Translations under genes and position numbers: made by a program
Part shown: piece by piece, positions 1 through 64,000 of the stretch
Layout of the letters: every line of letters starts with the position of its first letter
Position numbering within the stretch: the first letter of the stretch is position 1
Assembly (NCBI GenBank): GCA_048882045.1
Contig: JBHLRZ010000003.1
Coordinates: 1 to 64,000 of the forward strand
Length of the DNA stretch: 64,000 nucleotides
Reading direction: 5' to 3'
DNA from: Candidatus Thorarchaeota archaeon
GTDB taxonomy: Archaea; Asgardarchaeota; Thorarchaeia; Thorarchaeales; Thorarchaeaceae
Notes under the pieces: generated by a model
What the model was told of the DNA's origin: nothing
Seen by the model: only the letters and a program-made list of their open reading frames with translations
The model's database searches: none

Positions 1-9
1 TGAGGTTGA

Positions 10-1200
10 TTAGACGTCATCAAAGATAGATTGCTTGATGTTTGTGATTTTGTCACCTTTCATTATCAGACTTCGGAGCTTGAGTGCAATCTTTCTGCTA
101 CCTAGAGCGATACCACCCACAATGATATCATCCTTAAGGACCGCTTTGAAGTACTTCCCCTCCTCCATCTCAACCGATACAACGGTTTCATACTCTGGAG
201 ACTCTGGGTGGACCAAGCCGATGCTTGTCAAATCGATTCCTGCTACCTGCAGTTGATTCGATGGAGTGATTCCTTCAAACTTTGCACTCCCAAACTCTAG
301 CATGTTCTGAGCCGCGATTCTGGAGGTAGCTGTAGCCCAAGGAATAATCCCCCACCAAGTGCCGTTGAATTCCATGCAGTCCCCGGCTGCAAAAATCCCC
401 TTAACAGACGTCTGCATGTGTTCATCAACAGTTATCCCCATGTTGTAGTCGATGCCTGAGTTCTTGGCAATGATGGTGTTCGATCTGACACCTGTGGCAA
501 TCACAACTAGATCACCTGGTACGTGGTCACCTTGTGTGGATACAATACCAGTAGCATCATCTTCACCTGTGATGCCCTTGCAAGCAAATCCAGTAAGGAC
601 CTGTATACCGATCTTGTCTAATTGCTTGATGAGAACACTACTTCCAAGATCATCTAGCTGTATGGGTAGAAGGCGGTTATCATAGTCGACAACAATGGGC
701 TCTCCACCAACCTCCTTCATTGCAGCTGCAAGCTCAATACCAAGAATCCCTCCACCAATGACAATCTCACGACCTGCACCTTTTACTGCTTCCCTGATAT
801 CCAGTGCATCATCAATCGTTCGAATCACGTGGACGTTGTTCTTGTGGAGTCCTTCGAAAGGCGGAATATGGGGTCGACAACCCACGGCAATCAGTATAGA
901 ATCGTAATCACCATAGTCTTCTGCAGTTGAAATGACTCGTTTCCTTTTGGTATCAATTTGAAAGACAGGAGAAGAAAGATACAGGTCGATGTCGTTCTTC
1001 AGGTACCAGTCTAGATCGTATCTGATGGTTTCTTTTATTGTACGTCGATTAGCAACAAGGTCAATTAGATTTGGTCGAGGATAATACGGATGTCGCTCAT
1101 CGGTAAAGACATCAATTTCAATTGTCTCATTCTTACTTCGAATCTCACGGCATGCAGTGGTTGCAGCTACACCATTACCTACAATGGCCAGTCTAGTCAT
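10..1200 (-). CDS. NAD(P)/FAD-dependent oxidoreductase (NADH:rubredoxin oxidoreductase / NirB N-terminal-like)
   Basis: FAD motif IVGNGVAA, YYPRPNL, NADH motif VIGGGILGIE, ATGVRSN, TSVKGIFAAGDC. Confidence 0.85.
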   Translation of the reverse strand: MTRLAIVGNGVAATTACREIRSKNETIEIDVFTDERHPYYPRPNLIDLVANRRTIKETIRYDLDWYLKNDIDLYLSSPVFQIDTKRKRVISTAEDYGDYDSILIAVGCRPHIPPFEGLHKNNVHVIRTIDDALDIREAVKGAGREIVIGGGILGIELAAAMKEVGGEPIVVDYDNRLLPIQLDDLGSSVLIKQLDKIGIQVLTGFACKGITGEDDATGIVSTQGDHVPGDLVVIATGVRSNTIIAKNSGIDYNMGITVDEHMQTSVKGIFAAGDCMEFNGTWWGIIPWATATSRIAAQNMLEFGSAKFEGITPSNQLQVAGIDLTSIGLVHPESPEYETVVSVEMEEGKYFKAVLKDDIIVGGIALGSRKIALKLRSLIMKGDKITNIKQSIFDDV

Positions 1201-1331
1201 CAGCCTCGCTCCTCTGGTCCTTCAACACTGCTGTTTCCTTATTGAGTATGTCGCAATAGTAGAATTTCAGATGATTGGAAGTTGTTACTTCCCATCACAC
1301 TCTTTTTTAATGGCCATGAATCCCAGCTCAT

Positions 1332-2087
1332 ATGAGTAGCAGGGGACATGATATTAACAAAGTACAAGCAATCCTCTTTGACCAGCACCTCACAATAACG
1401 ACTGTTACTGAAGACTCAGGCACAGTAACAAAAAGGTTGGCAACATCGGTAGGAATCGACCTAGAGGACTTTACAGAGGAAGATTTCAAGAAAGCTCGAG
1501 ATAGTTGTGACGAATCTTGGCGCAAGTATCAGATTGATAATGATGTAGGCATTGATTTTGGGAATGAGATCCATCAATGGGCAATTTATGATAGGATGTT
1601 TTTCGACGCTCTTGGATTGATTGACATCGAGGATGAAACTATCATCAGACTTGAGGAAGCCTGGAGAGAATTTGTAACTGAGTGGGAAGTGATTCTACCG
1701 GACGCAAAAGCAATACTCGCAGAACTGCAATCCAGAGGCTATCTCTTAGGTCTATGTACCAGACGACCTGAAAATCCAACACACTTGCTCAAAAAGTGGG
1801 AGATTCTGGATTATTTCACCACAATGCAGTGGACCTCAGTTCCCGGGTACGCTAAGCCAAGTCCCTATACACTGATTCTTGCAGCGGATGAGTTAGATGT
1901 CAATCCCCTCCGATGTGCATTTGTTGGGAACTGGGTCAACTCCGACATCCATGCCGCCCAGAGAGCGGGAATGATTCCAGTTCTGACAACATGGGCAAAT
2001 CCAGAAGAAGCAAAATTAGCTCCTGAGGGGATTATTATCATTAACAAAATCTCAGAATTGCTAAACCTATTTCGAGGACCGGAATGA
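1332..2087 (+). CDS. HAD-superfamily hydrolase (degenerate motifs)
   Basis: AILFDQHLTI (motif I-like), KPSP, AFVGNWVNSDIHAAQRAGM (motif IV-like). Confidence 0.75.
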   Translation: MSSRGHDINKVQAILFDQHLTITTVTEDSGTVTKRLATSVGIDLEDFTEEDFKKARDSCDESWRKYQIDNDVGIDFGNEIHQWAIYDRMFFDALGLIDIEDETIIRLEEAWREFVTEWEVILPDAKAILAELQSRGYLLGLCTRRPENPTHLLKKWEILDYFTTMQWTSVPGYAKPSPYTLILAADELDVNPLRCAFVGNWVNSDIHAAQRAGMIPVLTTWANPEEAKLAPEGIIIINKISELLNLFRGPE

Positions 2088-2139
2088 CTTTTCTTTCGTA
2101 AACAGCGATAGGGTGAATTGACTCGACTCTTTCTTGAAC

Positions 2140-3462
2140 CTACACATCTTCTGATTCTTCATCACTCGTTTCCCTTTCGACCTCTGACCTCTTCAAGAGA
2201 TTCTGTATCGGGAGGAGGATAGTTCTGTCGATAAATCTAAGAACCGTGTTCTTGAAGGATGAGAATAACCGTAATGGAAGAATAAACCAATTGAGGAACA
2301 CTCGGAACATTTTATCCTTCATAGTCGAACGCTCAGGATATCCGATATAAGCGAGAGTGTGTTCACGAAGAATATCTTCCAGAGCCACAACAAGCGCATC
2401 TTTCGCCAAAGAGGATAGATCGAGTCCTTTGAAGACATCACTCTTACTGAAGTCCTTCTTTTCAATCACGCTCTTCCATTTCAGATACTTTGCCTTTTCA
2501 ATTACATCAGTGAGAGAGTATGCAATTTCCCCGATATAGGGTACAAGGATTCGCTGGGTGTCAGTTGGAGTGGGTTCTGTTGCTAGCTCCTCATGCATCA
2601 TTTGAATGGGTCGTAACTGCTCAGCTGGAGGTTTGAACCAAAGTGAGTGGAGGAGACCTTCGATCTTCCGTAGAGTCTGCTTGTCTCTCGTTTCAATGTG
2701 ATCGGGAATCTTGTCTAGAACCTTCTCTTTGGCAAAATCAAACGCTCCTACACTAAGCTTCCTCCAGACTCTATCAAGTTCAATAACAGACTCAGCGTAT
2801 CTATGAAATTTGAAGTCCAGAGATTCTTCGATATCAGTATCGGTGAGTACATCAAACGCTTTTACGGTATAGTCCTGATTTCCTCCGGCAATTTCCCAGA
2901 GTCTTTTTGTCATGAATTCAAAAAATCCAGATGATTCAGGTCGCTCAATCCTCAGTGCATGATCTCCCGGTTGAGCTACAATGTAGCAAGTCTGTAAGGC
3001 ATCCTCTAATGAGTCATATGAGGACAAATCTGAAGGAAACATATCCATCGCACCGTGGCCTGTAGTGCTCCATGCAGAGAGTTTTCCTGAGTCTGTGTCT
3101 CGTTCAACAATTACTCGTTCTTTATCTCCGAGATGATCAAAACTCTGAGTGAATCCCTTTGAATAAGCCATCACCGCATAGACCACGAAGCGGTCCTTGT
3201 TCGGTTCAAGTCCAGGTATCCTTAGAATAAACCCTACAGCATCTAGTGGTTCGCCACTTCCCAACCACGCTCCAGTAGCTTGATCAAACTCCCAACGGTC
3301 TCCGAGGTGGTAGAATACTTCGCGGAGTGCTCCTAAGTCTTGGGCTTCCTTTGCTTTCTGGAGTGTTTCTTGTTCCCAAGCTTTGTATTCCTTCATCATC
3401 CTAGACATACTCTTACGTTCCAGTTCAAGCCATTTTGTTTCGATCTTGAGCTTGACCTTCAT
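2140..3462 (-). CDS. hypothetical protein, N-terminal region resembling Vps62/NPP1-like fold
   Basis: 440-aa ORF; DHLGDKERVIV ... STTGHG ... IVAQPGDHAL; acidic tail. Confidence 0.55.
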   Translation of the reverse strand: MKVKLKIETKWLELERKSMSRMMKEYKAWEQETLQKAKEAQDLGALREVFYHLGDRWEFDQATGAWLGSGEPLDAVGFILRIPGLEPNKDRFVVYAVMAYSKGFTQSFDHLGDKERVIVERDTDSGKLSAWSTTGHGAMDMFPSDLSSYDSLEDALQTCYIVAQPGDHALRIERPESSGFFEFMTKRLWEIAGGNQDYTVKAFDVLTDTDIEESLDFKFHRYAESVIELDRVWRKLSVGAFDFAKEKVLDKIPDHIETRDKQTLRKIEGLLHSLWFKPPAEQLRPIQMMHEELATEPTPTDTQRILVPYIGEIAYSLTDVIEKAKYLKWKSVIEKKDFSKSDVFKGLDLSSLAKDALVVALEDILREHTLAYIGYPERSTMKDKMFRVFLNWFILPLRLFSSFKNTVLRFIDRTILLPIQNLLKRSEVERETSDEESEDV

Positions 3463-3552
3463 CAGAGTTGTCCTCGTTCAATTTTGTGTGAGTGTACTGT
3501 CTTAGAACTTATGGTAGTTATAGACCTGCACGTTATAGAGTCCACTTATGGA

Positions 3553-4623
3553 TTACGCAATCACCACTGCAACTTCCAAGACTTTGCCAAGAATATTTCC
3601 AACATCACTTGAGGATTCATCGACGAGATTTGGACTTCTAACATAGGATGCACGATTTATTATCGAAAACTTTGATGACTGATGAACAATTCGTACAATG
3701 GGACCTGAGGATGTAATGATTCTTTCAGCCATCCAACTTCCATCCTCAAGTTCTTTCATCTGTTGCATTTTGTCGATGATTCGATTGAGTGTATCATCAT
3801 CAGCCTTTATCACAAAACGCTCATTCTCAGAACTAGAGAGACCCATATGAAATTCAAGTAGATTGACCCCTCCCAGAGGAACCTCCAGACTGAACTCGAG
3901 AAGTGCAATTGATCGTCGTCGTTCACTCATTTGAAGAAAGACACGGGATTTAGTTTTGTGCAAGTAGTGATCCAAGTGTTTGTATCGCGTTCCCACATAG
4001 TACTGCAAGTGGTTCAAATCGTCCTCAAATGATTGAGCTCTCGTTTTCCGATAACCATTAAGATAGACACCAGTGCAAGAGAGCATCAGGACTAAAGACC
4101 CTGCAACACATAGGGGAGATCCATTAATTTCTAGGAAGAACATACTTGAAGAGAATGCCGCCCATACAAAGATTCCAAACCATGCTATGTCATTGAGATC
4201 ATCAAAGTATCTCTTGTCATAACGATTGACCTTAAGGCTCATGTTTTCAAAGAATAGTGGAATATCACCCATGTGGATATCGACCTCTCGGAAAACACCT
4301 TTGCCATTTAATTTGGAAGGATCGAGAAATGTCAATTTCTCCTTGTTGGACACACCCCATGCATAGTAGGCGCGTGTCGCAGGGAAGCCAATTGCTATCT
4401 GAGAACCAAAGAGGAGAAGAGATGATGTGACATCAGGTCTGGTTGAGCAAACAAGCAAGAGAAACACCGCATAGACTACTGCCAATAACAAACTGAAAGA
4501 AAACATCCTTAGATGATTATTCCTAGCCTGAGAACTGTCTACAACAATCAGTCTTTTCTCAGACTTCTCCTCCAGACGGCTCATCCAGTCAATCTCCCTG
4601 CCACACGAAGTGGTGACTGACAT
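3553..4623 (-). CDS. hypothetical membrane protein (about 4 TM plus soluble C-terminal domain)
   Basis: 356-aa ORF with two pairs of hydrophobic segments. Confidence 0.6.
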   Translation of the reverse strand: MSVTTSCGREIDWMSRLEEKSEKRLIVVDSSQARNNHLRMFSFSLLLAVVYAVFLLLVCSTRPDVTSSLLLFGSQIAIGFPATRAYYAWGVSNKEKLTFLDPSKLNGKGVFREVDIHMGDIPLFFENMSLKVNRYDKRYFDDLNDIAWFGIFVWAAFSSSMFFLEINGSPLCVAGSLVLMLSCTGVYLNGYRKTRAQSFEDDLNHLQYYVGTRYKHLDHYLHKTKSRVFLQMSERRRSIALLEFSLEVPLGGVNLLEFHMGLSSSENERFVIKADDDTLNRIIDKMQQMKELEDGSWMAERIITSSGPIVRIVHQSSKFSIINRASYVRSPNLVDESSSDVGNILGKVLEVAVVIA

Positions 4624-4667
4624 AAAGCCTTGCTGTTCAAAGCGATTGTGAGAAAGTGAACTTATTT

Positions 4668-5150
4668 CTAATCGATGAAGAAGACATCTCCCTGATTTTC
4701 TACAGCCTCAATACGTATGTGCATGTCATCTTCAAGAACATGTGTTGCATCTTCTACCTTCACTATTGCAATTGCTCCATGTTGTGTTGCATACGTTGCA
4801 AACTGACTGATTGATTCTCCAAACTCTGCAAGCACAGCTGTCACTTCTTCAAAGAGTGAATCAAGTGCTGCGGGATTTTCATTGAAGTAGTTTTCCAAGT
4901 CATGGTGAAGAATGGGTATGGAGTCATTGTCCCATTTTCGTTCGAGGTCCTTAGGTTCACATATAATTACCACTTTACCAGAGAACTCACCACTCTCACT
5001 AACTGAAGTTCCTCTAAGAATGGGGAATACTGGAACATCTTCATCAATCAATGTTTGACAGCCTCTACCGTGCAGTGTGATATAGAACGATTGGTAAGCC
5101 AGAACATTAACGTTTCGGAGATGGAGTAGAACATTGTCAGCTACCTCCAT
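4668..5150 (-). CDS. stand-alone PEP-utilising enzyme mobile (phosphohistidine swivel)-like domain, His absent
   Basis: LRGTSVSESGEFSGKVVII...AVLAEFGESISQFATYATQHGAIAIVKVEDATHVLED; start uncertain (ATG 5150, or TTG 5051 with GAGG upstream); the track start at 5192 collides with the divergent gene. Confidence 0.55.
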   Translation of the reverse strand: MEVADNVLLHLRNVNVLAYQSFYITLHGRGCQTLIDEDVPVFPILRGTSVSESGEFSGKVVIICEPKDLERKWDNDSIPILHHDLENYFNENPAALDSLFEEVTAVLAEFGESISQFATYATQHGAIAIVKVEDATHVLEDDMHIRIEAVENQGDVFFID

Positions 5151-5191
5151 CCTAATAACGGGATTCGTCTGAGAGAGAACAAGGTGTTTCA

Positions 5192-5719
5192 ATGGCTATC
5201 TACGAGTTCGAAGGAAGAGTTCCAAAGATTGGAAAGACATCATATGTGAGCTCCTCCGCTTCTGTTATTGGCAAGGTCACTATCGGAGAAGAGTGCTACA
5301 TAGCCCCAGGTGCAGTTGTAAAGGGAGACTATGGTGAGATCAGGATTGGCGACGGCTGCAGTGTGCAGGACAATGTTATCATCCACGCAAGACCTGATGA
5401 AATCACTGTCATTGGGAACAATGTGACACTTGGCCACGGATGCATCGTTCATAACGCTACAATCAAGGACGAAGCGGTCATTGGAATGGGTGCCATTGTA
5501 TCAGACTATGCTGTGGTCGGTCAATGGTGCATCGTTGGGGAAGGTGCTGTTGTTCGAGCACGTTTTGAAATTCCCGATGAGAGAATAGTTGTTGGAGTTC
5601 CAGCGAAAGAGATAGGAAACGTTCAAGAGAAGCATAAGGAAGAACTCTCTAGATTCAAAGCCATCTATCGGAATCTCGCAGGTCGATATCCAACAGGTTT
5701 GAAAAAACTGAGGGAATAA
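5192..5719 (+). CDS. gamma-carbonic anhydrase family (hexapeptide repeat, YrdA/PaaY-like)
   Basis: Hexapeptide repeats; VQDNVIIH, TLGHGCIVH metal-binding His; VGVPAK. Confidence 0.9.
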   Translation: MAIYEFEGRVPKIGKTSYVSSSASVIGKVTIGEECYIAPGAVVKGDYGEIRIGDGCSVQDNVIIHARPDEITVIGNNVTLGHGCIVHNATIKDEAVIGMGAIVSDYAVVGQWCIVGEGAVVRARFEIPDERIVVGVPAKEIGNVQEKHKEELSRFKAIYRNLAGRYPTGLKKLRE

Positions 5720-5721
5720 AC

Positions 5722-5751
5722 AGAGAAAGAGGGTAGAGCCCTCTTTACTCT
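5722..5751. terminator. inverted-repeat hairpin between convergent genes
   Basis: AAAGAGGG(5726-33)/CCCTCTTT(5739-46), plus AGAG/CTCT outer pairs. Confidence 0.5.
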
Positions 5752-5752
5752 T

Positions 5753-6514
5753 CTAAACAAGTGAAACCATGTGGTCTCTGTTGAATCTACTAATGGCTAA
5801 TATCCAAGTCACGACAAACAGGACAGCTGCAATCATTATAGTAATTAGATTTGTGAACAGAACCGCGTTTGGATCCATCGCTCCTGCAGCATCAAGAGTG
5901 ACCATGGGTAAGAGCATTGGTAGAATGAAAACCATTATAGTTGCTCCAGAAGTCTGATACGCTTCATAGACACGACTCACTCTACCACTAATGAGTATCA
6001 TAATGGAATTCATTGCAAGAATCATAAGAGGTCCCGCACCTAAGAGTAGAAGCAGACCTCGTATATCAGGAAAGAGCATCAGTGGTAAACGTGAGATCAT
6101 GAACATAATAATAGTTCCAATCTCAGTGATGAAAAGAGAGCCCAGCAGTAGCGCCATACTTGGAATAAATGAGCTCAAAACTTTTCCAACAAGTAGTTCT
6201 TGGTCTGTCAGAGGAGTACAAAGGAGAGGTTCAAGTGTATTCTGTTCGCGTTCTCCTACCAAGGCATTTGCAGCAATGAGAGATGCAGGAATTATTGCAA
6301 ACACACCAATCATCGGTGAAAGAATAGGACTCATGATTTTCAGAACAGCTACTGCTTCTTCAGCAGGTGCTGCAAAAGCAAGGAAACCAACGAGTAAAAG
6401 AATCATTAACGGACCAACAGCTGAAACTAAAATCAGTCCATATTTTACATAGCTTACTTTCAAAGCCATCTTGAGGTCTGTTTTTGCTACAATCAATGAT
6501 TTGCTGAATGCCAT
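5753..6514 (-). CDS. ABC-2 type transporter permease
   Basis: 6 TM; VGEREQNTLEPLLCTPLTDQELLVGK signature. Confidence 0.9.
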   Translation of the reverse strand: MAFSKSLIVAKTDLKMALKVSYVKYGLILVSAVGPLMILLLVGFLAFAAPAEEAVAVLKIMSPILSPMIGVFAIIPASLIAANALVGEREQNTLEPLLCTPLTDQELLVGKVLSSFIPSMALLLGSLFITEIGTIIMFMISRLPLMLFPDIRGLLLLLGAGPLMILAMNSIMILISGRVSRVYEAYQTSGATIMVFILPMLLPMVTLDAAGAMDPNAVLFTNLITIMIAAVLFVVTWILAISRFNRDHMVSLV

Positions 6515-7452
6515 TAGTCATTACCTCCATTGACGACCTCAAGATAGAGATCCTCGAGTGATAATTCTTCCTCAGCAAATTCTATAATCTTGATACCATC
6601 TGATAGAATGGCTTGCATCAAAGTGGAGTTATTCTCTGTTGGATTCTTAATTGTCACCAATATGGAATCGACTTCGTCTTTGATATCTTCAACAAAGTCC
6701 ATTGTCTTCGCAATAGAATGTGCTTTTTCAACATCACCAACTATCCTAATTCGGAATTCTTGTTTTGCTAGTAATTTAGTACGCAATTCTTGGGTGTTTC
6801 CCTCTAGTAAGATACGTCCCTTATCGATTATAGCAATTCTGTCACATACTCTTTGTACCTCAGGTAGGTTGTGTGAGTTGATGAAGAACGTTTGCTTATA
6901 CTGTTTTGACAGGTTGAGAATTAGCTCTCTAACCCTTTTCGCCGCAATTGGGTCTAAGGCACTCGTAGGCTCATCAAGAAGTAATACTCTTGGTCTGTGA
7001 AGTATTGCTCTACACAAAGCAAGTCGCTGACGATTGCCCGTACTCAACTCACCAGCTTTGTCATCCTTTCGATCCCATAGTTCCATGAACCGGAGGAGTT
7101 CTTCAATCCTTTCGGGGATTTCTTGTTCTGGAACATCATACAACCTTGCGAAGTATTCCAGGTTTTCGGAAACGGTCAGTGTTTGATAGATAGTGTGATT
7201 GCCTTCCTCGGGTAGTACTCCAGTTATCTCACGAACTTGAACAGGGTTCTCAACAATATCATATTCGCGAATAGTCGCAGTACCTTCAGTTGGTTTCAGC
7301 AATGTGCTCAGAAGTCGTGTTGTTGTTGACTTGCCAGCTCCATTTGGCCCTAACAAACCGAAGATGGTACCTTCAGGAATGTTAAGGTCCATATGGTCGA
7401 CAGCAACAAGGTCTCCAAAATGCTTTGTAAGTCCGGAAATCGTAACTTCCAA
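6514..7452 (-). CDS. ABC transporter ATP-binding protein
   Basis: GPNGAGKST Walker A, LSTGNRQ signature, LLLDEPT Walker B, NSH switch; coupled to permease. Confidence 0.95.
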   Translation of the reverse strand: MEVTISGLTKHFGDLVAVDHMDLNIPEGTIFGLLGPNGAGKSTTTRLLSTLLKPTEGTATIREYDIVENPVQVREITGVLPEEGNHTIYQTLTVSENLEYFARLYDVPEQEIPERIEELLRFMELWDRKDDKAGELSTGNRQRLALCRAILHRPRVLLLDEPTSALDPIAAKRVRELILNLSKQYKQTFFINSHNLPEVQRVCDRIAIIDKGRILLEGNTQELRTKLLAKQEFRIRIVGDVEKAHSIAKTMDFVEDIKDEVDSILVTIKNPTENNSTLMQAILSDGIKIIEFAEEELSLEDLYLEVVNGGND

Positions 7453-7517
7453 ATTCTACCACGTTCCTTTGATTACCCTATCCGAAGCAAGATAAAAACG
7501 TGATTGACGAGGAAAAA

Positions 7518-7769
7518 CTACGCAGACATGATTTTTTCAACTACTGCTGTTTGAGTGTCTTTGATTCCAGGAATCACGTGAATCCGTCTGACAGTGAGCT
7601 CGTAGAGGTGTTCGAGGTTATTCGCTTCAAGTAAAACGACTATGTCGTAGGAACCAGTGGTAACTGCGACTTTTGTTGCTTCGTCAATCTGCCTGAGTTG
7701 TTCTACAACTTCATCAGTCTTTCCTATCTCAATCTCCATCAGCACATATGCCAAAACTTTGTCTGTCAT
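7518..7769 (-). CDS. stand-alone Lrp/AsnC ligand-binding (RAM) domain protein
   Basis: AYVLMEIE...VTTGSYDIVVLLEA...IPGIKDTQTAVV; no HTH. Confidence 0.85.
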   Translation of the reverse strand: MTDKVLAYVLMEIEIGKTDEVVEQLRQIDEATKVAVTTGSYDIVVLLEANNLEHLYELTVRRIHVIPGIKDTQTAVVEKIMSA

Positions 7770-7782
7770 TTTTCTAACTCCT

Positions 7783-9066
7783 TCATCTATAATCCTTGAT
7801 CGTTACAAGGGTCTCAACGTCATTTATTCCATGTATCTTCTGAATCTTCTTCAGAATCAATGACCGTGTTTTCGCCAAGTTTCTACTCTTGATTGTCAGC
7901 AAATAATCATGACGGCCAGCAAGTGCTGCTGCTGTTTCCACTCCCTTTATGTTAAACAACTCTGGAAGCAGGTCTCCTGTCAGGGGTTTGACTTTGATGA
8001 GGACAATCGAACGTACATCCGACGCCTGGAGGGCAATAACCCCGATCATGACAAGAATGACACCGAACACCTTCAATGACCACAGGAATGCATTTGCGTT
8101 TATCACATCGAATACACCAGGGATTATCAGATTGCCAATGAGTGTCACAGGGATTCCAAGAACGACTGAGATAGAAGAGAGTGAGTTTACTACAGCCATC
8201 GATCCTCTACCCAGTGCTCGTACATACATCACTATGGACAGGAAGGTTGCGAGAGAGGTACCAACCATAAGTCCTAGCAGAGGTATAAAGTGAGTAACCA
8301 TCGACTCCCAGGATTGGGAACCGAAGAAGGGAACTGAGAACAGACTGTAAACCAGATTAAGAACCAAGAGACTCCAGACACGCATGTTTAATGAGTCCAC
8401 CCTGAGACCTGGCCGCACCTCATATCGCTTGGCCAACCTCTGATTGTAAGTCACAAAAGCTGATGAGATGTTCATTGGGACAAGTACTATCATGAGGGTG
8501 AGGATGTCAAACCCCGCGGGAGCGGCAGCAATGAGGAGTACTCCGAACAAAATCGAAATGATTGATTGGACTTCAATGATTGTGGGAGTGTCCTTCTCAG
8601 CTATTAGATCACCAACCAATAGATAGATGATTACAAGCTGACCGTATGGTAGCACTGTCGAAGCATCTGAAGAACCTATCAGAATATAATACGCAAGAGT
8701 GGATATGCCCGCAAAGACTCCTGCGGCTGCTACGTAGAACATTGGTTTCTTAGGGAGTAACTGTAGCTTACCAAAGTCTGGATCAAGACTATAACCTAGT
8801 GGACGACGCGGTCCATTTCCTCTCCGTTTGATACTTAGAAAAGTAACTGCGAAAAAGGTCACAATGAAACTGGTCCACTGGGCAAGAAACCCGTATGTGA
8901 GAGGATCTATTGCAGCTGTGTTGAGAGCAACATCATCGAATAATACAGAAAATGTTCGCATTACTCCAGACCCAAGTGCAAGAGTATAGAATACAGTTGC
9001 TGAAGACCGTTTACTTACAGGTCGCTGATTACGACTGCTCACAACTATACTCCCCCTCTCTATCAA
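7783..9066 (-). CDS. EamA/DMT-type 10-TM transporter fused to C-terminal Lrp/AsnC (RAM) domain
   Basis: About 10 hydrophobic helices in two DMT-like repeats (DASTVLPY; GSMAVVNSLSS); C-terminal SIVLIKVKP...LAGRHDYLLTIK...IHGINDVETLV. Confidence 0.75.
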   Translation of the reverse strand: MIERGSIVVSSRNQRPVSKRSSATVFYTLALGSGVMRTFSVLFDDVALNTAAIDPLTYGFLAQWTSFIVTFFAVTFLSIKRRGNGPRRPLGYSLDPDFGKLQLLPKKPMFYVAAAGVFAGISTLAYYILIGSSDASTVLPYGQLVIIYLLVGDLIAEKDTPTIIEVQSIISILFGVLLIAAAPAGFDILTLMIVLVPMNISSAFVTYNQRLAKRYEVRPGLRVDSLNMRVWSLLVLNLVYSLFSVPFFGSQSWESMVTHFIPLLGLMVGTSLATFLSIVMYVRALGRGSMAVVNSLSSISVVLGIPVTLIGNLIIPGVFDVINANAFLWSLKVFGVILVMIGVIALQASDVRSIVLIKVKPLTGDLLPELFNIKGVETAAALAGRHDYLLTIKSRNLAKTRSLILKKIQKIHGINDVETLVTIKDYR

Positions 9067-9098
9067 TCCCCAGAGGTGGTAATGTCCACCAAGGACTT

Positions 9099-10163
9099 CT
9101 ACTCCTCGGTGACATCTTCCGCTTCTTCTTCCGCCAAAGCCTCGAGTTCTTCTTCCTCGGGTTCAGGAATTTCATCCTTTGTTTCTACAGGTTCTGGTTC
9201 GTCTTCGGCTTCTGGTTTAGGTTCCTTGGTCTTCTTCCTACCTTTCTGTGACTTCTTTTTGTCATCAGTAACTTGACGTTGAGCCAGAATAAACTCGTCA
9301 AAGGTAAGTCGCTTTCCTGATTGAAGCTTCTCTACAGCCGCGTCAGTGCGTTCACGTTCTTGCGCTTTTTGCTGGTCACGCATTTCCTTCTGTTCGAAGT
9401 CACGCTTCTCAGAGGAGAACTTCCTTAGTTTACCTTGAATCTCTTCTATTTGTGTGCGGAGCTCTTTTAGCTTCGCTTCACCATCTTTTACTTTCTTAAG
9501 CCATTCAACGAAGTTCTTGTGAGCAGTATCTGCGGATTTTTTATACTCCTCAAGAGTCGGACGAATTCGGACAACCTCTTGGTGGTGTATCTGACTTTGT
9601 TCTGAGAGTTCGATTACCTTCTCATGAGCCTCGGAAGCTTCTTCCTTCAGTTTTCGAGCAAGGCGACGTAGTTCGCTTATTTTGTCCTGCTTCTCTTTTT
9701 CTTGCCCAATCTTTACGAGCTTTGCTTCAATCTTAGCAATCTCTTCGACAAGACTAAGCTCTTCATCTCTAGTAAGCTGATCTGTCTGCTGACGCCATTC
9801 GAGCTCTTCCACCCTTCGCATCATTCTGCGTTGATCTGTGGATGGACTTCCAACAAGGTTACTTCTTAGCTCTCGAATCTCGTCATAGAGGCTCTTGAGT
9901 TGTGCATGGATGGCTGTTCGCCTATCCTTTGCATCGGAGATTTCCTTGTTGATTCGGTCTCGCTCCTCACGTTCAGCCTTTACGGACTCAATGAGACCAC
10001 GTACTTCCTTGTTGTGATTGTCGCGAATAGTCTTGTATTCCCGCATCTGATCCCGATCACGCCTGAGTACCTCAAGTTCATCACGGGCTTGCGTCTTGAG
10101 TTCTCTGAGTTTTGCTCGGAGAAATTCAACATCTTCTGGTGGTGCTTCAGCAGCTTCTGTCAA
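9099..10163 (-). CDS. archaeal coiled-coil protein (COG1340-like)
   Basis: Long E/K/R heptad pattern, LEWRQQT, ADTAHKNF, KLQSGKRLTFDE; acidic tail. Confidence 0.75.
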   Translation of the reverse strand: MTEAAEAPPEDVEFLRAKLRELKTQARDELEVLRRDRDQMREYKTIRDNHNKEVRGLIESVKAEREERDRINKEISDAKDRRTAIHAQLKSLYDEIRELRSNLVGSPSTDQRRMMRRVEELEWRQQTDQLTRDEELSLVEEIAKIEAKLVKIGQEKEKQDKISELRRLARKLKEEASEAHEKVIELSEQSQIHHQEVVRIRPTLEEYKKSADTAHKNFVEWLKKVKDGEAKLKELRTQIEEIQGKLRKFSSEKRDFEQKEMRDQQKAQERERTDAAVEKLQSGKRLTFDEFILAQRQVTDDKKKSQKGRKKTKEPKPEAEDEPEPVETKDEIPEPEEEELEALAEEEAEDVTEE

Positions 10164-10256
10164 AGGTTCTAAACCTCAGAATTTCGTTTTGCTGGCCCTG
10201 CATCGCAGGACGGATTTCGTTCAACTATTGAACAAGAGGCCACGCCAAGTGCTCTC

Positions 10257-11168
10257 TTAAAAGGTTTCTGCTAAAGACTGTGCAATTCTGAGAGAGATAT
10301 TAAAATCAGTAACTTGTTGAAGTCCGTTCCATCCGGGAGTTGCATTGGTTTCGAGAACCCAGAGTTTTCCATCTTCATCAGGAATAATGTCCACGCCAAC
10401 AATGTCACCCTTGACGGACCTCGCAGCACGGACAGATAGATCAGACACGTCAATTGTGTTTCTATTCGGAATACCACCACTATGTATGTTGGTAGTGATC
10501 CCCTCACCACCAACTCTCTGCATTGTCGTAATGACCTCGCCATATAGAACAAGAGATCTTATGTCAAATCCTGGGCTCTTTACATACTCCTGAAGAAGAT
10601 ACGCGCCTTTTCCGAACATCTGACTATGGAATTTCAGATAGTCATGGATGTGTTCTAAATCAAACTCTCGTTCGATCAGTTGGACTCCTAACCCACCGAA
10701 TCCCGTAATAGGTTTGAGGACACATGGAAAGTGGTCCCTGACAAATGACGCGGCATCATCAATTGACTCAGTTATGAGTGTTTCAGGAACTGGGAGTCCT
10801 GCTGAAATCAGTCTTCTCATAGTTTCAGCCTTGTTTCTCATAAGCAGAATCGAAGAAACCGAATTGACAACTCTAACCCCCATTTCTGTAAGGGCAGAGA
10901 GTAGGCCCACTCTGTTGAAGAATGTTCCAATGTCATTTGCACCAATATCCAAGACGAAAAGTAGTTCGAGCTTTGAAAGGTCCACCTTATCTTGAATTAT
11001 TTCATGTTTGTCAGTCGTTCCCCATCGAGAAACCTTCCAAGGTATGACCTGTATCACATCAACACCAATTTCCCGAAATGCAGATTCGAGACCCTGTGCT
11101 CTCCGTGACCATGGATCAGAAGAGAAGAGTCCGACTTGAGGTGTGCTGTTTGGAACCACCTGAATCAC
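10257..11168 (-). CDS. RimK-family ATP-grasp amino-acid ligase (MptN/CofF/LysX-like)
   Basis: VVNS...RNKAET, VPETLIT, VLKPITGFGGLGV, LQEYV, DIRSLV, TNIHSGG, GVDII, LETNATPG. Confidence 0.9.
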   Translation of the reverse strand: MIQVVPNSTPQVGLFSSDPWSRRAQGLESAFREIGVDVIQVIPWKVSRWGTTDKHEIIQDKVDLSKLELLFVLDIGANDIGTFFNRVGLLSALTEMGVRVVNSVSSILLMRNKAETMRRLISAGLPVPETLITESIDDAASFVRDHFPCVLKPITGFGGLGVQLIEREFDLEHIHDYLKFHSQMFGKGAYLLQEYVKSPGFDIRSLVLYGEVITTMQRVGGEGITTNIHSGGIPNRNTIDVSDLSVRAARSVKGDIVGVDIIPDEDGKLWVLETNATPGWNGLQQVTDFNISLRIAQSLAETF

Positions 11169-11186
11169 TCATTCTAATACCACAAC

Positions 11187-11612
11187 ATGGAGCTTTTATG
11201 TCCTCTCACTTTCAGAGAAGGCATGCAACTATTCTCAGAAGAAGAAGTTGAAAGAATCAGGAAGACAGTTGATGGTAGAACAGGGAACTTCTTGATTGCA
11301 TTTCGGAACAAGCATGGTCCTACGCGATTGAAACAGCTATGGACAGAATTAATGGAGGATCTTGGTTATCCTGGAAAGTGTCTCAGTTGGTGGACGAGTG
11401 CAGGAACTATTGGATTGCTTGAATGTGAAACTGAGAATGGTATTTCGTTTTTTGGCCAATGGACACTTGATGACAATCACGAGCTACTCAATATCATGGA
11501 AATTGATGAGGAGGACCTCGTTGCCATAAGAGATGGTTTTGATGCTGGTTCAGTAACATCAGACGCTATGAGAGCTCTGCGAATCGGAGAATCTGGTGGC
11601 GCTAAGGAATAA
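11187..11612 (+). CDS. hypothetical protein
   Basis: 141-aa ORF filling the gap between divergent and convergent neighbours. Confidence 0.55.
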   Translation: MELLCPLTFREGMQLFSEEEVERIRKTVDGRTGNFLIAFRNKHGPTRLKQLWTELMEDLGYPGKCLSWWTSAGTIGLLECETENGISFFGQWTLDDNHELLNIMEIDEEDLVAIRDGFDAGSVTSDAMRALRIGESGGAKE

Positions 11613-11613
11613 T

Positions 11614-13446
11614 CTAATCGACTGTCAGAGTCTTGGACAGATTTCTCGGAAGGTCAGGATTGATACCAAGGTCTACTGAAAGGAAATAGCTAAGAAGCTG
11701 AAGAGGTATCACATCCAAGATTGGATTGAGCAAGACTGAAGATTCCGGCACGGTAAGGTAGTCGGTCATGTCGTCCACATATGGTGTAAGGGTCTCTTCT
11801 AGTTCACCTATTATGATTGTCCTTCCATGACGAGCTCGAACTTCGTTGATATGATTGATTACCATCCATGAGTCCTCTGTAGTCGTCACGAATATTACGG
11901 GGTACTTGTCAGTCACAATACTGAGAGGACCGTGTTTGAATTCTGAGGAATACATACCTTCACAATGATTGTAGCAGATCTCCTTTATCTTCAACGCTCC
12001 TTCTCGGGCGACTCCATCAGTGAAACCGTATCCTAGACAATAAAGATCCTTAACATCCATCATTGTTCTTGCGAGGTCTTTCGCGAGGATACCAGTACGG
12101 TCAATAGTAGTCTGCGTGAGTCTTGGTAGGTCGTTGCGAAGGCTGTCAATGAACTCTTTTGACTCAGTAGTGTCAAGATGTCCGTTCCTATCACCCAACT
12201 TAGCAGCTAGGTACGCAAAGATGATGCTCTGGGAGTAGTATGTTTTGGTTGCCGGAACACTCACCTCGTACCCACATGCCATTGGTATGTAGGAATCTGA
12301 TTGAAACATCAGTGTGCTACCAATAACGTTGAGTATCCCTAGCGTTTTCCCAAAATTACCTTCTTTGGTGAGATTCAACACGTTCAGAATGTCCTTGGTT
12401 TCACCGCTTTGAGAAACAAGGAAGGTGACACTATCGTCACCGAGGGTGTTGCCATACATGGACTCAAATTGGCCACCTAGAGCGTGGTAGATTGGCAATC
12501 CTGCAAGTCTATTGAAATAGTATGTACCAAGGATACTGGCGTTGTAGGACGACCCACAAGCCACAAGGTAGTGCTTTGAGGCGTCTTCAATAAGATCTAA
12601 CCATTCCTCATTCCGTCTACCTTCTAGGACACCAATGACATCCCTTGCAATGGTAGGTTGCTCATTGATCTCCTTCAACATGAAGTGGGGATATCCACCC
12701 TTCTCAGCGGCTTTTGAGTCCACATTGGAAATCTGTGGTTCTCGGGCGAGCTGTCTTCCATCCTCAATACTATAGACTTTGACCTCATCATGAGTCAGGA
12801 CTAACATCTCTCCATCAGCAAGATAGATGACATTGTTTGTCAGAGGAAGAACTGAAGGCAAATCACTACTGACAATTGTAGCACCATCGGCGACTCCTGC
12901 CACGAGTGACGAACCCATCTTAACAGCATAGATCTCACCCTCATCAGCGCGACCGACTGCAAACGCGAAAGCTCCCTTCAAATCCTGGGTGGAAAGTCGA
13001 ACAGCCTCGAACATATCACCAGTCTGTTCAAAGTACTTATCCACAGCGTGAACACAGAGCTCACCATCATTATCAGATCGCACTGTGTGACCGGTATCAA
13101 TCAGTTCCTGTTTGTATTCCACATAGTTGTGGATGTTGCCATTGTGTGCTCCATAGAACACTTTTTCACAACCAAAGTGGGGTTGAGCATTGACCTTGGT
13201 TGGAGCCCCATAGGTAGCCCATCGGAGCTGTGCGATTCCACGGTCTCCCTTCATACCGGAGAGACCAAGAAGCCGGTCGACCTCCTCAACAGTACCGACA
13301 TCTTTTCTGAGATCCACTATACCATTGTGGACAGCTGCAACACCTACTGAGTCATACCCTCTGTACGTGAGCTTGCTGCTGCATCTCACAAGAAGTTCGC
13401 CAATGTTGTCACCATCATAAGTAACTATACCAGTGATTCCGCACAT
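11614..13446 (-). CDS. glmS: glutamine--fructose-6-phosphate aminotransferase
   Basis: N-terminal MCGI nucleophile, YRGYDSVG, RWAT, HNG, SQSGET, EGALKIKEI, EFKHGP, PRNLSKTLTVD. Confidence 0.95.
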   Translation of the reverse strand: MCGITGIVTYDGDNIGELLVRCSSKLTYRGYDSVGVAAVHNGIVDLRKDVGTVEEVDRLLGLSGMKGDRGIAQLRWATYGAPTKVNAQPHFGCEKVFYGAHNGNIHNYVEYKQELIDTGHTVRSDNDGELCVHAVDKYFEQTGDMFEAVRLSTQDLKGAFAFAVGRADEGEIYAVKMGSSLVAGVADGATIVSSDLPSVLPLTNNVIYLADGEMLVLTHDEVKVYSIEDGRQLAREPQISNVDSKAAEKGGYPHFMLKEINEQPTIARDVIGVLEGRRNEEWLDLIEDASKHYLVACGSSYNASILGTYYFNRLAGLPIYHALGGQFESMYGNTLGDDSVTFLVSQSGETKDILNVLNLTKEGNFGKTLGILNVIGSTLMFQSDSYIPMACGYEVSVPATKTYYSQSIIFAYLAAKLGDRNGHLDTTESKEFIDSLRNDLPRLTQTTIDRTGILAKDLARTMMDVKDLYCLGYGFTDGVAREGALKIKEICYNHCEGMYSSEFKHGPLSIVTDKYPVIFVTTTEDSWMVINHINEVRARHGRTIIIGELEETLTPYVDDMTDYLTVPESSVLLNPILDVIPLQLLSYFLSVDLGINPDLPRNLSKTLTVD

Positions 13447-13606
13447 TGCTCCTTCTCCATGGGAACGGGGTCTTTCAGACTTGTTTGGTAATTAAGAGTT
13501 CCGTCGGAGGTACAACTGCACGAATATTGGAGCGAGTATTTTATGAGTCGAAGACCTTTTATCACCGATTTCAGATGACAACTGGAGAGATTGAGAGGAC
13601 ACCTAA

Positions 13607-14314
13607 ATGGGACGACAAAAGAGAATGGCATTGCTGCTTCACCCGTTCAGGCGTGAGCTCTATCAAGTTCTCTGCGAGAATCCGGGGACATATCTTCTGG
13701 AGCTTGTCGATATCCTATCTTCACCACTTGGTACTCTGACTTGGCACCTTCGTATTCTTGAACGAGAAGGTCTGGTAAAATCCCTCAAATTTGCTGGGAA
13801 ACGTCTCTACTATCCACGCATGCTTCGTTCTCAGGAAGCAGAAATGGCCTATCTGACAATGAGAAGTGACACTGCACAGAAGGTGTTTGCTTTTGTCGTG
13901 AACAACGCAGGTTGCTATCAGGAGCAAATGGCTGAGTCACTTGGAGTGCATCACGACACAGTTAGATGGCACATCTCCAGAATGGAGAAGGTTGGTCTTA
14001 TCAAGGTAGTTCGTGAAGGACGAAAGAAGCGACACTACCTCGATGACCTTGGAAATCTATTGTTGAAGGGTAGTCTCAATATCATCACGGAAGCATATGT
14101 GATGTTTTTGATGGAGAAACTTGAAGATGGTTGTTTGAATCCAGAAATTAGGGAATCTACACAAGACCGTGTGACTATTCGAATCGACTGCCCAGAGAGA
14201 GGTAAGGACTGCTTCATCACAATCAATCTTACTGACTGGGAATTTCAGTTCATTGACGATGATGGAACCGAAACGAATATTGAGCCACAACAGGCCGAAG
14301 CGGGTGGAAGCTAA
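13607..14314 (+). CDS. tandem winged-HTH transcriptional regulator (COG3398-like)
   Basis: Two repeats: RRELYQVLCENPG...TLTWHLRILEREGLV and VFAFVVNNAG...TVRWHISRMEKVGLI. Confidence 0.85.
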   Translation: MGRQKRMALLLHPFRRELYQVLCENPGTYLLELVDILSSPLGTLTWHLRILEREGLVKSLKFAGKRLYYPRMLRSQEAEMAYLTMRSDTAQKVFAFVVNNAGCYQEQMAESLGVHHDTVRWHISRMEKVGLIKVVREGRKKRHYLDDLGNLLLKGSLNIITEAYVMFLMEKLEDGCLNPEIRESTQDRVTIRIDCPERGKDCFITINLTDWEFQFIDDDGTETNIEPQQAEAGGS

Positions 14315-15063
14315 GCGGCTCCATCGAGTATTAATCGGATTTTCTGAGTAATATCATCAGGATTAGGACCAGGACATACTATTGCCATCAGACGGGAATC
14401 ATCAACTCTAGTAATCATTAGTCTGGTATCTGCAGTGTCAACGAAAATTGTGTTCGTGACTTCAGAATACGTCAGACCATTTGCAAAGAGTGAACTGACA
14501 AGAGCTGATACTTCCACTTCATCTTTGAAACCAACTGAACCTAGCGGCAAACCATCTAGTGTGAGTAGTACACCTTGGGTGACTTCAGGTATCTCCTCAA
14601 CAACTGTTCCAAGAATCGTTTGTTTGCCAAAAGCTGGGGTGGATCCCATTACCAGTTCCATTCGTGTAGCAAGAGACTGGAATAGGGGGATCAAAGGTTG
14701 TAGGTTAAGTCCAGCATCATCCGCTCGAGAGATGATGACAACTAGATGATAGTGAGGTTGCACAAGAGTCAGAATTCTTTCAATTGTAGTTGTGTGGATG
14801 ATGTGAGTGGGACCTGTTGCTTTGAGATGACTGAGCGCAGAGTTGCCACCCCAAACGAGTGCTGAAGAAACTGTGGCCACAATTCTGGGATCAATCTCAC
14901 CAGACCGAGCAATAGACGCAACTACTACTCCTTCTTTTGTGCAGAGAATGGCATTCTTCACAGATCTATGAACCTTGAGGGTTTCTTCAAGAAGAGTTGC
15001 AACCTCTCTAAGGGTCTCTCCAGGCATTGCTACCACCAGCGTAGTTATCAAATGACCAGTCAT
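14311..15063 (-). CDS. tandem roadblock/LC7-domain protein
   Basis: Two repeats: VKNAILCTKEGVVVAS...VATVSSAL and VTQGVLLTLDGLPLGS...VSALVSSL. Confidence 0.75.
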   Translation of the reverse strand: MTGHLITTLVVAMPGETLREVATLLEETLKVHRSVKNAILCTKEGVVVASIARSGEIDPRIVATVSSALVWGGNSALSHLKATGPTHIIHTTTIERILTLVQPHYHLVVIISRADDAGLNLQPLIPLFQSLATRMELVMGSTPAFGKQTILGTVVEEIPEVTQGVLLTLDGLPLGSVGFKDEVEVSALVSSLFANGLTYSEVTNTIFVDTADTRLMITRVDDSRLMAIVCPGPNPDDITQKIRLILDGAA

Positions 15064-15209
15064 TCGTCTGTATTTATAATTGGTGCTCCTCTTAGGAGGA
15101 GTTTTAGATTTCGGTTGAATAGCTGGTTAAACATGAGTAGATTCGCTGAGCAACAAGATTATATAGATGGTCCAAAGCAACGAGCCTAACGACCCCGGAG
15201 GCTTACATT

Positions 15210-16307
15210 TTGAGCTCAAGGACTGGCTTGATATCATCGGCAATCATTGTGATTATTGTGTTTTCTGCAGTTGGTGGGATTATCTTTATGACCAATCAAT
15301 ATGCACCTTCTAATATTGCAGTAGTCGTGCTGGAGCCCGGATTTGGGGACTACAGCATGGCAGACCAGGCATTTGAAGGTCTGTCAGAGGTTGATGTCAT
15401 ATTCAGTTACTCACTTGAGGTAGCTGAGGATGCTGCTGCTGCTCTAACCTATATGGAAGGAATTGCCGCGGCTGGACAACATGATCTCATCGTTGCAATA
15501 GGAGATGGTTTAGCAGACGCAGTTACAAGTGCTGCAAGTACCTATACAAACCAGAAATTCGCATTGATTGGGGGAGTCCCATCATTGGCATTGGACAACG
15601 TTGCATCAGCGACTTTTAGTCAAGAGCAAGCCGCATTCCTTGCAGGTTCGATTGCAGCCTTCATGTCTTCAACGAGAAGCCGAACTGTTGGAATACTTGG
15701 CTCTGTTGAAGGCGATCCTACTGTTGAAACTTTGATTGCAGGCTTTGTACATGGGTTCAATCATGCAAACTCAACATACAATCTCAATGTTGAACTATTA
15801 CCCATTAACTATGTGGGATCCTATAATGACTCATCCACAGCCGATTCGATGACATACCAAATGTTCAATCCATTACTGGGAAACGCTAGCGTTGTGTTCG
15901 CACCAGTAAGGGCGAGCATTCTTGGTGTTAGGAATGCAATGGAAAGAGCAAACGAATCCTGGTTCTGGGATATGACAAATCGTGAGCCCTTTGTTATAGC
16001 AGCTGAAGGCAACCAAGATTATTTGGGCAATCCAAATATTGAGATTAGAACTGGTCCATCTTGGATTGTCACTAGCGTTATTCCACGCACAGACATAGCA
16101 GTAAGCCGGTTTATCAATGCAACACTCTGGTTTGCATTTCCAGGTGGTGTGACAGACCCATATACTCTAGCTAATATTGGAGTAGACTTGTCAGAAATGG
16201 AATTCCGACGGTCAACCTGGGTTACTGATTATATGCTGAATGTGACTGCTGATTATCGAAATGCGATTGTCAACGGATCAATAATTGTAGATATCAGTCT
16301 ACCATAA
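15210..16307 (+). CDS. BMP/PnrA-family substrate-binding protein, N-terminally membrane anchored
   Basis: N-terminal TM; GFGDYSMADQAFEGL, DLIVAIG, KFALIG, NVASATFSQEQAAFLAG. Confidence 0.85.
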   Translation: MSSRTGLISSAIIVIIVFSAVGGIIFMTNQYAPSNIAVVVLEPGFGDYSMADQAFEGLSEVDVIFSYSLEVAEDAAAALTYMEGIAAAGQHDLIVAIGDGLADAVTSAASTYTNQKFALIGGVPSLALDNVASATFSQEQAAFLAGSIAAFMSSTRSRTVGILGSVEGDPTVETLIAGFVHGFNHANSTYNLNVELLPINYVGSYNDSSTADSMTYQMFNPLLGNASVVFAPVRASILGVRNAMERANESWFWDMTNREPFVIAAEGNQDYLGNPNIEIRTGPSWIVTSVIPRTDIAVSRFINATLWFAFPGGVTDPYTLANIGVDLSEMEFRRSTWVTDYMLNVTADYRNAIVNGSIIVDISLP

Positions 16308-16322
16308 ACCGAGTCGTTATCT

Positions 16323-16357
16323 TGGGAGCCTTATGCTCCCACTTTCTCTCTTTTTCT
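16323..16357 (+). terminator. hairpin plus pyrimidine/U tract after BMP gene
   Basis: TGGGAGC/GCTCCCA 7-bp stem followed by CTTTCTCTCTTTTT. Confidence 0.55.
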
Positions 16358-16382
16358 AAATTATGCTACGGAGGTCAACCTT

Positions 16383-17036
16383 ATGACAACAGCCAAAGAA
16401 ATCGTACATCTTGCTAGATATGGTGAGACACTAAAGCGAGTCATGAGATCAGGATGGTCACTTGCAGGTGTAAATCGTGCGAGGACAGAATCAGTTGCTG
16501 AACACTCCTATGGAACAGCACTCTTGTCACTCCTGATATCAAAGGAACTTTTGATGGAACGAGCTGACATAGATCTAGGGAAAGTGACCTCCATGGCTCT
16601 GTTTCATGACATTCCTGAGGCGTTGACATCAGACATACCTCAGACGGAGCTACAATTGGGAGGAGAGTTACTCTCGTCAGGCAAACTTGAAGCTGAGAAG
16701 GATGCCATCTCGGTCATTGCAGAAATATCAGAGGATCTCAAGCAATGGTTGGAAAGTTTGTGGACAGAGCAGAAGAGCCAACCTTCATTGGAGAGTAGAA
16801 TTGTATCGTGTGCAGATGTATTAGACATGCTAGTCCATGTTTTGACCCTAGAGGAGTCCGGAGTTTCTCCTGCAATACTTGATCAATTCTTCGTATCAAG
16901 TCATGACAAACTTGTTCAAAATCGAATCAAGATCGCTATCGAAATGTTTTGGGCGCTGTACAACGAACATAATGAAAATGCCAAGAGAATGGGAATGACA
17001 TTGAAGGAACTCAATCACACTCTAGAATCATCTTGA
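16383..17036 (+). CDS. HD-domain 5'-deoxynucleotidase (YfbR/HDDC2-like)
   Basis: LKRVMRSGW, ESVAEHSY, ALFHDIPEALTSDIP, ADVLD. Confidence 0.9.
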   Translation: MTTAKEIVHLARYGETLKRVMRSGWSLAGVNRARTESVAEHSYGTALLSLLISKELLMERADIDLGKVTSMALFHDIPEALTSDIPQTELQLGGELLSSGKLEAEKDAISVIAEISEDLKQWLESLWTEQKSQPSLESRIVSCADVLDMLVHVLTLEESGVSPAILDQFFVSSHDKLVQNRIKIAIEMFWALYNEHNENAKRMGMTLKELNHTLESS

Positions 17037-17639
17037 AGTGAGATCACGTTTTAACCCAGCTGCCAAAGAGCGGGCCACTCTGATTGGTTCAGGAACCCTT
17101 CCATCTAGGGTGAAGTGATCTACCAGTTTCTTTGCACGTGAAAGGCCGATCCCAGCCACATTCAAGAAGACTGAGTGTCCTGTCGAGAGCTTTACTTCTA
17201 TTCTCTCACCTGTTGATCTGAGAAGTTCCAAACGCTTCTCCCAGTCATCTGGAAAATACTCTACCAGATACTTTTCAATACCCTCTGAAGGATTGTATGA
17301 TACACTGATAACAGGTGTGTCTGTTTCAGTATGGAGAGTTTCAATATCGACGATATTAAACCAGGAAATAGCATGACCTCCCAACATCCAAGCACGGATG
17401 TCTTCGCGTTGGAGATTTTCATAGAGCGACAGCAGCTTCAGAGTTGCATCGAGTCCACCGACAGTTGGGAAACACACTCCGAAACCGTCTAGTCGTAAAT
17501 CACCTCGCATGATGACTCCAGCTAAAACACTCTCAGAATCGGTCTTCTCAAAACTCTCTGCGACTCCTAAGACTCTTACACCCTTCTTCCATCCCAGAGT
17601 AGAGTCACTAGTTGTTCCAGTTCCTAGTTTGTGAACCAA
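17028..17639 (-). CDS. DUF99 family (endonuclease V-like, COG1628) protein
   Basis: RVLGVAESF, VGGLDAT, ISWFNIVD, PVISV, GRVPEPIRVA. Confidence 0.85.
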   Translation of the reverse strand: MVHKLGTGTTSDSTLGWKKGVRVLGVAESFEKTDSESVLAGVIMRGDLRLDGFGVCFPTVGGLDATLKLLSLYENLQREDIRAWMLGGHAISWFNIVDIETLHTETDTPVISVSYNPSEGIEKYLVEYFPDDWEKRLELLRSTGERIEVKLSTGHSVFLNVAGIGLSRAKKLVDHFTLDGRVPEPIRVARSLAAGLKRDLTSR

Positions 17640-17803
17640 TCAGAAGACCATCCATTGAGATATTTCGATTCAAGTTGAGATAGTCAGTGTTGCCTATCAA
17701 TATGTTGCATTTGCGTTAAAACTCCAAAAAACTGAACCAGCAACTAAACTTTATTAATGCGCAAATCCAAGTCACCTCAGTTCAATTTGAGTGAGAGAAT
17801 GGA

Positions 17804-18199
17804 GTGGCTACTATAATGTTTGATCCTAGCTTCGAAGAATTACAGGTGAAGCTAAGGGGAATTATGGAGGAAGCAACAGCGCTCACTGCTGGCATCCGTG
17901 CATGGATGCTTCTTTCCAAGGAGGGTCTACCAATCGCATCTGCAGTACCTCAGGGTCTCGAGGAGGCAGAAATCGCAGCAATGGCTGCGTCAATCCTTGG
18001 TGTTGCTGACCTCGCCGCAGAAAGAATGGATCAAGGCACTTTAGAAGAGATACTCATGACAAATGAGAAAGGACTCATGATTATGAAGAGTGCTGGAGAA
18101 AAGGCTATACTTGTCTTGGCTGCAAGTAAGGGAATAAAGACCGGATTATTGGTTTATGCAGCAAACACTGCTGTTGAGAAGATTGCGCCCTTACTCTAG
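17804..18199 (+). CDS. roadblock/LC7-domain protein
   Basis: LLSKEGLPIASA...IAAMAASILGVA...GTLEEILMTNEKG...AILVL. Confidence 0.9.
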   Translation: MATIMFDPSFEELQVKLRGIMEEATALTAGIRAWMLLSKEGLPIASAVPQGLEEAEIAAMAASILGVADLAAERMDQGTLEEILMTNEKGLMIMKSAGEKAILVLAASKGIKTGLLVYAANTAVEKIAPLL

Positions 18200-20211
18200 T
18201 TGTTTAAGATGTGAAGGAGCCAATAGACAGATTGCAATACAATCTTGAAGTTTTGGTCTGATCTGTACATATCACTCAATGCCCAATTGTCTAGGAAGAA
18301 ATTGCTTCCTGTTGCAATGAAACGACCACCATTACTGTTTTCTGAACCCGCGAGTACCGTCTTATTCACAGGATAGATGGAACCATTGTCGTGTTGCTCC
18401 ATGACCTCCACCCAGGCCAACTCATATGCGTCACCTGTGTAGTTGAGAGAACATCCATTATAGTCAAAGGATTCAATCATACGTGTCACAATATGCTCAA
18501 CCATGTTTGTGACCAATTCAGTATTTCGAACACCATTGATGACTATCGATATCACTGGGAGGTGATCATCGTTTAGAGTGAGATTGAATGCAGAGAATAG
18601 ATCGTTCACTGATTGATGATCAATACTATCGTTTGATAGAGCAGTGAAGAACAGACTTCCGCCTTGGTCATAATAGGTCTCATATACAGCAATCTCCGAC
18701 GCATCATAGTCGTAGATACTAGTTTTGAGAAAATTAATTCCATCATGATCAACCAGATAACCCCAAGCACACGGGTCAAGGAGGAATATTGCATCATAAT
18801 TGGAGAAGATATCCAGTGAGATATTTTCAGGGTGTCTTAGCTCATCAACAGCAATACCGACTTTGGTCAATGTGTAATAGAGCTCACGGAATTGACCGAA
18901 TGATGAGTCTATCGCCCAAGGAGTGTGGCTAATGTCAAATGCAACAGTCTTATGTGGTGCACGTGCATCAAATTCCAACGATAGACTCGTAAACAGATAT
19001 CCTGCGCCGTAGATTGATACAGAAGCCTCTAGATCCTCTAGCGAATCAGATGCTACTACTCTCAATTTGACAGTGAATGAACCCGTCTGATTGACGAAGA
19101 GTTGCTGTGGACCATGAATCCACTCACTATTTCGACCTCGATAGGTTATGTCCAAGGTCACATTTGAGCTGGTGTAGATTGATACTGGAATCAGTGTTGT
19201 ATGATTGATGAAGATACGCTCAAACGAAAATGGAGACTCTGTTGGAGTTATGGCAACCAATAATGGGAGTCCATTTGGTTTTTGGACACTATCAATGTAG
19301 AGTAGAGCTGTTTCAAGATCAAAGAGACCTGCTCCAACTTCCCATTCCTCATATGGAAGTTGTTTCGCGCTAATCATGATTGCAGCCTTGACCATACCAG
19401 GAGTCCAGCTCCAACCGTTATTCAGACAATGAGATATTATTTGAGTCACACCAGCTGACACAACAGGAGCAGCAAAGCTGGTCCCAACCACTGTTCTACC
19501 ATTGTCGCTGTAAAAGCCTCTAGCAGCCACTTCAGGCTTCATCAAGCGATTTCTTAGAGGGCCTATGGATGAGAACGAATAGAGTCTGTTTGCTTCATCG
19601 AGTGCGGCAACAGCGATGACTTCGGGGTAGATGGCAGGAGAATCAATTGAGCTCCCTGCTACACCACCGTCACCTCCATTGCCTGCGGCTGCAACTATTG
19701 AAACACCTCGCTCGAAAGCCCAACGGATAGTATGGCCTATATAGTCCTCCACTAGAGGAGCAAGCCCAAGACTGAGATTGATAACACTGCAGTTTTCCTC
19801 AAGAACCGCCCATCGTATTGCTTCTGCAATCGCGCGGGGCGTTGCTTCATCATTCTGTGAAACAACCTTCGCGTTCACTATCGCTACATTAGGAGCCTCG
19901 GACGCAATTATCTTTGCTACATAGGTTCCATGAGGTGAATTTCCAGGACTACTGTCACTTGTTGAGTTGTCGTCTGTCACAAAGCCATATGTCGTATTCA
20001 CGAAACTCTTTGCTGCGACTACTCGGGTTTTTAATTCCTGATCGATATCTATTCCTGAATCAATCACTGCAACCCGAATCTCAAGGTCTGGAACAGAGAA
20101 GAAAGGAGGGAGAGAGTATGCTCCTATAATGGAACTGATAACGATGATTGTAGTAAAGAGGAGAACTGTTCCACGACGTCTTGTCGGTTCTCTTTCTTCG
20201 TCCACAACCAT
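18196..20211 (-). CDS. membrane-anchored S8 subtilase with MBTPS1 (Site-1 protease)-like C-terminal domains
   Basis: Triad VAVIDSG / HGTYVA / GTSFAAP, oxyanion AAGNG; N-terminal TM; C-terminal VAFDISH...FRELYYTL...GGSL...GGRFIATG. Confidence 0.85.
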   Translation of the reverse strand: MVVDEEREPTRRRGTVLLFTTIIVISSIIGAYSLPPFFSVPDLEIRVAVIDSGIDIDQELKTRVVAAKSFVNTTYGFVTDDNSTSDSSPGNSPHGTYVAKIIASEAPNVAIVNAKVVSQNDEATPRAIAEAIRWAVLEENCSVINLSLGLAPLVEDYIGHTIRWAFERGVSIVAAAGNGGDGGVAGSSIDSPAIYPEVIAVAALDEANRLYSFSSIGPLRNRLMKPEVAARGFYSDNGRTVVGTSFAAPVVSAGVTQIISHCLNNGWSWTPGMVKAAIMISAKQLPYEEWEVGAGLFDLETALLYIDSVQKPNGLPLLVAITPTESPFSFERIFINHTTLIPVSIYTSSNVTLDITYRGRNSEWIHGPQQLFVNQTGSFTVKLRVVASDSLEDLEASVSIYGAGYLFTSLSLEFDARAPHKTVAFDISHTPWAIDSSFGQFRELYYTLTKVGIAVDELRHPENISLDIFSNYDAIFLLDPCAWGYLVDHDGINFLKTSIYDYDASEIAVYETYYDQGGSLFFTALSNDSIDHQSVNDLFSAFNLTLNDDHLPVISIVINGVRNTELVTNMVEHIVTRMIESFDYNGCSLNYTGDAYELAWVEVMEQHDNGSIYPVNKTVLAGSENSNGGRFIATGSNFFLDNWALSDMYRSDQNFKIVLQSVYWLLHILNN

Positions 20212-20296
20212 ATACTCTCAACTCAGGGGATTCTTTTTGAATAGAAACCTCATAAAGTCTGTTGGAAAGAGCAATCGATTACATGATTGAATCCAA

Positions 20297-21145
20297 ATGC
20301 TTAATTCCATTGTAAAAGTCATCAATCTGAGGTTGCATCAGTTGGTAATGGATGACCCGGACGCATTCGAACTGGAAGAATCAGAGGGCATTGGCATCTT
20401 TGAGCCCGGGACCACGATGGAAAGGGATGTAAGGGGACGCATGTCGGGAGTCTTAATTTATACTGCTGCAGGCATGGTGTTACTGTTTCTCTTTACATTC
20501 GTCATGATGATCCCTATGTTGTTGATACCTGGATTAATTGATATCAACCCCTATACTATGGAGGTCTATATTGATCCTGTAGCTCTATTGTTGTTGACTG
20601 TTGCTGAAATCGCATTTGTCATTCCACCAATGCATTATGTCAGAAAGAACGGTCTACCAATTTCAGCCATAGGCATAAAGAACATGCTCTCTGGGAAGGA
20701 TATAGTTCTTGGACTTATATTTGGTACAGTGATGCTAGGATCAAATATAGCGATAACCTGGCTGATTTCATATGCAACAGGACCAATAGCTGGAGAGGAC
20801 TTCTTTGTAGCAAGAAACATCGTCGAGCTAGTACTCTGGGTCGTTGTGATGTTTGCTCTGGTGGGTTTCACAGAGGAGCTCTTGTTCCGAGGTTTCCTGC
20901 AGCGACGTATGGACCTGTACTTCAGGGAGCGGGGAAATACCAATTACAAATTGATGTCCCTCGTCATAACGAGCTTCATCTTTGCAGTCATCCACTTTGA
21001 CATTGTTGGCCTTCCCGCGAGGTTCATCCTTGGGATGCTTTTGGGAGAACTAGCGCAGAGAAGGAACTACAACCTCATCGGACCTTCGGTTGCACACGGT
21101 TTCAACAATGCTGCTGTGGTTGTTCTGGCTTCATTAGGATTCTAA
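20297..21145 (+). CDS. CPBP (Rce1/CAAX type II, Abi) intramembrane glutamic endopeptidase
   Basis: EELLFRG, FAVIH, AHGFNN motifs; multiple TM; start may be ATG 20348. Confidence 0.9.
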   Translation: MLNSIVKVINLRLHQLVMDDPDAFELEESEGIGIFEPGTTMERDVRGRMSGVLIYTAAGMVLLFLFTFVMMIPMLLIPGLIDINPYTMEVYIDPVALLLLTVAEIAFVIPPMHYVRKNGLPISAIGIKNMLSGKDIVLGLIFGTVMLGSNIAITWLISYATGPIAGEDFFVARNIVELVLWVVVMFALVGFTEELLFRGFLQRRMDLYFRERGNTNYKLMSLVITSFIFAVIHFDIVGLPARFILGMLLGELAQRRNYNLIGPSVAHGFNNAAVVVLASLGF

Positions 21146-21152
21146 TAAGAAG

Positions 21153-21180
21153 TGAGGGATCCGATTGCGAAGATCCCTCA
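21153..21180. terminator. perfect 9-bp inverted repeat between convergent genes
   Basis: TGAGGGATC(21153-61)/GATCCCTCA(21172-80). Confidence 0.5.
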
Positions 21181-21218
21181 TAGACTTGTACGATAATGAA
21201 AGCAAACCTTAGCGAATT

Positions 21219-21422
21219 TCAAGCCTCGTACTTGAAAGCCACTTTGATGTTAGCACGGAAGGCTTCAATCTTGTTGTCCTTGACCTTACAGGTAAAGTGG
21301 TCAACATCGATTCCTACAATTCCACGAACACTCTTCGCTGCGACTGATAGTGCGTTTTTGCAGGCTTCCTCCCAGCTATTGGGCGACTCTCCGATAAGTT
21401 CGATTACTTTTACAACACTCAT
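21219..21422 (-). CDS. dodecin family flavin-binding protein
   Basis: KVIELIGESPNSWEEA...FRANIKVAF; GGAGG SD upstream. Confidence 0.9.
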   Translation of the reverse strand: MSVVKVIELIGESPNSWEEACKNALSVAAKSVRGIVGIDVDHFTCKVKDNKIEAFRANIKVAFKYEA

Positions 21423-21476
21423 AGATTATCAGACCTCCAATTGAACTCAAACACGCATTACCTTAAGGATATTGCT

Positions 21477-22634
21477 TCATGCTAGGGTCTTCTTGCGAGT
21501 AAAGATAATCCAAGCAATCAGCATGAAGATCAGCGACATAACGAGTATGATGTAGATTTCATCAAGGAACTCAAAGATGGAAACACCCTTGAATGCTGTA
21601 TCAGTCATCATTACTCGACCAAGATTGAGAGGAAAGTAATCATCGACTAGACCAACGTCGATGAAACCAGTACCGACTATTACTGAGCCGAATAATAAGA
21701 AGAGAAACGATTGATTGGCTTGAAGACGTGTAGTTACAACTGTAGAGATTAGGACACCCAGAGAAGCACCTGAAAAAGACATCAATGCTAACACAAAATT
21801 GAGAATATGATAAACTGCCCACGCATTGATGTTAAAGAGTAATTGCCACAAGACAAGTAGAAACTGCGTTTGAAGCATACCCACTACGAAATATGCACAG
21901 ACCTTAGCTATGACGGCTTCCATCTTTGTAGCAGGTGTCAGAAGCATCCGATTGAGTGGTACATCACCCACAATTGCTTGGGCAGCAGTCGCTGCAACAG
22001 CAATGAACACAGCAAATACTATCATGAAAACTCCGAACGTTGCCTCAAAACCGCCTCCGCCAGGGGGTTGAAACTCAGCATACCTCTCTGTAGCAATTTC
22101 TCGTTGAGACCACCCATGATCGGTTCTAAATTCATGCACAACATCAGAGATTACTCCAGTTATTGACATTTGGGCATTCAGGTCAGTACTGCTGACGTGA
22201 ACATCTATGAAGGCAGGAATGTCGCCAGTGATGTTCCCTTCAAACCCGTATGGAATGACAATGTAGGCTTTGACACGATCGAAATACAGAGCGTCTAAAG
22301 CATCCACTTCATCTTCAAAGACTTGTACAATAAGATCCACACTGTTCGTCAGGTACCATGTGAAATTCTCTGAAAGGTCTTGGCTTGGAAATGTGTCTGT
22401 CGGATCCATATCTACAACTCCAATTCGAGAGGCATCCGGACTCTTTCCAGTTTCAGGGATGATGGTGATGGGACTGGGATTTGTGGCAATATACATTGTA
22501 GCCATAATCATCGTGGGTAGTATGAAAATCAGAAGTAGAGCGAACTTGTCGTTTTGAATCAGCCTAAGTTCTTTGAGAAACATAGATCTGATTCGCCACA
22601 GCTTTGTGTTCTTTTTCTCGCCCACTTTAGACAA
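21477..22634 (-). CDS. ABC-2 family permease (YbhR/YhhJ-like)
   Basis: KELRLIQND, extracellular GVVDMD...YIVIPYGF, RMLLTP...AK; 6 TM. Confidence 0.85.
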   Translation of the reverse strand: MSKVGEKKNTKLWRIRSMFLKELRLIQNDKFALLLIFILPTMIMATMYIATNPSPITIIPETGKSPDASRIGVVDMDPTDTFPSQDLSENFTWYLTNSVDLIVQVFEDEVDALDALYFDRVKAYIVIPYGFEGNITGDIPAFIDVHVSSTDLNAQMSITGVISDVVHEFRTDHGWSQREIATERYAEFQPPGGGGFEATFGVFMIVFAVFIAVAATAAQAIVGDVPLNRMLLTPATKMEAVIAKVCAYFVVGMLQTQFLLVLWQLLFNINAWAVYHILNFVLALMSFSGASLGVLISTVVTTRLQANQSFLFLLFGSVIVGTGFIDVGLVDDYFPLNLGRVMMTDTAFKGVSIFEFLDEIYIILVMSLIFMLIAWIIFTRKKTLA

Positions 22635-22681
22635 TGAGTATTCACCTGAGTTCTCAGTCCCAAATTTCAGCTGGAGCCCTT

Positions 22682-23611
22682 TTATGACTTTTCTGCGCTA
22701 CTGAGTAGGCCAAGAACCTCAGCACTCATGAGTAAGTAAAGCACCTTCGTTCCAGCTTCTCCCCACTCAGCAGATTTCTCCTGGACCTGCTTTGCATTCA
22801 TCCTCTGTCCGTCGTTGAAGAGTTTACCAAGTATCTTCTGGATGACTAAATCATCATAGGCAAAGACAGAGAAATCGCCAAGTCCAGCCAGGGATAGAAC
22901 CTTTGTTGTCCACACACCAATCCCATGTATGGGTTTTAATCGTTCAAGAACTCGTTCATATGGAATTCCAACAAGTGAATCTAGCTCGAGACTACCTTCT
23001 GCAATGCGAGATGCTACACCATGGATATACTCAGTCTTATACCCGAATCCATACTCCTTGAGACCCTCAGGCCCCTTTTCTGCAATTGTTGTGGCATCTG
23101 GAAAGTGATACCATGATTGTCCTTCGTAAGTTATAGGACTGGTTAATTCCAGAATCATTCGCTTCGTGAAGATGTTGGCGGAGCGGTAAGAAACCTGTTG
23201 TTGAATGATGGTCTTAATCAATGCCTCATAAGGAGTAGGTGACATATAGGGTCTGATACCAGCTACACCAGAAACCAGATGCGATATGGCTTCATCTTTA
23301 GCCATGCATTTCAAAGCGTCGTCGAAATTAATACCCAAACCCAACGTTTTCACAACCAACGCCTTGAGAGTACTCCAAGGTAGCTTGGTTTTTGAGTAAT
23401 CAATTCTGAGGTCATCTCCGGGATTAGATTGCCTGATAATCAGTGCAAACTTATCACCATGCATTGAATGAGCACGTCCAAAGTAACCTTTTCCTGTCTG
23501 CTCTGGAACTGGTTGAATATCTGGATATATCCATGAGTGGACTGATGCTAGCAGATCATACCCTGATGGAACTTCGATTCTAAATGACAATAGTGTTCTT
23601 GCAATCTTCAC
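22682..23611 (-). CDS. HhH-GPD DNA glycosylase (AlkA/Ogg1-like)
   Basis: PYEALIKTIIQQQVS, FPDA, KTEYI, LKPIHGIGVWT, DDLVIQK. Confidence 0.9.
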   Translation of the reverse strand: MKIARTLLSFRIEVPSGYDLLASVHSWIYPDIQPVPEQTGKGYFGRAHSMHGDKFALIIRQSNPGDDLRIDYSKTKLPWSTLKALVVKTLGLGINFDDALKCMAKDEAISHLVSGVAGIRPYMSPTPYEALIKTIIQQQVSYRSANIFTKRMILELTSPITYEGQSWYHFPDATTIAEKGPEGLKEYGFGYKTEYIHGVASRIAEGSLELDSLVGIPYERVLERLKPIHGIGVWTTKVLSLAGLGDFSVFAYDDLVIQKILGKLFNDGQRMNAKQVQEKSAEWGEAGTKVLYLLMSAEVLGLLSSAEKS

Positions 23612-23661
23612 AGCATCACTGTTATAACCACAGCGAAATGCTTGTAGACCGAGGATTTGCT

Positions 23662-24003
23662 ATGACAGATGTGTCGAATCAAGAGAATGCACGACCAGTG
23701 AATGCAATTCTTCTGATTCTTGCGGCGATATTGTTGAATGTTGGTCTGTTTATTGTCCTCGTTATTTTTGCTCCATTCGTTTCAGGTCTTATTGTAGGGT
23801 ATTTGTCTGGAAAAGCAAAGGAAGGAACAGGGGTAGGATTCATTGGAGCCCTCCTGAGTTATTTTACTATTATGCTTCTAACTGAGTTCCTCACAGGATT
23901 TCCAACTGATCCACTGATTATACTTTCTTCAATTCTTCTGATGGGAGTCATTGGAGCTCTTGGTGGGATACTAGGAGCATGGATTCGGACTCGTACAAAA
24001 TAG
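23662..24003 (+). CDS. small 4-TM membrane protein (DUF5518-like)
   Basis: APFVSGLIVGYL, GALGGILG; ATG 23662 chosen to avoid overlap with the divergent gene. Confidence 0.65.
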   Translation: MTDVSNQENARPVNAILLILAAILLNVGLFIVLVIFAPFVSGLIVGYLSGKAKEGTGVGFIGALLSYFTIMLLTEFLTGFPTDPLIILSSILLMGVIGALGGILGAWIRTRTK

Positions 24004-24004
24004 C

Positions 24005-25156
24005 CTAAGTATCCACTTTGATTTTACCCGGAGTGAAATCAGCATTGGGACCGATGGTTGAACTCCTTAGTGGATTGCCAAAAAGGACCCATTCGGATAC
24101 TGAAACTGCATGATCGAGAGTCATTGTAGTTGTTTCACCCCGACGAACACTCTCAAGTTCTGCTAGAACCTTAGGATCTAGATTCTCTGTTAATGCTCTG
24201 TCTACAGATATCTTGACCTGACCAATAAGCTCGTGAGAATCAAGCTCATCCAAGAAACCAAACTTCCAGCCGTCACAGTAAGGGCAGAAACGCCAGTCAT
24301 CAAATGGTTCTGTGTTGTTCATCGTGTCCAGGGTTGCACCAATATAGCATGCACCTTGTTTGAGAAATGCCTTTAGTAGAGGTCCTTCCTGAGCCGTACT
24401 ACATGCTTCAGAATAGACGACAGGATATCCTTCAAACTTGATGGACTCAGCTTGGTCATAGCTGAGAATGACAGAATTATGAGTTGCCCATCGATCTGGT
24501 GTACCGTGAATTCTTGAAGTAAAGACACCATCGGAGAACTGGAGAATGAACTCACACACGGAGAGAAGTTTACAATCTTCCTTTGTGAATCGATCTAAGA
24601 CCTCTACATCGAATCCCAAGGCAACCAGACTATCCACATGTATATCGGACCGTTTTGGCTGGCTATCAAATACAACTGCTATGTTGCTATCAACAATGAA
24701 TGGATCCATATGATACAAGACTGTTTTAGGAGGGCCGAAGATTCGGCCAACTGGAAAATCAGGAATTGAGTCATCGTCTAGGTCTTGGAGAAACCAGTCT
24801 GTGAAAGCATAGTCGTTTTGATAGGAAATCTGTGTAGCAGGCAGTTCTTTATTGGTGCCGATCAATAAAACCCCCTTGTGAAAAGACGGGTCATAGTTCT
24901 GTTTGATTGTTTTGTGAGTGAGAACCCACGACTTGCCCTTCTCAGCAATGAAATCACAGTCTAGTGTTTCTGCTTTGGCTCTGTAACGAGAGAGATTGTC
25001 CTCTCCAACCTTTCCAGCTACAACGAGCATGCGTTTCAGGACATCACGGTTTATACGAGCTACATCAAAATGAAGGTCTTTTTCTGAACGTTGAGTTCTC
25101 AAATGCTTCTTTATTTCGTTGATACTACCTAGATGTCCCTTCCTGATTATATTCAT
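24005..25156 (-). CDS. peptidase C25 (gingipain-like, clan CD) family protein without signal peptide
   Basis: VLLIG, TDWFLQDLDDDSIPDFPVGRI, IHG (His), PVVYSEACST (Cys), WVLFGNP. Confidence 0.7.
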   Translation of the reverse strand: MNIIRKGHLGSINEIKKHLRTQRSEKDLHFDVARINRDVLKRMLVVAGKVGEDNLSRYRAKAETLDCDFIAEKGKSWVLTHKTIKQNYDPSFHKGVLLIGTNKELPATQISYQNDYAFTDWFLQDLDDDSIPDFPVGRIFGPPKTVLYHMDPFIVDSNIAVVFDSQPKRSDIHVDSLVALGFDVEVLDRFTKEDCKLLSVCEFILQFSDGVFTSRIHGTPDRWATHNSVILSYDQAESIKFEGYPVVYSEACSTAQEGPLLKAFLKQGACYIGATLDTMNNTEPFDDWRFCPYCDGWKFGFLDELDSHELIGQVKISVDRALTENLDPKVLAELESVRRGETTTMTLDHAVSVSEWVLFGNPLRSSTIGPNADFTPGKIKVDT

Positions 25157-25230
25157 GACATTTTGATTTGAAGCACAACTGATAATTACTGTTACGTGTC
25201 TGGCCCTCATCTCAGAGCGGCGAAAAAAGC

Positions 25231-25881
25231 ATGAAATCGGAAATTGAGATAATATCCCTAGACTTGGATGGAGTGCTCTATGATGGTCTGTACGCAGCAG
25301 TAGCAGTTGGCCAGGAACTGGGTCTGGGTAGCAAATTCGACGATCTGTTTAGACGAATTGCAGCAGAAAAGATGAACCATCACGAATCTATAATCGAGGG
25401 GTCTAAAGTCTGGATAGGGATTCCCGTTGACGGACCGTATCAGGAGCTAATAGATTCAATCCCACTCATGAAAGGAGCAAAAGAAACTGTCGCTTTATTG
25501 AAGAAGACCGGATTTGAGGTCGGTTGCATTTCAAGTGGAGTGAGTCAGTTCTTCATGAAGCCCTTCAGTAAAAGGCTGCACCTTGATTTTGCCTATTCCA
25601 ATATTCTAGGTGAAACAGATGGAAAACATGACGGAACGACTCAATATGTCATGGGAGGTCCACAGAAGGCAGAAACAATTCTGAAGCACGTTGAAGATAG
25701 AGGTCTTTCACAAAGCAACATTGCTAGTGTGGGAAACGGTACAAATGACATTGAACTGTTCACTGTATCAGCTCTCAGTATTGCATTTAATCCATTACAC
25801 GTTTCAGTAAGTGACACAGCATCAGTCACTGTCGAGTCAAAGGACTTGCGTTCTATTCTCCCATATTTCGAGAAGAGCTAG
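25231..25881 (+). CDS. HAD phosphatase, phosphoserine phosphatase (SerB)-like
   Basis: DLDGVL, ISSG, AYSNIL, QKAE, VGNGTNDIELF, IAFNP. Confidence 0.8.
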   Translation: MKSEIEIISLDLDGVLYDGLYAAVAVGQELGLGSKFDDLFRRIAAEKMNHHESIIEGSKVWIGIPVDGPYQELIDSIPLMKGAKETVALLKKTGFEVGCISSGVSQFFMKPFSKRLHLDFAYSNILGETDGKHDGTTQYVMGGPQKAETILKHVEDRGLSQSNIASVGNGTNDIELFTVSALSIAFNPLHVSVSDTASVTVESKDLRSILPYFEKS

Positions 25882-27014
25882 CCAAGAATCTTATGAAATG
25901 CATTCTTGATTTGTTCCTTTTCATCACCTGTGAGACTTGGATGAACTGGAATATCGAAGTGTCGTTGCCCGATTTCTTCTGAAACTGGCAAGGTGACTGC
26001 AGAGTAGTCTGGATAGTCAACATACTTTGCCCAACGCCAGTCTTGTATATTGAGGTAGGTATCTTGCTTATGGCAAGGTAATGCGTATACAGCTCTAGAT
26101 CCAACACCCTCATCTCTTAGGGATTTCACCATGTCATCTCTGTCAAGCTTTTCCGAATAGAGTCTTGGAGCATATAGATGATAGCCAGACTTGAATCCAG
26201 GTTCTTCGACCTGCGGTCTAATCGACTCGAACTCTGTAAAGAAATCATTGAACTCCTGACCGTTCTTCTGCCGCTCTTTCACAAGGCCAGGCAATCGCCT
26301 CGCCTGAACCAGGCCAATTGCAGAAACGAGGTCCATCATTCGATTGTTGTACCCAACCCTGAAATGGGAGTATCCTCCCTGTTTTCCTCGACCATGGTTC
26401 TTTATCATGAGCATCTTATCATACAGCTCTTCATTGTTTGTGGTAATCATTCCCCCTTCTCCAGTCATGAGATTCTTGGTTGCATAGAATGAGAACGTTG
26501 CAGCATCACCAAATGAACCAGCCAGCTTTCCGTCAATTTCACCACCGTGAGCCTGACATGCATCCTCCAGAACAAGGAGGTCATGTGACTCTGCTATCTC
26601 GAGGATAGGCTTCATGTCAGCAGGGAGTCCAAAAATATGCACAGGCATTATGGCTCGAGTCTTCTCAGTGATTGCATCCTCAATGAGTTCAGGATCAATA
26701 TTGTAAGTATCAGGATTGATGTCAACAAAGATGGGAATCGCACCCATCATGGAGATTGAGTTTGCAGAAGCAATGAAAGTGAAGGGCGAAGTAATTACTT
26801 CGTCACCGGGCTGTATGTCCATAGCCTCTAGAGCTGTACTTAGTGCAGTTGTTCCATTGGATGTAACTGTTGCAAACTTTGTACCAATATACTCTGAGAA
26901 AACTTTCTCGAATTCACGAGAAACCTTCCCCTCAGATAGCATACCTGACTCTAAGACTTTTCTCACAGATTCTTTTTCCTCTTCACCAATCACAGGCTTT
27001 GCAAACGGAATCAT
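25878..27014 (-). CDS. DegT/DnrJ/EryC1/StrS PLP-dependent sugar aminotransferase
   Basis: SNGTTAL, GDEVITSPFTFIAS, MPVHIFG, EDACQAHG, SFYATKNLMTGEGG. Confidence 0.95.
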   Translation of the reverse strand: MIPFAKPVIGEEEKESVRKVLESGMLSEGKVSREFEKVFSEYIGTKFATVTSNGTTALSTALEAMDIQPGDEVITSPFTFIASANSISMMGAIPIFVDINPDTYNIDPELIEDAITEKTRAIMPVHIFGLPADMKPILEIAESHDLLVLEDACQAHGGEIDGKLAGSFGDAATFSFYATKNLMTGEGGMITTNNEELYDKMLMIKNHGRGKQGGYSHFRVGYNNRMMDLVSAIGLVQARRLPGLVKERQKNGQEFNDFFTEFESIRPQVEEPGFKSGYHLYAPRLYSEKLDRDDMVKSLRDEGVGSRAVYALPCHKQDTYLNIQDWRWAKYVDYPDYSAVTLPVSEEIGQRHFDIPVHPSLTGDEKEQIKNAFHKILG

Positions 27015-27082
27015 ACCAATTCACAAGTGGGAGAGTATCCACCCCTGATAAAACGCTTTGGCATTGTGAAAGATTGTACTGA

Positions 27083-27640
27083 TTACTCTGGATTGTCCTT
27101 TGAAGATTCCTTGAGTTCTTTTTCTGCTTCGCGATAAAACGCTGACCTACGGCGATTCTCAATAAGTCCTACGATCCCCACCGACGCACTCATGGAAACC
27201 AAAGCCACAAGCATGTAGAGCAGGTTTGCCAAATAGAAGATTAGTGCTAGAGCAAGACCGCTCATGAATCCCGTAGTTGCTCTGACAAAGTTAGTCGTTT
27301 TACGGGGAGTCAGCCTCTGACTCATCCAATCCACTATGGTTGTATATCCCAAGAAGACTGATAGAAAGAACCAGAACCAGTCAGGTTGCAGTGGGATGCG
27401 TAGAGTAAAGAGAACTATTAGTCCAAGTCCAAGTCCTCCATAAATCCCTGAACATCTGCCACAGAAATACAAAGACCTACCCATTACTGTGACGCGAAGA
27501 CAGTGTCCATACATTGACGGAGGATGATGCGATAGCAACATCTGTAATCCTTCAGAATAGTCACTAGATCTATGCATGTCCTTAAGAGCAAGCTCGTCAT
27601 AGTGTTCTTGTCGAATTTCTTCTCCATTCACTGTAAGCAC
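27083..27640 (-). CDS. DUF2085-like membrane protein
   Basis: SHH...CGRCSGIYGG, VDWMSQ, NFVRATTG; 4 TM. Confidence 0.75.
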   Translation of the reverse strand: MLTVNGEEIRQEHYDELALKDMHRSSDYSEGLQMLLSHHPPSMYGHCLRVTVMGRSLYFCGRCSGIYGGLGLGLIVLFTLRIPLQPDWFWFFLSVFLGYTTIVDWMSQRLTPRKTTNFVRATTGFMSGLALALIFYLANLLYMLVALVSMSASVGIVGLIENRRRSAFYREAEKELKESSKDNPE

Positions 27641-27709
27641 TAATCGACAATCCCAAGTCGGGTCTTAAAACCTCTCGCATCCGGTATTCTCATTTCAATC
27701 TTAAACTGC

Positions 27710-27784
27710 AACCAATAATTGGTTTAGAATTTCTTAAAGTGAAAATGTCCTACTTTTACAGGTCTATGAACCTCAATATAGGTT
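27710..27784. promoter_or_regulatory. two AACC-N7/8-GGTT palindromes upstream of the ferredoxin-AOR operon (possible operator)
   Basis: AACCAAT-A-ATTGGTT (27710-24) and AACCT-CAATAT-AGGTT (27769-84) in an AT-rich divergent intergenic region. Confidence 0.3.
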
Positions 27785-27926
27785 GAAACCCCTATTGCTC
27801 TTCTAGGAGTGTTTAAAGGCAATAGAACGAAATGCACCATCAAACATAACGAGAACGGGACCATTTAATAATGGGTTCATTGAATATGGCCTGACTTTAA
27901 CTATCTCACGTCTGGATGGAAATGAA

Positions 27927-28418
27927 ATGGAGAAACTGCTACTATTTGATATGGACACATGTACAGGTTGCAAGCAGTGCTCTTTGGCTTGTTCTCTGAT
28001 AAAGGAGGATTTGTTTGATCCTAATAGAGGGAGAATAAAGATCCTGAAGAAAGAGGACATCGCAATGGGAGTACAGTTAGTGTGTGAGCAGTGTGAGTCA
28101 CATCCCTGTGTAGAGTCGTGCCCGAATGGAGCATTATCAAGAGACGGAGCCACAGGGATTATCACAGTAGATGAAACCCTTTGTAAATCGAACGGAGCAT
28201 GCGTTGACGCTTGCATCTATCATGCAATTCGATTGCATCCTGAATCGAAGAAACCAATGTTCTGTGACTTTTGCGGAGGAGACCCATACTGTGTCAAGCA
28301 TTGTGTACCAGGAGCAATAGCATGGGTCGCGAACACTGATGATGCCTTCAAGACAAAGAAGAAGCTTCGTTCTACGAGAATGGCAATGTATCGTGATCTG
28401 AAAAAGGAGGTTGCATGA
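27927..28418 (+). CDS. 4Fe-4S dicluster electron-transfer subunit (AOR-associated)
   Basis: CTGCKQCSLAC, CEQCESHPCVESCP, CVDAC, CDFCGGDPYCVKHC. Confidence 0.92.
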   Translation: MEKLLLFDMDTCTGCKQCSLACSLIKEDLFDPNRGRIKILKKEDIAMGVQLVCEQCESHPCVESCPNGALSRDGATGIITVDETLCKSNGACVDACIYHAIRLHPESKKPMFCDFCGGDPYCVKHCVPGAIAWVANTDDAFKTKKKLRSTRMAMYRDLKKEVA

Positions 28419-30344
28419 ATGTACGGACATCAGGGTAAGATACTACATGTTGACTTGAGTAACGGAAAGATCTGGACAGAACCTATACCTGAAGAATGGA
28501 GGAAAATGTATGTTGGCTCCAGGGGAATAAATGCCAAACTCCTTTGGGATTACTGCAAAGATCCAGAAATTACGTGGGATGATCCCAGGAATATAATCAT
28601 CTATGCACCAGGAGCAGTGACAGGTACAACGGCACCATGTTCTGGAAGGACCTCAGTCACAACTGTTGGATGCACGACCGGGTTCTACCTGAAGAGCAAC
28701 ACAGGAGGACACTGGGGTGCAGAACTGAAATTTGCTGGCTATGACCACCTCGTGGTTCACGGTGAATCGAAAGAACCAGTCTACCTCAACATTGAAGATG
28801 ACAAGGTGGAGATACTTAGTGCGAAAGACCTGTGGGGCAAGGACATTGTTGAAACTGACAGACTTCTAAAAGAGAAACACGGAGAAGACTCCAGAGGACT
28901 ATACATAGGACCTGCTGGTGAAAATCTAGTAAGGGCTTCTTCCATCCAATGTTCGTTATACCACGCCGCAGGGAGAGGTGGAGGTGCAGCAGTGATGGGA
29001 AAGAAGAAACTGAAAGCGATCAGTGTCAAGGGTACAAAACCAGTCCGTGTAAAAGACCCGAAGAAGTTCGCTAAAGTAGTAGAAGAGATGAGAGAGAATT
29101 TGCGAAAGGACAGTGGTGCGCAAGGCCTCCATGAATTTGGGACATCGGGTTCGATCGCGGCAGTCAATGAGATGCATGCATTCCCAGGAAAGAACTGGCA
29201 GACTGGTTACACAGAAAATGTGTATCCAATCACTGGACAAGCGTTGAATGAACTAGGCTACTTGAAGAGAAGAGTCGCCTGTTTCGGATGTACTATTGGA
29301 TGTCATCGTTATTCTGAGATTCCAGAGGGTCCGAATAAGGGGATAGCCAGTGGAGGCCCCGAGTACGAAACCTTTGGAGCATTGGGTAATGGCCCAGGTA
29401 TCATTGATACAGAAGGTGTCTTAGTCTTAAATGAAATCTGTAATCGTCTTGGACTTGATACTATAACTGCTGGAACTGTGACTCAATGGGCGATCGAGAG
29501 TTACCTAAGGGGTGCCCTCACAAAGGAGGACACAGATGGCCTAGAGTTAGACTGGGGCAAGCTGGATGAAGTAAAGAAGACTGTAGAGAAAATCGCTTTC
29601 CGTGAAGGAAAATTAGGAAACCTCTTGGGAGATGGTCTAAAGATTGCTACAGGTAAGGTTGGGAAGGATTCATACCAGTGGGCTATAATGAACAAGAAGG
29701 GACTCGAGCAGTCCAATGTTGAAACCAGGTCCGCGAAGGCTTACGCTCTAGCATTTGCAGTCAATCCAAGAGGAAATGACCATCTCATGACAGAGACCTT
29801 TGCAGAGTTCGGATCTAGCCCTGAGGCAGTTGACCTGATAGAGAAGCTCACTGGTGATAAGAAGTGGGCATCCTCACACTTCACGGAATTCAGAGCAGAG
29901 ATAGTCCGCTGGCACGAGGACTGCTATGAGATAACAGAGGCACTAGGATTCTGTGTGTTCACCTCAACAGCAGCCTTTGGAGTCAATCCAGACAACATGG
30001 CCAGACTATATGCAGCAGCTACTGGAATTGAGATGTCAGAGGAAGAAATGATGCTCACAGGTAGACGTGTGTGCACACTGGAGAAGGCATTCAATGTCAC
30101 ACGCGGAGCAACTCGTGAACAGGATGACCTTCCATGGCGACTAATGAATGAGGGAGCAGCGTCTGGTCCTCTCAAGGGAGAAATGAACTCTCGAAAGGAG
30201 TTGGACAATGCTCTGGATCAATACTACACTCTGCATGAGTGGGACTTGAAGACCAGCTGGCCATATAGAATCACACTGGAGAAGTTGGGTCTCAAAGATG
30301 TGGCGGATCATCTCGATAAACATGGTCTGCTACCAAAGGAGTAG
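28419..30344 (+). CDS. aor: tungsten-containing aldehyde:ferredoxin oxidoreductase family
   Basis: GKILHVDLS, SNTGGHWGAELKFAGYD, IGPAGENLV, AGRGGGAAVMGKKKLKAI, CFGCTIGC, PEYET, GLDTI, GFCVF. Confidence 0.95.
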   Translation: MYGHQGKILHVDLSNGKIWTEPIPEEWRKMYVGSRGINAKLLWDYCKDPEITWDDPRNIIIYAPGAVTGTTAPCSGRTSVTTVGCTTGFYLKSNTGGHWGAELKFAGYDHLVVHGESKEPVYLNIEDDKVEILSAKDLWGKDIVETDRLLKEKHGEDSRGLYIGPAGENLVRASSIQCSLYHAAGRGGGAAVMGKKKLKAISVKGTKPVRVKDPKKFAKVVEEMRENLRKDSGAQGLHEFGTSGSIAAVNEMHAFPGKNWQTGYTENVYPITGQALNELGYLKRRVACFGCTIGCHRYSEIPEGPNKGIASGGPEYETFGALGNGPGIIDTEGVLVLNEICNRLGLDTITAGTVTQWAIESYLRGALTKEDTDGLELDWGKLDEVKKTVEKIAFREGKLGNLLGDGLKIATGKVGKDSYQWAIMNKKGLEQSNVETRSAKAYALAFAVNPRGNDHLMTETFAEFGSSPEAVDLIEKLTGDKKWASSHFTEFRAEIVRWHEDCYEITEALGFCVFTSTAAFGVNPDNMARLYAAATGIEMSEEEMMLTGRRVCTLEKAFNVTRGATREQDDLPWRLMNEGAASGPLKGEMNSRKELDNALDQYYTLHEWDLKTSWPYRITLEKLGLKDVADHLDKHGLLPKE

Positions 30345-30373
30345 AGGGCACATCCCCCTCTACTTTTCTTTTT
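30340..30373 (+). terminator. hairpin plus U tract after aor
   Basis: AGTAGAGGG/CCCTCTACT 9-bp stem followed by TTTCTTTTT. Confidence 0.55.
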
Positions 30374-30389
30374 GTCAAGGTGATTAACG

Positions 30390-31403
30390 ATGAAAGGTTT
30401 CAAAGAACTAGGAGTTGCGATGACTGGAGTCTTCCCAGTGAATGAGGCAGTGGAACTGGCAAGAGTTGCTGAAGCTTCAAAGCTAGGATCAGTATGGTTT
30501 GCTGAGGATTACTTCTTCAGAGGGGGGATACCCTACATGGCTGCAGCGGCGATGGCTACGCAAAACATTAGGTTGGGACTAGGTGTAGTGAACCCATATT
30601 CAAGACATCCAGCACTAATTGCTATGGAGTTTGCAACACTCGATGAAATGTCCAACATGAGGACAGTTTTCGGACTTGGTTCGGGGGTTCCATTCTGGAT
30701 GGACCAGATGGGTATCTACGACAAAAAGCCACTATCCAGAACACGTGAATGTGTCGAACTTGTGAGAAAGATCATGAGTGGAGAGAACATCAATCACGAG
30801 GATGATTTCTTCACAGCAAAGGACATCCAGCTTGTCTTCAAACCGGTCAGAAAGCGTGCACCGATATACCTTGCATTCGAAGGACCCAAGGGTCTTGCCC
30901 TTGCTGGAGAGATAGGAGAGGGAGTCATACTCTCCATCTTCTGCACTCCAGCCTATGTCAAGTTTGCATGGGACAGGATTGCTGAGGGAGCTAAAAAAGC
31001 AGGGAAATCGTTAGACGATTACGAGATGGTTGCTTACATGCCGATGGTCATTGATGACGATCTCGATAAAGCTATCAATACAGCCAGAGAGTTCTCAAAG
31101 CTATATCTACCACATTCACAGCCAGGGGGTCCCCTGATGTCCCACGCAGGTGTAAAACCAGAAGACACTCATGCTATGTTCAAAGCAGCTGAGAAAGGGG
31201 ATGATAAGTTACTTACACAGCTCATTACGGATGAGATGGTCCAAGAGCTGTGTCTGGTCGGAGACAAAGAAGCTTGTATCAAGAGACTCCAGCAGATGAT
31301 TGATGCAGGTGCAAATACAATAGTTGCATTTCCAGTTCCGGGAACAGAACCAATTGAGAATGCAAAGGTTCTCGGGACGGAGTTCTCTCCACAACTGAAG
31401 TAG
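30390..31403 (+). CDS. LLM-class flavin/F420-dependent oxidoreductase (Mer-like paralogue)
   Basis: VWFAED, RLGLGVVNPYSRHPALIA, FATLDEMS, PIYLA, LAGEIGEG. Confidence 0.85.
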   Translation: MKGFKELGVAMTGVFPVNEAVELARVAEASKLGSVWFAEDYFFRGGIPYMAAAAMATQNIRLGLGVVNPYSRHPALIAMEFATLDEMSNMRTVFGLGSGVPFWMDQMGIYDKKPLSRTRECVELVRKIMSGENINHEDDFFTAKDIQLVFKPVRKRAPIYLAFEGPKGLALAGEIGEGVILSIFCTPAYVKFAWDRIAEGAKKAGKSLDDYEMVAYMPMVIDDDLDKAINTAREFSKLYLPHSQPGGPLMSHAGVKPEDTHAMFKAAEKGDDKLLTQLITDEMVQELCLVGDKEACIKRLQQMIDAGANTIVAFPVPGTEPIENAKVLGTEFSPQLK

Positions 31404-31417
31404 AAGGGTACACGCAA

Positions 31418-32704
31418 ATGTCTGAAACCATTGAACCATTTGTCTTAGATGTAGATGGGACACCAGACCTTACACCTAGTATAAAGAAAAGAAACAGAAT
31501 GACAGGATATGTAACAATATTCCTGACTGTCTTTACGCTTGGCACAACTGAGATCTTTGCGTCATGGTATTCCACTCAGATGGGGGGAACCCCACTAGAA
31601 GCAGGATTGGCATTTGGAATCTTTGGTCTTGTGTATATGTTCTCACCCGCGATTGGAGGTCGTCTGTCTGATAGAACAGGACGTAAGAAGACACTAATTC
31701 TATCTACAGGAGGATACATCATCGTCATCATCCTTTACCTATTACCCTTTATCAGTCCGTGGCAGCTCATAACGATACGTGCGATAGAGGGATTTGTGTT
31801 CGGTTTTGTTGCACCAACCATTGAGGGAATGGTGAGTGAGTTAGAAACCAGATCAGAGGTCGCCACATTGGGTAACTTCTCGACTTCGTGGAGTGCGTCA
31901 ATGATTCTTCCACCAATGGTCATCGCATACCTTTCAGGAATCTATGGAGACCAATCAGGAATTTTCGTGATTCTTGGAGTAGAAGTCCTAGCACTGATAA
32001 TCATTGCAACATTTCTACAAGGATACAAGCGTAGGGACGGCAAAATTGAAACTGGTCCGAAGCACGACCTGCCCACCTTTGAAAACATCGGGCTGACGGG
32101 GGACACTAATGGAAGTGTAAGTAAAACCTCCCCCATATTCATAGCATCATATCTTTCAGTCATGCTTTGGGGAGTAGTTTCAACAATCGTTCTAGGTCTG
32201 TTTCCGTCCTATATTATCATTCTCAGTAATCTAGGATACCCCTTTGGCTCGGAGGACTTTGGTAATCTCCTATTGATCTGGAATCTAGTTAGAACAATGA
32301 CTTTCATCGTAATCGCCAGGATATCTGGAGAACACATTAAACAAGCAATAGTCCTGGGAAGCCTGCTTTCAGTCATCTCAGGGTTTATGCTCTTCCTATT
32401 CATTGACATCTGGATCTTTGCGATAGCCATGGTAATAGCTGGGATGGCAGTAGGTCTCAACTATCTGGGTGCATTGTATCTCGTTGTGTCAGCCACCAAC
32501 ATTGAGAAAGGAGCTCATGCTGGTCTCGTGGAGAGTATGGGTGGTGTAGGACTCTTCCTTGGTCCTATTGTAGGAGGATGGATCATGGAAATTGGCTTGA
32601 CTCTTCCATATCTGATGTGGGCAATGCTTGGAATCGTCGTGCTAATATTGATTGCATTCTTCATCATGAGAGATAGCAAAATAGAGCAAGTCACTATTCT
32701 TTGA
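31418..32704 (+). CDS. MFS transporter
   Basis: GRLSDRTGRK motif A, RAIEG, 12 TM. Confidence 0.92.
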   Translation: MSETIEPFVLDVDGTPDLTPSIKKRNRMTGYVTIFLTVFTLGTTEIFASWYSTQMGGTPLEAGLAFGIFGLVYMFSPAIGGRLSDRTGRKKTLILSTGGYIIVIILYLLPFISPWQLITIRAIEGFVFGFVAPTIEGMVSELETRSEVATLGNFSTSWSASMILPPMVIAYLSGIYGDQSGIFVILGVEVLALIIIATFLQGYKRRDGKIETGPKHDLPTFENIGLTGDTNGSVSKTSPIFIASYLSVMLWGVVSTIVLGLFPSYIIILSNLGYPFGSEDFGNLLLIWNLVRTMTFIVIARISGEHIKQAIVLGSLLSVISGFMLFLFIDIWIFAIAMVIAGMAVGLNYLGALYLVVSATNIEKGAHAGLVESMGGVGLFLGPIVGGWIMEIGLTLPYLMWAMLGIVVLILIAFFIMRDSKIEQVTIL

Positions 32705-33455
32705 ATACATCATCAAAGGAACCCTTAATGCAGGGAGCTTCATTGACGTCCTTCTTTGGTGGAGAGGGATACGCAACCTTACTGTGAGACAATCCTGCTT
32801 CAACCAGCATGAATGCATTCTTTACTGCAATCACCCATGGATCGATAATGGGTACTCCTAGCTCCTCCATGATTGGTTTTAGATCAACCTCATGTGATAA
32901 GGCTGTACATCCAAGAACAATTACATCAGCTCCACTTTCAATGAGATCTTTACTCTCTTTCAAAATAGCATTCTGTGCCGCTTCTGGGTTCTTTGAGATA
33001 TCGAGAACGGGTAATTGGAGATACCGTACACCAGTACAGAAGGACTCTAAACCTTCTTTTCGAACTCCATGCTCTATGCACTTTTTCAAGGATTCACCTT
33101 GGACTGTGATGACACCAAAACGTGTCCCAAGCGTGAGTGCAAAATGAAGGGCGGAATTTCGCGGACCAACAACTGGAATTGAAGAAATCTCACGCGCGGC
33201 TTCTAGGACCGGGTCACATGCACAGTCTATTACAATGACATCATACCCCTCTTTGTTGGCTCGGATAATCTGTTCAAGAATAAAGGGAGCGTTGTACGCC
33301 TCATCAGTCATAGATTCAACACTGTAAGTTCCGTGTCGAGGAGTAAAGTTACCTATCTCGCAACCTGGAGGAGTATGCTTGTCAACAAACGCCTTCTTTT
33401 TTGGATCAGTCCACCAGTCTATGCCAGTAGCTCCAATTAGGGCCAATCTAGTCAT
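32694..33455 (-). CDS. Asp/Glu/hydantoin racemase family
   Basis: IDCACDP and VIVLGCTAL catalytic Cys pair; AARE...PVVG; PIIDP. Confidence 0.9.
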   Translation of the reverse strand: MTRLALIGATGIDWWTDPKKKAFVDKHTPPGCEIGNFTPRHGTYSVESMTDEAYNAPFILEQIIRANKEGYDVIVIDCACDPVLEAAREISSIPVVGPRNSALHFALTLGTRFGVITVQGESLKKCIEHGVRKEGLESFCTGVRYLQLPVLDISKNPEAAQNAILKESKDLIESGADVIVLGCTALSHEVDLKPIMEELGVPIIDPWVIAVKNAFMLVEAGLSHSKVAYPSPPKKDVNEAPCIKGSFDDVFKE

Positions 33456-33496
33456 GTTATACCTACTCCTATCGCTGGAATAACCGACTCCTAAAG

Positions 33497-34624
33497 CTAG
33501 TGAAGTCTTCCTATTATCTCTTCCATAGGCTTGTATTCGAGTTCTGGATGTCCATACCTTTCAGGAGAGAATGCTTTCTTTCCAATTTCAGTACTTCCAG
33601 CAAAACGTAATCTTTCATGAGCCTGGACAGCTGTGACCACCACCTTTAGCCCTTCCTTTAGGTCTGCACTCATGATACCATGTCCAGTGTCAGGATTATG
33701 CATACAGATCAAGTCCGGAAACATTACTACAGGTTTTCCATCACTCATAGCCATCATATACTCGTTCTTGACGACTACTTCGAATCGACCCTTGAGGTTC
33801 TCAGTCTTAATTCGAACCAGAACATGCCAATGACCCATTCGATCTTCACCCGTAACCTCTTCAACAACTCCTTTGGCAAGAATCTGACCACCCATGATAT
33901 CCAAGAAAGCATCGATTGGATCTTTCTTGTTCTCGTTCGCATCACGAACCGCAGATCCCAGTGCAATGGATTTTGAGATGCTGTTTGGTATTACTGCTTT
34001 CTTGAGTTGTGCACCTGTCTGATAGTAGTGATTGTTGGCTCCAGCTCCTCCGTCTTGAACGACAGCAAATCTACCAATCTCATCTGCAAGTGCAGGAGAT
34101 GTGGTCCTATCAACAATGATTACACTCCCATTCTTGGAGACTACAGGCATTGGACATAGTTCGATTCCATATCCAACAAAGGAGATCATCTGAGATTCCG
34201 GAGCAGATCTTCCTAGTCCATCACCATCAACACATGTGATACCAGTTCGAGCAGCCAAAGAGAGCATGACCGTTGTGTTAGTTCCACCAAGCTCGAACGG
34301 AACTAGGTGGTCTACTTTCTTTCCAGTTATTCTCTGGGATATCTTCATAGCTTCATGGAGTTCATATCGAGTTTCCCAAGACTCCAGCATATCTCCTATC
34401 GAAGTGAACGCCTTTACAGAACCCATGTAACCTCCACAAACAACGAATGCGTTATCCTTGATTTCGTCTGGAGGTGTGATCTCATAAACACGGTCCCTTT
34501 GATAATCCCAGTCAACCATGGGTTTACCAAAGGAAACAGGATCTCCTCCTCCACCAGTACCTAGAATCCCCACACCAGTAAGCATGTCATAGGCATTCTC
34601 TCTTGACAGCTTCATTCTATGCAA
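33497..34624 (-). CDS. DUF917 family protein (thiohydantoin desulfurase-like), paralogue 1
   Basis: GILGTGGGGD, PFELGGTN, VDGDGLGRSAPE, KNEY, FPDLI. Confidence 0.88.
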   Translation of the reverse strand: MHRMKLSRENAYDMLTGVGILGTGGGGDPVSFGKPMVDWDYQRDRVYEITPPDEIKDNAFVVCGGYMGSVKAFTSIGDMLESWETRYELHEAMKISQRITGKKVDHLVPFELGGTNTTVMLSLAARTGITCVDGDGLGRSAPESQMISFVGYGIELCPMPVVSKNGSVIIVDRTTSPALADEIGRFAVVQDGGAGANNHYYQTGAQLKKAVIPNSISKSIALGSAVRDANENKKDPIDAFLDIMGGQILAKGVVEEVTGEDRMGHWHVLVRIKTENLKGRFEVVVKNEYMMAMSDGKPVVMFPDLICMHNPDTGHGIMSADLKEGLKVVVTAVQAHERLRFAGSTEIGKKAFSPERYGHPELEYKPMEEIIGRLH

Positions 34625-34644
34625 CCTCTACCAGTCTTCAGACT

Positions 34645-35445
34645 CTAATCTGCGTTTCTTGTTCCTTCCATTGAATGTACAAATTTGTACCAGCGCTGCT
34701 TGGTTCCAACCTTGGCTCTTCGGTTCCATCCACGGGATTTCGGTTCATCCTCTATCATTTGATGGAGTTTCTTAGCTTGATTGATTACCCGCTCCTTCTG
34801 GTCGTTGGTAATCTCATCAACCGTAGGAACAAAGTCGATGAATTTCTTGATGTTCTCCGTGACTGTATAGTAAAATCCCCAATCATCAGAGAGCATCTTT
34901 GCAATGTATGCACCATTGATCTTTGTGTCGTCTTCAACATCAGATACATCATGAGCGAGGAATGTAATGATCAAATCCTTCAGGTCTTTTGCATTGATTT
35001 CAACAATCTGTGTCTTTTCGAGGAATAATTCAGCAAGAGGAATTGTAGGTGCATCCACGTCCAAGCGTTTCTTCTCCTTGAAGTCAATCTTGTGACAGAA
35101 TTCTAAATGATCATAAAAGACATCGATCTTTCTACCAGTGTCTTTGTCTATGAATAGGTCTCTCAATGTGCTTGCTCTTGCAAAGCTTGGAGGCACCCAG
35201 TGATATCCGAGGTCATCCCTGAATAGGTTGATGATCTTTTGCTGGTATTTGTAGTAAGACACGTAGTCAATGTCAGTCACTTCTCGGCCCATTTTAATAT
35301 GAAGGTCAGTGTACTCGGGGCTTTTCAGTCTAAAGGCCAAGCAACCGATAATTCTCAAGGGAATTCCCAAGTCGGATGCAGCCTTCTCAATCCTGAGAGC
35401 CTCCTTCATGAAATCTTCCAAGATCGGACCATATTTTCCTGTCAC
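34645..35445 (-). CDS. uncharacterised nucleotidyltransferase-fold protein
   Basis: LRIIGCLAF...REVTDIDYV...KIDVF (pol-beta-like G/DxD/D); KTQIVEINAKDLKD; DWGFY. Confidence 0.65.
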   Translation of the reverse strand: MTGKYGPILEDFMKEALRIEKAASDLGIPLRIIGCLAFRLKSPEYTDLHIKMGREVTDIDYVSYYKYQQKIINLFRDDLGYHWVPPSFARASTLRDLFIDKDTGRKIDVFYDHLEFCHKIDFKEKKRLDVDAPTIPLAELFLEKTQIVEINAKDLKDLIITFLAHDVSDVEDDTKINGAYIAKMLSDDWGFYYTVTENIKKFIDFVPTVDEITNDQKERVINQAKKLHQMIEDEPKSRGWNRRAKVGTKQRWYKFVHSMEGTRNAD

Positions 35446-35637
35446 TCACGTTACACCTCTAGGTTGGACGTCTGAATACTCGATGTGCCATTAATATGTT
35501 GTGTCGAACAGACGTTTTTCTGGTATTTTTCTAATCTATATTAAAGTGCTCGGATAAGGTTGTATCGTTAAACTTTAAACTAGGCAGAACTGTCGAATTG
35601 ACAGATGGTGTAGTCACACCGAACCTGAGGTAATCAA

Positions 35638-36579
35638 ATGAGAATATTTCTTGCTGCTGATCCACACGGAAGTCAACAGACTTGGGAGAAGATGTGTAGA
35701 GCTCCTAAAGTCTTCAAGGCGGACGTAGCTATGATGTGTGGGGATCTTACAGGTAAGGCAATTATGCCAATCATCCAAGAGAAGGAAGACAGATGGTATG
35801 CACAACCACATGGAAGTAAGAAGACTTTCAAGAAACAGAAGGATCTTGACAAGTTCGTTAAATTCACTGAGGATGAAGGATACTATCCAAAGATTCTAAC
35901 ACCTGACGAATTAGATGAGCTCAGAAACACTCCAGGATCCATCACGAAGCTGTTCCAAGAGCTCATGGTTGAGAGAATTAAACTCTGGATGGACATGGCA
36001 AACGAGAGAATTCCAGAGGACATAATGGTTGTCGTAAATCCTGGAAATGATGATGACTACAGTATCGATGAGGTCATCAAGAACGACCCTCGTGTCATCT
36101 ATCCCCTTGAAAAGGTTGTAGATGTCAAAGGTTATCCAATGATAAGCTTGGAATGGGTAAACTCTACTCCTTGGGACACACACAGAGAATGCCCTGATGA
36201 AGAATTGTTAGACAAGTTAGAAGCAGAGTTTGCTCGAATCGATACAGACGACTACTCCAACGTACTCTGCAATTTCCATGATCCTCCACACAACTCTGGT
36301 CTGGACACAGCTCCAATGCTTGATGAAGAGCACAAAGTTGTGAAGGCTGGAGCACATGAGATTTTGGGTCCAGTTGGTAGTAAGTCCGTCAGAGCTGTGA
36401 TTGAAAAGTACCAACCTCTACTTGGAATGCACGGTCACATTCACGAATCAGTCGGGTATCGACAGATTGGTCGTACTCTCTGTGTCAATCCAGGTTCAGA
36501 ATACAGAGAAGGCATTTTGAAAGGCTTTCTAATAACAATTGAAGATGGCAAGGTTCAAGCCGGTAGGGTTGAACTCTAG
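35638..36579 (+). CDS. calcineurin-like metallophosphoesterase (Icc-related, COG2129-like)
   Basis: DPHGS, GDLTG, PGNDD, NFHDPP, HGHIHES, NPGSEY. Confidence 0.9.
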   Translation: MRIFLAADPHGSQQTWEKMCRAPKVFKADVAMMCGDLTGKAIMPIIQEKEDRWYAQPHGSKKTFKKQKDLDKFVKFTEDEGYYPKILTPDELDELRNTPGSITKLFQELMVERIKLWMDMANERIPEDIMVVVNPGNDDDYSIDEVIKNDPRVIYPLEKVVDVKGYPMISLEWVNSTPWDTHRECPDEELLDKLEAEFARIDTDDYSNVLCNFHDPPHNSGLDTAPMLDEEHKVVKAGAHEILGPVGSKSVRAVIEKYQPLLGMHGHIHESVGYRQIGRTLCVNPGSEYREGILKGFLITIEDGKVQAGRVEL

Positions 36580-36596
36580 TTTTCATCATATCGTGA

Positions 36597-36627
36597 GGAG
36601 TGCTGAAGCACTCCCCTACTGTTTTTC
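36597..36627 (+). terminator. hairpin plus U tract after metallophosphoesterase
   Basis: GGAGTGC-TGAA-GCACTCC followed by CCTACTGTTTTT. Confidence 0.5.
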
Positions 36628-36699
36628 TGCAACTCCATCGAAAATATATAGCAGCGAGCTTAAACTGAGTTTAATAAAATCAATCTGGAATGGGATTCA

Positions 36700-37815
36700 A
36701 TGACGCTTTTATTAAAGACCAGAACAGATGTTGAAGATCTTGCTACAGGTTGCACCTTCTTTGGGACAGGTGGGGGTGGTGACAAAAGGCTAGGTCTTGA
36801 CATGCTTTATCCGCATGTTGATGCGGGTAAAACAATAGAGATTGTTGATGTTAGTACTGTGAAAGATGATGATTGGGTAGCGTGTGCATACTACTCAGGT
36901 ACGATAGCTCCTCCAACACCAGAGATTGAAGCATTGAGAACTCGATTTCCTTGGGACTATTTCGAGAAAGAGCTAGCTCTAGGTCTCCAGACACTTGAGG
37001 ATCACATGGGAGTCAAGTTTGCGGTGGTAGCACCTTTTGAACTCGGAGGTGTTAATACCCCTGCACCGATTGATGCTGCTGTGAAACATGGAATACCATG
37101 CGTCGATGGGGACTATTCAGGAAGAGCCGTCCCAGAGATTTGCCAGAATACAGTGTGTGTTTTGGGATTCTCAATGGCCCCAATGGCTCTGATAGATTGG
37201 TATGGGAACAAGAGTATTGTCGAACATGTCATCAATTATGAGATGGGAGAACGTCTTTCGAAGGCTCTGAGTGAAGTTGCATGGGGACGTCTTGGTAATG
37301 TTGCATTTCCAGTTCAAGGGAAAGATTTCCACAAGGCAATCATTCCAGACACTTTGACCAAGAGTTACAACGTAGGAAGAATCATTCGAGAGAGTAGAGA
37401 ATCTGGGGATGATCCCGCTGAGAAAATAGTGGAGGAAGTCGGTGGGTGGATTCTGTTCCGTGGAGAAGTCATCGACAAATGGTGGGAGAACAGAGAAGGA
37501 TACATGTGGGGTGAGACCACTATCAAGGGGACTGGAATCAAACCCGGAGAGAAATTCAAGGTCTGGTTCAAGAACGAAAACCATGTCACTTGGTTGGACG
37601 GCAAGCCTTGGATAATGAGTCCTGACATAATTGAAATCATAGATGAAAAAACAGGGGAACCAATCACTAATACTGACATCAAGAAAGGAGACAAAGTCAG
37701 TGTTATCGGAATGGAAGGCGGTTCAATCTTCAGAGAACCAGAAGGACTGAAGGTCTTAGGACCTCATCACTTTGGATTTGATATTGACTACAAACCTATT
37801 GAGAAGATGGTATAA
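36700..37815 (+). CDS. DUF917 family protein, paralogue 2
   Basis: FFGTGGGGD, PFELGGVN, VDGDYSGRAVPE, KNENH, SPDII, LGPHHFG. Confidence 0.9.
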   Translation: MTLLLKTRTDVEDLATGCTFFGTGGGGDKRLGLDMLYPHVDAGKTIEIVDVSTVKDDDWVACAYYSGTIAPPTPEIEALRTRFPWDYFEKELALGLQTLEDHMGVKFAVVAPFELGGVNTPAPIDAAVKHGIPCVDGDYSGRAVPEICQNTVCVLGFSMAPMALIDWYGNKSIVEHVINYEMGERLSKALSEVAWGRLGNVAFPVQGKDFHKAIIPDTLTKSYNVGRIIRESRESGDDPAEKIVEEVGGWILFRGEVIDKWWENREGYMWGETTIKGTGIKPGEKFKVWFKNENHVTWLDGKPWIMSPDIIEIIDEKTGEPITNTDIKKGDKVSVIGMEGGSIFREPEGLKVLGPHHFGFDIDYKPIEKMV

Positions 37816-37820
37816 ACGTG

Positions 37821-37869
37821 GGAGGGCTGACTGAAATGAAGCAGTTGGCCTTCTAACCTCTTTATTATT
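37821..37869 (+). terminator. 13-bp G.U-containing hairpin plus U-rich tract after DUF917 gene
   Basis: GGAGGGCTGACTG/CAGTTGGCCTTCT pairs fully only on the + strand (4 G.U). Confidence 0.55.
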
Positions 37870-38566
37870 CAGTTGGATACCGTAGAATGACTGTATAGTG
37901 TTTTCTAAAACCGCCAGGTTCTTGTTGAACATCGATTCCTGTGTAATCAATAGTGAAGAACTTGATCAGATTCTTCTCAGGATCTTCGCTAGCTTTCCGC
38001 ATTATTCGGGAAGTATGGTTGATGAGAATTTGTACCCACTTCTGAAGGTACTTTCGTTCCCTCGAAACAAGAGCAGGATTGGCTTCTATATAATTGTGAA
38101 TAGCCCAGGCAATCCTACGATTGTAGATACCTCCAGCTAAGAAATTGATCATCACTAGTGCAATTGCGAGCAATGCAAGAGGAACCAAGAAATCCTGTAG
38201 AAAAGCCAGCTGAAACACCCAGGTCAGGAGGAGGATAGGAACGATGATGGTAATCAATGCCATTGAAGCGAATGAGAAGTATTGTTTCCTGTTTAGCATG
38301 GACTCAACACCCTCGATTTTAGGACCAATGGCTGCAAGTTTGTGCAGTACCGTACGAATTGTTCCCCATTGTCTGACGAATTTCTGGGGAGCCTTACCCT
38401 CATTGATTGACTTGTCAATGAAGCCGAGGTCATAGCATCGGTTTATTCGATAGCCGTCTAATACTGTAATCAAGTTCTTGCTGAACTTCAGATCCAACTC
38501 AGACGGATCGAATTCAAATTCTTCCAAGCTGAGTTTTCTTTTTTCACGTTTTGACCGATGACTCAT
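37865..38566 (-). CDS. hypothetical 2-TM membrane protein
   Basis: 233-aa ORF with a central TM hairpin; GAGG SD. Confidence 0.6.
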   Translation of the reverse strand: MSHRSKREKRKLSLEEFEFDPSELDLKFSKNLITVLDGYRINRCYDLGFIDKSINEGKAPQKFVRQWGTIRTVLHKLAAIGPKIEGVESMLNRKQYFSFASMALITIIVPILLLTWVFQLAFLQDFLVPLALLAIALVMINFLAGGIYNRRIAWAIHNYIEANPALVSRERKYLQKWVQILINHTSRIMRKASEDPEKNLIKFFTIDYTGIDVQQEPGGFRKHYTVILRYPTE

Positions 38567-38707
38567 ATTGTTTTGGCCTCTCTTTGGTCACACATGGGAA
38601 CCGCTAATTAATAGTATCGATTTCTAAAGGTACTCAGTAGTATTGAATTAAGAATGTTTAAGAACCTGACAGTTTGCACCTGCTATATCAAGGGTGATAC
38701 TTTCACT

Positions 38708-39640
38708 ATGACTGACGACGATAGGTTGCCAGATGTCGAGTATACTGGCATTTGTCCACACAGCGAGAAGAAGCATGAATTGCAAATCAATAAGGACATG
38801 GCGAGATTCATACTCCCTCGTGAGAAGAAGAGGAAAGAGTATTCTGCATTGTACGATGCTGAGTGGGAAGAGGTTGTGTCATTCGAAGTCAGTGGAGTTC
38901 ACTTTGCAAAAGGTGGCGAAACCTGGCCCATTGATGAGGACTTTCCAGAAGGATTCGACCCAATTGGCGTGGCAGGGATTGTATTTCTGTTTATGATGCC
39001 TTTGGGCAAGGCTGTATTTCCGATTTGGACAACAATTCCCTTTGAGGATGTTCCAACTGTGAGATCCTGGATTGAAGATCGTCTTGAGCGTCCATCACTT
39101 CCCGGACTGGCACATCATGGTACATCTGCAGCAGTCAAGTATATTCTCAATCATTGTGAAGTCTTTTCTAGAATATCGGCTGAGTGGAATGATTGGACAA
39201 GAAAGGGACGTCAGGATAAACCGAATCCAAAATTTAGGGAGATACCTCCTGACTATGTTTATTGCAAAGAAGGTATGGCAATTGATTTCTATGGTGCGGG
39301 AGAGCAGTTAGAGCAGATGTCCACTTTTTGGCCTTGGAGAAGAATTAAGCGTGTTTTTGCAGATGACCAAGAGTATGTCGTACGATACCAATGGTACGAG
39401 GATGCTTATGTTTTCAATCAACAAGTGCTGGATGATGATTCACGTCATCAGTTTGCTCAGGCAGCTGAAGAGGCTCTTGAGGTCTACAACGCATCTGATG
39501 ATGTTGCTGAATACTTGCTGATCAGACCCTGGTCATTTCCAGCCAGGTTCCATAGAACTTGGGACAAGTTAGAACCGTTCTCAAGCAAGGCCAGTAGAAA
39601 CAGATTCCCACCAATCTATGATTTCAAAGAGGATTATTGA
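38708..39640 (+). CDS. hypothetical protein (possible tandem PH-like domains)
   Basis: Long ORF; GGTGA SD before ATG 38708; AEWEEVVSF and WPWRRIKRV motifs. Confidence 0.55.
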   Translation: MTDDDRLPDVEYTGICPHSEKKHELQINKDMARFILPREKKRKEYSALYDAEWEEVVSFEVSGVHFAKGGETWPIDEDFPEGFDPIGVAGIVFLFMMPLGKAVFPIWTTIPFEDVPTVRSWIEDRLERPSLPGLAHHGTSAAVKYILNHCEVFSRISAEWNDWTRKGRQDKPNPKFREIPPDYVYCKEGMAIDFYGAGEQLEQMSTFWPWRRIKRVFADDQEYVVRYQWYEDAYVFNQQVLDDDSRHQFAQAAEEALEVYNASDDVAEYLLIRPWSFPARFHRTWDKLEPFSSKASRNRFPPIYDFKEDY

Positions 39641-39676
39641 GTATCACTTGTTACGTGTGGATTTTCAAAGTGAATT

Positions 39677-39715
39677 GAAAAAGAAAAGGGAAGAAGAGAG
39701 CTTGCTGCTCTCTTC
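39677..39715 (-). terminator. hairpin plus U tract after APC permease
   Basis: GAAGAGAGC/GCTCTCTTC 9-bp stem; the A-run on + reads as a U tract downstream on -. Confidence 0.55.
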
Positions 39716-39727
39716 AACTTGTACTGA

Positions 39728-41260
39728 TTACTCTGGTGGTAGTTGTCCAAAGATGGCTGACATCTCGATGCCTTTCGCCTTGTTCTTGGCTCCGTAGTAC
39801 ATGTAGGCTAACTGACCTATGACATACACGGCAACCGTGAAGGCTACTTCGAAGGGCAATCCTGGGACATATGCGATGATAGCCCAGAAGAACATCATAC
39901 CAGATATTAGACCTCCAATTGAGATCAATGGTATGCCTAGTAACTTCCATGCACCGCTTCTCTCCCATAACGTTGGTCGATAGTATGGTAGCGATACCGC
40001 TGCCAGTGCCATCTGCCATCGAATGAAGACATAGGTGTATGCTACACCTATCAGCGACGCAAGTGCAGTGCCAAAGTAGAATTCTAGGGCTGTAGCGTAT
40101 GCAACTGTACCAACTGAAAGAATCAGCCAGAACCACAGTGTAATGTGTGGTACGTGATACTTCGGATGGACCCTTGCAAATGCCTCCGGACAGAATCTGT
40201 CCATAGCCATCGAGTGCATTGGCCTCGTCACCCACAGAGCATTGCTTGGTGAGTCTAACACGCTCGCGAAGACCGGACACAAGATCACGAACCAAGCGAG
40301 TGGATTAGCGCCAAGAATGACTGCTGCGTAGTTACCGAAACCTGGGAACACACCACCAACTATGTTGATACCGTATAGGTATGGACCCATGCAGCTCTCG
40401 ACTGCGAATGCTGACAATAGGAAGAAGCCGGCAATTCCAGCCCATCCACCAAGGTTGCTCAGTGGGATGTTCCTACTCGGTTGTGAAACTTCACCAGCTA
40501 CGGGCATGATCAGGTATGGCCACATACCTCCTACTGTCAGGAGGAGTGCACCGCCGACTGCCCCTACGTTGAAGTTCACGAAGCCTGAGTTGTCAAATGC
40601 AGCAATTGCTGCCCAAGAACCAGCACCCATACTGTTTTCCCAGACTGTCTGCGTAATCGGGGTCATTATCATGACCAGGTCTGCAACTAACAACGCTATG
40701 ATATTGATGAGACCCAAAATAATCGTGAACCATCCTAACCACTTGACAGACAAATAGCTAAAGATGAACCCGACAAGAATCATCAATACCGCAGCGGTGA
40801 ACAACACTATAATGTCGCCTCCAAGAGAGGTTGCAAACGCCAACAGAGCGGTGTTGCTTGTGGCAGTACCGATAACGGTCAGACCGCCTGCGAAGATTTG
40901 TACAGCGAAAAAGCTTCCAGTTCCTCTGAAGACAGGATTAGTGATTACACTTCGCCAGCCTTCCATTACACCAAATATGGGGCTCAGACCTCTTCCAGTG
41001 AAGTGGTATGAAGCACCCGATCTTGGCATCGCAAGCATCAGACACATGAGTGCAATAGCTTCAAAGAATACAATTCCTGAACCCAATGCGTACATCGGTA
41101 AGAGATGTGCACCTGGATACCAAGTGGAGACCTGTGGTCCGAAGTAGTGGAACCATGGTCCTAGTGTTAGTGCAATGGGGAGTAGAAGGGCAAATCCAGT
41201 CCCGACTTCTTTGACAAGACCGGAGCTCTCTCGCACGAAGAGGAGTTTTTCCTCACCCAA
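39728..41260 (-). CDS. APC-family amino acid permease
   Basis: LFVRESSGLVKE, AMPRSGASY, AGEV..P.RN, MAMDR..PE.FARVHPKYHVP; C-terminal QLPPE. Confidence 0.92.
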   Translation of the reverse strand: MGEEKLLFVRESSGLVKEVGTGFALLLPIALTLGPWFHYFGPQVSTWYPGAHLLPMYALGSGIVFFEAIALMCLMLAMPRSGASYHFTGRGLSPIFGVMEGWRSVITNPVFRGTGSFFAVQIFAGGLTVIGTATSNTALLAFATSLGGDIIVLFTAAVLMILVGFIFSYLSVKWLGWFTIILGLINIIALLVADLVMIMTPITQTVWENSMGAGSWAAIAAFDNSGFVNFNVGAVGGALLLTVGGMWPYLIMPVAGEVSQPSRNIPLSNLGGWAGIAGFFLLSAFAVESCMGPYLYGINIVGGVFPGFGNYAAVILGANPLAWFVILCPVFASVLDSPSNALWVTRPMHSMAMDRFCPEAFARVHPKYHVPHITLWFWLILSVGTVAYATALEFYFGTALASLIGVAYTYVFIRWQMALAAVSLPYYRPTLWERSGAWKLLGIPLISIGGLISGMMFFWAIIAYVPGLPFEVAFTVAVYVIGQLAYMYYGAKNKAKGIEMSAIFGQLPPE

Positions 41261-41527
41261 TTTGCGTGTTCTCCTTTATTTCTCTCTCACGACAGAATAC
41301 TAAATTGTATCGTGATAGTTGACTACAGAGTGATTTCTGATATTTAACCAGTACGGTCGTTTTTGTCAAATTCATATTTAATGAAAAAGCACCATAGTCT
41401 CAGCTTGGTCTGGAAGCTCGGCAATCGACGTTGAAAAATTGTTATACACCCACTGATACTTTAACTTCCACTTTAAGAATATGACTTGTGTTAAAGACGC
41501 ATGAAGTAGGCATCCATGAAGGCAAAA

Positions 41528-42346
41528 TCACGACTTTCGAAGGCGTTTGAAGAACTCGGTGTCGAGCAATAGGACTTTGACCTGTTTTTCTCTGACTCCA
41601 GTACGACTCTCTACAAGTACATTCAGCATGATCTCTAGGTCCATGATATGTACAGGTTGGACTTGCACCTTCTGGTCCTTTCCTCTGTATCCAAGAGCTT
41701 CTTGCTTTCCAGCTTCTGTTACAATGCCGTTGGAAAGCAGGACACCCTGGTTTGCATTGTAGTTCTGCAGGGTTCCTCGGATCTCTCGGATGAATTCGAA
41801 ACCAATCTTCTCATCATATGCGCACTTTCTGGCAAAGACCACGACCGGAGAACGACCACCATCGTCCCTCCATGATGTGACCATAACGATGTTTCCGTTA
41901 TATCTGTCAACAACTGTGGCTTCCTCTTGTCGTGCACGGATGTTTGTAAGAACGATTTCAGCCAAACGTTCGAACTCTTCGATGCTGAGCTTTGAGATTT
42001 CGTGTCGCATTTCTCTTCTTGTGGCACGTTCGAAATCCTTGGCCTTTTCTGTGACCTCTTTGATGAGCTCTTCGTCAACGGCTCCTTCACAAAGGTCGTT
42101 GTACTGATAGAGTCCCGGACCAGTCCTTACGAAGTAGGCGGGTCTGTTGTCCTCTTTGGCTTGCTTCATCTCGATTGAGAGTGAGGCTGAAACAGAAGCT
42201 GGGTCTCGTTCTAATGCCTCTGCGATTTCCTTGTAGTGGACTGGTTCATTTCGTCCATGTTGAGCCAGCCATTCTCTCAATGTTGGTTTTGCCGCTTTTC
42301 CTGCCAATTCAATCTCAACCGATGTCCTAGTTTGGGTCTTTACCAT
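41528..42346 (-). CDS. HARE-HTH + Mrr-like restriction-endonuclease-fold protein, catalytic motif degenerate
   Basis: PVHYKEIAE...ASVSASLS...FVRTGPGLY (HARE-HTH); LSIEEFERL, IREIRGTL, GVLLSNG, IMD, GV (Mrr_cat). Confidence 0.75.
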   Translation of the reverse strand: MVKTQTRTSVEIELAGKAAKPTLREWLAQHGRNEPVHYKEIAEALERDPASVSASLSIEMKQAKEDNRPAYFVRTGPGLYQYNDLCEGAVDEELIKEVTEKAKDFERATRREMRHEISKLSIEEFERLAEIVLTNIRARQEEATVVDRYNGNIVMVTSWRDDGGRSPVVVFARKCAYDEKIGFEFIREIRGTLQNYNANQGVLLSNGIVTEAGKQEALGYRGKDQKVQVQPVHIMDLEIMLNVLVESRTGVREKQVKVLLLDTEFFKRLRKS

Positions 42347-42523
42347 ATCTTGTAAATGTCCTTGCTTGAGTACGTACGATTTCGAGATTGAAATCGCCTT
42401 ATGTTTCTTGCCCCTACCCTCGCTAAGCTTCATTATGGTGGGCTATAGGACTATAACCACCTTCGACATACTTAATTTAAACTTTAACCATATATTAATT
42501 CCAGGCAGTGGTGAAAGGTCAAG

Positions 42524-42814
42524 TTGACAGAAGTGAAAGTGAAATTGATGAACAAGGGTCTCAAATACGATGAGCACAACATGTTCACTTTCGAAATTAA
42601 GGATAATGCAACCGTTCGAGACCTCATGGAAGACCTCCACAAAGAGTATGGAGAGAGGTTTGAAGTCTACTTAGAAGATGTCGAAGAGAAGAAACTCAGA
42701 AGAGACGCAATCGTAGTTGTCAATGGAATGAACATGGTTGCTAAGAAAGGGGTAAAGACCAAGCTGTCAAAGGGAGACCTAGTTGTCTTCATGATAGCTG
42801 CTGTTGGTGGATAA
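42524..42814 (+). CDS. MoaD/ThiS/SAMP ubiquitin-like sulfur carrier
   Basis: ATVRDL, IVVVNG, L..GD.V, C-terminal AVGG. Confidence 0.9.
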   Translation: MTEVKVKLMNKGLKYDEHNMFTFEIKDNATVRDLMEDLHKEYGERFEVYLEDVEEKKLRRDAIVVVNGMNMVAKKGVKTKLSKGDLVVFMIAAVGG

Positions 42815-42821
42815 AGCCCTG

Positions 42822-44018
42822 TCAATCTTCTGGGAAGTAGTCCGATTCAAGTATCTCTGGATCAACCAATCCTGCTGAAACAGCCATTATCTCAGCCACA
42901 TCAAGAACTCTAGTCTCTAGATTAGCCATATATGTCCCTGTTGTCAGATTCATCTCACAGGCAGGGCAAATAGTTGAAATCAGCTCTGCACCACTCTCAA
43001 CAAAGTCACTCATTCTCTCAGCAGCCACACTGTCGGAATAGTCAGGGTACATGATTTTGCATCCTCCACCTCCACCACAACAGAATGCATGTTCCCTGTT
43101 TCTAGACATCTCTACGAACTCGACTCCAGGGATGGCTTCAAGCACTTTCCGTGGCGGGTCATAGATATCCTTGTAGCGACCGATCTCACACGGATCATGG
43201 TAAGAGACTTTTTTATTTACAGGAGTCTTGAGCTTCAGTTTCTTCTTCTCAACTATCTCAAGAAGGACCTCACTTGTGTGACGCACCTTGATAGGTAATG
43301 CTTCAATTTCCAAGAGATGAGGATACTCCTCGTCAAAGGCTCTATAGCAGCTAGGACAGGGGGTGATAATCTCCTTCACACCACGGTCCTGTAGTTTCTT
43401 TAGGTAGGACTTTGCGTACTCTTGCGCATTCTCCATCTTTCCTGTAACCCAATAAGGCGTCCCACAACAGGTCTGTTCATCTCCTAGAAAGTCTAGATCA
43501 TATCCTGCTGCCTGAAGGAGTCGTACAAGGATGTTGGTCTTCTCTTTGAATCTATGACTGGCCAAGCATCCCGGATAGAATAGAGTTCCAGATCCCTCAT
43601 TGAACTCAAGACCATCAGCCCATTTGGTATGATCTTTGGGAGGATCAGCAAAGATGTTTCCAGCGGAGGTCACTGTATCAGCCATTTTTTTCCCACCCTC
43701 AGGAATATTGATACCCTTGTCAACAAAGTCCTGACGCATCGCCTTGGTTATCGCAATCACATCTATCTGAGCTGCTTTCTTGCACTCTTCTCTACATCTA
43801 CCGCACATGAAACATCCAAAGATACGTTCCGCTAGGTCCTCAGAGTATTCCAACTTCCCTTCAAGAATGGCTCTTGCAATGGCCATACGACCTCTTGCTG
43901 TCGAGGATTCCCAATGCTGAGTGAAGATCTCAGGGCATCTGTCATTGTAGTCAAAACCCCTGCAGAACTCACATCGTCCACAGGCATAGATCATATCCTT
44001 GTATTGCTCAATCTTCAT
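42822..44018 (-). CDS. Fe-S oxidoreductase, GlpC/GlcF/HdrD-like (two 4Fe-4S plus two CCG domains)
   Basis: CGRCEFC, CFMCGRCREEC, YPGC, CCG, CPSC, YHDPC, CCGGGGG, CPAC. Confidence 0.92.
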   Translation of the reverse strand: MKIEQYKDMIYACGRCEFCRGFDYNDRCPEIFTQHWESSTARGRMAIARAILEGKLEYSEDLAERIFGCFMCGRCREECKKAAQIDVIAITKAMRQDFVDKGINIPEGGKKMADTVTSAGNIFADPPKDHTKWADGLEFNEGSGTLFYPGCLASHRFKEKTNILVRLLQAAGYDLDFLGDEQTCCGTPYWVTGKMENAQEYAKSYLKKLQDRGVKEIITPCPSCYRAFDEEYPHLLEIEALPIKVRHTSEVLLEIVEKKKLKLKTPVNKKVSYHDPCEIGRYKDIYDPPRKVLEAIPGVEFVEMSRNREHAFCCGGGGGCKIMYPDYSDSVAAERMSDFVESGAELISTICPACEMNLTTGTYMANLETRVLDVAEIMAVSAGLVDPEILESDYFPED

Positions 44019-45406
44019 TTCAGTTCCTCCTCTGGAATGAATATTCCACGTTGCAGTATGTTCTTGGGATCTAGTGTCTTCTTGAGAGTCTTGAGAAGTC
44101 GGTAGTAGCCTGTGTCATGTTCTGCGACAAATCTTCTGAGACCGTCACGTCCACCAATACCATAGGGAACCACTGGTCCCCTAAGTGTGATCTCGTCAAT
44201 CTCATCGGCCATCTTCACTAACTCTTTCCACTCATCCGGTTCATTGTAGTTAGTGACCATGAAAGCAAGCCAGTCTCTTGGAAGGATCTGTCCTCCAAAT
44301 CCAGCTTTAGTGTAACCCCTCTTCTCGATGACCTCTTCTTTCCAAATCTTGTAGAGGAATTTTATGTCGTCAATTCGAAGAGACCCTGCACCAAAGAAAT
44401 GCCAGACTCCTGTATTGAACAGGTCTGTAAGTCCTGTAAGGATTCTACCAAAATAGTCATCAGCAGGAGCGCGGTCTCCTATCTCGCCGCCCAACTCGCT
44501 AATCTTCTCGACTATCTTCTTCTTTCTATGGTCGACAATCTCTCTCTCATAACCAAATATGTCCATCATCAGGAAGAAAACGTCGGGAGCGGACGGGTCA
44601 CACCACAAATAGATTCCCTGCATGTATTCGTCACCAACGTGTTTATTGATAAAGTGACCAAACTCAATTACATCATCAAGTGTCTTCATCGTCGCTGTGA
44701 GTCGCTCTGAGATATCAGTCACAGGGCGAATTCTGACAGATAGCTCTGTACAGACTCCTAGGATTCCTTCTGCCCCTATGAACATTCCAGCCAGATCAGG
44801 TCCAAGACACTGTCGTTTGAATTTACCAGCACTCGGCCAAGCAGCTGATCCGGTTTCTACAATGTCCCCATTTGGAAGAACCATCTCAAGTGTTACAATG
44901 TCATCCTTGCCATGAAAACCAAACTTAGCTGTGGAGTGTGGTCCTCCACCCGCTTTCATGACTGAGCCACCAACTGTCATAGCAGGGCCTCCAGCTTCAC
45001 TACAGAGGTATGTAAGACCTTTATTTCTCAGTTCCCGGTCTAACTTGGCCCAAGTACAATTCGGTTGAACGGTAGCAACAAGGTCTCGCTCGTTAATCTC
45101 AACAATCTTGTTCATCCGACCAAGATCAAGCATGATTCCTGGTTCTTGCGGGAGGTAGGCATCCCAATGGGAAGTTCCTCCACCTCGAATATAGACAGGA
45201 ACGTTCTGCTCATTAGCAATCTTGAGAATCGCTTGTATCTCCTCTCGGGATTCCGGCAAGACAACATGAGTAGGCATCTTCTGATCTGCTGGACTAAGGT
45301 CACGGCTGTAAGGGATCATGTCGAAGTCCCTGTCAGTGACTCGACTTGGGGATACAGCCTCTTGCAGAAGAGCAGTGACCTTCTTGATATCGACCATGGT
45401 TTTCAC
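44015..45406 (-). CDS. FAD-binding oxidoreductase (GlcD/Dld, VAO family)
   Basis: P..VVLP, IRGGGTS, TVGG, LEMVLPNG, GPDLAGMFIGAEGILG, DPKNIL; overlaps the GlpC-like gene. Confidence 0.9.
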   Translation of the reverse strand: MKTMVDIKKVTALLQEAVSPSRVTDRDFDMIPYSRDLSPADQKMPTHVVLPESREEIQAILKIANEQNVPVYIRGGGTSHWDAYLPQEPGIMLDLGRMNKIVEINERDLVATVQPNCTWAKLDRELRNKGLTYLCSEAGGPAMTVGGSVMKAGGGPHSTAKFGFHGKDDIVTLEMVLPNGDIVETGSAAWPSAGKFKRQCLGPDLAGMFIGAEGILGVCTELSVRIRPVTDISERLTATMKTLDDVIEFGHFINKHVGDEYMQGIYLWCDPSAPDVFFLMMDIFGYEREIVDHRKKKIVEKISELGGEIGDRAPADDYFGRILTGLTDLFNTGVWHFFGAGSLRIDDIKFLYKIWKEEVIEKRGYTKAGFGGQILPRDWLAFMVTNYNEPDEWKELVKMADEIDEITLRGPVVPYGIGGRDGLRRFVAEHDTGYYRLLKTLKKTLDPKNILQRGIFIPEEELK

Positions 45407-45504
45407 TCCTCAGAGTACTGGAAAGGAGGAATGACCTACCGATTTATTAAAGACTGCGGTCTTTGTCCAATTTAACATCCATTAATGAGATTGGTGAAAC
45501 TCAG

Positions 45505-46632
45505 ATGAAGTCACGAGAGCGATTTCATGCTACAGTCAATCACGAAGAACCAGACAGGGTTCCGCTTGATTATTGGACAACTCCACAAGCATATGAGAAC
45601 CTCAGGGACTATCTTGGTATTACAGCACCAGAAACCCAAGAGTGGGGAATTATGTCTGAGTGGAAGACATCTGAGCAGTTGCTGCAAAGACTGGATATTG
45701 ATTTCAGAAGAGTGTATATGAAGACCTCATCGAGTTTCAAACCAGGCCCTCTTCCTGATGGATCCATCGAAACCGAGTTCAAATGTGGTGTGAAGCTAAT
45801 TGGGGGATATCATGAGGTAACGTATTATCCATGGGCTGAATTCACGGAGGTGGAGCAGGTTGAGGAATTTGACTGGATAGATCCCGATGATTCCTCAAAG
45901 ATGGATGGTGTGTTGGAATGGGCTAAGTACCTACATGAGGAAACTGACTATGCAGTGGTTGGAATGGTGGGGGGTCCATGGGGTGTGTTTGAGGTTGTTG
46001 CACATTATATGAGAGGATTTGACAAGTTTCTCATTGACCTCCTCAAGAGGCCAGACCTTGCAGAGGCAATGATGGATAAGAGTATGGAACTTGCACTGGA
46101 GTTGAATCGAGTTCTCTTAGATGAGGTCGGAGATTTTCTTGACATTGTGCAGGTGGGTGATGACTTGGGCCATCAGGATGGACTTCTGATCAGCCCGAGA
46201 ATATATCGAAAATTGATCAAACACAGACACAAGAAGCTCTACTCTGACATTCACCGGCGGGCTCCACATGTGAAAATTCTCTATCACTCATGCGGTGCAA
46301 TAGAACCAATGATTGAAGATCTGATCGAGGTTGATGTAGATATTCTTAATCCGATTCAACCTCTGGCCAAAGGGATGGATTCTATAGGTCTAAAAGAGAA
46401 ATATGGTGAGAGGCTTACGTTCCATGGGGGTATCGACCTACAAAGGGCAATGTCATCACAAGGAACTATAGAAGATGTACGTCGAGAGGTCGAAACCAGA
46501 CTCAAAGCTCTTGCTCCAGGAGGGGGATATATTCTCGCTCCTGCACACAACATTCAGCCAGAATCTACTCCTGAAAAGATACTAACTCTCTATGACTACG
46601 CAAAGGAGAAGGGGATCTATCCCATCTCCTGA
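45505..46632 (+). CDS. uroporphyrinogen decarboxylase / MtaA-CmuA family protein
   Basis: MKSRERF...EPDRVP, MRGFDKFL, GDDLG, YHSCG, NPIQP, FHGGID, GGYILAPAHNIQ; GGTGA SD. Confidence 0.85.
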   Translation: MKSRERFHATVNHEEPDRVPLDYWTTPQAYENLRDYLGITAPETQEWGIMSEWKTSEQLLQRLDIDFRRVYMKTSSSFKPGPLPDGSIETEFKCGVKLIGGYHEVTYYPWAEFTEVEQVEEFDWIDPDDSSKMDGVLEWAKYLHEETDYAVVGMVGGPWGVFEVVAHYMRGFDKFLIDLLKRPDLAEAMMDKSMELALELNRVLLDEVGDFLDIVQVGDDLGHQDGLLISPRIYRKLIKHRHKKLYSDIHRRAPHVKILYHSCGAIEPMIEDLIEVDVDILNPIQPLAKGMDSIGLKEKYGERLTFHGGIDLQRAMSSQGTIEDVRREVETRLKALAPGGGYILAPAHNIQPESTPEKILTLYDYAKEKGIYPIS

Positions 46633-47319
46633 TCAAGGAATAGGTTTCTCTTTGTGAAGGTCATAGGGATCATCACCTTCATCCAATTTCTCAGCCCACC
46701 ATTCGTCAGTCCTTACGACCTTTTCAGCATGTTTGAGTACATCTTCGATTTTATCATGAGGAATGGCTACGACTCCATCTCCATCACCAAATATGAGATC
46801 TCCTGGATGAACAGTAACTCCACCGCAGACGATGGGTTTCTGAACTGACTCCATATCCAAGCGACCACGCATAGTTCCTGGATGACGACCTCGGGCAAAC
46901 ACAGCGAAGTCCATCTTGTCTATATCATAGATGTCTCTGGATGTACCATCAACCACTGCTCCTCTGACTCCCTTTGACTTTCCAATCTTGGTCAAGATCT
47001 GACCCCAAGTAGAACAGTCAGTTGCGCCAGCTTGGTCTATAACAATGACATCGCCTTCGGTCGCGTCAGTTCCAAGGCTCATGAAGGTCTCAAGTTGTTT
47101 TTCATCGTATGGTTTCGTTGATGAGGATCGAACCATTTTTCCTGTCCTGGCAAATCCAGCTATCCTGTTGCTCTTAGTGAGAGGTTTGATCTCTCTGTCC
47201 ATGCAAACTCTGCCTAGTCCAATCTCATCTGCGGCATCTGATAATGCCGCCACATAGAGATTCAATGTTCGTGTGATTATTGCAATTCTCTCTTCTCGCA
47301 TCATCAATCTCTCTCCCAT
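46633..47319 (-). CDS. RraA / HMG-CHA aldolase family
   Basis: LSDA, GDVIVID, WGQIL, GAVVDGTSRD, VHPGDLIFGDGDGVV. Confidence 0.9.
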   Translation of the reverse strand: MGERLMMREERIAIITRTLNLYVAALSDAADEIGLGRVCMDREIKPLTKSNRIAGFARTGKMVRSSSTKPYDEKQLETFMSLGTDATEGDVIVIDQAGATDCSTWGQILTKIGKSKGVRGAVVDGTSRDIYDIDKMDFAVFARGRHPGTMRGRLDMESVQKPIVCGGVTVHPGDLIFGDGDGVVAIPHDKIEDVLKHAEKVVRTDEWWAEKLDEGDDPYDLHKEKPIP

Positions 47320-47777
47320 CTGTAGATACAGTAATCATCCCCACGCATCATGCATTTTGGAATTGTCATCCGAAATTCAGGGTCAACAGCCTGTCCTATG
47401 CCTTCGTCAATCTTAGTGACCCATTCACATATGTCAGACCCCGCACCTTTTCCCTTGAATCCTTCCAACCATGGGCAGTAGGTGACCTTTAGGTCGAACC
47501 TCTTGTCAGTCATATCACTAATCGAGAGTTCGAAACCAAAGTAGGGATGAGCACCATCGAAAAACTCAAAGATTGACCCATAGTCCCCAACTCTTAGTCC
47601 CCCTTGTTCGACAGCTGCTTTGCCAAGTTCCAAACCATGCAATCGATTGGCTTCACCTATCTCTTTGAGACCAGCCTCTCCATAGCGTCTGCGAACAGAT
47701 TCCACATAGATTGTATGCGTTTCTGCAAGTGTGGTCATACTTGCTCTTCGAACGTCATCAGCACTAGGACCGGGCAT
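47304..47777 (-). CDS. L-2-amino-thiazoline-4-carboxylate hydrolase-like (V4R-related) protein
   Basis: VTYCPW...DICEW...ID...MMRGDDYC pattern. Confidence 0.7.
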   Translation of the reverse strand: MPGPSADDVRRASMTTLAETHTIYVESVRRRYGEAGLKEIGEANRLHGLELGKAAVEQGGLRVGDYGSIFEFFDGAHPYFGFELSISDMTDKRFDLKVTYCPWLEGFKGKGAGSDICEWVTKIDEGIGQAVDPEFRMTIPKCMMRGDDYCIYRWERD

Positions 47778-47902
47778 AAACGACTGAATTATACAAGTCT
47801 CTTAAAACTCCTCTTAATTCTAGTCGGAGTTTGTTAAAGTAATAGGTCCTTTCGAGAGATTATTAACGGGGTCTGACTCCGACACATTTGCAGGTGGTAT
47901 AG

Positions 47903-49060
47903 TTGCTCGCAGAGAGAAACATTGATGTTCCCGCTAGCGAAATCCGAAAGATCTTCAACAAGATCATCGGAAGGACAGATGTCTTTGACATGACTGTTGG
48001 AATTCCTGATTTTGATACTCCTCAGCACATCAAAGATGCAGCAAAACAAGCCATTGATGAGGGCTATACAACCTACACACACAATGCTGGATACATAGAA
48101 ACTAGAGAGGCTATTGCTAAGAAGCTCGAGCGTGACAACGAAATCACGGCAGATCCAGAAACGGAGCTCATTCTGACAGCAGGAGGGATGGGTGCGCTAG
48201 TCCTAGCAAACCTGGTCTTGGTGAATCCCGGAGACGAAGTAATCTACCCAGATCCAGGGTTTGTAAGTCATTTTGCGCATATCAAACTGGCAGGAGGAGA
48301 ACCGGTTCCAATCCAATTGAAGAGAGAGAATGGGTTTGGAATCACTGCAGAGGACGTAGAGTCCCTAATCACTCCTAAGACCAAGATGCTAGTCATGAAC
48401 TTTCCAAATAACCCAACTGGAGGTGTAATATCCAATGGGGAACTTAGAAAGATTGCTGAGCTGTGCATTGAGAAAGATATCTATGTAATAGCTGATGAGG
48501 CATATGAGAAGTTCAGATATGGTGATGATAAACCGTTATTCATAGGATCACTATCAGGTATGAAAGAGCGAACTTTGTCTGTCTTTTCTCTTTCGAAGAC
48601 ATATGCAATGACAGGTTGGAGAATTGCGGCAGCTACAGGTTCAAGTGAACTGATTGGAGCCATGACAAAGCTTCAGGAACATGTTATTGCAATGCCAACT
48701 ACGATTGCTCAGAAAGCCGCTGAAGCAGCAGCCACAGGACCACAAGATTGCGTAGCTGATATGCTTAGGACCTTCAAGAAGCGAAGAGACCTCATCACCA
48801 AGGGACTCAATGACATTGAGGGGGTAGAGCTAGATCCCCCTGGTGGAGCTTTCTATGCATTTCCAGATGTGTCATCATATGGTATCAAATCATTCGACTT
48901 GGTCCATCAAATCCTCAAAGAAACCAATGTCGTCACTGTTCATGGTACAGCATTTGGTCATTTCGGGGAGGGATTCCTCCGGTTGTGCTACGCTGTTTCT
49001 ACTGAAAGAATCAATGAGGCACTTAGTAGACTCGATTCATACTTACCTAAGTTACTCTGA
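47903..49060 (+). CDS. PLP-dependent aminotransferase class I/II (AspC-like)
   Basis: GIPDF, YTHNAG, NFPNNPTG, ADEAY, SLSKTYAMTGWRI, GAFYAFP, FLRLCYA. Confidence 0.95.
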   Translation: MLAERNIDVPASEIRKIFNKIIGRTDVFDMTVGIPDFDTPQHIKDAAKQAIDEGYTTYTHNAGYIETREAIAKKLERDNEITADPETELILTAGGMGALVLANLVLVNPGDEVIYPDPGFVSHFAHIKLAGGEPVPIQLKRENGFGITAEDVESLITPKTKMLVMNFPNNPTGGVISNGELRKIAELCIEKDIYVIADEAYEKFRYGDDKPLFIGSLSGMKERTLSVFSLSKTYAMTGWRIAAATGSSELIGAMTKLQEHVIAMPTTIAQKAAEAAATGPQDCVADMLRTFKKRRDLITKGLNDIEGVELDPPGGAFYAFPDVSSYGIKSFDLVHQILKETNVVTVHGTAFGHFGEGFLRLCYAVSTERINEALSRLDSYLPKLL

Positions 49061-49069
49061 TTTTGCTCT

Positions 49070-51433
49070 ATGGGAAAAGTAAAGAATACAGAAGTGAATG
49101 TGTTTAGAATGACTTCCCGCAGTCAGCGAATAAAACAACGGATGCTTGATTCCGAACCTACGATATCAGCGGAAAGAGCAGTCCTATTCACAGAGTATGT
49201 TAAGCAGCACTGGTCAGAACCTACAATGACCCGTCTTGCGGGAGGATTTGCCCACGTCCTTGATAACATGACAATTCGCATCTTACCGGATGAATTGATT
49301 GTTGGCAACATGGGACCTACACCTAGGTCCTGTCAGATTTTCCCCGAGTACAGTTGGAAATGGATCGAGGAGGAGTTAGACCGATTTGAGAGTAGGAGGA
49401 CCGAGAAGTTCGTTATCAGTGAAGAGGATAAGTCTAAACTTAGGGAAGTCTTTGGTTTCTGGGAAGGAAAGAGCACCTCAGAAATTGCGTACCAACGAAT
49501 ACCAGACAGGCCTGTAAAAGCATCAAAGGCGGGTCTATTTACGATAGGAGCACCCGGAACTGGAATAGGTCATGTAATCGTAGATTACGAGAAAGTCATT
49601 ACGAGGGGTCTCAATAGCATTCTCAAACAGATAATGGCAAAAGACTCCGAATTCTACAATGCAGTTAGGGTAGAGATAGAAGCTGTAATAAGATTCTCAG
49701 AGAGATTCTCCTCGTTAGCTGCTAAAGAAGCTGAGAGGGAAGAGGAACCAAAGAGGAAAGCTGAACTTGAGGAAATCTCTCGAATCTGCGCGAAGGTTCC
49801 TGCTGAACCAGCTGAGTCATTCCATGAAGCGCTCCAGTCTTTCTGGTTCATTCACCTTCTGATTCAGACCGAATCAAATGGTCATTCGATGTCAACAGGA
49901 CGATTCGATCAGTATCTATTCCCATATTATAATGAAGACATCAAGTCTGGAAAATTGAAACGAGAGGAGGCAGTTGAACTCCTCGAACTTCTATGGGTGA
50001 AGTTTACTTCATTGATTAAATTGCGCAATGAATACTATAGCATTGCTTTTGCTGGCCACCCGATGTTTCAGAACCTCACCATTGGAGGTCAAGATGAAAA
50101 CGGAAAAGACGCTTCGAATGAACTAACGAAATTAATTCTTGAAGTAACTGGGAACATCAGAGTCACACAACCCAGTGTTTCATATAGATGGCACAAGAAA
50201 ACACCTGAAGACATCAGATTCATGATAGTCGATGTTATTTCCAAAGGTCTTGGGATGCCAGGTCTCTTCAATGACGATGCAATCATACCTATGATGCTGG
50301 AAAAGAAGAGCGAGTCCACAGATGCAATGGATTACTCAATACTTGGGTGTGTTGAACCCATAGTTGGCGGGAAATCAGACCCGCGTCAGAACATTGGATA
50401 TGTGAATCTACCCAAAATCTTGGAGATCACGTTGAACAATGGAAGAGACCCAAAAAATGGCGAACTTGTAGGAAGAGAAACTGGTGATCCAAGAGAGTTT
50501 AAGTCATTTAATGAGTTGTGGATAGCTTTCACAGAGCAGGTCGACTATACAATCGAACTTCTTACTACAGCTGACAAAATTACTGCAGGAGTCCACGTCG
50601 ATCACACTCCCACACCATTCATATCTTCTCTACTCGAAGGAAGTCTGGATTCTGGAAAATCCATGCAAGAAGGTGGTGTGAAATACAACTCAGGCGGAAT
50701 TATGGGAGTTGGAATTGCTATCGTCGCAGATTCATTAGAGGTCCTCAGAAAATATGTCTTTGAAAAGCAAGAGATCACAATGGATGAGTTAATTCAGGTT
50801 ATGGCAGATGACTGGAACGGACACGAGGAACTCAGAGTCAAGTTTGAAAACGATCCTGCAAAGTATGGAAATGACATAGAACGTGTTGACTACCTCGCAA
50901 GAGATACAGGGAAGACATTCTGCGAATCAATTCAGAGTCGGATGACAACACGTGGTGGTCCATACCATGGAGCGTTGTTCTCAGTATCTATGTATATCCC
51001 TCAAGGAGAGGTGCTTGGAGCAACACCGGATGGTCGTAAAGCTGGTTACATGCTCTCCGACGGTGTTTCACCAACACAGAATAGGGATGTTAATGGACCC
51101 ACTGCTGCAATGAAGTCTGTTGCACGACTCGACCATTCCAAATGCTACAATGGAACGTTGTACAACATGAAGTTTTCACCTGACTTCTTTAGCAATGAGT
51201 CCCATCGGCGTAAATTCATCGGAATGATTGATGCATACTTTGAGATGGGAGGATTACATCTCCAATTCAATGTGGTTTCAAAGGAGACCCTTGAGGATGC
51301 AAAGGTCAATCCATTGCAACACAGAGACCTCATTGTAAGAGTTGCTGGATATAGTGCATACTTCATCGAATTGGATCCCTTCGTCCAGGATGAAGTTATT
51401 GCTAGGACAGAGTTTTCGAGTTCACATGTTTAA
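49070..51433 (+). CDS. glycyl radical enzyme, diol-dehydratase/PFL2-type (eliminase class)
   Basis: ELIVG, GIGHVIVDY, ESNGHS, GRFDQY, FQNLTIGG, GCVEP (single Cys), ATPDGRKAG, RVAGYS glycyl-radical loop. Confidence 0.95.
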   Translation: MGKVKNTEVNVFRMTSRSQRIKQRMLDSEPTISAERAVLFTEYVKQHWSEPTMTRLAGGFAHVLDNMTIRILPDELIVGNMGPTPRSCQIFPEYSWKWIEEELDRFESRRTEKFVISEEDKSKLREVFGFWEGKSTSEIAYQRIPDRPVKASKAGLFTIGAPGTGIGHVIVDYEKVITRGLNSILKQIMAKDSEFYNAVRVEIEAVIRFSERFSSLAAKEAEREEEPKRKAELEEISRICAKVPAEPAESFHEALQSFWFIHLLIQTESNGHSMSTGRFDQYLFPYYNEDIKSGKLKREEAVELLELLWVKFTSLIKLRNEYYSIAFAGHPMFQNLTIGGQDENGKDASNELTKLILEVTGNIRVTQPSVSYRWHKKTPEDIRFMIVDVISKGLGMPGLFNDDAIIPMMLEKKSESTDAMDYSILGCVEPIVGGKSDPRQNIGYVNLPKILEITLNNGRDPKNGELVGRETGDPREFKSFNELWIAFTEQVDYTIELLTTADKITAGVHVDHTPTPFISSLLEGSLDSGKSMQEGGVKYNSGGIMGVGIAIVADSLEVLRKYVFEKQEITMDELIQVMADDWNGHEELRVKFENDPAKYGNDIERVDYLARDTGKTFCESIQSRMTTRGGPYHGALFSVSMYIPQGEVLGATPDGRKAGYMLSDGVSPTQNRDVNGPTAAMKSVARLDHSKCYNGTLYNMKFSPDFFSNESHRRKFIGMIDAYFEMGGLHLQFNVVSKETLEDAKVNPLQHRDLIVRVAGYSAYFIELDPFVQDEVIARTEFSSSHV

Positions 51434-51515
51434 GCTCGATCATTGAGTCAACGGCAGATTTAACATTTCCAGAGGACGTTCTATTGATTGTTGAACAGAG
51501 AGTGAGTTGTGACAG

Positions 51516-52511
51516 ATGGGTTACGACGTGGTCACCTTTGGAGAAGTGATGCTTCGACTCTCTCCACCTGACTTTATGCGCTTCGAACAGACACACAGCT
51601 TCAACGCTCATGCTGGAGGAGCTGAGATGAATGTAGCCGTTGCATGTGCTCGATTGGAACTCAGCTCGGCTTATGTCACTAAACTTGGAGACAATTCAAT
51701 TGGTCACTTCATTAGAAACAAAGCAAGAGAACATGGTGTTGATACATCGCACATCTTGTGGGACCCAGATAGTAGATGCGGGGTCTATTTTGTAGAGTTT
51801 GGAGCGGCTCCTAGAACCAACCGTGTCATCTATGATCGCAAGGAGTCTGCAATAAGCAAGATTAAACCAGGAGAGGTTGATTGGAAGAAAATCCTGAAGG
51901 GCACCAAACTCTTCCATACAAGCGGAATCACACCAGCGCTCAGCAAAAGCTGTGCAGAGGTTACCAGTGAGGCTCTTACTATTGCCCAAGAACAAGGAGC
52001 CAAAGTGTCGTATGATGTCAACTATCGAGGGAAACTTTGGACTCCCAAACAGGCACAGAAGTTCACTGAACCTGCGTCTGAAAGTATTGACATTCTGATT
52101 ACTACTGAAGAAGACACCAAGGTAGTCTATGGGATAGAAGGAAAAGACTACGAAGATGTAGCCGCCAAGCTCATCGACAAGTTCGGATTCGAGGTAGTAG
52201 TCATAACAATAAGAGAAACTCCTACTGTACTGCAAAACAAATGGTCTGTCTTTGCCTATTCCGATGGGAAAGTATACAGAAGTCCAACCTATGACGTAGA
52301 AGTTATCGACCGTCTTGGCGGAGGTGACTCATGTAGTGCTGGTTTCATCTATGGTTATCTAGAGCTAAAAGACTTGCAGAAAGCAGTTGATTTTGGTTCA
52401 GCATTCTCAGCATTGAAACACTCAGTTCCCGGAGACCTGGCATTTGTATACAAGTCAGAAGTCGAGAAACTAATCAAAGGTCGCGAACGAGGCCTTCGCA
52501 TTGATAGGTGA
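51516..52511 (+). CDS. kdgK: 2-keto-3-deoxygluconate kinase (PfkB family)
   Basis: FGEVMLRLSP, GGAEMNVA, VIYDRKESA, HTSGITPAL, YDVNYRGKLW, DRLGGGDS, ALKHSVPGD. Confidence 0.88.
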   Translation: MGYDVVTFGEVMLRLSPPDFMRFEQTHSFNAHAGGAEMNVAVACARLELSSAYVTKLGDNSIGHFIRNKAREHGVDTSHILWDPDSRCGVYFVEFGAAPRTNRVIYDRKESAISKIKPGEVDWKKILKGTKLFHTSGITPALSKSCAEVTSEALTIAQEQGAKVSYDVNYRGKLWTPKQAQKFTEPASESIDILITTEEDTKVVYGIEGKDYEDVAAKLIDKFGFEVVVITIRETPTVLQNKWSVFAYSDGKVYRSPTYDVEVIDRLGGGDSCSAGFIYGYLELKDLQKAVDFGSAFSALKHSVPGDLAFVYKSEVEKLIKGRERGLRIDR

Positions 52512-53167
52512 TTGAAATGTGGACAAAAGATAGAGCAATGAAGCTGATCCATGACACCGGTCTGATCCCAATTATCCGTGTTGAATCTGCGGAAATTGCA
52601 TTCAAAGTAGCGGAGGCATTTCTTGATGGGGGAATCAATATCATTGAGGTGACAATGAGTGTTCCAGGAGCAGTTGATGTTGTCAAGAAACTTGTTGAAC
52701 AGTTCGGTGACAAAGTGTTGATTGGTACTGGGACAGTTGTGAACGCAAAGATGATTGACAAGGTCGTCAAAGCAGGAAGCGAGTTCATTGTGAGCCCGAA
52801 TTACCACCTTTCCATGGTCAAAGTTGCTCATAGTTTGAAGAAACCTATCATTCCTGGAGCTCTAACTCCTTCTGAGATCTATAATGCGTACGCGAATGGA
52901 GCAGACGCAGTGAAGGTCTTTCCTGTTGGAAATGTGGGTGGTGCAGCCTACTTGAAGGCGATCAGAGGACCATTACCTCAAATCCCACTTGTTCCGACAG
53001 GTGGAGTGAACCTAGAAACCGCAGGACCGATGCTTGACGCTGGAGCCTATGCTCTTGGAGTTGGTAGTGCCATTACCGACAAGAAGGCAATCAAAGACGG
53101 GCGTTTTGAGGTCATAACAGAGAATGTCAGGAAGTTTCTTGAAATTGTGAAGACACACCGAAGCTAA
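52508..53167 (+). CDS. eda: KDPG/KHG aldolase
   Basis: IPIIR, GGINIIEVT, IGTGTV, FIVSP, PGALTPSEI, VKVFP (Schiff-base Lys), VPTGGV; 4-nt overlap with kdgK. Confidence 0.92.
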   Translation: MIEMWTKDRAMKLIHDTGLIPIIRVESAEIAFKVAEAFLDGGINIIEVTMSVPGAVDVVKKLVEQFGDKVLIGTGTVVNAKMIDKVVKAGSEFIVSPNYHLSMVKVAHSLKKPIIPGALTPSEIYNAYANGADAVKVFPVGNVGGAAYLKAIRGPLPQIPLVPTGGVNLETAGPMLDAGAYALGVGSAITDKKAIKDGRFEVITENVRKFLEIVKTHRS

Positions 53168-54009
53168 GTGAGCTTCTGCAAAATGGCAATCATGTGAGTT
53201 CCTCCATCAATTGCACTTAGCTCTCGACAAAAATCGAGCTCCCACTTGAGGAACATCTTCCATTTCATGGTATCTTTTGTGAGCTCGATTAGGTATTCCT
53301 CATTGAACAGACCATTTGACAGATAGTTTGCAGCAGATACGTCCAAAATATCCACGGGATGTTTGGAAAGGACCGCACTATATTCACTCCATCGATACAT
53401 ATGGCATTGATGAGTTCCTTCCCCAGCCAAATCGCCAACTACATCGCCAGTACGGGTAAGCTCGTCAAACTTCTCTAATCCGATGTTTTCAAACTCCTCG
53501 AAGACATTCCTAATGAGGTGATGATATGTGCCAAGACAAGACATTACACTTGTGAAGATGATTCCTCGAGGTTTTGTAACTCGGATAACTTCATCTAGAG
53601 CATCATCGACGAATTCTAGGACATAACTAAGAGGGCCACCATATAAGACAGTTGCATCATACTCGTTGTCCGGAATTCCCTCTAGATTTAGAATATCCAA
53701 CTTCCTTCTCCATTCGACGCTATCATCGAAACCAGCATCTTTGACCTTTTCCTTGTTCAAACGGAGTTGTTCGTTGGAAATATCTACTACAGATATACGA
53801 GCACCAAGTTTGGCCAACTCGATTGTGAAGCGTCCCGGTCCAGAACCAATCTCAAGTACTCGGTCACCCTTCTTGAGGTGCTTTCGAAGGAAGTGTTGAT
53901 GAATGTGAAACTGAACCTTTCCCTTTGGAGTCCTGTCAAGTCGTTCCCATTCATCATCAGTGAATTTGTCAAAATACCCCTCAATCATTTTTGGATCATA
54001 CATTGGCAA
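53164..54009 (-). CDS. class I SAM-dependent methyltransferase
   Basis: EWERL, VLEIGSGPGRF, VVDIS, YGGPLSY, RVTKPRG. Confidence 0.9.
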   Translation of the reverse strand: MPMYDPKMIEGYFDKFTDDEWERLDRTPKGKVQFHIHQHFLRKHLKKGDRVLEIGSGPGRFTIELAKLGARISVVDISNEQLRLNKEKVKDAGFDDSVEWRRKLDILNLEGIPDNEYDATVLYGGPLSYVLEFVDDALDEVIRVTKPRGIIFTSVMSCLGTYHHLIRNVFEEFENIGLEKFDELTRTGDVVGDLAGEGTHQCHMYRWSEYSAVLSKHPVDILDVSAANYLSNGLFNEEYLIELTKDTMKWKMFLKWELDFCRELSAIDGGTHMIAILQKLT

Positions 54010-54148
54010 TTATATCGACTCCTGACCACTCTTCTTTGTTTAGTCATGTAGTACTAAAAGACTGTGGTCAAATCGGATTATCCTTGGTCAAAAAGGAAAC
54101 AACTAAATCTAGGCCGGAATCAGCACGAGGGCATTGGAGTGCTAAGAG

Positions 54149-54475
54149 ATGACTCAGGACTTACTTGAACTCATGCGGGAAAGACTCGCAATTGGACTTG
54201 AACGAGAGAAAACAATTGAAGCCATCGAAGGATGGGAACGCACAGCACAACTAACCTTGAAGGAAGGATCGGTTTTTCATTTCATTGTGAAAGACAACAC
54301 TATCACTCTGCATGAAGGACCACTAGACAATGCAGACATGAAAATTGAGAGTGATGAAGATACAATTCGCAAGCTTTTCCTTGAAGAGATGAGTGCAGCA
54401 TCAGCACTCTTCAAGCGAAAGCTGAAAGTAAAAGGATCCACTAGGGATCTGATGAAACTAAAACATATCTTCTGA
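54149..54475 (+). CDS. SCP2 sterol/lipid-binding domain protein
   Basis: LHEG...ADMKIESD...ASALFKRKLKVKGS..DLMKL. Confidence 0.85.
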   Translation: MTQDLLELMRERLAIGLEREKTIEAIEGWERTAQLTLKEGSVFHFIVKDNTITLHEGPLDNADMKIESDEDTIRKLFLEEMSAASALFKRKLKVKGSTRDLMKLKHIF

Positions 54476-54498
54476 ATCTGGGTCGAGAGTGAGTAGCA

Positions 54499-55905
54499 AT
54501 GGATAAGATTGTGATCAAGAAGTTAGAGGAGATAGTAGGTGAAGAATATGTATCAACAAGGCCAGACGTATTGTTGACATATTCACAGACCGCTTCTATG
54601 GCTGTGGAGCCAGTGAAACCTGCAGCTGTTGTTCGTCCTGCAAATACAGCTGAAGTTTCGCAGATATTAGCACTTGCGAACGAGCACAAAATACCCGTGA
54701 CTCCCAGATCAGGAGGATCTAGTCTACAAGGGGAGGCAATTCCTAAACCTGGAGGAATTGTCGTTGAAGTGCTTCGGTTAGAATCGATAGAGCTCTATGA
54801 AGACCTTCGATCCGTGACAGTTGGAGCAGGAGTCACATATGGTGCATTGGACAAGTTCCTTGATAGACACGGTCTCTTTGTTCCAGTCTATCCAGAATCT
54901 TCACTAATCTGCACAGTAGCTGGAAACGTTGCAGTTAATGGTGCTGGACCGGGTTCGAGTCTGTATGGTAGTACTGGTGAGATGGTTCTCGGATTAGAAG
55001 TAGTGCTACCGGACGGCACAATAATTCAGACAGGGTCTGAAGCTAATCCCAATGCTCCTGGACCATTCATCCGCTATGCTTTTGGGCCAGACCTTACTGG
55101 TATTTTCATAGGGTCGTGCGGAAGTTTCGGGATAATCACGAAAGTATCTGTGAAGACATACAAGAGAGTGAAATACTTCGATTACAACATGTACGGTTTT
55201 GATGAGGTAGCACAGGCTGAACAGTTTATGGTCGAGATAAAGCAAAACGAGATCAATGGTCTCTTCACATCACTCTACTCTGGAGAAGTCCTTGACCTTT
55301 TCATGGACATGCTCGCCGAAGAGCTTGGATTTCCACCTTTTGAACACGCCCCTCGTACAATCTCAATGACAATAGGAGGTATACGAGAGGACATTGTGGA
55401 AAGTGATGCCAAACTCGCCCGAGAAATCTGTGAGAGCTTGGGAGGTAGAGTATTGAATGTTCCAGAAATGCCACAACAGGAGTGGGAGGGACGCCTCTGG
55501 AATTTCGCACGTGCTTCATATGCTCACGGATGGCATTGGCGGACACTCTATCATCATCAGACACCAACAAACTCCCACAGGTCTGTAGAAATAATAGAGG
55601 ACATGATGGACAAATACAAGTTCTTGGGTCATACTGCGGGCTTCCACACAGGGCACAGCTCCATGAATCTGTACCCTCATATGTATTTTGATCCTCAGGA
55701 TAAAGAGGAGGAACTGAAAGTTGTAAAGGCTCACGGAGAGATTGCAAAGAATCTCTTTAGGTCTGGAGCAGTACCTTTCAAACTCGCAGAGTATTGGAAG
55801 GATGCTATCGAAGGCATGGACAGCTACATGACCTTCTTGAGGTTGATAAAGAACACGATTGACCCCAACAACATTATGAACCCAAGAGTCTTAGGAGGAG
55901 TCTAA
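54499..55905 (+). CDS. FAD-binding oxidoreductase (GlcD / alkyl-DHAP-synthase-like, VAO family)
   Basis: PAAVVRP, PRSGGSS, TVAGN, LGLEVVLPDG, GPDLTGIFIGSCGSFGIITK, DPNNIMNP. Confidence 0.9.
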   Translation: MDKIVIKKLEEIVGEEYVSTRPDVLLTYSQTASMAVEPVKPAAVVRPANTAEVSQILALANEHKIPVTPRSGGSSLQGEAIPKPGGIVVEVLRLESIELYEDLRSVTVGAGVTYGALDKFLDRHGLFVPVYPESSLICTVAGNVAVNGAGPGSSLYGSTGEMVLGLEVVLPDGTIIQTGSEANPNAPGPFIRYAFGPDLTGIFIGSCGSFGIITKVSVKTYKRVKYFDYNMYGFDEVAQAEQFMVEIKQNEINGLFTSLYSGEVLDLFMDMLAEELGFPPFEHAPRTISMTIGGIREDIVESDAKLAREICESLGGRVLNVPEMPQQEWEGRLWNFARASYAHGWHWRTLYHHQTPTNSHRSVEIIEDMMDKYKFLGHTAGFHTGHSSMNLYPHMYFDPQDKEEELKVVKAHGEIAKNLFRSGAVPFKLAEYWKDAIEGMDSYMTFLRLIKNTIDPNNIMNPRVLGGV

Positions 55906-57071
55906 TGATGTCAGAGATAGATCTCGAAGACCTCGTTGAGAACCTGATGCAATGCCGCAGATGCGGACTCTGTAGAAATGCTGTCTACGATAATAGAGGC
56001 TTTGATGGAGTATGTCCCGTATGGAAAAACACAGCAGGTTTTGAAACCAGTTTCATGCGTGGTCGAATACAGGTTGCCTTAGCCCTTCTCGATGGAACAC
56101 TTGAGAAGACTCCAGAGAATGCAGAGGCTCTCTTCACATGCACACTATGTGGTAATTGTACTGAGATCTGTGCATCAGAGTTCGACCCATCGGAATGCTT
56201 AGAAAAGATGAGAGCGGTCCTTAACGACATACCAAATGATGTTCGTGATTCGATCGCGAAGAAGATCATGCAGTTTGACAATCCCTATGAAGAAAATATC
56301 CAGATCAAACGTGAATGGATCAAAGAGGTTGGTTTCGAAGTTCCAACTTCGGGAGATGTACTCTACTATACTGGTTGCACCGCAGGAATTCGACTACCCA
56401 ACATTGCTAAATCAACCGTTATGGTTCTCAAGGCCGCTGACATCGATTTTGCGGTGCTCGAGGATGAGCCATGCTGCGGCAGTGTGATGCTCAGAACAGG
56501 AAGAGCAGATGATGCCAGAAAGAATGCTGAGAAGCTTTCAGAGGTCATCAAGAATTCAGGCGCAAAGAAGATCATTGTAACCTGTGCGGGTTGTCTGAAG
56601 ACTCTCCGAGATGACTACCCGGAACTCGATGTCGAACTTCCTGAGGTTCTACATGTGACTGAGGTGCTCCAAGAGATTGTCAAGGATAGGAAACTCAAAT
56701 TGAAATCATTGGGTAAAGATGTCAAGGTGACATATCATGACCCGTGTCACCTCTCAAGAGCTGCTGGAGTCTATGATGAACCTAGAGAGATCATCAGAGC
56801 TATTCCTGGTGTAGAGTTAGTTGAAATGGAAACAAACCGAGAAGCAGCAATGTGCTGTGGAGCAGGAGGAGGACTCCGTTCCTACGACCCTGCACTTTCA
56901 AAGAAGATAGCAGCAGAACGTGTGAGAAATGCAGTTGAAACTGGAGCGGAAATCATTGTTACTGCCTGTCCATTCTGCGAAAACAACCTCCAAGCTGGTA
57001 TTGAGGTTGAGGGCAGTAAAACAAAGGTTGTAGATGTTGTAGACTTGCTGTTCGAGAGTCTTGAAAAATAA
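55905..57071 (+). CDS. Fe-S oxidoreductase, GlpC/GlcF/HdrD-like
   Basis: CRRCGLC, CTLCGNCTEIC, YTGC, CCGS, CAGC, YHDPCHL, CCGAGGG, ACPFC. Confidence 0.92.
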   Translation: MMSEIDLEDLVENLMQCRRCGLCRNAVYDNRGFDGVCPVWKNTAGFETSFMRGRIQVALALLDGTLEKTPENAEALFTCTLCGNCTEICASEFDPSECLEKMRAVLNDIPNDVRDSIAKKIMQFDNPYEENIQIKREWIKEVGFEVPTSGDVLYYTGCTAGIRLPNIAKSTVMVLKAADIDFAVLEDEPCCGSVMLRTGRADDARKNAEKLSEVIKNSGAKKIIVTCAGCLKTLRDDYPELDVELPEVLHVTEVLQEIVKDRKLKLKSLGKDVKVTYHDPCHLSRAAGVYDEPREIIRAIPGVELVEMETNREAAMCCGAGGGLRSYDPALSKKIAAERVRNAVETGAEIIVTACPFCENNLQAGIEVEGSKTKVVDVVDLLFESLEK

Positions 57072-57107
57072 TAGGTGGGGTGACCATCACCTTTGGCGAT
57101 GGCACCC
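57063..57107 (-). terminator. hairpin plus U tract after SSB gene (convergent junction)
   Basis: On - strand GGGTG-CCATC-GCC-AAA-GGT-GATGG-T-CACCC with a G.U pair, then CACCTATTATTTTT. Confidence 0.5.
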
Positions 57108-57127
57108 AAAAATATTCAGAACTATGA

Positions 57128-57622
57128 CTAGTATCCACGGCTGAAGTCTCGACCACCACGGCGATCGCCACGGTCTCGGTCTCTGTATCCTCCGCCACCA
57201 CGGCGGTCACGACCATAGCCCCCTCCACCTCTGTAGCGGGGTCTACTCTCGTGTTCTTCTTCAGACATATCGACCTCATCGTTGATTTCTGTGATTTCTT
57301 CCTCAGCTGGCTTTAGTGTGCCATAGCGACCAATGTTGAGTCGGAGATGTCCCTGGAACAGGGTTGTATAACCGTTCTCAAGTCGGTATGTCTTGTCAGC
57401 TTCGACTTCTTCGACCGAAGCATCCCATAGGGGGACAACCACCTTACCTGAACTGTCACCAACGACAGTGTCACACACACGGTGCTGCTCTCCATCTGCG
57501 CGGGATGTCACCTCTCTGACCTCGCCCTTTTCGATGACTTTGAACGAAATGTTCACACTCTTCATCCTTGGTTTGAGTTCAGAAATAACTGCTTCAATCG
57601 GTTCTCGCTCTTGGTAACCCAT
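57128..57622 (-). CDS. ssb: single-OB-fold single-stranded nucleic-acid-binding protein (crenarchaeal SSB / hSSB1-type) with RG-rich tail
   Basis: ISELKP...VNISFKVIE...VGDSSGKVVVPLWD...ENGYTTLFQGHLRLNIGRYG; tail RGGGGYGRDRRGGGGY. Confidence 0.88.
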   Translation of the reverse strand: MGYQEREPIEAVISELKPRMKSVNISFKVIEKGEVREVTSRADGEQHRVCDTVVGDSSGKVVVPLWDASVEEVEADKTYRLENGYTTLFQGHLRLNIGRYGTLKPAEEEITEINDEVDMSEEEHESRPRYRGGGGYGRDRRGGGGYRDRDRGDRRGGRDFSRGY

Positions 57623-57795
57623 GATAACTCACGTTCACTGTGTTCTGCAGGCGTTCAAAAGTAGAATCTTCTTCAGTGATCGCAAAGCTGTGCCTGGAAC
57701 TCTGGAGCTATTGATTCAATTTGAGGGCACTGCTGTTTTTTGGATTGTCTGATTCGCCTATAAAGTCATGCACTGCCAATTTTTCCAGAACAAGG

Positions 57796-58034
57796 TGGAC
57801 GATGGCTAACGCCAAAGACTTGGTGCCCGTTTTTGGGCTCGAGGTCCACCTCGTTTTGTTTTAAACATGAGTGGTGCTCCGATGCACATCGTTGCTTCAG
57901 CATCTCCCTGAACCCAGTTGGGTGAGAGCCGAATCTCCCTGCAGACGGACATTCGTATTGCTTCTTCAACGAGCTTGCTTCATGTCCACGACTTTCAATG
58001 AAGCGGGAGCGACTTCGCGCAAGCCAATCGTCCA
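57796..58034 (+). ncRNA. candidate structured non-coding RNA (~240 nt), unassigned family
   Basis: TGGACGATGGCT(57796-807) pairs with AGCCAATCGTCCA(58022-34); about 10 contiguous internal hairpins; G.U pairs favour the + strand; TATA-like CTATAAAG at 57758-65. Confidence 0.5.
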
Positions 58035-58160
58035 GGTTTGGTATGGAGTTTTCCTTACATAAGTGTTCTGAGTATTCCATTGATGAACTCCCCCAACTAT
58101 TCTATACTCATAGAATAACTTATAAGAAATTTCCCGGAATCCGCAGGACTGGAACCAAAG

Positions 58161-59237
58161 GTGGACCCATTGAACGGAATAAAGGTTGCAATAGTCGGCA
58201 TTGGTAATTGTGCAAGTGCACTTATACAGGGTGTAGAGTTCTATAAGGATGCCAGAGCAAACGGAGAGAACATAGGACTGGGGTATCCAGATTTTGCAGG
58301 ATATCATGTCAAAGATATTCAGTTCGTTGCAGCATTCGATGTAGCTGACACAAAGGTGGGATTTGATCTTGCAGAGGCAATCTTCGCCAAGCCAAACAAT
58401 GTGATGGCTTTTGCCAAAGTTCCTAAGACAGGTATTGAGGTCATGAAAGGTCCAGCACTTGATGGTCTGGACGAGATGCTCAAAGCACTTGTGACCGAAT
58501 CCAAGGCAAAAGATGCTGATGTTGTGAAGGTCCTCAAAGACTCAGGAGCGGAGATACTTATCAACCTCATTCCGGGTTCTGCTGAAGAAGCAACCAAGTT
58601 TTATGCAAATGCAGCCCTCGAAGCCGGATGTGCATACATCAATGGTACTCCCATCCCTATTGCCTCAGACCTTGAGTGGAGTAAGAAGTTTGAGGAAAAA
58701 GGACTTCCTCTAGTCGGAGATGATATTCAAGACCAGTTAGGTTCAACAGTTCTCCACCGGAGCATTCTACAGCTTCTTGTTTCAAGAGGAGTTAAAGTAG
58801 ATGAGAGTTACCAGCTCGACATCGGTGGTGGTGCGGAGTCAATCGATTCGCACTACAGAGGCAGGCTGAGAAAGAGGGGTGTAAAAAGCGAAGCAGTTGG
58901 ACAAGATCTACCATATGATGCCCCGATAGTTGCAGGTTCATCCGATTGGGTATCCTTCATGGATAACGCTCGTGATTCATACTTCTATATTAACGGTCGC
59001 CAGTTTGGTGGCGCACCAATCAAGATCGATATCCGCATGGAGGTCACAGATGGACCTAATGCAGGTCCCATCCTGTTGGATGCTATTAGAGGAACCAAAC
59101 TTGCGCTAAAGAGAGGTCTCAGTGGATCTTTGGAAGCAATCTCTGCCTATGGATTCAAGATGCCACCTACTCCAACCACAATGTATCGTGCTGAGAGATG
59201 GGTGGAAGAGTTCCTGCTCGGAAAACGAAAGCTATAG
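58161..59237 (+). CDS. ino1: myo-inositol-1-phosphate synthase family (divergent active site)
   Basis: VAIVGIGNCASALIQG, VAAFDV..KVG.DL.EAIF, YA.AAL.AG...IN..P, VGDDI, DAIR..KLA, FKMPP. Confidence 0.8.
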   Translation: MDPLNGIKVAIVGIGNCASALIQGVEFYKDARANGENIGLGYPDFAGYHVKDIQFVAAFDVADTKVGFDLAEAIFAKPNNVMAFAKVPKTGIEVMKGPALDGLDEMLKALVTESKAKDADVVKVLKDSGAEILINLIPGSAEEATKFYANAALEAGCAYINGTPIPIASDLEWSKKFEEKGLPLVGDDIQDQLGSTVLHRSILQLLVSRGVKVDESYQLDIGGGAESIDSHYRGRLRKRGVKSEAVGQDLPYDAPIVAGSSDWVSFMDNARDSYFYINGRQFGGAPIKIDIRMEVTDGPNAGPILLDAIRGTKLALKRGLSGSLEAISAYGFKMPPTPTTMYRAERWVEEFLLGKRKL

Positions 59238-59266
59238 ACATTCTTGCATGTAGAATGATTCCCAAT

Positions 59267-59965
59267 TCAGTAAGGACCACTGTAGATCAAGTTCAATACC
59301 AGGGTATATTGGTATGTGCAAGATGGATATACCTCAGTATATTGTGCTTCAAAGGGAATACCAGAATCGAAATCAGACCAGCCCTCCCACTTCTCACTGG
59401 CAACATTTGGCCAGATAGAGTACAATTCTCGTGATGCAAAATAGAAACGTTCCTCCGTCCTTGAACCTACATAATGTCTCGATGTGTCAAGTTCACTCCA
59501 ATCTACAGATGGGAATACATCAAGAAATAATGTATCCATGAGTTCCCAACCGCCAATCGGCAAAAGAGATTGAGATATTGGATTTTTCAGAGCTTGAATG
59601 AAGATTTGTGGAATCGCGGATCCATTTGAGAAGCGGCAAGTAATCTTTTGATCTAGAATTACATTTGAGAGGAAAGTTTCTTCCGTGATAGGACCAGTCA
59701 CATTTGGCAATTCAGTTATAGTAACAATGATCTGTTCTCCATCAAGACCAAGAAATTGCCTACAGGTGTCACCATATGGGTATCCACTCTCAGTTACAGA
59801 CACTTCTATTGAATAAAGTAATTCTTCACCCACCTCAACACCCCACTGAAATGGGGATTCATATGTATTCCAAGGAATAAGGTTCACTACCCCAGCTGAT
59901 CCAAATAGAACTACTAGAATGACAATAGCAAGTGTTCTACGTTGACTCACACCTCTCAATGACAC
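59267..59965 (-). CDS. hypothetical exported/membrane-anchored protein
   Basis: N-terminal hydrophobic helix; WGVEVGEELLY; N-x-S/T sequons. Confidence 0.6.
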   Translation of the reverse strand: MSLRGVSQRRTLAIVILVVLFGSAGVVNLIPWNTYESPFQWGVEVGEELLYSIEVSVTESGYPYGDTCRQFLGLDGEQIIVTITELPNVTGPITEETFLSNVILDQKITCRFSNGSAIPQIFIQALKNPISQSLLPIGGWELMDTLFLDVFPSVDWSELDTSRHYVGSRTEERFYFASRELYSIWPNVASEKWEGWSDFDSGIPFEAQYTEVYPSCTYQYTLVLNLIYSGPY

Positions 59966-60027
59966 ACCACTCCAATGTATAGTGTGTTTGGTATTGATTC
60001 TAATCCTAGAACACTAGAAAGAACAGA

Positions 60028-60432
60028 TTACTTGTGAGCCTTCTGATATTCAACAAGTAGAGTCTTGAGTCTGTCAAGCTTAGTTATTATTTCAAACTCT
60101 GTTTCTTCTCCAACTTCATTTAGAATCTCGTTGAAAGCTATCACATTGCGAAAGTCTTCCATCAGGGCGTCCTTTGCCGCCTTGGTTCTGGCTTTCTTAT
60201 CGTAGACGACAATTCGGTTTTCTGGTTCAAAATTAATGACTATGCTTCTATCCAAATACATGACCTTCTTGCACTTTGGACATTGCACCCGATTAGCTTT
60301 TCCTGATTTTAGTGGCTTGATCAAATCTCGGTCTTCAGATAGGTCGATGTGTTCTATCACATCCGATTCATACACGTTCTTGCATTTCGAACATTTGACT
60401 TCTGCAACACTTGTACTAGCCACTATTTTCAC
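60028..60432 (-). CDS. CpXC-domain zinc-ribbon protein
   Basis: CSKC...IDLSED.DL...L.SG..N...CPKC. Confidence 0.75.
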   Translation of the reverse strand: MKIVASTSVAEVKCSKCKNVYESDVIEHIDLSEDRDLIKPLKSGKANRVQCPKCKKVMYLDRSIVINFEPENRIVVYDKKARTKAAKDALMEDFRNVIAFNEILNEVGEETEFEIITKLDRLKTLLVEYQKAHK

Positions 60433-60477
60433 CGGTTTACTAGTGGAACGTTTTAGTATGCACTTAAGAATTCCGAA

Positions 60478-61143
60478 CTACGATGGTTTGGTCTCGCGAT
60501 GTTCAGTCGAATCAACTTCCGAATCTTCGACACCATCATCATCGCCTGTGATTTCATCCTCAATAATGTCCTGCAGCATATCAGACTCCTTTCCTTCAGA
60601 CCTGCGTTTGAAGAGAATACCAGTAATGATTGCTGTGAGAGCTATTGATGCAATTACGATAGGAGCAGACTCAAAGTAGGTGGCGGTTTCAACACCAATA
60701 AGCGCTCCAGCAAGTGTCACAGCAACTTTTCCGATAAAGTAACTAATGAGGAATTTTGCAGAGTTGTATTTTGTCAGTCCTACGTACACAATGAGGGGAT
60801 CATCTGGAACTGGAGACGCAGCTGCAATGAAGAGGGCAAGTGCACCCCACTTTTCAACTCTTTTCTTCTCATTCTCCAACATGTCTAGTCTTTCCTCGGA
60901 TAGAACCACCCTCGAACCTCTCACGACAAGATAATGTATGTACTTTGCCAGAGTAGCTGTGATGGCAACAATGAGACCAATCTGAACCCAACCGAGTTCC
61001 GGAACTAGCAATGCTGCAGCACCTGCAAGGACCATGTTACTCGGACTGAGGAATGGAATCATGTTGATGGCAAAGCAGATGATGAAGAGCCCTACATACC
61101 CCTGCTCAATCATCTGAGTGATGATTAGGAATATGTCTTGCAT
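60478..61143 (-). CDS. DedA/VTT (SNARE-associated) membrane protein
   Basis: GYVGLF, PFLSPS, WGALALFIAAASPVPDD, GLTKY, FIGK. Confidence 0.85.
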   Translation of the reverse strand: MQDIFLIITQMIEQGYVGLFIICFAINMIPFLSPSNMVLAGAAALLVPELGWVQIGLIVAITATLAKYIHYLVVRGSRVVLSEERLDMLENEKKRVEKWGALALFIAAASPVPDDPLIVYVGLTKYNSAKFLISYFIGKVAVTLAGALIGVETATYFESAPIVIASIALTAIITGILFKRRSEGKESDMLQDIIEDEITGDDDGVEDSEVDSTEHRETKPS

Positions 61144-61185
61144 GTGATATGCACCATTGTACTGGATTGGATAATTTGGTTCAGA

Positions 61186-61608
61186 TCAAACAGACACCTG
61201 ATTGATGACTACTCTCTGAACTCCATCTAGAACCTTCAACGAGTCTTCAAGCTCCGACAGATCTGAGCTGAGCTGAGATGGATTGAAGTAGCACTCATAG
61301 AAGCATCTGGTCCCTCGCAGACAAACTCCTGTCGAGAAAAGTAGGTCAACAAGCCCTGACTTCTTGAAGATTTGAGAGAGTTTTGTCAGGAAGTCGTTTG
61401 TCAACTTTCCAATCTCAAGGCTTAGGAAAAGTACCTCATCACTTTCGAGAGGAAATATCTTGATGAGTCGGTCCTTGTGAACAAGAACCATCAAACCTTG
61501 ACCGGTTCCCATAGCGTTCTTGAAGGCAGTTGGGAATTTCACGGTTTCACTGGAATCAAACACAAGTACTCGACCAGCAGTTGCTCCATCATAAGATTCG
61601 TCAGACAT
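61186..61608 (-). CDS. possible AbrB-like + ACT-domain regulator
   Basis: N-terminal VFDSSETVKFPTAFKNAMG (AbrB-like); C-terminal LTKLSQIF...LKVLDGVQRV (ACT-like). Confidence 0.5.
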   Translation of the reverse strand: MSDESYDGATAGRVLVFDSSETVKFPTAFKNAMGTGQGLMVLVHKDRLIKIFPLESDEVLFLSLEIGKLTNDFLTKLSQIFKKSGLVDLLFSTGVCLRGTRCFYECYFNPSQLSSDLSELEDSLKVLDGVQRVVINQVSV

Positions 61609-61747
61609 CAGCCCTTTGTCTCCTTAGCGAAATCCTGTTTAAGAAAACTCTTCAGACTTCGAATATAAGTGAATCTCTACTGTTTCCCCTGCTTGAAAGA
61701 AGTGTGCTCCTTTTGAAGGATGGACCGTAACTTGGAAACGAGAGAGA

Positions 61748-62014
61748 ATGAAACCGAAAGCAATTGAGAGAAAGCCACAAACTCGCTTGAGAGAGGTGTC
61801 AGATCTCAGAACTCAGTTCCAGTGTGAGTACAGATTGTACTTGAAACAGAAATGTGAGGAGTCCTCATCAGAAGCAAGCCTCATGGGATCAATACTCCAT
61901 ACGAGAATAGGAGACACTTCGCGATTGCAGAAGGTCCAAGAAGGTAGAGGAATCCTGCCTTTGTTGATTATCATAATGACATTGGTGATAGGTTTACTCT
62001 GGATAATCTGGTGA
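61748..62014 (+). CDS. N-terminal fragment of Cas4/RecB-like nuclease with C-terminal TM anchor
   Basis: VSDLRTQFQCEYRLYL...GSILH, then GILPLLIIIMTLVIGLLWIIW-stop. Confidence 0.65.
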   Translation: MKPKAIERKPQTRLREVSDLRTQFQCEYRLYLKQKCEESSSEASLMGSILHTRIGDTSRLQKVQEGRGILPLLIIIMTLVIGLLWIIW

Positions 62015-62018
62015 TACT

Positions 62019-62678
62019 ATGAATGCGTTCTTGGGCCTGATTCTGTTTATCGTCTTCTTAGGAGGTATTCTGCTTCTCCTGAATATGCATGCTCGGACAG
62101 GATTCTCCACAACAGGAATGAAGATACATAGAGCAGTTCCAGCACCTTGGAATCTAACAGAGTTCCTCAGGCTCAAGCCTAGTCGTTGGAAGATTGGGGA
62201 GTATTATTTGTTTTGTGAAGAAACCGTTCGGTCACTTGGTCACAGGTTTGTCGGGAGGTTTGATAGTGCAATACTTCACTGGGAAGAAGCTCCAGTGCTG
62301 GATATTGTTATGGAGTACAAGTTTCCAGTCAATCATCTACCTGAGCAGAGGCGACAAGAGGATATCTTTCAAGCTGGGCTTTACGCCCTTGCCTTAATGG
62401 AAACCGGGGTCTCATGTTCCAGTACTCGACTTGTGACAATATATTGTCTCCAAGACAAAGCAAGCAGATGTGTTGAAGGAAAATCAAGCACATCATGTTG
62501 GAATTGTGGAGATAGCAAGATTTTCACAAACCGCTTCAATCCACATTATGCAATCAAGACTTTGAAGAGGTTGGATGAAGTCTGGTACAAAGGGAGAAAA
62601 CCAAAACCGACGCTTGAACGTCAGAGATGCAGGGTATGTCCCTATAGCAGGGATAAATGTAATTACTCCACAGTCTGA
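62019..62678 (+). CDS. PD-(D/E)XK Cas4-like nuclease core with N-terminal TM anchor
   Basis: N-terminal TM; GRFD, MEYK, QAGLYALAL, C-terminal CRVCPYSRDKC; own GGTGA SD. Confidence 0.75.
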   Translation: MNAFLGLILFIVFLGGILLLLNMHARTGFSTTGMKIHRAVPAPWNLTEFLRLKPSRWKIGEYYLFCEETVRSLGHRFVGRFDSAILHWEEAPVLDIVMEYKFPVNHLPEQRRQEDIFQAGLYALALMETGVSCSSTRLVTIYCLQDKASRCVEGKSSTSCWNCGDSKIFTNRFNPHYAIKTLKRLDEVWYKGRKPKPTLERQRCRVCPYSRDKCNYSTV

Positions 62679-62718
62679 ATACATTAACACAGACCTTTTT
62701 ACGTTAACAAATGAAGAA

Positions 62719-63144
62719 ATGAGTACCATGGTTCATTCATTGACTCGCCTACTCACATATGTCATGAGTGCAAAGAGAGACCTCAAGCGTGTTTACTACA
62801 CTAGTCGAAATCAAGAGGGAAAGCTTGATGCCAAGGAACTCGTTGCAGCCACAATCACACTTCAGAAACTACTGGAGGATCTCATAACAAAGAATAGAAC
62901 AATCCGAATGGCGAAAAAAGTACTTGAAGACCGAAAAGCTGAGCTCATGCTACGGAGATGGTTAATCGGTTTTCCAAAAAGGGTCAAAGATTTCATATCG
63001 AAATCGAAAAAGCTTGATCAGTTGCACCTTCGAAAATATCAACAGTCATTTCTTGCCTTCATCACTGAAATTAGTGAAGAGCTTGCAAAATGGATTGAGG
63101 ACATCGAAACCCTCAGAGAGATTCCCCGACCTCCAAAGCCATGA
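62719..63144 (+). CDS. hypothetical basic helical protein
   Basis: In-frame ATG 62719/62728 after the Cas4-like stop; K/R/L-rich. Confidence 0.55.
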   Translation: MSTMVHSLTRLLTYVMSAKRDLKRVYYTSRNQEGKLDAKELVAATITLQKLLEDLITKNRTIRMAKKVLEDRKAELMLRRWLIGFPKRVKDFISKSKKLDQLHLRKYQQSFLAFITEISEELAKWIEDIETLREIPRPPKP

Positions 63145-64000
63145 TTACCAGCGAAGACGCGCAGCCATTCCACCAAATGACTTTAGCTGTGCACCTGATT
63201 CAGTCTGATTGGAGAATACAAGAAGGTTTGACCCATAGGTCCCTACTTCATCGTAGAGTTCGTCCATCTGTTCTGCTATGTCCTCAAGGACCATCACCGT
63301 ATCAACTCGTCCCTCATGGAGCGCATCCATGACTTCTTTCTTTCCGTACGTGACTGTATTTAGGCCCTTCATCAAGTCCTCTATGAATTGATCCCAAGTC
63401 TGACGTTCGACATAGATCTCAGTTTCACGGAGGATACGAGATGCTTCTTTCATAGCTTGGTAAAGACCAGTCTCATCTATTATACTGACAGGAATAATAG
63501 TTTCTGCAATCTTTTCCCTGATTCGATAGTCAAGATCACCTTTTTCGAGGAACTCTTGGCACCTGATTGTGTTTCCGCCTAGAACGATAGCATCGACGTT
63601 GTCTAGGTCCTCTAGGAGCAGATCGCTAAGCATACGACCAACATACTTGAAGAATTCTTGCATTTTCTCCTCTCGTATCCGAAGATAGCGTTTTGCGCTC
63701 TGACCTCCAGCTCGCGTCTTCCCTATGATATAGAAGTCTTCGTCACGTACCAATTCCATGTGTTTCCCACGGAGATAGCCTATAGTGACCTTTCCACCTT
63801 CAAGCAGAACAATGACAACCAAGCTCTTTGGCTTGGTCATGTTCTCAAGTTCCTCTGTAACAAATTCTCTACCACATAGATAGATGAACTGTGATATCGG
63901 AGTTGGGGGAACAATAATTTCTCGAATCTCGTTCCCGGTACCACCTTCTTCCTCAACACCGAAGAAGAATGCTAAGCCATTATCTGGAATCTGACCGACC
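63145..64000 (-). CDS. prf1: archaeal peptide chain release factor aRF1 family (5' end outside window)
   Basis: GGQS motif (GKTRAGGQSAKRY); frame stays open to the window edge through IPDNGLAFF and YLCGREF; C-terminal FGGMAARLRW. Confidence 0.88.
   Translation of the reverse strand, partial: VGQIPDNGLAFFFGVEEEGGTGNEIREIIVPPTPISQFIYLCGREFVTEELENMTKPKSLVVIVLLEGGKVTIGYLRGKHMELVRDEDFYIIGKTRAGGQSAKRYLRIREEKMQEFFKYVGRMLSDLLLEDLDNVDAIVLGGNTIRCQEFLEKGDLDYRIREKIAETIIPVSIIDETGLYQAMKEASRILRETEIYVERQTWDQFIEDLMKGLNTVTYGKKEVMDALHEGRVDTVMVLEDIAEQMDELYDEVGTYGSNLLVFSNQTESGAQLKSFGGMAARLRW

What the first reader, a model, noticed from the sequence alone, without database searches (positions are those of the whole stretch)
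47903..53167. Glycyl radical dehydratase in one operon with KDG kinase and KDPG aldolase: candidate radical Entner-Doudoroff entry
Seen: four co-oriented genes, aminotransferase - GRE - KdgK - Eda, with gaps of 9 nt, ~80 nt and a 4-nt overlap. The GRE has one active Cys (GCVEP), so it is not pyruvate formate-lyase. It keeps motifs typical of B12-independent glycerol/propanediol dehydratases (GxGHVxxDY, ESNGHS, FQNL). The segment after the Cys loop differs: KSDPRQNIGYVN, versus roughly KTEGWHDSAFFN recalled for glycerol dehydratase, so an Arg is introduced and the Asp is lost. Known: GRE eliminases abstract H from a carbinol carbon and expel the vicinal OH or amine, giving C=O plus CH2; KdgK and Eda consume 2-keto-3-deoxy sugar acids. 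No IlvD/Edd- or enolase-type aldonate dehydratase gene is recognisable in the window. Inference: the GRE converts an aldonate (or an amino- or sulfo-sugar acid, possibly prepared by the aminotransferase) to a 2-keto-3-deoxy acid, with the Arg binding the anion. I know of no characterised GRE with this role.
Basis: partly seen in the sequence, partly recalled or inferred. Interest (0 to 1): 0.82.

Follow-up and report, generated by a model that had tools for sequence, protein, structure and literature searches.

The report
Thorarchaeal radical enzyme beside KDG genes
An Asgard (Thorarchaeia) archaeon carries an uncharacterised, lineage-restricted glycyl radical enzyme of the dehydratase type. 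It is kept, lost and even broken together with a sugar-acid kinase and aldolase that have no ordinary supplier of substrate, so it probably makes that substrate by radical chemistry, but this is untested.

Summary
The window holds aminotransferase, glycyl radical enzyme (GRE), KDG kinase and KDPG/KHG aldolase, co-oriented, and every quoted motif is present.

**The enzyme**
- It keeps the eliminase catalytic set: Cys-x-Glu, the His of GD His164, His-Ser and the Gly loop.
- It forms its own clade, found in one GTDB family of Thorarchaeia only. It is at most 45% identical to any other GRE and matches no curated equivalog.

**Link to KdgK-Eda**
- Across 86 family genomes the GRE and KdgK go together: 57 have both, 24 have neither, and 5 discordant cases lie at contig ends or in incomplete genomes.
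- In one genus the GRE sits at another locus. There it is still kept with KdgK, lost with it, or broken with it.

**Missing supplier of KDG**
- IlvD/Edd occurs in 6 of 86 genomes and the enolase superfamily in 28 of 86.
- UxuA, UxaA and KduI were found in 0 of 40 genomes.

**Cautions**
- About ten neighbouring genes are inherited as one block.
- kdgK-eda has its own conserved upstream element.
- No activase lies nearby.
- The substrate is unknown.

The best reading (about 0.45) is a radical C-O lyase or dehydratase that makes a 2-keto-3-deoxy acid for KdgK-Eda. This scan has already noted the same cassette in several other Thorarchaeia genomes, with similar verdicts.

The parts
49070..51433 (+). 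Glycyl radical enzyme, 787 aa from the first ATG. The probable true start is Met14 at 49109, giving 774 aa. Catalytic residues are Cys427, Glu429, His168, His272/Ser273 and Gly760. The clade-invariant pocket residues are Ala161, Pro162, Phe333, Arg439, Asn441, Phe637 and Val639.
   Evidence: Pfam PF02901 (678 bits) plus PF01228, and TIGR01774 above its cut-off, with no equivalog reached. Alignment to glycerol dehydratase 1r8w. Pocket columns in 31 orthologues. Tree.
47903..49060 (+). Class I/II PLP aminotransferase with a TTG start. It is closest to the broad-specificity aromatic/aspartate aminotransferase of Pyrococcus horikoshii.
   Evidence: The orthologue is adjacent in all cassette loci. 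It is also found alone in G317, G326, G329 and G330.
51451..51470 (+). Conserved 20-nt element ACGRCAGATTTAACATTTCC, about 45-65 nt upstream of the kdgK start. It is probably a promoter (BRE/TATA-like) or an operator of kdgK-eda.
   Evidence: It is conserved across genera within an otherwise variable spacer and is unique in the window. It is present in the AT-kdgK spacer of G312, where the GRE lies elsewhere. It is degraded at the G315 pseudogene locus.
51516..52511 (+). PfkB-family 2-keto-3-deoxygluconate kinase (KdgK).
   Evidence: Pfam PfkB. The best solved relative is T. maritima KDG kinase 2afb, at 276 bits. The KDG-contacting residues of T. thermophilus KDGK (list recalled from memory) are all conserved in the alignment. 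It is 74-95% identical across the family.
52508..53167 (+). Eda-type class I KDPG/KHG aldolase with a GTG start that overlaps kdgK by 4 nt. It is the only copy in the genome.
   Evidence: PF01081 and TIGR01182 above cut-off. Single genomic hit. The closest natural structure is T. maritima KDPG aldolase.
47304..47777 (-). ATC_hydrolase-like protein, divergent from the aminotransferase. It belongs to the co-inherited block and its role is unknown.
   Evidence: synteny.
46633..47319 (-). RraA-like protein of the HMG/CHA-aldolase / oxaloacetate decarboxylase family. It belongs to the co-inherited block and its role is unknown.
45463..46632 (+). URO-D/MtaA-like protein. Its presence in the family tracks the GRE and KdgK. 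The real start is probably near residue 13.
   Evidence: It is absent from five GRE-less genomes. Family pattern.
42822..45406 (-). GlcD-like FAD dehydrogenase (44015-45406) plus CCG/4Fe-4S subunit (42822-44018). This is a D-2-hydroxyacid dehydrogenase-type pair on the left side of the block.
   Evidence: synteny.
53164..54009 (-). SAM-dependent methyltransferase on the opposite strand. It is present in only some orthologous loci.

Best explanation
The gene encodes a functional glycyl radical enzyme of the 1,2-eliminase / C-O lyase type. It represents a new clade restricted to one family of Thorarchaeia.

**Proposed mechanism (inferred)**
1. The genome's single GRE activase, encoded on another contig, installs the radical on Gly760.
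2. The thiyl radical on Cys427 abstracts the carbinol hydrogen of an anionic hydroxy-acid substrate larger than glycerol. This is most likely a hexonate-type sugar acid or a cyclic (anhydro) derivative.
3. Glu429 deprotonates that hydroxyl, and His168 protonates the oxygen that leaves the neighbouring carbon.
4. Arg439 and Asn441 hold the anionic group.
5. The product is a 2-keto-3-deoxy acid of KDG or KDGal type.
6. KdgK phosphorylates it and Eda splits it into pyruvate and glyceraldehyde 3-phosphate.
7. The aminotransferase most plausibly handles pyruvate or another 2-oxo acid, rather than preparing the substrate.

**Shown**: the gene identities, the catalytic residues, the separateness of the clade, the co-variation with KdgK-Eda, and the absence of the known KDG-forming families.

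**Inferred**: the substrate class, the product, the role of Arg439, and activation in trans.
For: **Catalytic apparatus**
- Alignment to 1r8w keeps Cys433, Glu435, His164, His281/Ser282 and Gly763. The 2026 review assigns these roles.

**Pocket**
- The specificity positions are remodelled and invariant in 31 orthologues: Asn156->Ala, the Tyr-rich beta1 loop replaced by A-P-G-T, Tyr339->Phe, Trp445->Arg, Asp447->Asn, Tyr640->Phe and Ser642->Val.
- The Arg aligns with an Arg in E. coli YbiW, a GRE that works on a hexitol phosphate.

**Separate clade**
- A single 50%-identity cluster is followed by a drop to 44%.
- The clade is monophyletic with support 1.0. Its sisters are uncharacterised bacterial GREs, and none of the ten nearest representatives reaches an equivalog cut-off.

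**Coupling to KdgK**
- 57 genomes have both genes, 24 have neither, and the 5 discordant cases lie at contig ends or in incomplete genomes.
- In genus g2 the GRE lies at another locus. G312 keeps both genes intact. G315 has 3 stops in the GRE and 2 in kdgK, while the neighbouring genes stay open. G313 and G314 lack both.

**Pathway hole**
- Eda is single-copy.
- IlvD/Edd occurs in 6 of 86 genomes and the enolase superfamily in 28 of 86. The one enolase-type gene of this genome occurs in 9 of 86, including KdgK-less genomes. UxuA, UxaA and KduI occur in 0 of 40.

**Kinase identity**: the kinase is a KDG-kinase type with its substrate residues kept.

**Precedent**: YbiW and PflD abstract H at C2 of a sugar phosphate and cleave a C-O bond, and the keto-deoxy product goes to an aldolase. 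In E. coli, ybiW lies next to fsaA.
Against: - No biochemical datum exists for any archaeal PFL-like GRE.
- About ten genes, from CCG/GlcD through URO-D-like, RraA-like, the aminotransferase and the GRE to Eda, are inherited as one block within a larger conserved neighbourhood. Most of the co-variation could be hitch-hiking.
- kdgK-eda carries its own conserved upstream element, and the GRE can be removed from between the aminotransferase and kdgK, or separated from kdgK by a histidine-kinase gene.
- Two Tyr->Phe changes and one Ser->Val change make the distal pocket less polar. That is not what one expects for a polyol chain and resembles propanediol dehydratase at two of these positions.
- No activase lies within 9 kb in any of 36 loci.
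- KDG could come from an unrecognised reductase or from uptake.
- The roles of residues other than Cys, Glu and His164 are recalled from memory. No coordinates were available to check them.
Confidence: 0.45

Rival explanations
1. The GRE is a diol-dehydratase-like enzyme for a small or unrelated substrate, such as a short diol, glycerate, 3,4-dihydroxybutyrate, a glycerol phosphate or a sulfonated diol. It has no metabolic link to KdgK-Eda and merely sits in a conserved, block-inherited neighbourhood.
For: - The closest solved relatives are glycerol and propanediol dehydratase, at 675 and 621 bits.
- Phe333 and Val639 match the hydrophobic positions of propanediol dehydratase.
- The whole block of about ten genes co-varies, including a URO-D-like gene.
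- kdgK has its own upstream element.
- The GRE-kdgK junction is broken in two genera.
Against: - The Trp-His-Asp loop shared by GD and PD is replaced, and the Tyr-rich beta1 loop is lost.
- No aldehyde dehydrogenase, alcohol dehydrogenase, phosphotransacylase or microcompartment shell gene lies nearby. This contrasts with the 45%-identical relative in L087.
- Where the GRE and kdgK are unlinked, they are still kept, broken or lost together.
- KdgK-Eda otherwise lacks a supplier.
Confidence: 0.3
2. The GRE acts on an amino-acid-derived substrate in concert with the adjacent aminotransferase, for example a hydroxylated amino or 2-oxo acid. The chemistry would resemble HypD or HplG. The 4-hydroxy-2-oxoglutarate aldolase activity of Eda, rather than its KDPG activity, would be the relevant one.
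For: - The aminotransferase is immediately upstream in all cassette loci.
- Eda-family enzymes are bifunctional KHG/KDPG aldolases.
- GlcD/CCG 2-hydroxyacid dehydrogenase pairs flank the cluster.
- GREs that act on amino acids exist.
Against: - The aminotransferase is a generic aromatic/aspartate type. It persists alone, in other contexts, in four genomes that lack the GRE and KdgK.
- In genus g2 it stays with kdgK-eda, not with the GRE.
- The HypD equivalog scores 590 bits against a cut-off of 1100.
- This reading gives the well-conserved KDG-type kinase no role.
Confidence: 0.1
3. The GRE is an alkyl- or benzylsuccinate synthase for anaerobic hydrocarbon activation. Published genome surveys proposed this for Hermod- and Thorarchaeota GREs, and one orthologue is annotated this way in GenBank.
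For: - Zhang et al. 2021 (PMC8163825) made the assignment on a single catalytic Cys and 29-33% identity to AssA/BssA.
- Orthologue P0040 is named 'benzylsuccinate synthase alpha subunit'.
Against: - The enzyme carries the Cys-x-Glu motif and the His of GD His164, which mark the eliminases and isomerases.
- It scores 675 bits against glycerol dehydratase but about 290 bits against TutD and MasD.
- No small-subunit genes lie beside it, because its neighbours are the aminotransferase and kdgK.
- A single Cys is common to all non-PFL GREs.
Confidence: 0.02
4. The gene is a decaying or inactive relic, because no activase is adjacent.
For: - No activase lies within 9 kb in 36 loci.
- The genome has one activase for four GREs.
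- A pseudogenised copy exists in G315.
Against: - The frame is intact in nearly all of 59 genomes, at 64-88% identity.
- All catalytic and pocket residues are invariant.
- An activase of the correct family is present in the genome.
- The one decayed copy shows what real decay looks like.
Confidence: 0.03

Closest known systems
B12-independent glycerol dehydratase (Clostridium butyricum DhaB1, PDB 1r8w/1r9d) and GRE 1,2-propanediol dehydratase (PDB 5i2a/5i2g)
   Same: - The alignment covers the full length, at 675 and 621 bits.
- The catalytic residues are the same: Cys, Glu of Cys-x-Glu, His164, His281/Ser282 and the Gly loop.
- The expected radical 1,2-elimination chemistry is the same.
- Two pocket positions match propanediol dehydratase (Phe and Val).
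   Different: - Identity is only about 41-45%, and the enzyme does not fall in their clade.
- Trp445-His446-Asp447 becomes Arg-x-Asn.
- The Tyr-rich beta1 loop is replaced by a short A-P-G-T loop.
- Tyr640 becomes Phe.
- The locus has no activase, aldehyde-processing or microcompartment genes.
- The host is an archaeon.
YbiW and PflD of E. coli (1,5-anhydroglucitol-6-P and 1,5-anhydromannitol-6-P C-O lyases, 'anhydroglycolysis'; PDB 8id7, 8id0)
   Same: - These GREs carry Cys-x-Glu and abstract H from a secondary carbinol of a hexose-sized anionic substrate.
- They cleave the neighbouring C-O bond, and the keto-deoxy product goes to an aldolase.
- The gene lies next to an aldolase gene.
- YbiW has an Arg at the position of Arg439.
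   Different: - They form separate clades.
- The PflD equivalog scores 572 bits against a cut-off of 1109.
- Their substrates are phosphorylated by a PTS before the GRE step, whereas here the kinase is of KDG type and would act after the GRE.
- Their aldolase is of the transaldolase family, not Eda.
- Their activase is adjacent.
Semi-phosphorylative Entner-Doudoroff route of archaea (gluconate dehydratase of the enolase superfamily, KDG kinase, KDPG aldolase)
   Same: The same two downstream steps are present. The kinase has KDG-kinase features and the aldolase is of Eda type.
   Different: - The dehydratase step has no recognisable enolase-superfamily or IlvD/Edd enzyme in most cassette-bearing genomes.
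- A GRE sits in its place in the gene order.
- The kinase and aldolase are closest to the Thermotoga pair, not to the archaeal DHDPS-type KD(P)G aldolase.
Uncharacterised bacterial GREs P0123 (Synergistaceae), P0122, P0138 (Emergencia) and P0183
   Same: - They are the nearest relatives in the tree, with support 0.87 and 0.98.
- They share an Asp-x-Arg motif after the Cys loop.
   Different: - Identity is 39-44%.
- P0123-type genes come as tandem GRE pairs with two activases and an NCS1 permease.
- P0123 lacks the His168 and Ser273 equivalents.
- None of them has a known function.

Membership tests
Glycyl radical enzyme superfamily (PFL-like) | PFL-like barrel domain plus a C-terminal glycine-radical domain with the RVxG motif | tested here: met
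   PF02901 scores 678 bits and PF01228 scores 114 bits. The motif RVAGYS contains Gly760.
Glycyl radical enzyme superfamily (PFL-like) | A cognate radical-SAM activating enzyme is available | tested here: inconclusive
   One TIGR02494 activase is present in the genome, on contig C16 next to another GRE. None lies within 9 kb of this GRE in 36 loci. Activation in trans is assumed, not shown.
GRE 1,2-eliminases / C-O lyases | Cys-x-Glu motif on the Cys loop | tested here: met
   The loop reads GCVEP, with Cys427 and Glu429, and is invariant in orthologues. The review defines the motif.
GRE 1,2-eliminases / C-O lyases | A general acid for the leaving group (His164 of glycerol dehydratase) and the His-Ser pair | tested here: met
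   His168 and His272/Ser273 align with His164 and His281/Ser282.
B12-independent glycerol dehydratase | Residues that contact the distal end of glycerol: Asp447, Tyr339, Tyr640, Asn156 (list recalled from memory) | tested here: not met
   These positions are Asn441, Phe333, Phe637 and Ala161, and all are invariant in the clade.
B12-independent glycerol dehydratase | Falls in the GD/PD clade and sits in a locus with an activase and aldehyde-processing genes | tested here: not met
   It forms a separate clade. Its neighbours are an aminotransferase and kdgK. Compare the microcompartment locus L087.
GRE 1,2-propanediol dehydratase | Hydrophobic pocket positions (Phe and Val) together with the conserved Trp-His-Asp loop | tested here: not met
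   The Phe333 and Val639 equivalents are present, but the loop reads Arg-Gln-Asn.
Pyruvate formate-lyase | Two adjacent catalytic cysteines | tested here: not met
   The enzyme has a single Cys, in G-C-V-E-P. TIGR01255 scores 162 bits against a cut-off of 994.
X-succinate synthases (Bss/Ass/Mas) | Closest similarity to BssA/AssA, and small subunit genes alongside | tested here: not met
   It scores about 290 bits against TutD and MasD, versus 675 bits against glycerol dehydratase. The adjacent genes are the aminotransferase and kdgK. The Cys-x-Glu motif is present.
HpfG, HpsG, HypD, CutC, PflD (NCBIfam equivalogs) | Score above the curated equivalog cut-off | tested here: not met
   Scores are 603, 539, 590, 568 and 572 bits against cut-offs of 1000-1109.
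2-keto-3-deoxygluconate kinase | PfkB fold with the KDG-binding residues of T. thermophilus KDGK: Gly34, Tyr89, Tyr103, Arg105, Ile134, Arg167, Asp251 (list recalled from memory) | tested here: met
   All seven align with identical residues. The best solved hit is T. maritima KDGK. The NCBIfam KDG-kinase equivalogs are not reached: 306 bits against a cut-off of 440.
Eda (KDPG/KHG aldolase) | Score above the TIGR01182 cut-off | tested here: met
   It scores 188 bits against a cut-off of 156.

The most novel reading that the evidence does not exclude
This is the first glycyl radical enzyme that works on a sugar acid. It would make KDG or KDGal either by radical alpha,beta-dehydration of an aldonate or by YbiW-like ring opening of an anhydro-sugar acid such as 3,6-anhydrogalactonate from red-algal polysaccharide. 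That would give Thorarchaeia an oxygen-sensitive 'radical Entner-Doudoroff entry' that replaces the enolase- or IlvD-type dehydratase. It would also be the first functional assignment for any archaeal PFL-like GRE.
Probability: 0.35. Interest if true: 0.8.

Novelty: new variant of a known kind. Interest (0 to 1): 0.62.

Why it matters
A 2026 review states that no archaeal PFL-like glycyl radical enzyme has an established function, and that whole clades lack validation.

- This clade is well defined and lineage-restricted, and its genomic partners narrow the search to a testable set of substrates.
- If it makes KDG-type acids, the catalogue of GRE reactions would gain sugar acids.
- A third mechanistic solution for the Entner-Doudoroff dehydration step would join the Fe-S IlvD/Edd and enolase-superfamily enzymes.
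- It would show how Asgard archaea in anoxic sediments feed sugar acids into central metabolism.
- It also corrects published readings of these genes as pyruvate formate-lyase or as alkyl/benzylsuccinate synthase. That affects claims that Thorarchaeota degrade hydrocarbons.

Tried and rejected
The contexts of the database homologues P0114, P0060 and P0054, and of P0122 and P0138, could not be fetched that way.
No expression or co-transcription data were obtained, and read laying was not used.

**Searches that gave no usable lead**
- The metagenome scan with the sister protein P0123 gave its context: tandem GREs, two activases, an NCS1 permease, and serA/serC-like genes that are probably housekeeping. 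This gave no clue to the substrate.
- The 45%-identical hits turned out to be microcompartment diol dehydratases.
- No loci for P0122, P0138 or P0183 were among the fetched contigs.
- The paper on YbiW/PflD (10.1021/jacs.4c07718) is not held. No held paper lists the distal pocket residues of glycerol dehydratase, so those roles rest on memory.

**Steps not run**
- Structure prediction was not run. The tools return no coordinates, so neither pocket geometry nor docking could be examined.

**Readings considered and rejected**
- PFL: the enzyme has a single Cys.
- HypD, CutC, HpfG, HpsG or PflD membership: all scores are below the cut-offs.
- The enolase-superfamily gene on contig C1 as the general supplier of KDG: it occurs in only 9 of 86 genomes, including KdgK-less ones.

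**Lead only partly followed**
- An earlier agent linked the cassette to corrinoid methyl transfer. The URO-D-like gene does co-vary with the block. I saw no corrinoid-binding protein among the flanking genes that I annotated (41.5-59.3 kb of the window).

Full report
**What is there.** The window is contig C3 of an Asgard archaeon. The nearest GRE homologues are named Thorarchaeota. The genome is 3.6 Mb and 93% complete. Four co-oriented ORFs lie at 47903-49060, 49070-51433, 51516-52511 and 52508-53167. They encode:
- a class I/II aminotransferase;
- a PFL-like plus glycine-radical protein;
- a PfkB kinase whose best family matches are KDG or KDGal kinases;
- an Eda-type KDPG/KHG aldolase, above the TIGR01182 cut-off.

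One correction concerns the start of the GRE. The database representative has 774 aa and the orthologues align from residue 10-14, so the GRE probably starts at Met14 (49109). The gap to the aminotransferase is then about 48 nt rather than 9 nt.

**What kind of GRE.** Only the generic TIGR01774 model is passed. The equivalogs for HpfG, HpsG, HypD, CutC, PflD and PFL all fall far below their cut-offs. The closest solved structures are glycerol dehydratase (675 bits), propanediol dehydratase (621 bits) and an unnamed 'glycyl radical protein', 9rco (609 bits). TutD and MasD score about 290 bits.

The alignment to glycerol dehydratase keeps the following residues:

| Glycerol dehydratase | This enzyme |
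|---|---|
| Cys433 | Cys427 |
| Glu435 | Glu429 |
| His164 | His168 |
| His281/Ser282 | His272/Ser273 |
| Gly763 | Gly760 |

A 2026 review gives the roles of the first three. The thiyl radical on Cys abstracts the hydrogen, the Glu of the Cys-x-Glu motif binds and deprotonates the carbinol OH, and His164 protonates the leaving OH. The same motif is kept in the 'isomerase' GREs YbiW, PflD and HplG.

The specificity positions differ, and the differences are invariant in 31 orthologues:

| Glycerol dehydratase | This enzyme |
|---|---|
| Asn156 | Ala161 |
| Tyr-rich loop after beta1 (N-Y-Y-Y-N) | shorter A-P-G-T loop |
| Tyr339 | Phe333 |
| Trp445 | Arg439 |
| Asp447 | Asn441 |
| Tyr640 | Phe637 |
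| Ser642 | Val639 |

Position 440 varies (Gln, Pro or Ala). That the distal residues contact the substrate in glycerol dehydratase is my recollection of the 2004 and 2016 structure papers. I could not verify it in the held literature.

Two comparisons bear on substrate size. The loop after beta1 is part of the conserved GRE substrate channel. In an alignment with E. coli YbiW, which acts on a hexitol 6-phosphate, YbiW has an Arg at the column of Arg439.

**A separate, lineage-restricted clade.** In a library clustered at 50% identity, the protein has one cluster of its own at 70% identity. The next hit is at 44%. Among 400 genomes of the phylum, orthologues of at least 64% identity occur only in the window's own GTDB family: 59 of 86 genomes, in 11 of 16 genera. 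All other Asgard GREs are at most 41% identical.

In a maximum-likelihood tree with 142 representatives the clade is monophyletic, with support 1.0 and a stem of 0.49. Its sister is P0123 from Synergistaceae (support 0.87), followed by P0122, P0138 (Emergencia) and P0183 (support 0.97-0.98). It lies apart from the propanediol-dehydratase-like, YbiW and PflD clades. None of the ten nearest representatives reaches an equivalog cut-off. The 45%-identical metagenomic relatives sit in bacterial microcompartment loci with an activase and an aldehyde dehydrogenase, which is the classical diol-dehydratase context. The Thorarchaeial enzyme has none of this.

**Is it tied to KdgK-Eda?**

*Synteny.* The order aminotransferase-GRE-kdgK-eda holds in all first-set loci that reach far enough, and in 18 of 20 further loci from ten other genera. 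But the conserved neighbourhood is much wider: APC permease, Mrr-like, CCG, GlcD, URO-D-like, RraA-like, ATC-hydrolase-like, aminotransferase, GRE, KdgK, Eda, sometimes a methyltransferase, SCP2, GlcD, CCG, ssb and ino1. Order alone therefore says little.

*Presence and absence.* Comparing searches gives these counts:

| Pattern | Genomes |
|---|---|
| GRE and KdgK both present | 57 |
| Neither | 24 |
| One only | 5 |

Four of the five discordant cases have the gene at the end of a short contig. The fifth (G316) is only 66% complete. The genomes with neither gene include assemblies that are 93-98% complete.

GRE-less genomes keep SCP2-GlcD-CCG-ssb-ino1 but have unrelated DNA to the left of it. 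They also lack the URO-D-like gene. The unit of gain and loss is therefore a block of about ten genes, and linkage explains much of the correlation.

*The informative exception.* In genus g2 the aminotransferase, kdgK and eda are contiguous, and the GRE lies on another contig beside a thermosome gene.
- G312 has both the GRE and kdgK intact.
- G315 (97% complete) has three in-frame stops in the GRE and two in kdgK. The aminotransferase, eda and the surrounding genes are open.
- G313 and G314 lack both genes.

Unlinked genes that share one fate are the best evidence for a functional tie. The sample is small and the genomes are related.

*The pathway hole.* Eda is single-copy. The known KDG-forming families are distributed as follows.

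| Family | This genome | Family-wide |
|---|---|---|
| IlvD/Edd | none | 6 of 86 |
| UxuA | none | 0 of 40 genomes at least 90% complete |
| UxaA/GarD-type | none | 0 of 40 |
| KduI | none | 0 of 40 |
| Enolase superfamily | one gene | 28 of 86 |

The single enolase-superfamily gene of this genome has unknown specificity. It occurs in only 9 of 86 family genomes, and three of those lack KdgK. Many near-complete genomes with the GRE, KdgK and Eda therefore have no recognisable way to make KDG.

*The kinase.* It is closest to T. maritima KDG kinase (276 bits). It keeps all residues that I recall as KDG ligands in the T. thermophilus enzyme.

**Points against a simple operon.**
- The 82-nt GRE-kdgK spacer holds a 20-nt element, ACGRCAGATTTAACATTTCC. 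It is conserved across genera while its surroundings vary, and it is unique in the window.
- The element also sits in front of kdgK in G312, where the upstream gene is the aminotransferase. It is degraded at the G315 pseudogene locus.
- I read it as the promoter (TATA/BRE-like) or an operator of kdgK-eda. Aminotransferase-GRE and kdgK-eda may therefore be separate transcripts.
- In genus g15 a 1147-aa PAS histidine kinase gene lies between the GRE and kdgK.
- Orthologues of the aminotransferase occur alone, in unrelated contexts, in G317, G326, G329 and G330. Its nearest structure is a broad aromatic/aspartate aminotransferase. I therefore doubt that it prepares the GRE substrate. Handling pyruvate or another 2-oxo acid is simpler.
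- No activase lies within 9 kb in 36 loci. The genome has four GREs and one activase, which sits next to another GRE on contig C16.

**Most likely mechanism.** Calling this a radical eliminase or C-O lyase is well founded on the catalytic residues. That it serves KdgK-Eda is supported by the shared fate in g2 and by the pathway hole.

The chemistry needed is H abstraction at the C2 carbinol of a hydroxy acid, followed by loss of the C3 oxygen function. The product is a 2-keto-3-deoxy acid. This is the same sequence already shown for YbiW and PflD on sugar phosphates, whose product goes to an aldolase and whose gene lies beside an aldolase gene in E. coli.

It could also be a ring ether, as in YbiW. 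A 3,6-anhydrogalactonate from red-algal polysaccharide would be one example and would give KDGal. The rather apolar distal pocket (two Tyr->Phe, one Ser->Val) fits a polyol chain poorly. This keeps the small-diol or other-substrate rival alive.

I put the KdgK-Eda-feeding reading at about 0.45. A diol-type enzyme unrelated to KdgK-Eda is about 0.3, an amino-acid-linked role about 0.1, and the published alkyl/benzylsuccinate synthase reading about 0.02. That reading rests on a single Cys and about 30% identity.

**Novelty and standing.** The 2026 review says that all PFL-like GREs with characterised functions are bacterial. The enzyme class is known. The clade, its host lineage and its pathway partners are new, so I call it a new variant of a known kind. 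Its function is unproven.

Searches of this scan's notes show that the same cassette was flagged in several other Thorarchaeia genomes. Other follow-up agents reached similar verdicts. Those notes are not independent evidence. I ran the co-variation, pseudogene and pathway-hole tests myself.

**Limits.** No expression data were obtained. No contig look-ups by protein were possible. No coordinates were available for pocket analysis or docking. Genomes of one family are not independent samples, and completeness varies from 52% to 100%.

Noticed in passing
window 51451-51470: A 20-nt element, ACGRCAGATTTAACATTTCC, is conserved across Thorarchaeial genera upstream of kdgK. It is a candidate archaeal promoter or regulator binding site and is unique in the window.
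   Followed up: partly
L072:8891-11275 and L162:9046-10038 (genome G315): In one 97%-complete relative the GRE has 3 in-frame stops and kdgK has 2. The two genes lie on different contigs, and the neighbouring genes are intact. The kdgK upstream element is also degraded.
   Followed up: yes
L060:11572-15015 (genus g15; also L059): A 1147-aa histidine kinase with several PAS domains is inserted between the GRE and kdgK. It could be a sensor for the pathway.
   Followed up: no
window 42822-45406 and 54499-57071: Two paralogous pairs of GlcD-like FAD dehydrogenase plus CCG/4Fe-4S subunit flank the cassette. The right-hand pair, with an SCP2 gene, is kept in genomes that lack the cassette. Some relatives carry a tandem duplicate of the right-hand GlcD.
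   Followed up: partly
G000 contigs C2:174748, C39:23839, C16:24436; activase at C16:23135-23998: The genome has four GREs but only one GRE-type activase. The C2 paralogue (40% identical) represents the GRE type that is widespread across Asgard genomes.
   Followed up: partly
L093:7221-13759 (also L082-L084): The sister clade in Synergistaceae-type bacteria occurs as two tandem GRE paralogues, each with its own radical-SAM activase. An NCS1 permease and a CMD-cupin protein lie beside them. This system is uncharacterised.
   Followed up: partly
window 45463-46632: The URO-D/MtaA-like gene tracks the presence of the cassette across the family. Its listed TTG start is probably about 12 codons too far upstream, since relatives show stops there.
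   Followed up: partly
L164:9774-10964, L165:9835-11028: Orthologues of the aminotransferase (64-69% identical) sit in entirely different neighbourhoods in four genomes that lack the GRE and KdgK.
   Followed up: partly
G000:C1:193039-194274 (L080): An enolase-superfamily protein lies next to an alpha/beta hydrolase of macrolide-esterase type. It falls far below every acid-sugar dehydratase cut-off and is patchily distributed, in 9 of 86 genomes.
   Followed up: partly

Follow-up and report, generated by a model that had tools for sequence, protein, structure and literature searches.

A conserved structured element in the ssb/ino1 intergenic region

In the window, that is the whole stretch of 64,000 nucleotides of a Candidatus Thorarchaeota archaeon analyzed here, a gap of 538 nt separates ssb (57128-57622, minus strand) from ino1, which is encoded on the plus strand from 58161/58170. 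The initial annotation of this DNA had placed a multi-hairpin element closed by a 12-bp terminal stem at 57796-58034 within the gap. These limits proved almost exact, as conservation and model matches both span 57795-58034. In a DNA search of 40 relatives, the gap was present in at least 20 genomes of the same genus and the element was its best-conserved part. When the region upstream of ino1 was aligned for 20 genomes, conservation switched on at GTGGACGA and off at TCGTCCA, and the limits of this block were the same as those of the covariance-model match. A second conserved block in the same alignment is located at the promoter of ino1. The terminal stem is present at the element ends (TGGACGA.../...TCGTCCA) and is referred to as P1 in the following.

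The RNA gene is assigned to 57795..58034 on the minus strand (~240 nt), where full-length matches were obtained with two covariance models, R1, built from the alignment of the genus, and R2, built from 64 sequences (221.6 and 195.2 bits). Its 5' end is predicted at ~58033, the G of GGACG, and its conserved 3' end, CGUCCAC(C), at 57795/57794. RNA length varies between 215 and 256 nt among the members. The folding check against dinucleotide shuffles gave z-scores of -3.89 for the plus and -4.61 for the minus strand; the element boundaries were picked on the stem, which flatters these values, and they serve as supporting evidence only. A search for additional copies, which might have revealed a mobile element, found the element once in the 3.6-Mb genome.

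The RNA gene lies on the minus strand and has its own promoter and terminator signals

Originally, the RNA had been read from the plus strand, on the argument that several stems require G.U pairs that form on this strand only, and a TATA-like box upstream, CTATAAAG, had been considered as its promoter. Our results reverse this picture. For the same 20 sequences, RNAalifold yielded a consensus fold of -62.7 kcal/mol with 61 pairs, 14 of them compensatory, on the minus strand and of -35.1 kcal/mol with 48 pairs and many C-A/A-C breaks on the plus strand. Across the 61 pairs in 64 sequences, the minus-strand reading contains 392 cells with G.U or U.G as opposed to 44 with A.C or C.A. These counts would swap on the other strand, and the RNA is therefore placed on the minus strand.

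A TATA-like promoter box, ACTTATGT, is predicted on the minus strand at 58057..58064, corresponding to positions -31..-24 from the start, and is preceded by a purine-rich BRE-like stretch. The start context is YGGACG, in which a pyrimidine (-1, 58034) precedes the starting G (+1, 58033). With one locus masked, nearly all of the 64 members carry a box of the type [A/G]CTTAT[G/C/A]T or CTTAATT at constant distance from the start. Directly 3' of the RNA end, the minus strand carries a pyrimidine/T-rich tract (57780..57794, C-UUGUUCUGG...), and tracts of the CTTTTT, CTCATTTT or CTTCTTCT type follow CGUCCAC in those members that have readable downstream sequence. U-tracts are a known archaeal termination signal (PMC8716108), and the tract at 57780-57794 likely acts as such a signal. 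Judged by sequence signals, the members with readable flanks thus have the promoter and terminator of their own that mark a stand-alone ncRNA gene. Consensus fold, excess of G.U pairs, promoter box with Y/G start and 3' T-rich tract represent four independent lines that assign the RNA to the minus strand, the strand and the exact gene ends being based on sequence signals and covariation only. From its own TATA/BRE-type promoter, transcription would start at the first base of P1, and since the U/C-rich tract comes directly after the last P1 base, the primary transcript is probably identical with the mature RNA. Sm-like binding would fit with a U-rich 3' tail of the RNA, but binding by Sm/Lsm and a role as protein sponge or scaffold, as proposed in the initial annotation, are speculative.

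The CTATAAAG box (57757-57765) is conserved only in loci with ssb and reads TTTATAG on the minus strand, and for these two reasons we identify it as the predicted promoter of ssb. Transcription of a plus-strand RNA from this box is hardly credible. The plus-strand z-score of -3.89 appears to speak for it, but whenever an RNA is structured, its reverse complement also folds better than shuffled sequence. On the plus strand, the consensus fold is much weaker and shows C-A mismatches at positions that form G.U pairs on the minus strand. The box occurs only together with ssb, and where ssb is missing, a coding gene on the plus strand stops ~25 nt ahead of the element, which leaves no space for a plus-strand promoter. 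Furthermore, no T-tract follows the plus-strand 3' end in the alignment of 20 genomes.

The fold is maintained by compensatory changes

Covariation was evaluated in an alignment of 64 sequences guided by the covariance model, so that the statistics lean towards the structure, which is partly offset by a structure-blind fold. In this alignment, 93.0% of cells contain standard pairs. The check for covariation among homologues had a clear outcome, with double changes in 51 of 61 pairs. The covariation score amounts to 0.414 compared with 0.185 in shuffles (0/500 reach 0.414), and shifting the partners by 1-3 columns lowers it to 0.04-0.08. When 25 diverse members were aligned with MAFFT without regard to structure and then folded, P1, part of P2/P3, P8 and P9/P10 were recovered de novo, and 20 of 29 pairs in this fold were compensatory. 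A conserved structure with compensatory changes, as is demanded of a structured ncRNA, is thus present. The element at 57795-58034 is real and conserved, and its fold is evolutionarily maintained.

All helices described in the following are on the minus strand. The 5' and 3' ends of the RNA are joined by a closing rod that consists of P1, P2 and P3. In P1, GGACGA (58028..58033) pairs with UCGUCC (57797..57802); 95% of the cells are paired and A-U to G-C, C-G to U-A and G-C to A-U exchanges occur. An alternative P1, in which the 3' end pairs with an internal GGUGGAC, was rejected, as the internal GGAC does not track the A-U to G-C change in P1. The 5' strands of P2 and P3 (58016..58024) have their partners at 57805-57813, with double changes in 8/8 pairs and 98% and 88% of the cells paired. 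P3 is weak in the genome under study. The rod is followed by a variable hairpin, P5 (57976..58005), the stem of which covaries (double changes in 7/8 pairs) while its loop, GAAAGUCGUGG, is conserved within the genus only.

The conserved core (57887..57973) is formed by P6 (57967-57973 with 57887-57894) and P7 (57960-57962 with 57899-57901), two helices with double changes in 10/10 pairs that enclose the hairpins P8 and P9/P10. The P8 hairpin, CGAAUGUCC-loop-GGAGAUUCG (57930..57955), is near-invariant in sequence; 99% of its cells are paired, 7/8 pairs have double changes and an internal purine-purine pair is present as G.G in 46, A.A in eight and G.A in four sequences. Kissing-loop dimerization via palindromic P8 loops was considered and not adopted: a 6-nt palindrome is present in 6 of 35 distinct loops, with 2.1 expected, which is weak given the relatedness of the sequences. 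The P9/P10 hairpin, CUCUCACC-loop-GGU[UCA]GAGAG (57905..57927), is near-fixed in sequence. Its UCA bulge is invariant (62/62 sequences), and helix P9 is 100% paired with double changes in 4/4 pairs.

The 3' domain (57841..57880) comprises GGAGC (57876-57880), CCACUC (57869-57874), the A-rich loop AUGUUUAAAACAAAA and GGGUGGACCUC (57841-57851). Among the members, GGGUGGACCUC is near-invariant, and GGAGC and CACUCAYGUUCA are further invariant stretches in this domain, the pairing of which we assign tentatively. CCACUC/GGGUGG is ~95% paired with mostly one-sided variation. GGAGC could pair either with the conserved, complementary GCUCC segment at 58006..58010 (94.9% paired) or with CUC of ACCUC, both options reaching ~95%. 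Matched insertions exist in three members (GCUUCC/GGGAGC in L060, CUCUCU/AGAGAG in L094 and AGCUUC/GGGGCU in L084), and in the sequences of genus g22 ACCUCA pairs with a downstream UGAGG. On these grounds GCUCC:GGAGC is favored over GAG:CUC and represents a candidate long-range helix that would close P5 and the core. GGGUGG likewise has two mutually exclusive partners, CCACUC or UCACCC. Instead of a single fold, the mutually exclusive conserved pairings of the 3' domain could constitute a conformational switch; they involve invariant bases, between which covariation cannot discriminate. Finally, a small hairpin, P12 (CCC-loop-GGG, 57826..57837), shows double changes in 3/3 pairs and is dispensable, as it is absent in L055, L029, L056 and L094.

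Eleven internal hairpins had been listed in the initial annotation. Three of them survive in the conserved fold, namely GCCCG/TGGGC as P12, ACCC/GGGT as P10 and CTTGCTTCAT/ATGAAGCGGG as P5, and most others do not. GAGA/TCTC, ACGG/TCGT, CGAT/ATCG, TTCAG/CTGAA and GCG/CGC are in conflict with conserved helices or specific to this genome, and CGCCAA/TTGGTG overlaps P3.

The RNA is confined to one family of Thorarchaeota

Of the 87 genomes of the order, 65 contain a match to model R1, always full-length and exactly one per genome; they represent 14 of the 17 genera of one family. Switching the filters off revealed a homolog next to ino1 in one further genus, the 15th (84 bits). Model R2 matched 23 of 26 family genomes, and it gave no match in a sample of 124 other Asgard genomes under stricter filters. 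Genus g23 lacks a match with R1 genome-wide in four of four genomes, and with filters off no homolog was found beside ino1 in three g23 genomes or in the single genome of the sister family. In these four genomes, the glcF-like gene and ino1 are merely ~100-150 nt apart. A motif scan of one genome per species for 185,579 species returned 76 loci. Of these, 43 carry the RNA and are labeled Candidatus Thorarchaeota, Promethearchaeota, in one case 'Hermodarchaeota', or uncultured archaeon; the other 33, bacterial and other, fail the model, with ~34 loci estimated to arise by chance. Viral contigs in IMG/VR yielded no match. The RNA was thus found only in one GTDB family, members of which carry the NCBI labels Candidatus Thorarchaeota or Promethearchaeota. 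As genus g23 has apparently lost the RNA, it is not strictly essential, and its absence from g23 and the sister family argues against a core housekeeping role. A full-text search of the literature retrieved no description of a ~240-nt ino1-adjacent RNA from Thorarchaeota.

The genomic neighborhood does not point to cis-regulation of ino1 or ssb

The RNA gene is divergent from ino1 in 15 of 15 genera, usually at a distance of 100-160 nt from the ino1 start. On its 3' side, the neighbor is either a same-strand ssb (in part of this genus and in genera g19, g15 and g27) or a convergent glcF-like gene. In most genera ssb is missing at the locus and the convergent gene ends ~25 nt past the RNA. The syntenic neighborhood includes glcD/glcF-like genes, ino1, a gene for a CpXC-type zinc-ribbon protein and a DedA-like gene; it says little on function, because g23 keeps these flanks without the RNA.

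A perfect palindrome, TTCTATACTCATAGAA (TTCTAT-N4-ATAGAA), which is unique in the genome, is located at 58100-58115 between the two divergent promoters. It is found beside ino1 in g23 and the sister family, both of which are devoid of the RNA, and it adjoins ino1 also where ino1 is ~650 nt away. Since the palindrome remains at ino1 even in loci where the RNA is missing or far away, we interpret it as a putative operator of ino1. Co-regulation of the RNA and ino1 via this palindrome is not supported, as it follows ino1 and not the RNA.

The initial annotation had linked the element to the neighboring RG-tailed OB-fold protein. This proposal did not hold. The ssb-like OB protein with its RGG tail is encoded in 3-13 copies per genome, eight in the genome studied here, and is present in 87 of 87 genomes including those of g23, while most genera have no copy of it at this locus. 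There is neither phyletic nor positional support for a functional tie and no signal of co-occurrence. It is accordingly very improbable that the RNA is a cis leader of the same-strand ssb, for instance one that mediates autoregulation by binding of the OB-fold, RGG-tailed protein. Such a role would fit the loci in part of this genus and in g19, g15 and g27, where ssb follows 170-290 nt downstream on the same strand. However, most genera have no ssb at this place and instead a convergent gene that ends ~25 nt after the RNA, the RNA is followed by a T-rich tract and ssb has a TATA box of its own. In addition, the OB protein occurs in multiple copies in all 87 genomes, among them those free of the RNA. 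As judged from the arrangement of the loci, the RNA is a cis-regulator of neither ino1 nor ssb, because it is divergent from ino1, because ssb is mostly absent and has its own TATA box, and because the predicted ino1 operator is independent of the RNA.

The RNA does not belong to a known class

Searches against Rfam 15 gave no family match, either with gathering thresholds for the whole window, at E<=10 for 57500-58300 or at E<=10 for 18 diverse members. Across the entire window, ARAGORN predicted neither a tRNA nor a tmRNA. The earlier statement that RNase P, SRP and tRNA motifs are missing from the element is in line with these searches, and RNase P and SRP RNAs are encoded elsewhere in the genome. 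The claim of a stand-alone structured ncRNA of no described family is likewise borne out by the strong covariation and the negative Rfam search, which leaves the element outside all known families.

SRP RNA (RF01857) was rejected, as neither the element nor the 18 members matched at E<=10 and the full-length SRP RNA of the genome is located at C11:46113-46423 (80.5 bits). The new RNA shares several traits with archaeal SRP (7S) RNA: it is specified by a single-copy gene of the stable-RNA type with a length of a few hundred nt, its 5' and 3' ends form a rod, conserved hairpins emanate from junctions, and transcription signals of its own, a promoter and a U-rich terminator, are present. However, there is no detectable similarity at E<=10, and SRP RNA is universal, unlike the new RNA with its occurrence in a single family. 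RNase P RNA (RF00373) gave no match either, and its canonical copy is found at C1:75143-75483 (167 bits). Archaeal RNase P RNAs, including the minimal type T, resemble the new RNA in size range and in having a closing P1 helix, and the genus-specific P5 loop GAAAGUCGUGG is reminiscent of the CR-I motif. In contrast to RNase P RNA, the GAAAGUC loop of the new RNA is not conserved outside the genus, and no match in Rfam is obtained.

Neither the box C/D signature RUGAUGA nor the terminal ACA of H/ACA sRNAs occurs in any of the 64 members (0/64 each). Y RNAs and YrlA, which are bound by Ro60 (Rsr), are similar in that their ends pair into a stem, that they are small stand-alone RNAs and that they possibly have a U-rich 3' tail. 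The new RNA is about twice their size and finds no match in Rfam. A Ro60/TROVE protein (PF05731) was not detected in the 93%-complete genome, which speaks against a Y RNA-type RNP. Riboswitches and cis leaders are disfavored by the divergent orientation with regard to ino1, by the occurrence of ssb downstream in some genera only and by the terminator-like tract of the RNA gene itself.

A minus-strand ORF of 104 aa (57766-58080) overlaps the element; its first codon precedes the predicted start of the transcript. On the RNA strand, one or another frame stays open in half of the members, and the open frame is not the same from member to member. Substitutions are distributed 60/68/69 over the codon phases, the lengths modulo 3 are 23/23/17, and the ORF translations share only what nucleotide conservation forces. 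With no codon periodicity, inconsistent frames and indels that do not come in threes, a coding gene was rejected. A MITE was dismissed because each genome has a single copy and this copy occupies the same syntenic position in 15 genera. Altogether, the idea that the conserved block is a MITE with terminal inverted repeats, a site acting at the DNA level or a small protein gene (the 104-aa ORF) can practically be discounted: the inverted-repeat ends and the frames open in half of the members agree with it, but the element is single copy and syntenic in 15 genera, the G.U asymmetry reflects selection on RNA and not on DNA, codon periodicity is lacking and the ORF begins ahead of the transcript start.

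OLE, the raiA motif, ROOL and GOLLD are bacterial orphan structured ncRNAs that emerged from comparative genomics and were of unknown function at their discovery. The new RNA shares with them a large, complex and covarying fold, restriction to a lineage and invariant nucleotides at junctions. It is unrelated to them in sequence and structure and comes from another domain of life, and the likeness is one of kind only; no match was found to the families of this kind that are held in Rfam. The RNA family is new and without detectable relative, a novelty that concerns the family and not the mechanism.

A trans-acting RNA as a possible part of a ribonucleoprotein

Taken together, the locus very probably contains a single-copy minus-strand gene extending from ~58033 to ~57794 that is independently transcribed into a structured ncRNA of ~240 nt, which may be a trans-acting RNP RNA. 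The arrangement of the RNA gene resembles that of stable RNAs. Judging from the pattern of conservation, the RNA would function in trans, as the RNA component of a ribonucleoprotein. Invariant bases in helices, bulges and internal loops are the pattern left by protein or tertiary contacts. We lean towards the RNP reading because the invariant nucleotides of the new RNA sit at such places and not in one exposed seed, and we put this component of the overall explanation forward with reserve, as a tentative assignment.

A different function in trans, which we consider unlikely, is that of a new ribozyme or of an RNA sensing a metabolite or ion. The core with P8, P9/P10, the UCA bulge and GGGUGGACCUC would in this case provide the active site or the binding pocket for a ligand, and the mutually exclusive pairings of the 3' domain would act as a switch. 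The very high sequence conservation within helices and junctions, the conserved alternative pairings and a multi-junction architecture of a size typical for complex functional RNAs would all be in accordance with this idea. Yet there is no match to a ribozyme or riboswitch in Rfam 15, no downstream gene is available for control in cis, no conserved signature of a cleavage site was recognized, and the alternative pairings consist of invariant bases on which covariation cannot decide.

It is more improbable still that the RNA is a base-pairing regulatory sRNA that contacts its targets via the single-stranded ACCAAGUC, the A-rich loop or ACCUCA. The gene stands alone between a promoter and a terminator of its own, some conserved stretches are unpaired, and SD-like (GAGGGUGG) as well as anti-SD-like (ACCUC) sequences are present. 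However, with 215-256 nt and ~60 conserved base pairs the RNA is far more structured than sRNAs of the seed type, the potential seeds are not universal, as GGUGGACCUC is missing from g15 and ACCAAGUC from several members, and no target is definable.

The most far-reaching reading is that the RNA is a catalytic or scaffolding subunit of a Thorarchaeota-specific RNP machine or else represents a new ribozyme or ligand-sensing class, and not a lineage-specific regulatory sRNA. We regard this as conceivable, though doubtful. The RNA has ~60 conserved base pairs, long invariant stretches and one copy in nearly every genome of the family, and RNAs maintained in this manner have usually proved to have a specific biochemical role. 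To our knowledge, very few complex structured archaeal RNAs are known beyond rRNA, tRNA, SRP RNA, RNase P RNA and guide sRNAs, and we found no complex structured RNA described for Asgard archaea. If the RNA were indeed part of an RNP machine, a ribozyme or a sensor, it would constitute a new class of functional RNA within those archaea that are closest to eukaryotes. Since eukaryotes have no closer known relatives than Asgard archaea, an RNP or functional RNA newly found in these organisms would be of evolutionary interest. With the covariance model, strand, gene ends and promoter given here, the RNA can be addressed directly by Northern blotting, pull-down and probing and can be annotated in Thorarchaeota genomes.

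Promoter and start codon of ino1

Upstream of ino1, the promoter region (58100-58126, plus strand) begins with a perfect palindrome, TTCTATACTCATAGAA, at 58100-58115, which is followed 3 nt downstream by the ino1 TATA box CTTATAAG (58119-58126). The palindrome occurs only once in the whole genome. Throughout the order it is kept in front of ino1, also in genomes devoid of the structured RNA. It is probably an operator for a transcription factor governing inositol-phosphate synthesis.

The start region of ino1 (58157-58172, plus strand) offers two initiation codons, GTG at 58161, the start given in the ORF list, and TTG at 58170. In relatives, a conserved TTG lies 5-7 nt after GAGGTG in this region and, for this reason, the GAGGTG preceding ino1 resembles a Shine-Dalgarno sequence. 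In tblastn alignments of ino1, the first aligned residue is mostly residue 4. The true start is probably TTG 58170 (M-N-G-I-K-V-A) and not GTG 58161.

Two observations were made on ino1 in relatives. The relatives with L115-L117 (loci on G064:C11, G047:C1 and G061:C77) have, besides the syntenic ino1, a second, distant ino1 paralogue (~42% identity). Furthermore, the syntenic ino1 of one genome of g23, a genus of the RNA's family that lacks the RNA and has kept the ino1 locus, carries one in-frame TAG (L112, G061:C6:29025-30095). A sequencing error, recoding or decay to a pseudogene could explain this codon.

The ssb family and its promoter

The ssb gene (57128-57622, minus strand) is one of eight paralogues in the source genome, and 3-13 are found per genome across the order. 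The paralogues, partly arranged in tandem and present also at G000:C7:95889-97048, each consist of a single OB fold and a tail that differs in length, that of the window copy being RGG-rich. They represent an expansion of OB-fold proteins specific to this lineage, whose members may have RNA as a ligand in addition to DNA. The TATA box of ssb, CTTTATAGG (57757-57765, minus strand), is located ~135 nt upstream of the start codon. This distance implies either a 5' UTR of ~110 nt, which would be unusually long in archaea, or another promoter nearer to the start codon.

Annotation of structured RNAs

A 104-aa ORF (57766-58080, minus strand) runs on the same strand as the RNA gene and spans it completely. 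The RNA strand is depleted in stop trinucleotides (5.5 versus 8.6 per sequence), and gene callers may therefore annotate a spurious hypothetical protein at 57766-58080. The SRP RNA of the source genome (G000:C11:46113-46423) fits Rfam RF01857 from end to end but reaches only 80.5 bits, below the gathering score of 96.5 bits, so that Thorarchaeota SRP RNA would escape standard annotation pipelines. R2, the covariance model of the RNA built from 64 sequences, gave weak extra matches in one genome of another genus (G048), at C101:33549-33708 (22 bits, E ~1e-3) and at C113:30018-30224 (17 bits, E ~0.04), which could be chance matches or a distant paralogous RNA.

Follow-up and report, generated by a model that had tools for sequence, protein, structure and literature searches.

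The question raised by this locus is whether two short, adjacent open reading frames on an archaeal contig are the remains of one broken gene or the two parts of a single membrane-bound DNA nuclease. The window, by which we mean the whole stretch of 64,000 nucleotides analysed, covers positions 1-64,000 of the forward strand of contig JBHLRZ010000003.1 (assembly GCA_048882045.1) from Candidatus Thorarchaeota archaeon; Thorarchaeota belong to the Asgard archaea, the archaeal lineage nearest to eukaryotes. Nucleases of the Cas4/AddB/Exo5 type bind a 4Fe-4S cluster through one N-terminal and three C-terminal cysteines of a single chain, and the iron-staple nucleases (Cas4, AddB, Dna2 and EXO5) are described as soluble single-chain domains in which this cluster pins both ends of the polypeptide. 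We find that the two frames, ORF1 and ORF2, are separate, adjacent and co-conserved genes, with an assembly frameshift ruled out, and that homology assigns ORF1 to the N-terminal module of these enzymes and ORF2 to the remaining fold. We consider it likely that together they encode a Cas4/Exo5-type iron-staple PD-(D/E)xK DNA nuclease with a two-helix membrane hairpin between RecB motifs I and II, the boundary between the two genes falling exactly at the tip of the hairpin.

Both frames lie on the forward strand, as do all features described below, at the coordinates given by the first-pass annotation. ORF1 (61748..62014, 88 aa) carries the N-terminal module of the nuclease followed by a C-terminal membrane helix of the tail-anchor type, and ORF2 (62019..62678, 219 aa) opens with a membrane helix and continues with the nuclease core and a C-terminal cysteine triad. 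At the junction (62010..62018), ORF1 ends in TGG TGA; the Shine-Dalgarno-like GGTGA at 62010-62014 includes its stop codon, a 4-nt spacer (tact) follows, and ORF2 begins with the ATG at 62019, in the +1 frame relative to ORF1 and shut upstream by a TAA at 62004.

The motifs listed in that annotation (SDL...Q-C-EYR and G-x3-H in ORF1; GRFD, EYK and QxxxYA in ORF2) are all present, and their key residues are invariant in family alignments. In ORF1, SDL...Q-C26-EYR contains Cys26 (codon 61823..61825), predicted to supply the first (N-terminal) iron-sulfur ligand, and G47-x3-H51 (61886..61900) is RecB motif I, with His51 as the predicted metal ligand; C26, G47 and H51 are invariant. The catalytic core of ORF2 (62253..62384) consists of G79-R-F-D82 (motif II), E99-x-K101 (motif III) and Q118-x3-Y122 (QhXXY), with no variation at D82, K101, Q118 or Y122 and little or none at E99. 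The C-terminal CxxCx5C reported earlier needs an amendment: its three cysteines, the predicted C-terminal ligands of the staple, are present and invariant as C204-x2-C207-x6-C214 (62628..62660), but the last spacing is x6 here and x6-x7 in relatives. Cys26 and Cys204/207/214 make up the iron-staple pattern, collinear with single-chain relatives but on two chains.

Each of these elements has a counterpart in a known nuclease. Cys26 aligns to the N-terminal cysteine of single-chain Asgard Exo5-like proteins, which itself aligns to a cysteine of human EXO5, and G47-x3-H51 aligns to GTEIH of the single-chain relatives and GASIH of EXO5. D82, E99-x-K101 and Q118-x3-Y122 align to the same motifs in Exo5-like proteins and in the PADLOC Cas4 profile, and the cysteine triad aligns to CxxCx5C of EXO5, TIGR00372 Cas4 and the Asgard Exo5-like proteins. 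The motif I histidine probably lies on ORF1 too, so that both chains would contribute to the active site; the equivalent residue of SSO0001, His62, binds metal (PMC4176176). The additional C-x7-C-x8-C-x2-C noticed before is also present in ORF2, as C143-x7-C151-x8-C160-x2-C163 (62445..62507), a lineage-specific, predicted zinc or second iron-sulfur site. All four cysteines are invariant in 82 sequences and missing from the single-chain Asgard Exo5-like relatives, and AlphaFold2 gives the region a pLDDT mostly >90, with a single dip to 72 between C151 and C160.

Profile homology, these invariant motifs and a whole-fold superposition all agree with the first-pass annotation that the two polypeptides are two parts of one nuclease. 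In hhalign comparisons with single-chain Asgard proteins that pass the Exo5 profile, the ORF2 profile reaches a probability of 97.7% (E 1.3e-12), and the ORF1 profile matches their N-terminus at E 1.5e-4 with Cys26 and His51 paired, which speaks to the earlier concern that ORF1 might be unlike Cas4-like N-termini; taken alone, ORF1 has a weak likeness to N-terminal modules (hhalign probability 22-52%; Pfam Dna2 E 0.05). The PADLOC Cas4 profile matches ORF2 residues 69-140 (E 1.1e-5), and the top PDB sequence match of the ORF2 profile is EXO5 (E 0.014). The pair stays outside the named families: TIGR00372 (Cas4) matches no more than the C-terminus, at 17.5 bits, far below its cut-off of 65, and neither PF01930 (Cas4) nor PF09810 (Exo5) has a match in ORF1, ORF2 or anywhere in the genome, whereas the nearest single-chain Asgard relatives pass PF09810 with 31-37 bits against a cut-off of 25. 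For PF12705 (PDDEXK_1), the read-through orthologue is level with the cut-off (22.0 bits; cut-off 22), ORF2 alone has no match, and a match is precomputed for two database homologues.

The whole-fold comparison uses a covalent read-through of a same-frame orthologue pair from another genus, not a heterodimer of the window's own ORFs, and its alignment had unpaired rows with the ORF1 membrane parts misaligned onto helix 2; residues 6-303 of this model superpose on residues 5-202 of Cas4 (7mi4_A) with Z 15.1 over 186 aligned residues, and the model matches EXO5 residues 74-357 with Z 14.1. Its Foldseek probability is 1.00, its Z scores for AdnA, AddB and Dna2 are 12.8, 9.2 and 7.9, and its pLDDT is 80.9, with only 67-89 in the ORF1 module. 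Because the read-through model superposes on the whole Cas4/EXO5 fold, we infer that the four cysteines meet at one site.

One membrane helix per polypeptide had also been proposed, and the orthologues bear this out. In 44 orthologous pairs, both hydrophobic stretches are membrane-grade (19-residue mean Kyte-Doolittle value, median 2.7-2.8, minimum 1.9), and AlphaFold2 models them as two long helices. Helix 1 (ORF1 I69-W88, 61952..62011) reaches the extreme C-terminus of ORF1; its median hydrophobicity is 2.78 in 44 orthologues, 0-7 residues trail behind it, and W85 is invariant, with a small residue at W-3 in 42 of 46 sequences. Helix 2 (ORF2 F4-M23 by hydrophobicity, 62028..62087; modelled by AlphaFold2 as helix 3-27) has a median hydrophobicity of 2.7, with no K/R ahead of it and a median of 3 within the next 15 residues. 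Along the pair, the median K+R count falls from 2 ahead of helix 1 to 0 in the ~5 residues on the outer side and rises to 3 beyond helix 2, and it is because of this charge distribution that the soluble parts of ORF1 and ORF2 are both predicted to be cytoplasmic.

Since each gene encodes one membrane helix and one part of a single nuclease, two proteins probably have to come together at the inner side of the membrane to form the enzyme. We expect that both are made from one mRNA by coupled translation and in 1:1 amounts, because the ORF1 stop codon lies within GGTGA, 4 nt ahead of the ORF2 start. ORF1 would enter the membrane by its tail anchor and ORF2 by an N-out signal anchor, leaving both soluble parts on the cytoplasmic side, where the N-terminal helices of ORF1 would dock onto the ORF2 core while the two membrane helices pair. 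A single iron-sulfur cluster would be bound across the chains by Cys26 of ORF1 and Cys204/207/214 of ORF2, and the catalytic metal by His51 of ORF1 with Asp82 and Glu99 of ORF2; the additional four-cysteine site probably carries a structural metal. Either product alone would be expected to be inactive, and the complex of both to cleave the ends of single-stranded DNA at the inner membrane face. Catalysis may not depend on the cluster, as cysteine mutants of Pcal_0546 and SSO1391 without the cluster still cleave DNA (PMC4176176).

A broader reading, which we regard as unlikely, is that gain and loss of the cluster, through iron supply or oxidants, gates the membrane nuclease, that the pair belongs to a class of Cas4/Exo5-type nucleases, widespread but so far undescribed, that are embedded in the membrane and police DNA at the envelope (for instance DNA arriving from viruses, plasmids or uptake machines), and that it loads without a free DNA end. 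With the cluster ligated across two membrane proteins, its insertion or loss could decide whether an active nuclease exists, and a DNA tunnel closed by two chains might allow the enzyme to load on DNA that offers no free end.

Among known nucleases, we compared the pair with EXO5 (PF09810; human PDB 7LW7-7LWA) and four single-chain Asgard relatives, and with Cas4 (PF01930/TIGR00372; SSO0001 4IC1, Pcal_0546 4R5Q, type I-C Cas4 8D3L and Cas4-Cas1 7MI4). In addition to the sequence and structural matches above, the N-terminal V-[ST]-D-L-x-T-Q-x-x-C-E of EXO5 matches ORF1, and its G-x-x-I-H, D, E-x-K, FQ-x-x-LY and W...C-x2-C-x5-C tail are collinear with the pair. EXO5 has one nuclease domain with a [4Fe-4S] cluster linking N- and C-terminal cysteines (PMC8710748); unlike the pair, which is below the PF09810 threshold, EXO5 and the single-chain Asgard relatives are soluble and lack both membrane helices and the four-cysteine insert. 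Cas4 shares the fold over its whole length in the read-through model, but the pair falls far under the Cas4 family thresholds, consists of two membrane-anchored chains with an additional four-cysteine site, and comes from a genome in which no cas1 was found. In lying outside CRISPR loci, it resembles solo-Cas4 (PMC5704561). AddB, AdnA and Dna2 likewise have a PD-(D/E)xK domain stapled by a cluster on one N-terminal and three C-terminal cysteines, but theirs sit in large soluble helicase-nuclease machines, whereas the pair is predicted to be a free-standing two-subunit membrane protein.

In the literature searched, including a Cas4 phylogenomics paper, we came across no account of a Cas4/Exo5 nuclease that is split or anchored in the membrane. 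Here the fold is cut in two, each piece is tied to the membrane, and the arrangement is kept across a whole Asgard family. In this natural split enzyme, the cluster and the metal site should both form across a subunit interface, which would make it well suited to probing the purpose of the 'staple'. It would also place a predicted DNA-end nuclease at the inner membrane face in Asgard archaea, with eukaryotic EXO5 as its nearest characterised relative.

The genomic setting bears on what such an enzyme is for. The pair is vertically inherited within one Thorarchaeia family and is accessory, being fast-evolving, not CRISPR-linked, and lost or disrupted several times. ORF2 is present in 70 of the 87 genomes of the class; within a genus, identity is 47% for ORF1 and 58% for ORF2, against 85-91% for neighbouring genes. 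Remnants of a deleted pair are found in two genomes, a TnpB-like gene sits inside ORF1 in two others, and the pair is absent from g15 and g3, where the absence may be a loss or primary; an aRF1 tree did not separate the deep branches. The locus is a syntenic chromosomal site next to aRF1, and its other neighbours are DedA and unknown genes; none of the neighbouring genes points to a pathway. The absence of a CRISPR array and of cas1 from the window, asserted before, holds (there are no tandem repeat arrays in the window) and extends for cas1 to the whole 93%-complete genome. A search of the IMG/VR viral contigs found no relative.

We lean slightly towards a defence-like or membrane-proximal clearing of DNA ends over an Exo5-like repair function. 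As rough odds, a defence-like role appears tentatively the best candidate, repair or replication restart is possible, some other function is more doubtful, and DNA uptake is improbable. The first-pass annotation went further, proposing an assembly-gated nuclease for incoming DNA, in which activity would arise only once the halves, otherwise separate, come together in the membrane. The architecture would permit such gating, and fast evolution and repeated loss, as in many defence genes, are compatible with a role against incoming DNA but do not prove it. Nonetheless, we consider this scenario improbable: the adjacency and apparent translational coupling of the two genes suggest co-synthesis and immediate pairing, and thus favour constitutive 1:1 co-assembly over a regulated meeting. 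The syntenic site beside aRF1 is not a defence island, PADLOC gives no system match beyond the Cas4 domain itself, and no sensor or partner gene is lost together with the pair. ORF3 and a 140-aa upstream gene were tried as partners and rejected, because both are kept in genomes that lack the pair by deletion. In the ESM Atlas, ORF3 yielded nothing usable and the 140-aa gene a weak ACT/MazE lead.

A different objection is that ORF2 is a self-sufficient membrane-anchored nuclease and ORF1 an unrelated small membrane protein (a regulator, chaperone or immunity factor) that travels along. The weak likeness of ORF1 on its own would fit this, as would the two genomes in which the TnpB-like gene disrupts ORF1 while ORF2 is still open, and the Cas4 mutants that cut DNA without their cluster. 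But ORF2 by itself is missing ~50 residues at the start of the Cas4 fold as well as the first cysteine ligand, and ORF1 holds precisely the missing cysteine and G-x3-H, invariant and collinear with the single-chain relatives. The AlphaFold2 model of ORF2 alone (mean pLDDT 88) matches Cas4 from residue 54 to 198 (Z 10.4) and EXO5 from residue 148 to 355 (Z 8.5), no more than the C-terminal three quarters of the fold, and the addition of ORF1 lifts Z to the values of the read-through model. We regard a self-sufficient ORF2 as quite improbable.

The two-gene arrangement itself is real and conserved. In 48 of 50 related loci (14 genera), ORF2 is immediately preceded by an intact ORF1; homologues of ORF2 are almost never without it, and none was seen to merge with it into one continuous frame, two outcomes that the first-pass annotation had named as damaging to its proposal. 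The frame offset is +1 in 27 loci, +2 in 19 and 0 in 2. Among 47 loci, the frames are separated by 4 nt (25 loci), 5 nt (4), 1 nt (2) or 9 nt (1) or overlap by 1-10 nt (12), a spacing of -10 to +9 nt in 44 of them, and 3 have ambiguous starts; in two loci there is no ATG, GTG or TTG start ahead of the ORF1 motif. We found 36 homologues of ORF1, of 75-105 aa and all from Thorarchaeota, and 196 of ORF2, of ~220 aa. The search for a fused form, which the annotation had called for, found none among 5.8 billion proteins, where the top coverage of a read-through query was 72%, and phmmer with ORF2 against 1.84 billion representatives gave relatives of ~220 aa only. Upstream 'open frames' of 260-296 aa were rejected as fused forms, being out-of-frame read-through of ORF1 or of the TnpB-like gene; matches of 315-320 aa from one family were rejected as hairpin-bearing single chains, being soluble Exo5-like proteins; and a protein of 4586 aa was rejected as a relative, being a repeat protein matched by chance.

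Programmed recoding, by frameshift or stop read-through, could still yield one continuous enzyme chain, with the membrane hairpin inside it, from ORFs that are two only in the genome, and two loci, from two genera, do have both ORFs in one frame, parted by a TGA and 2-3 codons. We consider this very improbable, as no single recoding event could serve offsets of +1, +2 and 0 together with overlaps of 1-10 nt; the junctions have no conserved slippery site, and ORF2 retains its own ATG, GTG or TTG start, with GGTGA ahead of it and across the ORF1 stop in 31 of 47 loci.

Least credible of all is a single gene that has been split, whether by an indel introduced in sequencing or assembly or by a frameshift that arose recently, a situation which the 4-nt gap and change of frame would resemble in one sequence alone, but which is scarcely conceivable when the same two ORFs recur across genera in all three frame relationships and with overlaps, when the start codon and Shine-Dalgarno-like sequence are conserved and the functional residues invariant although identity is only 34-60%, and when independent assemblies are concordant, with an identical ORF2 on four contigs and an ORF1 variant with one residue changed on another contig.

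ORF1 (61748-62014, + strand; 88 aa) and ORF2 (62019-62678, + strand; 219 aa) are best read as the two subunits of a Cas4/Exo5-type nuclease that would sit at the cytoplasmic face of the membrane. All the motifs that the first-pass annotation had claimed for the two proteins are present, with the final cysteine spacing, given there as x5, now corrected to C-x2-C-x6-C. ORF1 ends in TGG TGA, its stop lying inside a GGTGA (62010-62014, + strand), and the ATG of ORF2 follows 4 bases after that end in the +1 frame, which is closed by a TAA at 62004. An intact ORF1 homologue is found directly upstream of ORF2 in 48 of 50 excised loci, and the junction, tabulated for 47 loci, consists of a gap of 4 nt (25 loci), 5 nt (4), 1 nt (2) or 9 nt (1), an overlap of 1-10 nt (12), or an ambiguous start (3). 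The frame offset from ORF1 to ORF2 is +1 in 27 loci, +2 in 19 and 0 in L046, the locus of genome G009; a further 0-offset locus, L049, was detected outside the 47-locus count, and in both a TGA plus two to three codons separates the ORFs. The stop of ORF1 is TGA in 44 of the 47 loci, with GGTGA across it in 31, and ORF2 always retains its own start codon. Identical ORF2 is present on four contigs, and ORF1 with a one-residue difference on another contig.

A single frameshift or stop read-through is unable to fuse all of these offsets, gaps and overlaps. Given the varied layouts and the retained ORF2 start, ORF1 and ORF2 are separate genes whose translation is most likely coupled, and the split first proposed is real rather than a sequencing frameshift. 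In L025 (G052:C1) an in-frame TAG forms codon 3 after the expected ATG of the ORF2 homologue, with a TTG immediately next, reflecting either a shifted start or a freshly damaged gene, and in two loci of genus g10 (L039 and L040; genomes G022 and G024) the part of the open frame that precedes the conserved motif of ORF1 contains no ATG, GTG or TTG.

Matches in direct family scans are weak but consistent, linking ORF1 to the N-terminal nuclease region of Dna2 (E 0.05) and ORF2 to the C-terminus of TIGR00372 Cas4 (E 0.003) and, over residues 69-140, to the PADLOC Cas4 profile (E 1.1e-5), with human EXO5 the top PDB sequence match of the ORF2 profile (E 0.014). When 301 Asgard genomes were searched with a profile, the nuclease family was found in 65 of the 76 genomes of one taxonomic family, and other lineages gave only weak partial matches. 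These weak matches are soluble single chains of 256-274 aa, above the Pfam Exo5 threshold, whose sole PDB match is EXO5 (E 1.6e-7). In hhalign, the ORF2 profile aligns with them from motif II through to the cysteine triad at the C-terminus (97.7% probability, E 1.3e-12). The ORF1 profile aligns with their first 65 residues (E 1.5e-4), where Cys26 is matched to the N-terminal Cys of the relatives, and G47-x3-H51 to G-T-E-I-H. ORF1 and ORF2 together are collinear with the single-chain proteins, with two membrane helices and ~50 further residues in place of the 34-residue soluble linker of the latter. In L059 (G266:C377, 38-1893), from another Asgard family, the soluble Exo5-like gene overlaps an upstream NurA-domain gene by 4 nt, which suggests an operon of NurA and the Exo5-like nuclease.

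As a structural proxy for the pair, we used the L046 ORFs, which share one frame, with the TGA read as Trp to give a 303-aa chain; this chain is covalent, and the rows for ORF1 and ORF2 in its alignment were not paired and in part do not line up correctly around the membrane helices. The model (mean pLDDT 80.9, pTM 0.76; core pLDDT >90, ORF1 module 67-89) contains two long helices at residues 64-83 and 87-107, and its top five Foldseek matches are Cas4, EXO5 and SSO0001. The window's ORF2 folded by itself as a control reached pLDDT 88, and both models were compared with the same structures by VIA-align. The read-through chain matches Cas4 7mi4_A with Z 15.1 (residues 5-202, 186 aligned, rmsd 3.6) and EXO5 with Z 14.1 (residues 74-357), and also type I-C Cas4 (Z 14.2), AdnA (Z 12.8) and SSO0001 (Z 11.5), whereas ORF2 alone covers only residues 54-198 of 7mi4_A (Z 10.4) and 148-355 of EXO5 (Z 8.5). 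By this comparison, ORF1 supplies the N-terminal module that ORF2 lacks, which in the covalent read-through model is positioned as in Cas4 and EXO5, and we infer that four Cys converge on one site.

The invariant residues of the family are C26, G47, H51 and W85 in ORF1 and D82, K101, Q118, Y122, C143, C151, C160, C163, C204, C207 and C214 in ORF2, whose E99 is invariant among 21 aligned sequences and nearly so among 82. In Cas4, the cluster ligands are 1+3 cysteines, and in SSO0001 the histidine equivalent to H51, His62, binds the catalytic metal with Asp99 and Glu113 (PMC4176176). Cys26 of ORF1 and Cys204/207/214 of ORF2 would form a composite iron-sulfur cluster, and His51 of ORF1 a composite metal site with Asp82/Glu99, and with Lys101, of ORF2; the extra four-Cys site of ORF2, specific to this lineage, would probably hold a structural metal. 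Judging from Cas4 and EXO5, the enzyme should act on single-stranded DNA ends (PMC4176176, PMC8710748).

Across 44 orthologous pairs, both hydrophobic stretches have a Kyte-Doolittle mean of at least 1.9 (median 2.7-2.8). The 15-residue segments that precede helix 1 and follow helix 2 have median K+R counts of 2 and 3, respectively, and the two free ends (~5 residues) a median of 0. By the positive-inside rule, this distribution predicts a tail-anchored, N-in ORF1 and an N-out, C-in ORF2, whose soluble parts would both be cytoplasmic, a location also in keeping with iron-sulfur chemistry. A Trp in helix 1 is invariant, and position Trp-3 is occupied by a small residue in 42 of 46 sequences. 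The pair had been proposed to be an assembly-gated nuclease; the adjacent, coupled-looking genes argue instead for constitutive 1:1 assembly.

The databases contain 196 homologues of ORF2, all from Thorarchaeota and almost all of ~220 aa, and 36 of ORF1 (75-105 aa). Within the class, 70 of 87 genomes carry ORF2; among high-quality genomes the figure is 19 of 24, and 14 of 17 genera are represented. Among 5.8 billion proteins no fused ORF1-ORF2 form was found, coverage of the 303-aa read-through query being at most 72%, and a complete HMMER search of 1.84 billion representatives returned only 23 real relatives, the longest at most 252 aa. IMG/VR viral contigs held no relatives, and a literature search that included a Cas4 phylogenomics paper found no description of a split or membrane-anchored Cas4/Exo5 nuclease. 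The source genome has no match to cas1, canonical Cas4 (PF01930) or Exo5, and the reported lack of a CRISPR array and cas1 in the window holds, with repeat arrays absent from the window and cas1 unmatched genome-wide.

The syntenic order is a divergent 140-aa gene, ORF1, ORF2, ORF3 and a convergent aRF1, with flanking genes present in 41-48 of 50 loci. The pair is dispensable, as deletion remnants, a TnpB-like disruption and absences with neighbours kept all indicate. Deletion scars between two intact flanking genes leave no more than the final 20 codons of ORF2 in genome G031 (L074, G031:C244, 954-1013) and no more than ~40 codons of ORF1 in G082 (L069, G082:C39, 934-1056). In L031 (G085:C355) and L032 (G084:C80), the 3' end of a TnpB-like gene, with a CxxC...CxxC zinc-finger motif followed by ...HADxNAAxNI, stands where ORF1 should begin and takes the place of its N-terminal part; ORF2 is still open, and the pair has apparently received a recent insertion of IS200/IS605 type. 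The pair is absent from genera g15 and g3, which keep both neighbours; the aRF1 tree is poorly resolved and does not polarise these absences.

ORF1 and ORF2 evolve much faster than neighbouring genes, with within-genus median identities of 47% and 58%, compared with 85% for aRF1 and 91% for the 140-aa gene. This fast evolution and the repeated loss would favour a conflict-related or accessory role, and the stable synteny and single-copy vertical descent a repair-type one.

ORF3 (62719-63144, + strand), a 141-aa helical protein without a family match, recurs in 48 of the 50 loci and evolves fairly fast (within-genus identity 68%). The very conserved 140-aa Thorarchaeota-specific protein (61186-61608, - strand) has no Pfam match and, in the ESM Atlas, a weak lead to ACT or MazE/AbrB-plus-ACT regulators. 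Both persist where the pair is missing and were therefore rejected as members of the system. Beyond them lie a DedA/VTT membrane protein gene (60478-61143) and, adjoining it, a gene for a CpXC-family double zinc-ribbon protein (60028-60432, - strand; PF14353, E 2e-13), both syntenic in part of the family.
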